Positions 1-25,260 of a DNA stretch of 25,260 nt are shown here, piece after piece. Position 1 is the first letter of the stretch. Each line of letters opens with the position of its first letter. Both the position numbers and the translations under genes were made by a program. Origin of the DNA: a virus (taxonomy: Duplodnaviria; Heunggongvirae; Uroviricota; Caudoviricetes). The stretch covers positions 64,001 through 89,260 of the IMG/VR virus record IMGVR_UViG_3300023171_000010; one strand, written 5' to 3'. The notes under the pieces were generated by a model. It had not been told where the DNA came from and ran no database searches. It saw only the letters and a program-made list of their open reading frames with translations.

Positions 1-7
1 TTCATGG

Positions 8-223
8 TTATTTACTCTCAATTGCAATGTCAATAAGCTCAGAAAGTTCACCTGGTTTTGATTTACAATCTCCCATCTTGATAAAGAAGTTGTTCCACTC
101 CTCCGTTAAGGTAGGGAAAGGTGCTCTACAAGCCTCTTCAAAAGCTACCCAACGTTTTGCATTGAGAATGTCCTGTTCGGTAGCTTTATTAGAAACTGTA
201 GCTGACTTACGTGGGGTTTTCAT
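8..223 (-). CDS. hypothetical protein, 71 aa (MKTPRK...)
   Basis: ORF in track; start moved to ATG at 223 because GAGGAG SD (gaggagagatgttATG) and a sigma70 promoter lie directly upstream. Confidence 0.8.
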   Translation of the reverse strand: MKTPRKSATVSNKATEQDILNAKRWVAFEEACRAPFPTLTEEWNNFFIKMGDCKSKPGELSELIDIAIESK

Positions 224-256
224 AACATCTCTCCTCAATATTCTGTGTGTAGGGAT

Positions 257-285
257 AGCTTAGGTGGTTTTTAGGGGTGTGTCAA
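257..285 (-). promoter_or_regulatory. sigma70-type promoter TTGACA-N17-TAAGCT
   Basis: Perfect -35 (285-280), 17-nt spacer, TAnnnT -10 (262-257); -35 overlaps the last codons of the upstream gene. Confidence 0.75.
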
Positions 286-516
286 GGTCACTATAAGCCT
301 ATTTTCTGCATAATTTCTCAAATAATCAGCAACATGTTGGGCACCTAAAGCCTCTGCATCTTCTGCACAAGAAAGGCACTCGTTGTACTTTGTTTTCTTA
401 ATAAGCTCCTTTACTTGCACTTTCCAATCTAACCACGCATCCAGGTCAAAATCACTACTGAATGCATTACGAAGTAATTGATTTTCTTGACGAAGCCTTT
501 CTAGTTCAGTCTGCAT
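271..516 (-). CDS. hypothetical protein, 81 aa (MQTELERL...)
   Basis: ORF in track; start moved to ATG 516 with SD gaggag. Confidence 0.8.
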   Translation of the reverse strand: MQTELERLRQENQLLRNAFSSDFDLDAWLDWKVQVKELIKKTKYNECLSCAEDAEALGAQHVADYLRNYAENRLIVTLTHP

Positions 517-685
517 CTTCCTTCTCCTCACTCTGTATAAAGAATTTACACCCATTCTCGTTCATATCCTTACAAGCTACAATCATGCATAAGTAGGCCT
601 GATATTTCACAAGAGCGGTTTGTAGGTAGCGTTGACATTTGTGTTTTACGGGGCAGGATGTGCCTTCGCATTTACTCAGACTCAT
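506..685 (-). CDS. small Cys-rich protein, 59 aa (MSLSKCEGTSCPVKHKCQRY...CKFFIQSEEKEDAD)
   Basis: Hand-translated, below track cut-off; fills the gap between neighbours with overlaps at both ends; C-x4-CP-x4-C-x-RY pattern recalls small phage proteins. Confidence 0.75.
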   Translation of the reverse strand: MSLSKCEGTSCPVKHKCQRYLQTALVKYQAYLCMIVACKDMNENGCKFFIQSEEKEDAD

Positions 686-890
686 AGATCACCAAAGGCT
701 TGATCACATATTCATCTTGCTCATCAAACTTTTTACCAACGAGATGTTTTAGTTTGCTTGGTGGATAACCAGTGCGTCGGCAGAATGTTCCGTGCCAACT
801 TGTCTTAGCGCCACCTGTTGTATCAAAACAGGATCCCCAGCGTTCACCTGTTTCTTTGCTAATGATTACATAGCCGTGGATATCAGTCAT
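672..890 (-). CDS. hypothetical protein, 72 aa (MTDIHGY...)
   Basis: ORF in track; start moved to ATG 890 with SD aagga. Confidence 0.75.
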   Translation of the reverse strand: MTDIHGYVIISKETGERWGSCFDTTGGAKTSWHGTFCRRTGYPPSKLKHLVGKKFDEQDEYVIKPLVIYESE

Positions 891-891
891 T

Positions 892-1146
892 TTAATTATC
901 CTTTGAACCAATTTGTAGATAGCGTTTATTAAAGTATTCTTCTGTTTCAGCTATTCGAGGGTTACCCCTCAAGTCTGTGTATTGGAAATGTTTACCACAG
1001 CCATATTCTTCGTCCGTGTTAAACTCTTCCGTTGTTACCCAACCACCTTGGTCATAATAACCACTGCCGCTAGAGTGTACAAGCACCTCCACAATAGCTC
1101 CCTGATCTTGTGTTTCAAGCCACTTGATAAAATCTTTAACCAACAT
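892..1146 (-). CDS. hypothetical protein, 84 aa
   Basis: ORF with SD gggaggt and upstream promoter. Confidence 0.8.
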   Translation of the reverse strand: MLVKDFIKWLETQDQGAIVEVLVHSSGSGYYDQGGWVTTEEFNTDEEYGCGKHFQYTDLRGNPRIAETEEYFNKRYLQIGSKDN

Positions 1147-1181
1147 TTCATACCTCCCAAATACGTTTAATTGACCAACAC

Positions 1182-1210
1182 ACTCTATCCCACAGAGAAT
1201 AGTTTTGCAA
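1182..1210 (-). promoter_or_regulatory. sigma70-type promoter TTGCAA-N17-TAGAGT
   Basis: -35 at 1210-1205, 17-nt spacer, -10 at 1187-1182, in the intergenic gap upstream of 892..1146. Confidence 0.65.
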
Positions 1211-1213
1211 GGT

Positions 1214-1247
1214 TTCTAGGGTGGATTTTACCGCATAAATCCTAGAA
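1214..1247. other. imperfect inverted repeat / hairpin (ttcta gggt ggattt taccgcat aaatcc tagaa)
   Basis: TTCTA/TAGAA and GGATTT/AAATCC arms with a 4-nt bulge; intergenic, just upstream of the -35 box. Confidence 0.5.
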
Positions 1248-1257
1248 TAATCTTGCT

Positions 1258-1440
1258 TTAGGGATTAGCTGTCAAGTACATTGCAATACCAAAGCATAAT
1301 ACAGCAAGAATCATACTTGTCAATGCTCTGGCTTCCCATTTGTGGTATGACCTGAAAGAGCTTGGTAGGTCAGTTATACACATAAAGATTAGTGAGAAGA
1401 TGAATAGGATAAGACCGATTGTCCACAAGGTTGTGATCAT
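1258..1440 (-). CDS. small membrane protein, 60 aa, two predicted TM helices
   Basis: Two hydrophobic stretches; ATGA overlap with upstream gene. Confidence 0.75.
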   Translation of the reverse strand: MITTLWTIGLILFIFSLIFMCITDLPSSFRSYHKWEARALTSMILAVLCFGIAMYLTANP

Positions 1441-1772
1441 TTTTCACTCTCTAACACTTTAATGATCAAACATTGAATCTTAGCTTTAACTTGACTGTAA
1501 TAGGCAATTTGAAGCGGTGGCAGTAAGTCAAGTATTTCTTCTGTTAAGACTAGGGCTTTTTCATCAGTTGTGGATGTTTCACTATCCAAATAATCTTTAA
1601 ATGCTTCCTCAACTGTACGATTAGACTCTGTGCCGTCATAATTCCAATCAAAATAAGCTGTAGCTAATTGATATGGATAGTCTGGTTTACTATTCCCCAC
1701 ATCCCAATCACATGTGTGGTGTTCCCATAAACGTTCTTGAAATTTGTCAATCCATTCTGCTTTGATATTCAT
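1437..1772 (-). CDS. hypothetical protein, 111 aa
   Basis: ORF in a tightly packed same-strand run. Confidence 0.8.
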   Translation of the reverse strand: MNIKAEWIDKFQERLWEHHTCDWDVGNSKPDYPYQLATAYFDWNYDGTESNRTVEEAFKDYLDSETSTTDEKALVLTEEILDLLPPLQIAYYSQVKAKIQCLIIKVLESEK

Positions 1773-1775
1773 TTA

Positions 1776-2051
1776 TCACCCTGCGTAGTAGGTTAGTGGT
1801 GCAGATGTTGCACGTTTATCCATGACAATCATGTCACCAAAATCAATATATTCAGTAAACCACAGCCAGCTTAGATTGTATTGTTTAAAATAACTTTCAT
1901 GTGCCTTGTTCATCACAATAACACAATGCTCTGTATTAAACCAAGAGGGAAGGCCAAGTGTCTTGATAAGTTCGTCTGCAGGAGGTTTTTGATATTCCTC
2001 AAGTAATGCAAGTATACCTCTAAGCTGAGATTGTTGTCCTTGTGTTATCAT
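1776..2051 (-). CDS. hypothetical protein, 91 aa
   Basis: ORF with SD ggag; ATGA overlap. Confidence 0.8.
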   Translation of the reverse strand: MITQGQQSQLRGILALLEEYQKPPADELIKTLGLPSWFNTEHCVIVMNKAHESYFKQYNLSWLWFTEYIDFGDMIVMDKRATSAPLTYYAG

Positions 2052-2239
2052 AGTTTCTCCAAAATATTTTCATAATACCACAAATAATCGTAAGCTCCTA
2101 AGTGAGCTTCCTTTGTCACATCATCGTCATGAAGTTTTCTGTCAATAGCTTGTTGAAGGGTGTGAGTAGAATAGCCTTCATAAACGTGTTGCTCTGCATC
2201 TAAAAGAGCTAAGAACCACTGAGATTTCTTGTGTGCCAT
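2048..2239 (-). CDS. hypothetical protein, 63 aa
   Basis: ORF in packed run, SD ggag. Confidence 0.75.
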   Translation of the reverse strand: MAHKKSQWFLALLDAEQHVYEGYSTHTLQQAIDRKLHDDDVTKEAHLGAYDYLWYYENILEKL

Positions 2240-2242
2240 GTG

Positions 2243-2497
2243 TCACTCCGGTTTATCAGGAAGTGGTATCCAATGTGTCACTACAGGACGATTACAAAAG
2301 CCTGGACCATCTGCAACAGTTTCGACAAATTCGCAATGATCTTCAATGCTCAACCAGAAACCACCATTTTCATCAAAACAATCTCCTTGCCAGCGATCAA
2401 TCTCAATGGTGAAGTCTTCATCACCGGCATACAAGACATAAATTAAGCAGTCTTGGTTATTCTCGGGCTTCTTTTCTTTGATATTAAACCAAGTCAT
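2243..2497 (-). CDS. DUF551-like phage protein, 84 aa
   Basis: N-terminal W-x3-KEKKPE and C-terminal VTHWIPLPDKPE match the DUF551 pattern. Confidence 0.75.
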   Translation of the reverse strand: MTWFNIKEKKPENNQDCLIYVLYAGDEDFTIEIDRWQGDCFDENGGFWLSIEDHCEFVETVADGPGFCNRPVVTHWIPLPDKPE

Positions 2498-2501
2498 TTT
2501 C

Positions 2502-2759
2502 TTAAGCCCCTTTAACTATTTCAAAATAAGAATCTTGCCAATCAATAATTTCCAGTTTATTAAGTGCGATCAAAGCACATTGACGATCTATTCTATTTGG
2601 ACCAACACGAATTCCAATTGCATGTTTTCCACCAAAATCTTCACCAAAATCACAACATGCAACACCTTCCTCGTAACCTTCGCAAAACATTACGTCATCC
2701 TTAAACTCAGGATTGATAGCAATCCTAATTGGTATATTTGTTAGGTCGATGTCTTTCAT
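2502..2759 (-). CDS. hypothetical protein, 85 aa
   Basis: ORF in track; ATG 2759 overlaps the upstream TGA (ATGA), SD gaggtg. Confidence 0.75.
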   Translation of the reverse strand: MKDIDLTNIPIRIAINPEFKDDVMFCEGYEEGVACCDFGEDFGGKHAIGIRVGPNRIDRQCALIALNKLEIIDWQDSYFEIVKGA

Positions 2760-2950
2760 TTCCACACCTCACAGAATTCAACTTCATCTACCCAATATTC
2801 AATATCAGATGTCTGGTAATTCCCTTGCATACTCTGTGCTGCGATGCTAGCTGTCTCTTCAGTGGAATAGGTGCCTACGTTTGAACGAGAGTAGCGAGTC
2901 CCTGTCCATTCATCACAGACAACTACGTATAGATTTTCTGGTGCTTTCAT
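2756..2950 (-). CDS. hypothetical protein, 64 aa
   Basis: ORF with SD gaggag. Confidence 0.8.
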   Translation of the reverse strand: MKAPENLYVVVCDEWTGTRYSRSNVGTYSTEETASIAAQSMQGNYQTSDIEYWVDEVEFCEVWK

Positions 2951-2961
2951 TTGTCAACTCC

Positions 2962-3122
2962 TCAATAAAAACTGTCACGATAACTATCAATTTCCTGCTG
3001 TACATATTCTTGATATTCTTCATCAAGGTCACGCATTTGCTGATAGTATTCTTTGTCAGAAATTAGTCCATCAATATGATCTGTTGAATTTGTTCTAATG
3101 CTTTGTCATACCAGCTGTTCAT
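2962..3122 (-). pseudogene. small acidic protein gene broken by an apparent 1-bp deletion (restored ~53 aa: MNSWYDKALEQIQ(Q)DHIDGLISDKEYYQQMRDLDEEY...DSFY)
   Basis: ATG 3122 couples to the upstream stop but its frame ends after 19 codons; the -1 frame from ~3080 is open to a TGA at 2962, just before the next SD; 161 bp is one base short of 54 codons. Confidence 0.55.
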
Positions 3123-3274
3123 AGTTCCACTCCGACAATTCTCAGTTTAAATTTATTCACTTCCCATTCATCGTAAGGCAAGAAATGATAGCCTGTTTCT
3201 TTGCTCCACACAAGCAATATTTTGTCAATGATCCTTTGGGATGTGTATTCTGTGAAGTTTTCTAGGTTGTGCAT
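3119..3274 (-). CDS. hypothetical protein, 51 aa (MHNLENFTEYTSQRIIDKILLVWSKETGYHFLPY...)
   Basis: Hand-translated; SD ggag; overlaps the PcfJ-like gene end and the next start. Confidence 0.7.
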   Translation of the reverse strand: MHNLENFTEYTSQRIIDKILLVWSKETGYHFLPYDEWEVNKFKLRIVGVEL

Positions 3275-4416
3275 TTATTAAGCTCCAAAAGAAGTATATT
3301 AGGAATAGCTTTCTCATCTTCATCTTGAATGTGTGCATTGCAGTATCCATAATGCTGATTGAAAGACCACTTAGGGTCTTCACCTGTGACAAACATCTGA
3401 TTAAAAGCAACAGTACTTGAACGTTTACCGTCCCTAGTAATCGAATAGACAAGATACCTACCTTGACGTACAGAATCAACATAACCACCAACACAATGGT
3501 GCATAGCTTGACCTTCTCCATGCACTAAAGATGCACTGTCTAGGAGAGTTGCTAGATAGCCTTTGTGCTCTACCTCTTTAACGCTAAAGTCTTTTAAACA
3601 GTTGAAAGGCTCCGGTGAGTATCGTTTTAGATTGACAAGCTTTACATACTCAGTGTGTTTTTCTTTCATCTTGTCGATTGACCAGTTATGATTAAAAGAC
3701 TTACCAAGTTCTTCAGACATTCTCTTAGTGTCTTCATATGTACGCGCCAGTAAAACTTGTTCTCTATTATTTCGTACAAAGTTCTTGCTGTTCAACTGCT
3801 TATTATCAAACAACCACTTTGTAGAAGCTGTCCACTGAAAATGGCAATTACCACCTTTCTTCAACATGTAGCTTGGCAATTCCAGTGCAGTTTGAATATT
3901 ATTTTCACCATATCGAAAACGTTTAGCACCAGAAGCTAGAAACTTGTTACGTGTCATGGATTGCTTACAAATCTTTTTCCACACACTTTTACCAAAGTCT
4001 TCTTTCAATCCTTGTGGATGATCTTCTTTTTCCAAGATCCATGGAACGATATTGTAGATACCATCCCTCTTAGCCTGTTCAACAATTTCCAGGTTGATCC
4101 AAATCTTCTTGATCATCCAAGGATTTAGCTTTTTACGGCTGTTGTAGGCAAAACGGTTTGCATGCTCTTTGATCGGGTCAACCCATACATTCATCATCAA
4201 AGCATTGAAAACTTTCTTGAATTTAGCTGGTGTGATTCCATATTTGTCACTGAATGCACGAGCCCAACGAACGTTTCCAGAGGACTCAAAGAATCCCATA
4301 ATAGAACGAACGTCAGTGGCTTTGTTAAGCATCTGAAATGAATTGAACTCTACACCAGCAAAGCTGATGGACTTGATTTTCCTGTTTACTACGAATTCAT
4401 TTGTAAAGGGTTTCAT
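3262..4416 (-). CDS. PcfJ-like domain protein, 384 aa
   Basis: C-terminal L-x2-EG-x2-MHHCVGGY-x4-RQGRYLVYSI...STV pattern typical of PcfJ-like proteins; SD aggag. Confidence 0.8.
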   Translation of the reverse strand: MKPFTNEFVVNRKIKSISFAGVEFNSFQMLNKATDVRSIMGFFESSGNVRWARAFSDKYGITPAKFKKVFNALMMNVWVDPIKEHANRFAYNSRKKLNPWMIKKIWINLEIVEQAKRDGIYNIVPWILEKEDHPQGLKEDFGKSVWKKICKQSMTRNKFLASGAKRFRYGENNIQTALELPSYMLKKGGNCHFQWTASTKWLFDNKQLNSKNFVRNNREQVLLARTYEDTKRMSEELGKSFNHNWSIDKMKEKHTEYVKLVNLKRYSPEPFNCLKDFSVKEVEHKGYLATLLDSASLVHGEGQAMHHCVGGYVDSVRQGRYLVYSITRDGKRSSTVAFNQMFVTGEDPKWSFNQHYGYCNAHIQDEDEKAIPNILLLELNKCTT

Positions 4417-4429
4417 TAAATTCTCCTAT

Positions 4430-5713
4430 TTATGCCAAGATTTTACTTTCTTGAAGCACATTAGCATCCTTCCAAGACATTTTCAAGGGGATTAATGAGG
4501 TAATCTCAAATTCTTCACGGAAAGAATCTCCCATTGCATTCTCTAGAAAGCCTACGTCTGACATTTTCACCACAAAACTATCATGAATAGGTAAGATTGG
4601 CTTCATTTCATCAACAAATTTCTCAATTACCCGCTGTGCAAGATACGAATCGGCATTCTGTAGGGCTAGACCAAAAGAATCATCCCGGCAATAACAAGGA
4701 ATGAAGTCAGGCGTCATACTATAAATGTGTTCCCTCACCTCTTTACCTGTATTCAAGCTTTTGTCAATAACCCAACCTTGTGTTTTGAACTTCACAATCT
4801 CTCTATTAATTGCACGATCAGCACTATCTGTTGTTTTAGAGTTAAACAGAATATTAATTGATAACTTAATCAGTTCACGGTGATCATCATTTTGCAATCG
4901 TTCTGGTAGAATATCCATATACACATCTAGTGGTAGATTCTCCATACTAATCTGTTCCATCAGGCTTGCAATCCTGTAGTGCAAGTTAGAGAAATCAATC
5001 TCCACAACCTGCTCTCCATTGATTGTAATATCAAGTCGAGCTTTAGTTTTCTTATGTTTAATCTTTAAAGCATCAGAATGGAAGTAACGACCACCATGTT
5101 CAAAATCCTTGTTGAAAATACGTGAATAGATATTAGTCATTACATTACCTCCGCCATCACGAATATCATGTAACTCATTAATCTTATTAAGTTTTTCTAC
5201 AATCTTACGCGCATTCTTAATGTTCTTGTTGTCTTGATAGTCAATAGCTTTACCATATTCATTGCGAAGAATGATCGTTTGAAGGCTAGCATTATAAGCT
5301 GCAATAGCGCTCTGCACCTCCTCATCCTTGGAGCAAAACTCAGCAATAAAAGCTTCAGATGGCGTGATGTAAGACATTATTCTCTTTTCCTTATCTACGT
5401 GACCTTTACCCACGAAGTTGTAAATGTAGCCTAAATCTTCAAGGGTGTCAATGCATTTCAGTAGACGATGGGTTTGTATGCCACGTCTGTTATATTTGGT
5501 TCTTTTTGTGCTATGATTATTCTTATCTCTTGAGTATAGAAGCTTCTCCTGTCTCTTCACACAAGATATGAGATTCATTACAATCACAGCAGATAACTCT
5601 TTATCCATTATCTTATTTATATGTCTGATCTTATTCATAACAGAAGTAGATACATTGATATTGTATGTCAATAATCTACTCTTAAGACTATACTCTTCCT
5701 CATTCTCTAACAC
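4430..5713 (-). CDS. minimal PolA / T7-RNA-polymerase superfamily protein (TV-Pol-like), 427 aa, no exonuclease domain
   Basis: Motifs in correct order: HGGRYF (R209), VEIDFSNLHYR (D240), RELIK (R279/K283), PIHDSF (H377/D378); GTG start with SD agggag. Confidence 0.75.
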   Translation of the reverse strand: MLENEEEYSLKSRLLTYNINVSTSVMNKIRHINKIMDKELSAVIVMNLISCVKRQEKLLYSRDKNNHSTKRTKYNRRGIQTHRLLKCIDTLEDLGYIYNFVGKGHVDKEKRIMSYITPSEAFIAEFCSKDEEVQSAIAAYNASLQTIILRNEYGKAIDYQDNKNIKNARKIVEKLNKINELHDIRDGGGNVMTNIYSRIFNKDFEHGGRYFHSDALKIKHKKTKARLDITINGEQVVEIDFSNLHYRIASLMEQISMENLPLDVYMDILPERLQNDDHRELIKLSINILFNSKTTDSADRAINREIVKFKTQGWVIDKSLNTGKEVREHIYSMTPDFIPCYCRDDSFGLALQNADSYLAQRVIEKFVDEMKPILPIHDSFVVKMSDVGFLENAMGDSFREEFEITSLIPLKMSWKDANVLQESKILA

Positions 5714-5833
5714 TATTCCACTCCCTAGTCCCTCTTCTGTTCATATAAGTACAAATTTGATAGTAAGGTCAAGTAATACGTGGCATACAGAGGATTCCCG
5801 TAAGCCATTCTCCTTATTAATTTATTGATTGCT

Positions 5834-5905
5834 CTAACTCCAATATTGAAGAACAGCACCAAGACAAACACCAATTAGGAATACCATCACATAGTCAATC
5901 TTCAT
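5834..5905 (-). CDS. putative 23-aa single-TM micropeptide (MKIDYVMVFLIGVCLGAVLQYWS)
   Basis: Hand-translated; SD ggggag 7 nt upstream; overlaps upstream stop; one hydrophobic helix. Confidence 0.5.
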   Translation of the reverse strand: MKIDYVMVFLIGVCLGAVLQYWS

Positions 5906-6176
5906 TGTAAAACTCCCCATATTCCCCAACGTATGTGCAAGGGTATGAGCCACGTACAGATTTGTCAACAATATTGTAATGAGCTGAACACCATGAATTC
6001 CTGTGTGCCGGAGTCGTCTTGACGTAGACTAATTCAGGCACAGTAAAATGTGTAACGTCCACACCGTACTCCTTCAAGGCACACAGGAATTCTTCCACGC
6101 TGTGGTGTCCTTTGCTACGATAAATCTGCTCGTTGTCTGTGTGGCATGGTTCGATTACCAATTCATATTTCTTCAT
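5895..6176 (-). CDS. hypothetical protein, 93 aa (MKKYELVIEPCHT...)
   Basis: ORF in track; start moved to ATG 6176 within the repeated SD cassette, just downstream of a promoter. Confidence 0.8.
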   Translation of the reverse strand: MKKYELVIEPCHTDNEQIYRSKGHHSVEEFLCALKEYGVDVTHFTVPELVYVKTTPAHRNSWCSAHYNIVDKSVRGSYPCTYVGEYGEFYNED

Positions 6177-6196
6177 CACATCTGTCCTCATCAATT
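6170..6196 (-). repeat. 27-bp SD/start cassette, copy A (aattgatgaggacagatgtgATGaaga)
   Basis: 26/27 identical, in inverted orientation, to 6627-6653. Confidence 0.85.
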
Positions 6197-6211
6197 TATC
6201 CAACAGCACTC

Positions 6212-6240
6212 ATACTACCCAACAAATCCACAGGAGTCAA
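6212..6240 (-). promoter_or_regulatory. sigma70-type promoter TTGACT-N17-TAGTAT (leftward arm)
   Basis: -35 at 6240-6235, -10 at 6217-6212. Confidence 0.8.
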
Positions 6241-6275
6241 GAGAGAATTTAGAGAAATTATTTTGCATGGGGGTG

Positions 6276-6304
6276 TTGACAGCTATGGGGATGGGGTGTA
6301 ATCT
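6276..6304 (+). promoter_or_regulatory. sigma70-type promoter TTGACA-N17-TAATCT (rightward arm)
   Basis: -35 at 6276-6281, -10 at 6299-6304. Confidence 0.8.
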
Positions 6305-6342
6305 TGGTCTACGTTAATCACAAACCTAATGAGGGAACAAAA

Positions 6343-6576
6343 ATGAAATGGTCAAGAGAATACGTTTGGTCTAAAGTACTTGAATTGATTCCTTATGCAA
6401 AAGAAGCTAGCATGAATCTACCGGAGGCTTTGAAATCCTCTGCTATCCAATTGTTCTTGTTAGACGAAGGCCCTTATAGTGGCAGCTATCGCGCTTATGT
6501 AATCAGTGAAGCCTTGAAGGAACTGCACGAAGTAGGCCATTTTACTTTTGGTGATGTCTCCGAGGACTGGCTTTAA
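6343..6576 (+). CDS. hypothetical protein, 77 aa (MKWSREY...)
   Basis: ORF in track; start moved to ATG 6343 with SD gaggg. Confidence 0.8.
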   Translation: MKWSREYVWSKVLELIPYAKEASMNLPEALKSSAIQLFLLDEGPYSGSYRAYVISEALKELHEVGHFTFGDVSEDWL

Positions 6577-6581
6577 TTGAC

Positions 6582-6610
6582 TTGACTGCACAGAATTTTA
6601 CGAGTATTAT
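6582..6610 (+). promoter_or_regulatory. sigma70-type promoter TTGACT-N17-TATTAT
   Basis: -35 at 6582-6587, -10 at 6605-6610, intergenic. Confidence 0.8.
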
Positions 6611-6626
6611 TGATCGTATTGAAATT

Positions 6627-6653
6627 AATTGATGAGGAGAGATGTGATGAAGA
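6627..6653 (+). repeat. 27-bp SD/start cassette, copy B (aattgatgaggagagatgtgATGaaga)
   Basis: Inverted near-identical copy of 6170-6196; core tgaggagagatgt also at 225-237 on the minus strand. Confidence 0.85.
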
Positions 6654-6910
6654 TTGAATCAGGCTATGATAAAGTTTGGCAGGCAGGCTGTAGAGAATGT
6701 AACTATCTAAACTTTGGTTGTGGACATCATGAAGAAAAGCCAACGGAATGTGCTGAATTGTCTTTGAAGGTTGATGCTCGGATTAAGGAGCTTGAAGACA
6801 TGCTTTCTCGTCTGGTAAAAGAAAATGATCTGGCTATGCCAAATGAAAACTATCAGTGGATGTATTCACCAATGCGTGTAGAATGCTTGAAAGTATTGGA
6901 GGGTAAATAA
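6647..6910 (+). CDS. hypothetical protein, 87 aa (CRECNYL...CGHH...C, possible Zn site plus coiled coil)
   Basis: ORF in track; ATG 6647 after SD gaggag. Confidence 0.8.
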   Translation: MKIESGYDKVWQAGCRECNYLNFGCGHHEEKPTECAELSLKVDARIKELEDMLSRLVKENDLAMPNENYQWMYSPMRVECLKVLEGK

Positions 6911-7074
6911 TGAGAGTTTGCAATTCTATTCAAGAGCTTCTTGATGAAGAGCTAAGCCAAATGTGGGAAGGTTTGGACTATGAAGGTCTGAATGTAGAGA
7001 ACACTAAAGAGTGGTTCGCAGGGGCAGATATTTTCCATCAAATTCTTGAAAAACTTAAAGAGGAGAATCAGTAA
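6910..7074 (+). CDS. hypothetical protein, 54 aa (MRVCNSIQELLDEELSQMW...)
   Basis: Hand-translated; TAATG coupling at both ends. Confidence 0.75.
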   Translation: MRVCNSIQELLDEELSQMWEGLDYEGLNVENTKEWFAGADIFHQILEKLKEENQ

Positions 7075-7475
7075 TGGCAAACCTAGAAGGTTGGAAACCA
7101 AAGCTTGAGTGGAAGAAGGAAGGGAAGAACTTTCTTGTCTCTGTAACCAAGCATATTGGCTATGATGGTGAGAACAAGTGGTGTGTCTACCTGTATGTCT
7201 ATCCTAAGCATCCAGCATTTGCACGATTCAATCGAGACGGCAGTATGTTTGATCAACCTCACTTTGATTGTCACTCGTATGTAAGCTATTTCAATGCTCA
7301 TATTGCTTTCAAGACAGGTGAAGTGTGTAGCTATCAGCTTGGTTGGGATTACAACCACGACGGTGACAGTTATTACAATTCAATCGAGAGTGTTGACGAG
7401 GCTGGAAGCATCTTTTATGATGCAGAACGACTGTTTGAACAGGCCATGAGTTGGTATGAGGAGGAAAGTAAATGA
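7074..7475 (+). CDS. hypothetical protein, 133 aa
   Basis: ORF with SD gaggag, coupled to neighbours. Confidence 0.85.
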   Translation: MANLEGWKPKLEWKKEGKNFLVSVTKHIGYDGENKWCVYLYVYPKHPAFARFNRDGSMFDQPHFDCHSYVSYFNAHIAFKTGEVCSYQLGWDYNHDGDSYYNSIESVDEAGSIFYDAERLFEQAMSWYEEESK

Positions 7476-8443
7476 AATACGTAAAGACAGCCGATGAAGC
7501 TTTTGAGTTCGTAAAAGGTTTGATGACAGCTTTGGAAAAGAAAGCTGAAAGTAATATTCCTTCAGTGATGAAGTTGAATAAAATCACAATGCCCTCTGTG
7601 GCTAATACATATGCTGGGAATGCTTTCAAATATGGCAGCAGCTATTATGAACGTGACCCTAAGACAGTTGAAGAAGTGGACACACGACTGACACAGCTTC
7701 TAGCCAAAGCTGAACAAGAGCGTGCTAAAGTTTTGGAAGAACATCAAGCCAACATTCCAGCTATTGAAAATAATCTGAAAGTACGTGATAAGATCACACA
7801 GATTATGAAGGATGTCGGTGTACCACCGAATTACACAACATCTGAATTCAAGACTCAACGTTCACGTACAAAGACAACAACAACTCACGCTGCTGGGTAC
7901 ATTGGAGACTTGCAACGAAACATCCCTGTAAGTGATGAGAAAGACCGTATGTTGACGCTAATTAAGAGCGCTGAAGACTCATTCAAGCGTACTGCTGACA
8001 CTCTTAAGGGTACGATCCGCAAAGAGCTACAAGAGGCTGAAAAGACCGAGAAAGCTAAGAAAGAAGTATTGGCTAAAACTCGTTTGCAGGTTAAGTATGG
8101 TCTGGATGAGGACAGTGATTGGTCAGATGTTCTTGAAGCGCTTGACAGCAAAGATAAATACTTTATGCTTGCTCGTGCTGGTGAAGAAACTCGTGGTTAT
8201 TGGGGCGAAGGATTTGGTAAAGTAGAATGGGCTCTTTCCAAGTTTGTTGTAGAAACCGAGGAAGACAAAGAGATTGAAAAGCTCTATTCTGAAATCCTTG
8301 AAGATCACAGCAATGGTGATTGTGAAGATGGACGAATCTTTCGAGACAACGCTTACTGTTATAGCACATTGTATGGTAAGGTGAGCGAAGAATTGTTGAA
8401 AGACTATGAAACTCTCAAAGAATTTTATGAGGTTTACGGATGA
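7472..8443 (+). CDS. hypothetical protein, 323 aa, coiled-coil rich
   Basis: Long ORF with SD gaggag; no family recognised. Confidence 0.85.
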   Translation: MKYVKTADEAFEFVKGLMTALEKKAESNIPSVMKLNKITMPSVANTYAGNAFKYGSSYYERDPKTVEEVDTRLTQLLAKAEQERAKVLEEHQANIPAIENNLKVRDKITQIMKDVGVPPNYTTSEFKTQRSRTKTTTTHAAGYIGDLQRNIPVSDEKDRMLTLIKSAEDSFKRTADTLKGTIRKELQEAEKTEKAKKEVLAKTRLQVKYGLDEDSDWSDVLEALDSKDKYFMLARAGEETRGYWGEGFGKVEWALSKFVVETEEDKEIEKLYSEILEDHSNGDCEDGRIFRDNAYCYSTLYGKVSEELLKDYETLKEFYEVYG

Positions 8444-8658
8444 TTGACATCTCACAAATTAACCTAAACGTCTATTCCAAAGATGAGTTGCTAAGTTTCT
8501 CTAATTCTGGTATTCTGTTTTGTGGGAATATAGATTTGACGGAGCTTGTTAGCAAGATTATGGAGGGGACGTATAGTCAAGAGGAATTGGATAGGGCTGT
8601 TGATGAGGCAGAACTAGCCGATAGTAGTTATTGTGTTGAATGTGGAGAGGATATGTGA
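8440..8658 (+). CDS. hypothetical protein, 72 aa (C-terminal CVECG)
   Basis: ATGA overlap, SD gagg. Confidence 0.75.
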   Translation: MIDISQINLNVYSKDELLSFSNSGILFCGNIDLTELVSKIMEGTYSQEELDRAVDEAELADSSYCVECGEDM

Positions 8659-8825
8659 TGATACCAATTTATGAAATTTACTATGAGCGTCAGAATGGCG
8701 ATGTTGTATTTTGTGGAATTCTTGAATCAGAAATTGACGCTATCGAAGAGATTAGGCTTCTTGGTACTGAGTTCCCCGAACACGATTATTGGTACGAAGT
8801 TACTTATGCAGATGAACAACAGTGA
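8658..8825 (+). CDS. hypothetical protein, 55 aa (MIPIYEIYYERQ...)
   Basis: TGATG coupling to upstream gene, SD ggag. Confidence 0.7.
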   Translation: MIPIYEIYYERQNGDVVFCGILESEIDAIEEIRLLGTEFPEHDYWYEVTYADEQQ

Positions 8826-8877
8826 CTCTTGAAAGCATTTGAATTAAGGTGGGATTAGAGATTATGGGAGAGATGAT

Positions 8878-10620
8878 TTGAGTAACAAATATGGCATTGA
8901 CACCTCTCATGAGCATAAGACAGGTTGCCCAAGGTGTATCAGGAAGGGGCAAGACAAGTCTAGGAACAATCTTCATGTCTATGGTGAAGGTAAGGGGGCA
9001 TTCTGCTGGGCTTGTGAATTCACAATTCCTAGCGATGAATGGCTTGAAGAACATGGTGAAATTAAAGACGATGAAGAGGAGTTTGTAGTGGGAAGTTATT
9101 TTGATCTAGAAGTTAATGAGAAAATTAAGAAACAAACGGGCACAGATAGTAAGGGTTATCGAGGGATTCGTAGTGATATTTCCCGACCTTTTGGTGTGCG
9201 GTATAGTTATGATGAGGCTGATGGCAGTGTTGCTGCAACATACTACCCGACCACTCAGAATTATGAGATTTCAGGATACAAACTGAGGAAACACCCCAAA
9301 GACTTTACCAGTCCAGTAGGTGAGACTGGTAAGGATTGTGAACTTTTTGGTCAGTTTAAGTTCAAAACGATGACAGGCACTGTTGTTATTTGTGGCGGAG
9401 AGCATGACTCCCTCGCAGCTTTCCAGATGCTGTCTGACGCACAGAAGAATAAACAATATGATCCTGTAGCTTGCGTTAGTCCAACAATTGGTGAAAGTGG
9501 AGCCCATAAGCAAGTACAGAAACAATATGCCTTTTTCTCTCAAGCAAAGAAAATCGTAATTGCAACAGACAATGATAAAGCTGGTAAAGAAGCGGCCGAA
9601 AAGATTGCTAAAGTTTTGCCTCGTGGCCGTGTTTACATTATGAATATGCGCCTCAAAGATTGTAACCAATATATCGCTGAAGGTCGTGAACAAGATTTCA
9701 TTAATGATTTCTGGCAAGCAAAACCTTATAGTCCGGCTGGTGTTCACGCATCCAGTGGTTTGTTGACTGCTGCTATTGACTACTCTGACTTGAGTAAACT
9801 TACACTCCCACCTTTCATGGCTAAAGCTCAAACTATGTTTGGCGGCGGGTTGGTCAAGAATGAGCTAACTTGTTGTTTTGCCAAAACTTCTGTCGGTAAG
9901 AGCTTGTTTGTTGATTCCATGGTTGTGCATTGGGTTCTGACTGAACCAGCTGAGATTGTTGGCGTGTTGTCTCTTGAGGCGACCAAAGACAAATGGGCTA
10001 CAAACATTCTTTCCAATTATTTGGGCGTACGCCTGATTAACATGGATGGTGCAGCACGTCGTGAGTATCTATCTCGTGATGACATTCGTGACAAGGCTGA
10101 ACACTTCCTAATGAAAGAGGATGGTTCACCTCGTTTCTGGGTCTGTGATGAACGAGGAGCTTCCATTGAAGTTGTGAAAGAAAAGATTCTTGAGATGATT
10201 ATTCAACTCGGAGTTACTATCCTTGTTGCAGACGTTTATTCTGACTTGATGGCGGGTTTGAGTCTTGAAGCTCAAGAAGAATTGGTTGCATGGTTTAAGA
10301 AGCTGATTAAAGAGTATCCTCAAGTTAGTGTCTTGTTGGTATGTCATACCAGAAAAACAGATAACAATTCACAGCTAACTGAAAGTGATATTATTGGAAC
10401 TTCTACAATCATGAAGTCTGCTGCACAAACATTTAGTCTAGAACGCGATAAGCTCTCAGACAGTGATTTTGAGCGCAACTGCACCAAGGTTACTGTACAC
10501 AAGAATCGTCACCACTCAGAGACCGGCCCTGCTGGGATTGTGTATTTTGATAAGGACACTGGCAAACTATATGATCTAGACCAATATTTGATTGATCATC
10601 CAGAAATTACGGAGTTTTAA
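8878..10620 (+). CDS. T7 gp4-like DNA primase-helicase, 580 aa
   Basis: Zn finger CPRC...CWAC; TOPRIM GGEHD and TDND; SF4 helicase Walker A AKTSVGKS; HTRK; KNR arginine-finger region. Confidence 0.95.
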   Translation: MSNKYGIDTSHEHKTGCPRCIRKGQDKSRNNLHVYGEGKGAFCWACEFTIPSDEWLEEHGEIKDDEEEFVVGSYFDLEVNEKIKKQTGTDSKGYRGIRSDISRPFGVRYSYDEADGSVAATYYPTTQNYEISGYKLRKHPKDFTSPVGETGKDCELFGQFKFKTMTGTVVICGGEHDSLAAFQMLSDAQKNKQYDPVACVSPTIGESGAHKQVQKQYAFFSQAKKIVIATDNDKAGKEAAEKIAKVLPRGRVYIMNMRLKDCNQYIAEGREQDFINDFWQAKPYSPAGVHASSGLLTAAIDYSDLSKLTLPPFMAKAQTMFGGGLVKNELTCCFAKTSVGKSLFVDSMVVHWVLTEPAEIVGVLSLEATKDKWATNILSNYLGVRLINMDGAARREYLSRDDIRDKAEHFLMKEDGSPRFWVCDERGASIEVVKEKILEMIIQLGVTILVADVYSDLMAGLSLEAQEELVAWFKKLIKEYPQVSVLLVCHTRKTDNNSQLTESDIIGTSTIMKSAAQTFSLERDKLSDSDFERNCTKVTVHKNRHHSETGPAGIVYFDKDTGKLYDLDQYLIDHPEITEF

Positions 10621-10621
10621 T

Positions 10622-11494
10622 TTGAATTTTTCAGAAATTTTTAAATATGATGAAACAAGTCCAACATTTATTAGGTGGATAGAGCCATTTCGGATTGGCC
10701 GTGGTGGTAAACCTGTACGCCGAATAAATGATTGCCAAGCTGGTAATATTACAAGTGAAGGCCGTTTGGCAATTACGTACCAAGGCAAAGTCTACTCAAT
10801 CAACCAAGTTGTGTGGGAACTGTTCAATGGTAAGATTCCCAAGGGTAGGCAAGTTATGAATAAAGACGGGAATGCTTTGAATTGTAACATTGATAATCTG
10901 GAGTTGAATATAGTTTTAAATAAAAAAGATTATAAATATGGAGAGTATCTAGGCGAGTTCTTTATTTATGATGAAACATCTCCGAGTGGTTTGAGGTGGA
11001 AGAGGGTCAATACTCGGGGAAGTACAGCAAAAGTTGGAGATATCGTCGGGTCACTTGACAACGGATATTGGCGCGTACATGCCTTAGGTAGACATCTCAA
11101 GGGCCATAAAATTGTTTGGGCGTTAAATAACAACTTTGAAAATCAAGACGGCCTACATATTGATCACATTGATGGAAATCCCTCCAACAATAAGATCAAA
11201 AATCTGAGGTTGGTTGACCCTATTTTGAATGCCCGTAATAAACCAATGCTCAAAAGTAATACATCCGGGATTCATGGTGTATGTTTCCAGACTGTGAGGA
11301 CTAAAAATGGAAATTATGTTGACCGATATGTCGCCGGTTGGCGAGGTCTAGACGGAAAAGCGAAGACAAAATGTTTCTCTGTGAATGTCTATGGAGCAGA
11401 ATTAGCTGAATTTCTGGCAACTGAGTATAGACTTCACCAGATGGAGCTGTTAAACTTGATGGATGCTGGATACACTGAAAGGCACGGAACATAA
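10622..11494 (+). CDS. free-standing HNH homing endonuclease with a duplicated N-terminal module and C-terminal AP2-like domain, ~290 aa
   Basis: IDHIDGNPSNNKIKNL HNH core, NTSGIHGV AP2-like lead-in; TTG start 10622 chosen for SD ggag (track start 10592). Confidence 0.85.
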   Translation: MNFSEIFKYDETSPTFIRWIEPFRIGRGGKPVRRINDCQAGNITSEGRLAITYQGKVYSINQVVWELFNGKIPKGRQVMNKDGNALNCNIDNLELNIVLNKKDYKYGEYLGEFFIYDETSPSGLRWKRVNTRGSTAKVGDIVGSLDNGYWRVHALGRHLKGHKIVWALNNNFENQDGLHIDHIDGNPSNNKIKNLRLVDPILNARNKPMLKSNTSGIHGVCFQTVRTKNGNYVDRYVAGWRGLDGKAKTKCFSVNVYGAELAEFLATEYRLHQMELLNLMDAGYTERHGT

Positions 11495-11508
11495 TTTAGG
11501 AGTAACAA

Positions 11509-13617
11509 ATGTTAGGTGAGAATGAGATTGTGCTGGATATTGAGGCAGATGGATTTATTTTTGAGTCCACAAAGGTTTGGACAGTTTGTGCAACCAATAT
11601 TCAAAGTGGGGAAAAGATTAAGGTAAATCCTTTTAAAGATGAGTCTGCCAAAGATCAGCTAATCTCATTCATCTTTAAAAAGCCTAATCCTGTGGTCATA
11701 GGCCACTTCATCCTTGGCTATGATATGTTCGTGTTGCAGAATATTGTGGGTATCAATTTCTCTGTTGGCAAAGACATGATTGACGGGAAGTCAGTTCAAT
11801 TTGTGGATTCTCTATATTTGAGCATGTTCCTTAACCCTGATCGTGTTGGGCACAGTGTTGAGGCATTTGGTGAAACTCTTGGACTTCCAAAGATTGATTG
11901 GCGAGAAAAAGCCATTGAACTTGGACTGATTGAGAAGAATGCCCCTAAAGGTGCAGAGTTCATGCAATGGCACCCAGAGATGGATGTGTACTGTGAGCGA
12001 GATACTGACGTAAACGTTTTACTATACCAATATCTTGCAAAAGAATGGAAAGATGTTTATGGAAAAGACTTCACAATCACTGATGCCTATAAGTGTGGAC
12101 AGAAGTCTTTTTATCTCATGTCTTGTCAGGAACTTACCGGCTTTAAGTTTGATAAAGATGCAGCAGTGGCATTACAGGGTCGCATCACTTTGATGATGGA
12201 AGAAATCCGAGCAGAGGTTGAGCCTAAACTTCCTCCAAGGGCTTTGAAGAAGTCTGAGGAAAAGTATTACAGCATGCCAGCCAAGCCCTGGAAAAAGTCA
12301 GGAGACTATTCTTCAGCGTGGGAAAAGTTTGTTGAGAAACACAATGGCGTCCTGAACACAGAGACGGGTTTTTGGGAATTTTATGGTGAAGAGTATCCCG
12401 TAGTTGCAGGAGCTATGTTGAATATTAAGCTTCCAATGGAAATGGCTAACCAAGATCAGATGAAAGACTGGTTTATACAGCAGGGTTGGAAACCAACTTT
12501 GTGGAATTACCAGAAAGATTCAAATGGTAAGCCAATACGCGATGCCCGTGGCAAACTTATCCAGACAAGTCCTAAGATTCAGGAAACACAGAAGATTTGT
12601 CCCAACTTGGAAAAGATGGAAGGACCGATTGTAAAACAAGTTGTTAAGTGGCTTTCATTGCGAAATCGTCAATCTGTTTTGAACGGATGGCTTGAAAATG
12701 AACGTTTCCAGATGGATGGGCGTCTTGGGGCTGGTCGTACAGGGATTGCCTCAACACACAGGCAGAAGCACAAAGTGGTTGTGAATGTTCCTAAAGCATC
12801 TGATAAGGTCTTACTCGGTAAGGAGTTCCGCTCCCTTTGGATTGCAGATGATGGTATGCTGATCGCAGCTGGAGACGCCGCCGCGCTGGAAGGAAGAGTG
12901 ATGGCGAGTTACACATGGAAGTATGATGATGGTAAAACCGCCCTTGAAATCCTTGAAGGCGATCCGCACTCTAAAAATGCAATGGCTTTCTATGGACATG
13001 AAAAGGATATTCAACAATTTGATATTGATTCACCGAGTTTTAGTAAAGATCACCCTATATTTAAACCATATCGTGATCGCAGTAAGAACGGATTTTACGC
13101 AATTTTGTATGGCGCTGGAGGGCCAAAGGTTGCAAGTACGCTTGGGTTACCCGAGAAGATGGGGAATGAGAAGCTCAATAAATTCTGGGAAGCCAACCCT
13201 GCAATTAAAGGTTTACGTGATAACCTAGAAAAGTATTGGGAGACCACCGGCCGTAGTAAATACCTCCCAGCAATTGATGGTCGTATGCTTTGCACACGTA
13301 AAAAGTCAGCACTCCTCAACACAATTTTCCAGAGTTGTGGAGGTATCACAATGGACTATGCTGGGTGTTTTATGGACCTGTGGCTAGGTGGCTTAAAGTG
13401 GGAAAATCGTAAACCTTATTACATGTACAAGGGTTATATCGTAAGGCGTGTAGCATATCAGCACGATGAGTACGAATTTGAAGCTGAAGAGCCAATTGCA
13501 CAAGAAATTGCACGGATGATTGAGAAATCTATTGAAAAAGCTGGACAGCACCTTAAGCTCAAAGTACCATTGGCTGGTGAAGGACAGGTAGGTAAAAATT
13601 GGAAAGAAGTGCATTAA
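11509..13617 (+). CDS. family A (T7 gp5-like) DNA polymerase with 3'-5' exonuclease, 702 aa
   Basis: Exo motifs DIEAD, LGYD, YCERD; pol motif A DAAALEGR, motif B RDRSKNGFYAILYG (Tyr at the Klenow-762 position, T7 type), motif C QHDE. Confidence 0.97.
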   Translation: MLGENEIVLDIEADGFIFESTKVWTVCATNIQSGEKIKVNPFKDESAKDQLISFIFKKPNPVVIGHFILGYDMFVLQNIVGINFSVGKDMIDGKSVQFVDSLYLSMFLNPDRVGHSVEAFGETLGLPKIDWREKAIELGLIEKNAPKGAEFMQWHPEMDVYCERDTDVNVLLYQYLAKEWKDVYGKDFTITDAYKCGQKSFYLMSCQELTGFKFDKDAAVALQGRITLMMEEIRAEVEPKLPPRALKKSEEKYYSMPAKPWKKSGDYSSAWEKFVEKHNGVLNTETGFWEFYGEEYPVVAGAMLNIKLPMEMANQDQMKDWFIQQGWKPTLWNYQKDSNGKPIRDARGKLIQTSPKIQETQKICPNLEKMEGPIVKQVVKWLSLRNRQSVLNGWLENERFQMDGRLGAGRTGIASTHRQKHKVVVNVPKASDKVLLGKEFRSLWIADDGMLIAAGDAAALEGRVMASYTWKYDDGKTALEILEGDPHSKNAMAFYGHEKDIQQFDIDSPSFSKDHPIFKPYRDRSKNGFYAILYGAGGPKVASTLGLPEKMGNEKLNKFWEANPAIKGLRDNLEKYWETTGRSKYLPAIDGRMLCTRKKSALLNTIFQSCGGITMDYAGCFMDLWLGGLKWENRKPYYMYKGYIVRRVAYQHDEYEFEAEEPIAQEIARMIEKSIEKAGQHLKLKVPLAGEGQVGKNWKEVH

Positions 13618-13632
13618 TCCCAAAATAAAAGC

Positions 13633-13661
13633 TTTACACAACACCCTTGTCATGCGATAAT
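13633..13661 (+). promoter_or_regulatory. sigma70-type promoter TTTACA-N17-GATAAT with extended -10 TG
   Basis: Intergenic after the polymerase; TGc precedes the -10. Confidence 0.65.
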
Positions 13662-13704
13662 ATACGTGTAAATTAAATATCAAGATGAATGAAGGAGAGG
13701 GAAG

Positions 13705-14124
13705 ATGAGTATTCCAGCAGGATACCAGCTGCACATTACGTCTTGGACAAATGATGCTGACAACTATAACACGACCATTCACGATGGTTTGTCTGAGGAA
13801 GATGTTAAGTTTCTTCTTGATGTTGTAAAACCATTTAAGAGCAAGCACAACGGAGGTCAATTCGGTAATAATCCCAGCTGCACAAATCAGATTAACGAAC
13901 ACATTCTTGAGTGTCTGAAGAAATACCCAACTACGCAGTTTCAAGAGTATTTGAAAGGATTTGAGCAAGATAGTGATCCTGATGAAGAAGATATTGACGG
14001 ATTGAGTGACCTTGCGTATGATCTTGTTGGCCGTGATGAATATTGTGGTTGGCGAGTATTTGAAAGGGCTAAAGTCTTCTTTTACCCAGAAGAAGTTAAA
14101 GAAGTAACTAAAGATTTTATTTAA
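13705..14124 (+). CDS. hypothetical protein, 139 aa
   Basis: ORF with SD aggagaggg. Confidence 0.85.
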   Translation: MSIPAGYQLHITSWTNDADNYNTTIHDGLSEEDVKFLLDVVKPFKSKHNGGQFGNNPSCTNQINEHILECLKKYPTTQFQEYLKGFEQDSDPDEEDIDGLSDLAYDLVGRDEYCGWRVFERAKVFFYPEEVKEVTKDFI

Positions 14125-14142
14125 AAACTGAGGAGAAATAAA

Positions 14143-14316
14143 ATGAACACACTAATCCAATACGTAGTGGCAGATGAACAAAACGTTTACGCTAACGCAT
14201 CAACTCGAAAGGATGCCCGCACATATCTCAAAACTGTAAAGCAAGAGCTTGGTAAAACTACTGCTAAGATTTATCAGCAAGAGTTTGTGTTGCTGTCTGA
14301 AAAGCAGGTTCGGTAA
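14143..14316 (+). CDS. hypothetical protein, 57 aa (MNTLIQYVVADEQNVYANASTRKDAR...)
   Basis: Hand-translated; strong SD gaggag. Confidence 0.8.
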   Translation: MNTLIQYVVADEQNVYANASTRKDARTYLKTVKQELGKTTAKIYQQEFVLLSEKQVR

Positions 14317-14317
14317 C

Positions 14318-14548
14318 ATGGGCTCAATCAAGATAACTGAAACATCTCAAGATGGCAATCTATCCTCTACAGTTGAATATGAATTCAGTGATTTCCAAGA
14401 TTATATTTCTTGGCGTAATCTGCAAAGTAAACAACTGAAAGATTCTCTGATGGATATCTTTGGTGGACTTGGGGAGCTTCCAGGGGAAGAACAACAGGCA
14501 GAGATTGTAGATATTTCTGTTGGGAAGAAGAAGGAGACAAAACATTGA
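14318..14548 (+). CDS. hypothetical protein, 76 aa (MGSIKITETS...)
   Basis: ORF in track; start moved to ATG 14318 directly after the upstream stop. Confidence 0.75.
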   Translation: MGSIKITETSQDGNLSSTVEYEFSDFQDYISWRNLQSKQLKDSLMDIFGGLGELPGEEQQAEIVDISVGKKKETKH

Positions 14549-14751
14549 GTAAAAGTAAAACTGTAAGTTTCCCACTATTTGGGATTCTAGGGCTGATCTT
14601 TGTAACATTGAAATTGGCTGAAATTGGTGCTGTCACTACATGGAGTTGGCTTTGGGTGCTTAGTCCCTTTTGGTTGCCAGTTGCTGTAATGTTGAGTATC
14701 ATGACAGTTATATTCATCGGAGCTTTGATTGTAGCTGCGGCGAGTAAGTAA
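14545..14751 (+). CDS. small membrane protein, 68 aa (LKLxxxxxxxxWSWLWVLSPFW type)
   Basis: Two hydrophobic helices; motif common in phage membrane proteins; SD aaggag, TTG start. Confidence 0.8.
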   Translation: MSKSKTVSFPLFGILGLIFVTLKLAEIGAVTTWSWLWVLSPFWLPVAVMLSIMTVIFIGALIVAAASK

Positions 14752-14837
14752 AGAATTTAGCGAGAGCTAGATAAAGTAGTAAACAATCCTCACAATAATG
14801 TGAACAAAACTATACACAACTTAATAGAGAGAAATAA

Positions 14838-15533
14838 ATGACTAACAAAACTGAAGTGATCGTCCGTGAGTTGCCTAAATCTGGTGGCCTTGAAACTGTA
14901 AATATCTACATCAAGAACGCCGTTGTATTTTATGCAGCAGTTCATGAAGCGAAGAAAAAGTATCAGAGTGAATCGAAAGAGTTCAGCGCTCAAGTGTTTG
15001 TGGATGAGGAAGCTAAGGACAAGCTACTTGATGAAGTTATGGTTAACAAAACCTTTGCTGAGGTTGGTGTAACGAAAACATCGAAACCGCCTAGGAAGAT
15101 CAAGTACATGACTTCTGAGCAAGCTGAAGAGGGTAAGGTTAACTACGATGTGGTTAAAGGTATGTGGGGTTTCAACGTTGCTAAACCAGAATTTAGCAAA
15201 AAGAATAACCCTATGACTGTTAACGTTATTAATACCGAAGGTGAAGCTTTTACTGATAACATCGGCAACGGCAGTGTGGTTAACTTGAAACTATTTGGCT
15301 ACCGAAATGTTGACAATCAAGTTGTGATTACTTTGGATACTGTACAAGTGGTTGAGCACATTCCGTTTGAAGGTCGTACTGCATCGGACAGTGTTGATGA
15401 CGATATTCTTGGTAGCTACAAAGTGAAGAAGGTTGAAGCCAAACCTGTTGAACAAGAGAAGGAAGCTCCAGAAGCTAAACCTACTCCACAACCTGAACCC
15501 GAGTTTGATGACTCTGATTCGCTGCCATTTTAG
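14838..15533 (+). CDS. ssb: single-stranded DNA-binding protein, 231 aa
   Basis: gp2.5-like IGNGSVVNLKL strand, position among replication genes, Pro/Glu linker and acidic FDDSDSLPF tail. Confidence 0.8.
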   Translation: MTNKTEVIVRELPKSGGLETVNIYIKNAVVFYAAVHEAKKKYQSESKEFSAQVFVDEEAKDKLLDEVMVNKTFAEVGVTKTSKPPRKIKYMTSEQAEEGKVNYDVVKGMWGFNVAKPEFSKKNNPMTVNVINTEGEAFTDNIGNGSVVNLKLFGYRNVDNQVVITLDTVQVVEHIPFEGRTASDSVDDDILGSYKVKKVEAKPVEQEKEAPEAKPTPQPEPEFDDSDSLPF

Positions 15534-15544
15534 TAGTTGAAAAC

Positions 15545-15564
15545 GGAGGGCGTAAAAGCCCTCC
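15545..15564. terminator. GC-rich hairpin GGAGGGC-gtaaaa-GCCCTCC after ssb
   Basis: Perfect 7-bp stem; T-tract follows only on the minus strand (gttttc), so plus-strand termination is uncertain. Confidence 0.5.
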
Positions 15565-15581
15565 CATTCAAAGGGGTAATG

Positions 15582-16163
15582 ATGGGGAAGTATTATAAAC
15601 CTGTATTCGGGGTTGGTATTAATGACTTAGACAGAGACGTAACTTGGAAGGTTGATGGAAAGAGGGTTGCTTGTCCAATCTACCGAACTTGGCAAAACAT
15701 GTTAGGTCGTTCTTATGACACAGAATTTCACAAACGGCATCCATCGTATAGCGATTGTTCTGTTATAGATGGGTGGATTCATTTGAGCGATTTTGAAAAG
15801 TGGATGTTGACACAAGATTGGAAAGGTAAACAACTGGATAAAGATATTATACTGCCCGGTAATAAAGTTTATTCACCAGAAACTTGTGCCTTTGTTGATA
15901 AGAAGCTTAATTTGTTTATCATGGACACTGCTGCAACAAGGGGTGAGTGGCCTATAGGTGTCAGCTGGAATAAAAGGGACCAAACTTTTAAAGCAGAAAT
16001 CCGAAATCCTTTTACACACCGACGGGAAGGGCTTGGTTACTACGATAACCCAGAAGATGGTCACTTAGCTTGGAAGAAACGTAAACATGAGTTTGCATGT
16101 TTATATGCCGAACAACAAACTGATCAACGAGTAGCTGAAGCACTTCGCACACGCTATCTATAA
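15582..16163 (+). CDS. free-standing homing-endonuclease-type protein (GVGIND...LDKDI..PGNKVYSPETC family), ~193 aa
   Basis: Family motifs recognised; ATG 15582 chosen for SD aagggg; paralog at 23553. Confidence 0.75.
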   Translation: MGKYYKPVFGVGINDLDRDVTWKVDGKRVACPIYRTWQNMLGRSYDTEFHKRHPSYSDCSVIDGWIHLSDFEKWMLTQDWKGKQLDKDIILPGNKVYSPETCAFVDKKLNLFIMDTAATRGEWPIGVSWNKRDQTFKAEIRNPFTHRREGLGYYDNPEDGHLAWKKRKHEFACLYAEQQTDQRVAEALRTRYL

Positions 16164-16182
16164 TTTAACTTAGGAGAAACAA

Positions 16183-16455
16183 ATGACTGCACTGAATAAA
16201 GAAGCACTCTACACCCGAGCTAAGGCTCTGTACAACGAAGTGGTAACTCTGGAACAAGACCTTGAAGCACTCGCTGATGAGTTTACTTTCCAGAAAGACG
16301 AGAATGTAAACGGTCTAAAGAAAGACATTGTCAAAGCAACTCTTAAGGCTGCTGAAACATATGTTCGTAATAACGTAGAGAAAGTAGAAGAGAAGATTGT
16401 TAAAGATCAGGAATTCTTGGAGTTTTATAAAGAGCTTTCTGGTGAGTATCAATAA
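16183..16455 (+). CDS. small helical protein, 90 aa, possibly DsbA/GapR-like dsDNA-binding protein
   Basis: Strong SD aggag; size and helical pattern resemble T4 DsbA, weak resemblance only. Confidence 0.6.
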   Translation: MTALNKEALYTRAKALYNEVVTLEQDLEALADEFTFQKDENVNGLKKDIVKATLKAAETYVRNNVEKVEEKIVKDQEFLEFYKELSGEYQ

Positions 16456-16464
16456 GATTTACTG

Positions 16465-16491
16465 AGGGGAGCTTTTTGCTCCCTTTTGTTT
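16465..16491 (+). terminator. intrinsic terminator (agGGGAGC-ttttt-GCTCCCtt followed by T-rich tract)
   Basis: 6-8-bp GC stem then TTTTGTTT. Confidence 0.75.
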
Positions 16492-16506
16492 AAGTGGGAG
16501 AACGGA

Positions 16507-17508
16507 GTGACAAAACTAACATCAATAATTGACCTAGATTACGTAAAGTATGCTTCTGCATCAGTTGGTGAAAAACGTTCTATCATCGTCACTCACAAAT
16601 CATCAGGCCGTGAGAAAGAATTCAATACACGAACTGAGTTCTACGGACGAGATAAAGCAAAGTCTGGTGGTTGGCTTGGTGAACTAAACTCTAAACGCGA
16701 TAGTCCTTTTTCTGTTGATGAGTTTGAGATTGTAGACCAGCAGATTGCAGAACCAATTGACCACGTATTGCAGATTGCAAAGACTCAAGTTGAAGGCGAT
16801 CTAAAGCGACTTGGTACAAAAAAATACAAAGCATTCTTGGGTAAAGGTGATAGCTTTCGTGTTGAACTGTCTACGCTTAAAAAGTACAAAGATAACAGAA
16901 AGGATATGTTACGCCCTCTTCATATGGATGCTGTGACAGAGTACCTTGAACGGAAGTTTAAAGCTGAGGTTGTGACAGACATTGAAGCAGATGACCGATG
17001 TGTGATTGAAGCTTACAATAATCCTAATGCTGTAATTCAGGGCCTTGACAAAGATTACTACGGACAGCCTGTCAAGTTCTTTAACGTCAACCGTCCAGAT
17101 GAAGGTACTCAAGATTGTAACCAGTTTGGAAGTTTGTGGTTAGACGATAAGGGTGATGTTCGGGGTATTGGCAGGATGCATCTGTATTGGCAGATGGCAA
17201 GCAACGACACCTCTGACAACTATGCAGCTAATTGCTTCTCAGACATTAAGTGGGCGGGGAAATCAGCCTACAAAAGCCTTGTAGAAGCTAAGACAGACAC
17301 TGAGGCATGGGAGAAGCTTAAAGGGATTTTCCAGTACCTTTATCCCGAAGAAAAGACTGTTTTAGGCTGGAGAAATGACCCTATCAACCTCACTTGGGAT
17401 TATGTTTTGAATGAGATGTTTGTGATGGCTCGGATGCTTAGGTTTGAAGGTGAGAACTTGAATGCTTATGATGTGATGGATAAATTGGGAGTTAGTTATG
17501 CAAATTGA
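16507..17508 (+). CDS. 5'-3' exonuclease (T7 gp6 / T5 D15-like), ~333 aa
   Basis: IIDLD, FLGKGDSFR, KYKDNR, EADD, DKD motifs; GTG 16507 with SD ggag. Confidence 0.9.
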   Translation: MTKLTSIIDLDYVKYASASVGEKRSIIVTHKSSGREKEFNTRTEFYGRDKAKSGGWLGELNSKRDSPFSVDEFEIVDQQIAEPIDHVLQIAKTQVEGDLKRLGTKKYKAFLGKGDSFRVELSTLKKYKDNRKDMLRPLHMDAVTEYLERKFKAEVVTDIEADDRCVIEAYNNPNAVIQGLDKDYYGQPVKFFNVNRPDEGTQDCNQFGSLWLDDKGDVRGIGRMHLYWQMASNDTSDNYAANCFSDIKWAGKSAYKSLVEAKTDTEAWEKLKGIFQYLYPEEKTVLGWRNDPINLTWDYVLNEMFVMARMLRFEGENLNAYDVMDKLGVSYAN

Positions 17509-17782
17509 AAAACTTGTAGAGATTCTTAACGAAATTAATTATCCCGTTCTTTTTGAAGTTGACCTAGAATCTATCTGGCAAATTGATGACGATAATATTT
17601 CTTGGAATAAAGATGGTAATAGGTTTGATCTAGAAAATGGAGAAGGTGAAACTTACTCTGGTTATCTTCCTGAAGGTTATACTGTTCAAGATAAATATGT
17701 AATCTGTAACGTTGATACACAATGTGGTCAATGGGTTACACATATCTTTTCAGCACTGAAAGAAGTGACGGCCCTTGAATGA
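17498..17782 (+). CDS. hypothetical acidic protein, 94 aa
   Basis: ORF overlapping both neighbours, SD ggag. Confidence 0.75.
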   Translation: MQIEKLVEILNEINYPVLFEVDLESIWQIDDDNISWNKDGNRFDLENGEGETYSGYLPEGYTVQDKYVICNVDTQCGQWVTHIFSALKEVTALE

Positions 17783-18378
17783 CACTCCCAACCCAAGCAG
17801 ACATTGATAAACGTAAAGCTAATCTTGAAAAATTCTTAAAAGAAATTGATCCGGTGACAGGGAAGTCACATGAGAAAAGTATGGTCAGTGTGGTACGTTC
17901 ATCTATCCGTAAGGCGTGGATGCGATCACCTACGAAGCTCGCTTATTTGTACATGAAAACAGAGCCTGATATGGACCCTAACACTCGCACAAAGTGGAGA
18001 GTCATGTGCGAGTGTTGTGGGGAGTATTTCAAGATTAACGAAGTTGAGTGTGACCACATTGAAGGGAACAATACGTTTACTAAAGTCTCAGACTTTCAAG
18101 CTTACTTTGACAGCATCTTGATGGTTGGATTTGATGGGTTGCAAATCTTGTGTTCTGAGAACTGTCACCCCACAAAGACCCTGGCAGAAAAGCTTGACAT
18201 ATCTTTTGAATCTGCTAAAATTGAACGTGAAGTAATTAAAATCTGTAAACTGAAAGCATCACAAATTGATTGTTGGCTAAAAGAGCGGAATGTTGTAGTC
18301 GCTAAGAATCCTAAAAGTAGACGTGATGCTGTTCGTAATGTTTTAGAACAGGAGAAATACAATGAGCAAGCTAAGTAA
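17779..18378 (+). CDS. Zn-binding HNH-type endonuclease, 199 aa
   Basis: CECCG...ECDHI...LQILC-x3-CH-x2-KT pattern. Confidence 0.8.
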   Translation: MTLPTQADIDKRKANLEKFLKEIDPVTGKSHEKSMVSVVRSSIRKAWMRSPTKLAYLYMKTEPDMDPNTRTKWRVMCECCGEYFKINEVECDHIEGNNTFTKVSDFQAYFDSILMVGFDGLQILCSENCHPTKTLAEKLDISFESAKIEREVIKICKLKASQIDCWLKERNVVVAKNPKSRRDAVRNVLEQEKYNEQAK

Positions 18379-18535
18379 AGAGACTATGTACACAGAGCTT
18401 AGTATTCAAATTGGTTCATTAACGGCTAAAGTTGATAAGATTTTAGAACTACTTCTTGAACAACAAAAGCCTTACACTATCACCCAGACAGTTAATATTC
18501 TTGATGATGAGAAGTTTCGGGAGGAGTTCAAATAA
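18362..18535 (+). CDS. hypothetical protein, 57 aa (MSKLSKETMYTELS...)
   Basis: Hand-translated; SD caggag. Confidence 0.75.
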   Translation: MSKLSKETMYTELSIQIGSLTAKVDKILELLLEQQKPYTITQTVNILDDEKFREEFK

Positions 18536-18672
18536 TGTCACTTAAAGATAACATTACTCTGTCAATGTCGTACTATGACGGACATTATCTGGTTATTAAT
18601 GCTCTGGTTCAATACTATACATTCTTCTATGTGTGGCTCACTTGTATTGACACTTCTGTGTTTGGGTTTTAG
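18535..18672 (+). CDS. hypothetical hydrophobic protein, 45 aa (MSLKDNITLS...)
   Basis: Hand-translated; TAATG coupling, SD gaggag. Confidence 0.55.
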   Translation: MSLKDNITLSMSYYDGHYLVINALVQYYTFFYVWLTCIDTSVFGF

Positions 18673-18674
18673 CT

Positions 18675-18845
18675 ATGACTACTAAACTTCCTTGTCTAGT
18701 TCATAGGATTAAGCTTCAAACTGTGATTGATTTTTGGACTGAAGACTATCAAAACGATGATTATGTTGTTAAAGATACAGCTATAGATTCTTTGACCAAT
18801 GAACTTGTAGTAGTCTTGGAGAGAAAAGAAGATGGGCGAGATTAG
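18675..18845 (+). CDS. hypothetical protein, 56 aa (MTTKLPCLVHRIKLQ...)
   Basis: Hand-translated; fills the gap and overlaps the next gene. Confidence 0.65.
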   Translation: MTTKLPCLVHRIKLQTVIDFWTEDYQNDDYVVKDTAIDSLTNELVVVLERKEDGRD

Positions 18846-19071
18846 AGAGTTATTTCCTAAGAAGGCTGTGCAAGCTGCTGCCTCTAACAGAGAACCACAG
18901 GAAATTATTACAGACTTCCATAATAAGCTTGATGAAGTGTTAGATGAGTTTAATACATTGTCTGTTAGAGATAAGTACGAAGTTGTAGAGAGTTTGACGA
19001 TTATGAATAAGGATCTGTTTAAGCTTTATATGGATCTACGTAAGCGTCATGAATTTCATTTGAATAATTGA
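18832..19071 (+). CDS. hypothetical protein, 79 aa
   Basis: ORF with SD ggag. Confidence 0.8.
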   Translation: MGEIRELFPKKAVQAAASNREPQEIITDFHNKLDEVLDEFNTLSVRDKYEVVESLTIMNKDLFKLYMDLRKRHEFHLNN

Positions 19072-19083
19072 GGGGTGATTGGT

Positions 19084-20013
19084 TTGAGTAATTGGAAAGA
19101 AGAAGCTTTGAAACTAAAAGAGCAAGGTTTGTCTAGTCGAACTATTGGACGAATTCTTGGTAAAGGTAAATCTACAATTAATGATTATTTGTCTACAGTA
19201 AAAAAGATGTTTGCTAATGATGAAGTGTCAAATGAAAATGTAAAATCGGGACCACGAGTCTTATTTATTGACATTGAAACTTCCAGTCTCAGCTTGGCAG
19301 GTTGGAGGTTGTTTGATCAAAACTTCTCCTTGAATCAGATTGAGCGTGACTGGTTTTTGTTAAGTTTTTGTGCAAAGTGGGGGGACTCGGACGAATTGTT
19401 TTACATGGACAAGCGTAATGCTGTAGACATGTATGATGATAAAGAAATTCTTAAAACAATCTGGACTTTGATGAACGAGGCTCACTATATTGTTGGTCAG
19501 AACAGTAAGCGATTTGATACCAAGAAAATTAACGCGAAATTCATTGAACATGGGTTTCCACCACCCTCACCATACCGTCAGATTGATACATTAGAGCAAT
19601 CCAAGCGTTCGTTTGCTTTCACCAGTCACAAACTTGAGTATATGACAGACCTTCTTTGTACTAAATACAAGAAGAGTACACATGGTAAGTTTGCTGGCTA
19701 TGAATTGTGGCGTCAATGTTTGTTAGGTAATATTGAAGCTTTTGAGGAAATTGAGGAATACAATAAGCTTGATGTTTTGTCCCTCCAAGAGTTGTACGAG
19801 AAATTGTGTGTTTGGGACACTAAACTTCCTAATTTCTCTGTTCATAACGATGAAGTGGAAGAACAAGATATTTGGGTCGAAGATGGTTTTGTATTCTCCA
19901 ACAGCGCCAAATATCAATGTTATCGTAATGTTCAAACAGGTCAGTTCCGTCGAGGTAAAACAAATCTATTGAGCAAAGAAAAACGCCAAAGCTTGTTAGC
20001 TAATATTGTATAG
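19084..20013 (+). CDS. HTH plus DnaQ/RNase H-like 3'-5' exonuclease domain protein, ~309 aa
   Basis: N-terminal HTH (GLSSRTIGRILGKGKSTINDY); DIETS, QNSKRFD, YNKLDV exonuclease motifs; TTG 19084 fits SD gagggg better than the track GTG 19075. Confidence 0.85.
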   Translation: MSNWKEEALKLKEQGLSSRTIGRILGKGKSTINDYLSTVKKMFANDEVSNENVKSGPRVLFIDIETSSLSLAGWRLFDQNFSLNQIERDWFLLSFCAKWGDSDELFYMDKRNAVDMYDDKEILKTIWTLMNEAHYIVGQNSKRFDTKKINAKFIEHGFPPPSPYRQIDTLEQSKRSFAFTSHKLEYMTDLLCTKYKKSTHGKFAGYELWRQCLLGNIEAFEEIEEYNKLDVLSLQELYEKLCVWDTKLPNFSVHNDEVEEQDIWVEDGFVFSNSAKYQCYRNVQTGQFRRGKTNLLSKEKRQSLLANIV

Positions 20014-20021
20014 AGGGTGAT

Positions 20022-20671
20022 ATGCCGGTAAGATCAAAACTAGAAGGACTTGCATTTGGACGATGGAACGTCCTGTCTTATGCGGGTTTGGTTGGTAAAA
20101 ATGCAAGTTGGAATTGCTTGTGTGCTTGTGGTACTGAACGTGCAGTGCTAGGATTTTTGTTGAAGAATGGAGACTCTACTTCCTGCGGTTGTTACTATGA
20201 AGATATTAAGAATCTCCCGAGAACGCATGGAATGAGTAATACACGCCCTCATCGTATTTGGGGTTCAATGAAAAATAGATGTAACTCTGATGATTTCAAA
20301 GATTATGGATCAAGGGGTATTACATATTGTGAATCTTGGGAGTCTTTTGAAGGGTTTTGGGCTGACATGCAAGAAGGTTATTCCGATAATCTGGAATTAG
20401 ACAGAATTGATGTTAATGGTACTTACTGTAAAGAAAATTGTCGGTGGGTTGATAAATCCACCGACAATACAATCGCAGGAAAAGCAACTTAAATACATCA
20501 GGATACACAGGAGTAAGTTATTACTTATCTAGGGATCAATGGGAAGCTTACATAACAGTTAATAAACAATTTATAAAGCTTGGATATTTCTCAACTGCTG
20601 AGTTAGCCTATAATGCAAGACAAGCGGCTGAGATGAAATACTTTGGATATCTAAAAGAAGGTAGAGAATAA
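20022..20671 (+). pseudogene. HNH-AP2 homing endonuclease split by a -1 frameshift at ~20460
   Basis: 20022-20492 has WxCxCxCG, SCGC, YGSRGI, LDRIDVNG-x-Y-x3-NCRW; -1 frame 20462-20671 encodes RQYNRRKSNLNTSGYTGV...KLGYFSTAELAYNARQAAE (AP2 domain). Confidence 0.85.
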
Positions 20672-20983
20672 ATGAGCATTCACAACCGAGTACACGAAGC
20701 ATATAAACATCAGATTGAAAGGGACTTTAAAGAGTCTAACCTTCCCCAAACTATCAACGGACTGTTAGACTTTCTTTGTGATGATGAAGAACGAGGAGAT
20801 TATCGAGTCTACCACTTGAATGATGTCTATGAAAAGACTACACTGAAGCAACGTCTTAACGTGTTGTGGCTAGTACCTTTTTGGTGGATTATTGCGCCAT
20901 TTAAGTGGGTGTTTACTGGAAAGGCTGGCGTAAGTCAACATAGTAAAGTTGGTAAATGGCTGGCTAAGATAACCGGATTGTAA
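20672..20983 (+). CDS. hypothetical protein, 103 aa, C-terminal hydrophobic segment
   Basis: ORF directly after upstream stop. Confidence 0.8.
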   Translation: MSIHNRVHEAYKHQIERDFKESNLPQTINGLLDFLCDDEERGDYRVYHLNDVYEKTTLKQRLNVLWLVPFWWIIAPFKWVFTGKAGVSQHSKVGKWLAKITGL

Positions 20984-20996
20984 AAGGAGATTTAAT

Positions 20997-21155
20997 TTGC
21001 CAATAGAAGCCGCGATAATTGGAGGAACCTTCTTTTTATATGTAACAGTGAAATGGAGCTTTTGTGTAATAAATAGATTATTATTGAGCTATTCTGTCCG
21101 TAAAAATGATAGGGAGTTCCTTCACAGACAAAGGGAATATTTCAGGGGTAAATAA
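20997..21155 (+). CDS. small membrane protein, 52 aa (MPIEAAIIGGTFFLYV...)
   Basis: Hand-translated; TTG with SD aaggag. Confidence 0.65.
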   Translation: MPIEAAIIGGTFFLYVTVKWSFCVINRLLLSYSVRKNDREFLHRQREYFRGK

Positions 21156-21326
21156 GTGGAAGACTCTCGCCTAAAGAATAGTGTATCACGGTTGGAAAAA
21201 GAAGTGGACATCCTCACAAAAGAGGTTTATACTTTAAACCAACAAATGAGTGGTATGCTCGACCAAATACAGAAATTGAAGAATATTGTTAAACAGACTG
21301 AGGAGAGGGTTGATGGAAGAAGCTAA
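21156..21326 (+). CDS. small coiled-coil protein, 56 aa (MEDSRLKNSVSRLEKEV...)
   Basis: Hand-translated; GTG directly after upstream TAA, heptad pattern. Confidence 0.7.
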   Translation: MEDSRLKNSVSRLEKEVDILTKEVYTLNQQMSGMLDQIQKLKNIVKQTEERVDGRS

Positions 21327-21741
21327 GAAGTTTCGTGTAAGAGATGATATTTTGGTAAGTTATTATCTAGAACCTATTTCAGATGATGATACTCATGTAG
21401 TTTGGTGGATCGAGGATGATGGTACAAGAGAGTCAACCAAGTATCGAGCAGAGACCATTGAGAAGCATTTTGCAGATGGTACATTCAAGTTTGTTGATGT
21501 AAAACCACAGGATATTCAAGGTATTCAAACATCAGCCCTAGATAAACAAGTAAGCGGCAATCACTATAAAGATTGTGGTATTCAACCAATTGAATATATT
21601 CATGCCAATGGTTTGAACTACTTTGAGGGAAATGCTGTAAAATACATCACACGTCATCGTAAAAAGAATGGTAAAGCTGATATTGAGAAGGCTATTCATT
21701 ACCTTGAACTTTTACTTGAGATGGAGTATAAAGAACAATGA
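21313..21741 (+). CDS. DUF3310 (T7 gp1.7-like nucleotide kinase) domain protein, 142 aa
   Basis: KQVSGNHY...IQPIEYI...YFEGNAVKY-x2-RH-x2-KNG-x2-DIEKAIHYL; ATG 21313 with SD gaggag. Confidence 0.85.
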   Translation: MEEAKKFRVRDDILVSYYLEPISDDDTHVVWWIEDDGTRESTKYRAETIEKHFADGTFKFVDVKPQDIQGIQTSALDKQVSGNHYKDCGIQPIEYIHANGLNYFEGNAVKYITRHRKKNGKADIEKAIHYLELLLEMEYKEQ

Positions 21742-22061
21742 TTTACTTAGCCTCTCCATACAGCTACAAAGCTGATGCAGAACTTATGCATCTTCGATAT
21801 GAACAAGCTCTTGCCAAGACAGCAGAGCTTACGCTACAAGGTTTGGCAGTGTTTAGCCCAATCGTGTCTAGTCACCAGCTGTCTTTGGCCCATGAGATGC
21901 CTACAACTTGGGACTTCTGGAAAACTGTAGATTACAAATTTCTAGACGCCTCTAGTGAATTATATGTTCTTATGCTAGACTGCTGGGACAAGAGTGCAGG
22001 AGTTACGGCAGAAATTGAATATGCAAAAGAGATTGGGTTGCCAATTACTTATATTGTTTAA
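21738..22061 (+). CDS. nucleoside 2-deoxyribosyltransferase-fold protein (DUF1937/DUF4406-like), 107 aa
   Basis: IYLASPYS start, VFSPI, W-x2-S-x-GV-x2-EIEYA signature. Confidence 0.75.
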   Translation: MIYLASPYSYKADAELMHLRYEQALAKTAELTLQGLAVFSPIVSSHQLSLAHEMPTTWDFWKTVDYKFLDASSELYVLMLDCWDKSAGVTAEIEYAKEIGLPITYIV

Positions 22062-22072
22062 GGAGAAAAGAA

Positions 22073-22204
22073 TTGAAGTTTGACAAAAATGATCTATACT
22101 TGATCAAGGATTATCTAGAGGGGTTGCTTGAAGAATATGTTCTAGATGATCCAGATACAATGAAACGTGCTATTGAAGTTATTGATAAACTGATTAAGGC
22201 TTGA
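22073..22204 (+). CDS. hypothetical protein, 43 aa (MKFDKNDLYLIKDY...)
   Basis: Hand-translated; TTG with SD aaggag. Confidence 0.65.
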   Translation: MKFDKNDLYLIKDYLEGLLEEYVLDDPDTMKRAIEVIDKLIKA

Positions 22205-22206
22205 AT

Positions 22207-22362
22207 ATGACTAAGCCCACAATGAACTGGAAGATTGACGTAAGAACAAAAGAATATTATAATGAATTAGTTGCTACAGGTTTAGCTTGGGAACTTTATA
22301 AAGATCTTCCCTTAACTTGGGAAGAGTGTTTGGAAGAATTGGAGGAGAGTGAGGATGAGTGA
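22207..22362 (+). CDS. hypothetical acidic protein, 51 aa (MTKPTMNWKIDVRTKEYY...)
   Basis: Hand-translated; overlaps thyX start. Confidence 0.65.
   Translation: MTKPTMNWKIDVRTKEYYNELVATGLAWELYKDLPLTWEECLEELEESEDE
22235..22263 (+). promoter_or_regulatory. near-consensus sigma70 promoter TTGACG-N17-TATAAT inside the small ORF upstream of thyX
   Basis: 5/6 -35, perfect -10, 17-nt spacer, ~90 nt before the thyX start. Confidence 0.7.
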
Positions 22363-22999
22363 GATTAAAGTTGAATTGCTGGACTATATGGGCGACGACC
22401 TTGCGGTGGTACAAGCAGCCCGTGTGAGTTTCGCTAAAGATGCAGAAAGCTTTGATGATAAACGTGATCCAAAGCTTATTGACTACTTAGCTAAACATGA
22501 TCACTGGACACCTTTTGCACACACAGCTTTGAAGTTTCGTGTAGCAGCCCCTGTTCCAATTCGTACACAGTGCTTTAAGCATAAGATTGGTATGGTAGAG
22601 AATGAAGAGAGTCGCCGGTATATCTCTACAATACCAGAGATTTTTATTCCTGAGTTCTTTCGCTCTAAACCAGAGGGAAGTATTAAACAAGGTAGTGGGG
22701 ATAAACACGAATGCTCAGACTATTGGCAGGAGCAGTACGAAATATCAACTAAACAAGCACTATCTACTTATTGGCGAATGCTGAATGATAATGTATGCCC
22801 TGAACAAGCTCGTTTTGTTCTGCCACAAGGCGCAATTGTTAATTGGATTTGGACAGGTAATCTGGCAAGCTTTGCTAACTTCTTTAATAAGCGCACTGAT
22901 CCAAATGCTCAGAAAGAAGTACAGATGGTTGCAGAGTTAGTCGGTAAAGAGGTTGAACGAATTTTCCCAGTTTCGTGGAAAGCATTGACGGAGAAATAA
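22355..22999 (+). CDS. thyX: flavin-dependent thymidylate synthase, 214 aa
   Basis: D-x2-VVQAARVSF, HWTPF, KHK-x5-NEESRRY, CPEQARFVLPQ, NAQKE. Confidence 0.95.
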   Translation: MSEIKVELLDYMGDDLAVVQAARVSFAKDAESFDDKRDPKLIDYLAKHDHWTPFAHTALKFRVAAPVPIRTQCFKHKIGMVENEESRRYISTIPEIFIPEFFRSKPEGSIKQGSGDKHECSDYWQEQYEISTKQALSTYWRMLNDNVCPEQARFVLPQGAIVNWIWTGNLASFANFFNKRTDPNAQKEVQMVAELVGKEVERIFPVSWKALTEK

Positions 23000-23000
23000 A

Positions 23001-23201
23001 ATGATTAATGTCCGAAATGATTATGATGTATCTGCCTGGATTGCAGACTTGATCAACATCCTAAAGAAGCGTGGATTCCTGATGAAAAAAGAAGACGCCT
23101 GGCTTGTTGTCCAAGAAAATATTGTAGAGTTTATTGAGTTGTACGAAGGTGGTAGTTCACCACAAGAAGCTTTTGAAGAATACTTGGGAGAAGATAAATG
23201 A
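23001..23201 (+). CDS. hypothetical protein, 66 aa
   Basis: ORF with SD ggag. Confidence 0.75.
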   Translation: MINVRNDYDVSAWIADLINILKKRGFLMKKEDAWLVVQENIVEFIELYEGGSSPQEAFEEYLGEDK

Positions 23202-23563
23202 GCGTAGGATTTAATTTGAGTTTGTCAGACTTGCTTCTCTGTGAAGGCTTTGCCCAAGCATTTGGTGAAGACAATAAAGAAGAGATTAGTAAATTTCTTT
23301 TTAATAATGGATTGGATGTGAGCATGGGAGTTGATGAGGTAGTTTGTAAGCATCGTAATCTTCGTGGCAATGTTGTAGACTGTCTGATGTACCAAGGCCA
23401 CGAACGCAGTGGTGAATGGTTAACTCAAGGTGCAGCGAGTTGGGAAGCTATTGTAGCAAGTTGTGACCTTAACCTACGTATTGACTTGTTGAACATGGGA
23501 GCACAAAGTAATAACACTGGGATGATTCTACAGCAGATGGAGAAACACAAGGGTGGAGCTTAG
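23198..23563 (+). CDS. hypothetical protein, 121 aa
   Basis: ATGA overlap, SD gggag. Confidence 0.8.
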   Translation: MSVGFNLSLSDLLLCEGFAQAFGEDNKEEISKFLFNNGLDVSMGVDEVVCKHRNLRGNVVDCLMYQGHERSGEWLTQGAASWEAIVASCDLNLRIDLLNMGAQSNNTGMILQQMEKHKGGA

Positions 23564-24218
23564 GAAAAGGAATAGGCTAGTATGGGGATGGGGTATTAAT
23601 GATGCTGATTACAATGTAGTTCTCACAGATGAGAATGGTAAACAGGTAATGTGCCCCATATATGCAAGCTGGAAAGATGTTTTACGGAGGACAAAATCAG
23701 AAGAGTTTAAACTGAAATTTCCCACCTATAAAGAAGCCACAGTAACAGACAATTGGAAGTATTTTTCAAATTTTAAGTTATGGATGTCTTCATTGATGTG
23801 GGAAGGGATGGACCTAGATAAAGACATATTATCGCCGGGGAACAAGCATTATTCCGAAGATAGTTGTGTCTTTGTACCACACGAGATAAATACTTTACTT
23901 AGGCTAGTTACAACAAACACAACTACACCTGTGGGTGTTGCCTACGACAAAAGAAGGTATAAAGGTAAGAATTTGATTAACCCTTTCTTTGCTAGAGTTA
24001 ACTGTTTCGGCGGAGGATATAAACATCTGGGTATGACATCTGATCCATTTGTAGCTCACAAGGCTTGGCAATGGGAGAAGTCCATACAAATTGAAAAAGC
24101 TGTGAGTTGGTATGCATTACAGGCTTGTTTTAGAAGTGATGTAGCTGAAGCTTTAACATCTAGAGTTTGGAAGCTTAGGCTGGATCACTCTACAAACAAA
24201 GAAACTAAATATTTATAA
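23553..24218 (+). CDS. free-standing homing-endonuclease-type protein (GWGIND...LDKDILSPGNKHYS family), 221 aa
   Basis: Same motif set as 15582..16163; sits immediately upstream of the RNR gene. Confidence 0.75.
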   Translation: MELRKRNRLVWGWGINDADYNVVLTDENGKQVMCPIYASWKDVLRRTKSEEFKLKFPTYKEATVTDNWKYFSNFKLWMSSLMWEGMDLDKDILSPGNKHYSEDSCVFVPHEINTLLRLVTTNTTTPVGVAYDKRRYKGKNLINPFFARVNCFGGGYKHLGMTSDPFVAHKAWQWEKSIQIEKAVSWYALQACFRSDVAEALTSRVWKLRLDHSTNKETKYL

Positions 24219-24230
24219 ATAAGGAGTTGT

Positions 24231-25260
24231 ATGAATACCGCTGGCAAAAATATGATGAGTCAATCAAAGTTTTACATGGGTTACTCTCGTTGGGATGAAG
24301 TTAAGGGTGGATATGAAACTTGGGATGAATCAGTTTCTCGTGTAATGAATATGCACCGTCAAAAGTATGCTTCTGTTATGACACCAGAGCTTGAAGAATA
24401 CATCTCTTTTGCAGAGCAAGCCTATAAAGATAAAGTTGTGTTAGGGGCACAACGAGCATTACAGTTTGGTGGTGAACAACTATTTAAACATGAAGCTCGT
24501 ATGTACAATTGCTCTGTATCTCATTGTGATCGCGCAGCATTCTTTCAAGAGTGTATGTATCTCCTGTTGTGTGGTTGTGGTGTTGGCTTCTCAGTCCAAT
24601 CTCACCACATTGCTAAGTTGCCAAAAGTACATAAGCGTTATGAGAAGAAAGTAAAAGTGTTCCAAGTTCCAGATACAATTGAAGGGTGGGCAGATGCTTT
24701 TGGTGTATTGTTCAGTAGTTACTTTGTAGACGGTGGAACATTCCCTGATTATAAAGGCTGTCAAGTACACTTTGACTTCAACAAGATTCGACCTAAAGGA
24801 GCTTTGATTAGTGGCGGGTTTAAAGCTCCAGGCCCTGATGGTTTGCGTAGTGCGTTGGTCAAGTGCGAGGCGTTGCTAGAAGCATTAGTTGAGGGTAAAA
24901 CAGAGGGTGTTAGCGTTCCTACCATCACAGCTTATGACTTTGTTATGCATATGTCTGATGCAGTTTTGAGTGGTGGTGTTCGCCGGTCTGCAACCATCTG
25001 TATGTTTGATAAAGATGATGATTTGATGTTGAAGGCCAAAACTGGTGATTGGTTTGTTGATAACCCTCAACGTGGTCGTAGTAATAACTCTGTAATGCTT
25101 GTTCGTGGTGAACTTAGCCGCGAAGAATGGGCTAACATTATGAAGTCTGTTAAAGACTTTGGTGAACCCGGTTTTATCTTTACAGAGAATAAAGAGTTCT
25201 GTTTCAACCCTTGCGTAGAAATTGGTATGTTGCCAGTTGCTGAGAATGGAGAATCAGGCT
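24231..25260 (+). CDS. ribonucleotide reductase catalytic subunit, 5' part (resembles monomeric class II NrdJ/RTPR type); runs off window
   Basis: Hand-translated, open to window end; YSRW...ETW, MYNC, LLLCGCGVGFS, GGVRRSA, FNPCVEIG (thiyl Cys328); SD aaggag. Confidence 0.93.
   Translation, partial: MNTAGKNMMSQSKFYMGYSRWDEVKGGYETWDESVSRVMNMHRQKYASVMTPELEEYISFAEQAYKDKVVLGAQRALQFGGEQLFKHEARMYNCSVSHCDRAAFFQECMYLLLCGCGVGFSVQSHHIAKLPKVHKRYEKKVKVFQVPDTIEGWADAFGVLFSSYFVDGGTFPDYKGCQVHFDFNKIRPKGALISGGFKAPGPDGLRSALVKCEALLEALVEGKTEGVSVPTITAYDFVMHMSDAVLSGGVRRSATICMFDKDDDLMLKAKTGDWFVDNPQRGRSNNSVMLVRGELSREEWANIMKSVKDFGEPGFIFTENKEFCFNPCVEIGMLPVAENGESG

What the first reader, a model, noticed from the sequence alone, without database searches (positions are those of the whole stretch)
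4430..5713. Second, minimal polymerase of the PolA/T7-RNAP superfamily with RNAP-like substitutions, in the early region
Seen: ordered motifs HGGRYF (R209), IDFSNLHYR (D240), RELIKLSINILFN (R279, K283) and PIHDSF (D378) in only 427 aa, with no exonuclease domain. The phage already has a complete 702-aa family A DNA polymerase 6 kb away. Established: motif C is IHDSF in T7 RNAP and VHDE in DNA PolA; xGRxY precedes motif A in single-subunit RNAPs; the motif A Glu (Klenow E710) is the steric gate against rNTPs. Here that position is His, and the O-helix aromatics (Klenow F762/Y766) align to Asn. Small stand-alone members of this superfamily in mobile elements and viruses (TV-Pol type) have been proposed as primase-polymerases. 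Inference: this could be a primer-independent polymerase/primase, a mini RNA polymerase for an unknown promoter class, or a nucleotidyl transferase used against host defence. It lies under an early sigma70 promoter, away from the replication module, which hints at a non-replicative job. I cannot tell whether this family has already been characterised in related phages.
Basis: partly seen in the sequence, partly recalled or inferred. Interest (0 to 1): 0.9.

Follow-up and report, generated by a model that had tools for sequence, protein, structure and literature searches.

The report
Extra minimal PolA-like polymerase (divPolA2)
The gene encodes a small, intact relative of DNA polymerase I and T7 RNA polymerase joined to a probable DNA-binding winged-helix head. 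It belongs to a phage and mobile-island family already described by computer (TV-Pol 2008, divPolA2 2024) whose biochemical activity has never been tested.

Summary
The ORF at 4430-5713 (minus strand) gives a 427-aa protein with every motif at the stated residues.

R209, D240, R279, K283 and D378 are invariant in 122 diverse relatives. The family has over 11,000 sequence clusters and no Pfam, NCBIfam or PADLOC model.

It is not new. My family profile hits AUR84708, the published divPolA2 representative (Yutin et al. 2024), and the barbavirus and ICP1 proteins. It also meets all four defining features of TV-Pol (Iyer et al. 2008). This scan had found the family before on other DNA.

Bacterial relatives sit beside integrases and resolvases in small islands. 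In phages the gene is accessory: its neighbours vary and it duplicated independently (this genome has a 45%-identical paralog).

The unusual residues are family-wide: His at the steric gate, Asn at the O-helix Tyr position, HDSF. The ICP1/AUR84708 branch instead has the DNA-polymerase-like Glu/Tyr/DE set.

My best reading is a site-targeted primase-polymerase that starts replication. An RNA-making enzyme is not excluded.

The parts
4430..5713 (-). divPolA2 / TV-Pol-type minimal family-A-like polymerase gene (427 aa, P0001)
   Evidence: ORF and translation. PHROG 4756 E 1.5e-56. AF2 model pLDDT 91. PolA and ssRNAP fold matches. A3 family HMM also scores the published divPolA2 proteins.
5309..5656 (-). 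N-terminal probable winged-helix DNA-binding domain (residues ~20-135)
5171..5326 (-). Two long antiparallel helices (residues 130-143 and 163-181), thumb-like
   Evidence: Secondary structure of the model. PolA alignments begin at residues 137-158.
5081..5125 (-). Beta-hairpin carrying the invariant Arg (G207-G208-R209; T/DxxGR-type motif)
   Evidence: Strands 197-201 and 208-211 in the model. R209 is kept in 122/122 and G208 in 121/122 relatives. Aligns by register with Klenow TATGR and T7 RNAP DWRGR.
4973..5014 (-). Motif A strand with catalytic D240 and His245 at the steric-gate position
   Evidence: D240 122/122 and H245 118/122. Register DFSNLHYR against Klenow DYSQIELR.
4841..4888 (-). 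Fingers O-helix: R279xxxK283xxxN287xxxN291
   Evidence: Helix 276-291 in the model. R279 and K283 122/122, N291 119/122. Klenow has F762/Y766 and T7 RNAP M635/Y639 at the last two positions.
4565..4594 (-). Motif C hairpin with H377-D378-S379-F380
   Evidence: Strands 374-376 and 379-383 in the model. D378 122/122. Identical to T7 RNAP IHDSF. The only stretch that hhalign aligned to T7 RNAP.
5724..5797 (-). Upstream leader. It holds a degenerate copy of the element that travels with divPolA2 genes (CTGTATGCCACGTAT at 5790-5776), a sigma70-like TTGACC (5772-5767)-18 nt-TTATAT (5748-5743), and the RBS GGGAG (5725-5721).
   Evidence: Sequence read and alignment of upstream regions of 10 homologs. 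A DNA profile built from 7 other phages' upstream regions scores this stretch only weakly (E 8.2). It scores the paralog's upstream region as the single significant hit in the genome (E 3.8e-4).
6212..6240 (-). Sigma70-like promoter match (TTGACT-17-TAGTAT) at the head of the leftward operon
   Evidence: Consensus scan, 9/12. The scan as a whole is not enriched over shuffles (17 sites found against 12.9 +/- 4.1), so this is suggestive only.

Best explanation
The gene encodes a catalytically intact minimal polymerase of the PolA/T7-RNAP superfamily. It belongs to the divPolA2 family of phages, which also meets the definition of the older TV-Pol family of mobile elements. I put this identity at ~0.95.

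The architecture, from N to C, is:
- a probable winged-helix DNA-binding head;
- a two-helix thumb;
- an Arg-bearing beta-hairpin;
- a palm with two metal-binding Asp residues (D240, D378);
- an RxxxK fingers helix.
There is no exonuclease domain.

The mechanism I think most likely is inferred, not shown, and I put it at ~0.45-0.5. The winged helix docks the enzyme at a specific DNA site, probably the conserved element next to its own gene. The stripped-down polymerase core then starts, and briefly extends, a nucleic-acid strand there. This would make it an origin-targeted primase-polymerase. In bacteria it would let small integrase or resolvase islands replicate. In phages it would be an accessory, horizontally exchanged initiation module working beside the regular primase-helicase and PolA.

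Which sugar it polymerises is open. This branch has a polar His/Asn/Ser set where DNA polymerases have Glu/Tyr/Glu.
For: Shown here:
- Intact active site. R209, D240, R279, K283 and D378 are invariant in 122 diverse relatives and are kept in the paralog.
- Purifying selection. 18 of 24 listed differences are at third codon positions.
- Family membership. The A1 profile's only hit in MG592441.1 (E 2.7e-28) lies inside AUR84708.1, the published divPolA2 representative. The A3 HMM scores barbavirus gp034 at 1.7e-54, AUR84708 at 6.3e-46 and an ICP1 protein at 1.5e-44.

Context pointing to replication of mobile DNA:
- One distant homolog sits in an int - HTH_17 - X - GmrSD/MTase/ResIII island, and another beside a resolvase and a type I R-M system.
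- Among 98 nearest large neighbours in 59 bacterial loci, 11 are tyrosine integrases and 8 are resolvases.
- The family is patchy: 22 of 301 genomes of one bacterial order carry it.
- A UvrD-type helicase lies directly downstream in Vibrio phage HNL01.

A cis element travels with the gene. A DNA profile built from 7 other phages' upstream regions finds one significant hit in this 89-kb genome, directly upstream of the paralog (E 3.8e-4).

From the literature: TV-Pols were predicted to be primase-polymerases (PMC2579912). The one tested enzyme placed in that group, CcPol-MP, is a dNTP primase (PMC7581432).
Against: - No activity has been measured for any member of this branch.
- CcPol needs an SSB partner and keeps the E710/F762 equivalents. 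This protein has neither a conserved partner nor those residues.
- I found no iterons or obvious origin near the gene.
- The window copy's own upstream element is only weakly recognisable (E 8.2).
- The phage already has a DnaG-DnaB-type primase-helicase at 8878-10620, so an extra primase is not obviously needed.
- Related phages lack the gene at this locus, so it is dispensable for replication as such.
- The HDSF motif C and the missing steric-gate Glu fit an RNA-synthesising enzyme as well as a primase.
Confidence: 0.5

Rival explanations
1. It is a small single-subunit RNA polymerase. The winged helix would act as a promoter-recognition module, and the enzyme would transcribe a phage gene set or a few specific RNAs.
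For: - Motif C HDSF is identical to T7 RNAP and is the only stretch hhalign aligned to T7 RNAP.
- His replaces the steric-gate Glu, and His245 and Asn291 are polar.
- AFDB relatives are auto-named 'DNA-directed RNA polymerase'.
- Yutin et al. raise this option (PMC11348598).
- The paralog sits at the head of the operon that runs into the Y-RNA/tRNA/Ro60 island. The position is; the island is known only from an earlier scan note.
Against: - No 13-mer recurs four or more times in the genome. Repeated 12-mers are few, and those listed are mostly the terminal repeat.
- The conserved upstream element occurs only next to the gene itself.
- The O-helix Tyr (T7 Y639) that all known ssRNAPs use is Asn here.
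- There is no N-terminal promoter-melting domain or specificity loop.
- Bacterial relatives sit alone in tiny integrase islands with no gene set that would need its own RNAP.
Confidence: 0.18
2. It is a repair, gap-filling or lesion-bypass DNA polymerase of the phage.
For: Yutin et al. suggest it (PMC11348598). A UvrD-like helicase lies next to the HNL01 homolog. The lack of proofreading is typical of specialised polymerases.
Against: - The dNTP-selecting Glu and Tyr/Phe are missing in 243 of 260 family members I hold.
- A sequence-specific winged helix and a gene-linked cis element are not expected for a repair enzyme.
- The integrase- and resolvase-island context points to element replication.
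Confidence: 0.1
3. It is a counter-defence or decoy nucleotidyl transferase, or a purely selfish gene that spreads in phage genomes without serving phage replication.
For: - Its neighbourhoods vary and it is present or absent at the same locus in related phages.
- It is variable among ICP1 isolates.
- Duplications are independent and lineage-specific.
- The nearest cultured relative carries a very divergent copy (22% identity) although its PolA is 68% identical.
- Bacterial copies lie next to R-M and GmrSD cargo.
Against: There is no match in PADLOC. The catalytic core is strictly conserved over more than 11,000 clusters. Selfish spread is also compatible with the primase-polymerase mechanism, so this is not a true alternative to it.
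Confidence: 0.1

Closest known systems
divPolA2 (Yutin, Tolstoy, Mutz, Wolf, Krupovic, Koonin; Virol J 2024; PMC11348598)
   Same: Same family by sequence profile: AUR84708 at E 2.7e-28 and 6.3e-46, barbavirus gp034 at 1.7e-54. It is an extra polymerase beside a regular DNAP. It has about 430 aa, no exonuclease and an N-terminal globular domain. Its neighbourhood varies, genomes carry 1-3 paralogs, and the fold matches both DNAPs and mtRNAP. It occurs in the phage clade that includes Ounavirinae and barbaviruses.
   Different: - The regular polymerase here is a PolA, whereas barbaviruses have PolB.
- The published representative AUR84708 and the ICP1 copies carry the DNAP-like Glu245/Tyr291/Asp-Glu set. 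This protein and 243 of 260 relatives I hold carry His/Asn/Asp-Ser. Barbavirus has Trp/Asn/Asp-Ser.
- The paper found no similarity for the N-terminal domain and no homologous thumb. My model suggests a winged helix plus a two-helix thumb.
TV-Pol family, subset with the N-terminal TV-PolN domain (Iyer, Abhiman, Aravind; Biol Direct 2008; PMC2579912)
   Same: All four defining structural features are present: a two-helix thumb, a hairpin with an invariant Arg, a palm with two Asp residues, and fingers with a conserved Asp (D263) plus RxxxK. The bacterial relatives show the described link to integrases, resolvases, transposases and R-M hot spots. The predicted function is the same (primase-polymerase).
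   Different: A direct sequence link to a named TV-Pol is only marginal. Ma-LMM01 gp030 is my guess at that phage's TV-Pol, and hhalign gives probability 51%, E 1.6e-4. The paper's alignments are not held. The D5-helicase fusions of other TV-Pols are not seen in this branch.
CcPol-MP of SCCmec (Bebel et al. eLife 2020, PMC7581432; Rice 2023, PMC10061031)
   Same: A truncated family-A polymerase on a mobile element that acts as a primase. It is the only enzyme grouped with TV-Pols that has been tested biochemically.
   Different: CcPol keeps the Klenow E710 and F762 equivalents and uses dNTPs. It needs a small OB-fold SSB partner encoded next to it. Here the residues differ, no conserved partner exists, and a winged helix is fused instead.
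T7-like single-subunit RNA polymerases, including N4 RNAPII
   Different: This protein is half the size or less. It lacks the N-terminal promoter-binding domain, the specificity loop and the O-helix Tyr (Y639). Its motif A is DNAP-like (DFSNLHYR against DYSQIELR).

Membership tests
divPolA2 (PMC11348598) | Sequence homology to barbavirus divPolA2 and to the representative AUR84708 (genome MG592441.1) | tested here: met
   The A1 profile's single hit in MG592441.1 (25496-26383, E 2.7e-28) lies in the CDS of AUR84708.1. The A3 HMM scores Barba35A gp034 at 1.7e-54, AUR84708 at 6.3e-46 and P0001 at 1.7e-115. The BFVD fold hit to the Barba31A 435-aa 'DNA polymerase' has E 7e-19.
divPolA2 (PMC11348598) | An additional polymerase in a phage that also encodes a regular DNAP; no exonuclease; an N-terminal globular domain | tested here: met
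   Regular PolA at 11509-13617. The model shows residues 1-135 as a separate domain and 140-427 as the polymerase core.
divPolA2 (PMC11348598) | Variable gene neighbourhood and paralogs within genomes | tested here: met
   A paralog of 45% identity lies at genome 40188-41447. There are 68 places in 51 phage records. Downstream genes differ between carriers: PcfJ-like, a UvrD helicase, or unrelated small ORFs.
TV-Pol (PMC2579912) | Thumb centred on two antiparallel helices | tested here: met
   Helices 130-143 and 163-181 precede the palm in the AF2 model. This rests on the model only.
TV-Pol (PMC2579912) | Beta-hairpin with an absolutely conserved Arg | tested here: met
   Strands 197-201 and 208-211. 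R209 is kept in 122/122 relatives.
TV-Pol (PMC2579912) | RRM-like palm with two conserved Asp residues | tested here: met
   D240 and D378 are kept in 122/122 relatives, at the end of strand 234-241 and in the 374-383 hairpin.
TV-Pol (PMC2579912) | Fingers with a conserved Asp and an RxxxK motif | tested here: met
   D263 111/122, R279 and K283 122/122, in helix 276-291.
TV-Pol (PMC2579912) | Direct sequence relationship to a protein named as TV-Pol in the 2008 paper | tested here: inconclusive
   The A1 profile found nothing in Ma-LMM01. The candidate gp030, which lies beside transposases, gives hhalign probability 51%, E 1.6e-4, with matching GxR, D...H and K...N positions. The paper's alignment file is not held.
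TV-Pol (PMC2579912) | Association of the N-terminal-domain subset with resolvase, lambda-type integrase or transposase genes in mobile islands | tested here: met
   11 integrases, 8 resolvases and several transposases among 98 nearest large neighbours in 59 bacterial loci. Explicit islands are seen.
Canonical family-A DNA polymerase (Pfam PF00476) | Recognisable by the DNA_pol_A profile; steric-gate Glu (Klenow E710); O-helix F762/Y766; motif C HDE | tested here: not met
   No Pfam match at E<=1 for P0001 or for 60 relatives. The residues are His245, Asn287, Asn291 and HDS.
T7-like single-subunit RNA polymerase | O-helix Tyr (Y639) that reads the 2'-OH, an N-terminal promoter-binding domain, and a specificity loop | tested here: not met
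   Asn291 stands at the Y639 position. In this 427-aa protein the N-terminal domain is a winged helix. Only motif C is T7-like.
PolA-SSB primases (CcPol-MP type; PMC7581432, PMC10061031) | An adjacent small OB-fold SSB partner gene | tested here: inconclusive
   [not shown]

The most novel reading that the evidence does not exclude
The family may contain two catalytic classes. The majority His245/Asn291/Asp-Ser class includes this protein, its paralog and the bacterial-island enzymes. It would use ribonucleotides and so be a natural, winged-helix-targeted, ~45-kDa RNA-synthesising primase or RNA polymerase of the PolA superfamily. The minority Glu/Tyr/Asp-Glu class (ICP1, AUR84708) would be DNA polymerases. 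The three positions change together in the few sequences I compared. That would make sugar choice readable from sequence and give a very small targetable RNA polymerase.
Probability: 0.2. Interest if true: 0.7.

Novelty: new member of a known kind. Interest (0 to 1): 0.3.

Why it matters
The family is large (more than 11,000 clusters at 50% identity). It occurs in well-studied phages such as ICP1 and in many integrative islands. It still has no Pfam model and no biochemistry.

It is about the smallest natural version of the Pol I / T7 RNAP catalytic core. Learning whether it primes, what sugar it uses, and what its winged helix binds would do two things. It would settle a prediction open since 2008, and it would explain how minimal islands, and some phages, start DNA synthesis.

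For this window, the practical result is an annotation. The gene is a divPolA2/TV-Pol-type polymerase. It is not a new kind of enzyme.

Tried and rejected
- **Profile and sequence libraries.** Pfam, NCBIfam and PADLOC gave no match for the protein or its relatives. A sequence search of the PDB gave nothing for the polymerase part.
- **hhalign to single sequences.** Family profiles against the single Klenow and T7 RNAP sequences were not significant. Only motif C aligned to T7 RNAP, at E 0.038.
- **Link to a named TV-Pol.** The profile search of Ma-LMM01 was empty. The gp030 candidate was marginal. The 2008 supplement is not held. The order-wide genome search returns no organism names, so I could not check Brucella.
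- **PcfJ-like neighbour as functional partner.** Rejected. Relatives carry the PcfJ-like gene without the polymerase (L097, L098) or the polymerase without it (L094). I did not run complex prediction because I claim no binding.
- **Small downstream ORFs as a shared partner.** They show no similarity to each other.
- **Iterons or an origin near either copy.** None found.
- **A genome-wide phage-specific promoter.** No 13-mer recurs four or more times, and most of the listed repeated 12-mers belong to the terminal repeat.
- **tRNA and Rfam genes in the window.** None.
- **Protein Atlas.** Only unnamed clusters.
- **RNA evidence.** Contigs from one soil RNA library cover 4602-5541 and 5587-6113 at ~96% identity. 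Contigs cannot show transcription, and DNA carry-over is possible.
- **Literature.** The search for 'PcfJ' returned only C. elegans plasmid names. The PolA reclassification paper (PMC10201439) does not cover this family.
Full report
**The observation.** The minus-strand ORF at 4430-5713 starts with GTG, has a GGGAG 8 nt upstream, and encodes 427 aa. The window also holds a regular family-A polymerase at 11509-13617. A DnaG/DnaB-type primase-helicase lies at 8878-10620, and an HNH endonuclease gene sits between them. The window is bases 64001-89260 of an 89,260-base virus record. The nearest cultured phage is Pseudomonas phage vB_PsaM_M1 (Ounavirinae), whose PolA is 68% identical. Pakpunavirus-type phages follow at ~31%.

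**The protein is real and under selection.**
- It matches PHROG 4756 (function unknown) at E 1.5e-56 but no Pfam, NCBIfam or PADLOC model.
- A word-indexed search gave 113 relatives.
- An exhaustive profile search gave 11,035 cluster representatives at E<=1e-3, of which 4,947 were at E<=1e-30.
- In 122 diverse representatives R209, R226, E238, D240, Y265, R279, K283 and D378 are invariant. H245, N291, H377, S379 and F380 are nearly so.
- Of 24 listed differences between this gene and relatives' contigs, 18 fall at third codon positions.

**Fold.** The AlphaFold2 model built on 60 homologs has mean pLDDT 91 and pTM 0.84.
- Foldseek against the PDB returns only family-A DNA polymerases at the top (E ~1e-5).
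- The exhaustive VIA-align search gives:

|---|---|
| Apicoplast Pol | 14.8 |
| Pol nu | 14.2 |
| Klenow | 13.6 |
| Yeast mtRNAP | 13.1 |
| T7 DNAP | 12.7 |
| T7 RNAP | 11.9 |
| N4 RNAPII | 7.6 |

- All these matches cover residues ~140-425. DNA and RNA polymerases are therefore matched about equally well, so the fold does not decide the substrate.
- D240 ends strand 234-241, H377-D378 sit in the 374-383 hairpin, R279/K283 lie in helix 276-291, and G208-R209 sit in the 197-211 hairpin. This is the canonical arrangement. I could not read the model's coordinates, so I did not measure the distance between the two Asp residues.

**Motif registers.** I used the real E. coli PolA and T7 gene 1 sequences.

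| Motif | This protein | Klenow | T7 RNAP | Reading |
|---|---|---|---|---|
| A | DFSNLHYR | DYSQIELR | DGSCSGIQ | DNAP-like frame, but His245 stands at the E710 steric-gate position |
| B (O-helix) | RELIKLSINILFN | RRSAKAINFGLIY | RSVTKRSVMTLAY | Asn287 and Asn291 replace F762/Y766 and M635/Y639; like neither enzyme |
| C | IHDSF | VHDEL | IHDSF | T7-like |
| GR hairpin | present | present | present | not diagnostic of RNA polymerases |

**What is already known.**
- Iyer, Abhiman and Aravind (2008, PMC2579912) defined TV-Pols by four features: a two-helix thumb, a hairpin with an invariant Arg, two palm Asp residues, and fingers with an Asp plus RxxxK. They described a subset with an extra N-terminal domain that lies next to resolvases, integrases or transposases in R-M-rich hot spots, and they predicted primase-polymerase activity. 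This protein meets all four features.
- A note from an earlier run of this scan pointed me to Yutin et al. 2024 (PMC11348598). I checked that paper. It describes divPolA2 as follows:
  - it is an extra, diverged PolA of barbaviruses and related phages;
  - genomes carry one to three paralogs;
  - the neighbourhood varies;
  - the palm is active and there is no exonuclease;
  - the N-terminal globular domain has unknown affinity;
  - the suggested role is either repair DNAP or RNA polymerase.
- I then tested membership directly. My family profile has one hit in the paper's example genome MG592441.1 (E 2.7e-28). That hit lies inside AUR84708.1, the paper's representative. A broader family HMM scores barbavirus gp034 at 1.7e-54, AUR84708 at 6.3e-46 and an ICP1 protein at 1.5e-44. 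The gene is therefore a divPolA2.
- The direct link to a named TV-Pol stayed marginal. My candidate is Ma-LMM01 gp030, with hhalign probability 51%.
- The only biochemistry in this neighbourhood is CcPol-MP of SCCmec. It is a dNTP primase that needs an SSB partner and keeps the Glu/Phe selectors (PMC7581432).

**Context in bacteria.**
- One distant homolog lies in an island reading integrase - HTH_17 - X - GmrSD - methylase - ResIII. Another lies beside a resolvase and a type I R-M system.
- A genome-collection scan returned 80 loci from many phyla. Of 98 nearest large neighbours in 59 of those loci, 11 are tyrosine integrases, 8 are resolvases, and several are transposases or R-M genes.
- Within one bacterial order, 22 of 301 genomes carry the family.
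- This is the pattern of a core gene of small mobile islands. In such islands the gene after int and xis is usually the replication initiator or primase. That last point is established knowledge of satellites and islands, and I use it as inference here.

**Context in phages: the gene is accessory and mobile.**
- This genome has a second copy (45% identity, all key residues kept) at genome 40188-41447.
- In a maximum-likelihood tree that copy is sister to the window's clade. Another phage contig has two copies that are each other's closest relatives, so duplications were independent.
- At the same locus, the head of the operon that diverges from the primase-helicase module, relatives differ. 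Some carry the polymerase without the PcfJ-like gene. Others carry the PcfJ-like gene without the polymerase.
- The cultured relative vB_PsaM_M1 carries a very divergent copy (22% identity) elsewhere in its genome.
- In ICP1 the gene is present only in some isolates, in a variable slot.

**A cis element travels with the gene.**
- Upstream regions of homologs from very different phages share a layout. It runs: a GC-rich imperfect inverted repeat (CTGTAGCC...GGCTACAG type), a T-run, a TATATGG-like box, and then the RBS.
- A DNA profile built only from seven other phages' upstream regions finds one significant hit in this whole genome. It lies directly upstream of the paralog (41528-41451, E 3.8e-4). 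The window copy's leader (5797-5724) scores at background (E 8.2), although it keeps CTGTATGCCACGTAT and a TTGACC-18-TTATAT pair.
- The element therefore sits next to the gene and is not spread over the genome. That fits an operator or origin-like site recognised by the winged helix, as in Rep-ori modules. It argues against a dispersed promoter class. In line with that, no 13-mer recurs four or more times in the genome.

**Residue classes inside the family.** Aligned to the family HMM, the sequences fall into three groups.

| Group | Position 245 | Position 291 | Positions 378-379 |
|---|---|---|---|
| This protein, its paralog, the island proteins, HNL01, 1.121.O, M1, 11895-B1 | His | Asn | Asp-Ser |
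| Barbavirus | Trp | Asn | Asp-Ser |
| AUR84708 and ICP1 | Glu | Tyr | Asp-Glu (the Pol I states) |

Of the 260 family members I hold, 243 are His/Asn/Asp-Ser. That sample is biased toward this branch. The joint change at three substrate-facing positions suggests two catalytic classes, but this is inference from a handful of sequences.

**Verdict.** The gene is a new member of a family that has been described but never assayed, and this scan has met the family repeatedly on other DNA.
- My preferred mechanism is a winged-helix-targeted primase-polymerase that starts replication of the element carrying it (~0.45-0.5).
- An RNA-making enzyme comes second (~0.2).
- A repair polymerase and a counter-defence or purely selfish role come behind (~0.1 each).

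Nothing here shows activity. The experiments listed under next steps would decide.

Noticed in passing
window 5811-6184 (and direct repeats 5811-5825 / 6185-6199): Contigs of close relatives (X4, X5) join 5810 directly to 6185. They therefore lack 374 bp that hold most of the 104-aa gene (5895-6209, PHROG 10472). The indel is bounded by 15-nt direct repeats, TCCTTATTAATTTAT and TCCTCATCAATTTAT. These are part of the repeated SD/start cassette that another first-reader note describes.
   Followed up: partly
window 24201-25260 = genome 88201-89260, repeated at genome 1-1060: Shared 12-mers at a constant offset of 88,200 show that the record's last ~1,060 bases repeat its first ~1,060. This is either a terminal redundancy or an assembly wrap-around, so the unit genome is ~88.2 kb.
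   Followed up: no
[not shown]
   Followed up: partly
genome 39751-41447 (L002:1049-2745, minus strand): The paralogous polymerase gene overlaps by 4 nt a 146-aa gene with an HEVGH motif. The pair heads the leftward operon that, according to earlier scan notes, runs into the Y-RNA/tRNA/Ro60-like island. A tRNA lies at L002:242-313.
   Followed up: partly
L116 (Vibrio phage ICP1 isolate 2017_Dha_A, 57744-59048): Some ICP1 isolates carry a full-length divPolA2 of the Glu/Tyr/Asp-Glu type, in a variable slot between 'GP97.1' and 'GP103'. Other ICP1 records show only a half-length, 26%-identical match.
   Followed up: partly
window 10592-11494 (+): A free-standing HNH endonuclease gene with an AP2-like C-terminal region is wedged between the primase-helicase and PolA genes.
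   Followed up: no
window 6170-6199 and 6624-6653: A 30-nt inverted repeat, 93% complementary, brackets the strand switch. This agrees with the first-reader note on an inverted SD/start cassette.
   Followed up: no
L014 and L016 (contig CAZTDV010000007.1, filed under a Sediminibacterium MAG): This 83.9-kb contig is a phage of the same group, binned into a bacterial MAG. It carries two divPolA2 copies. Their upstream regions hold the same 17-nt element in opposite orientations.
   Followed up: partly
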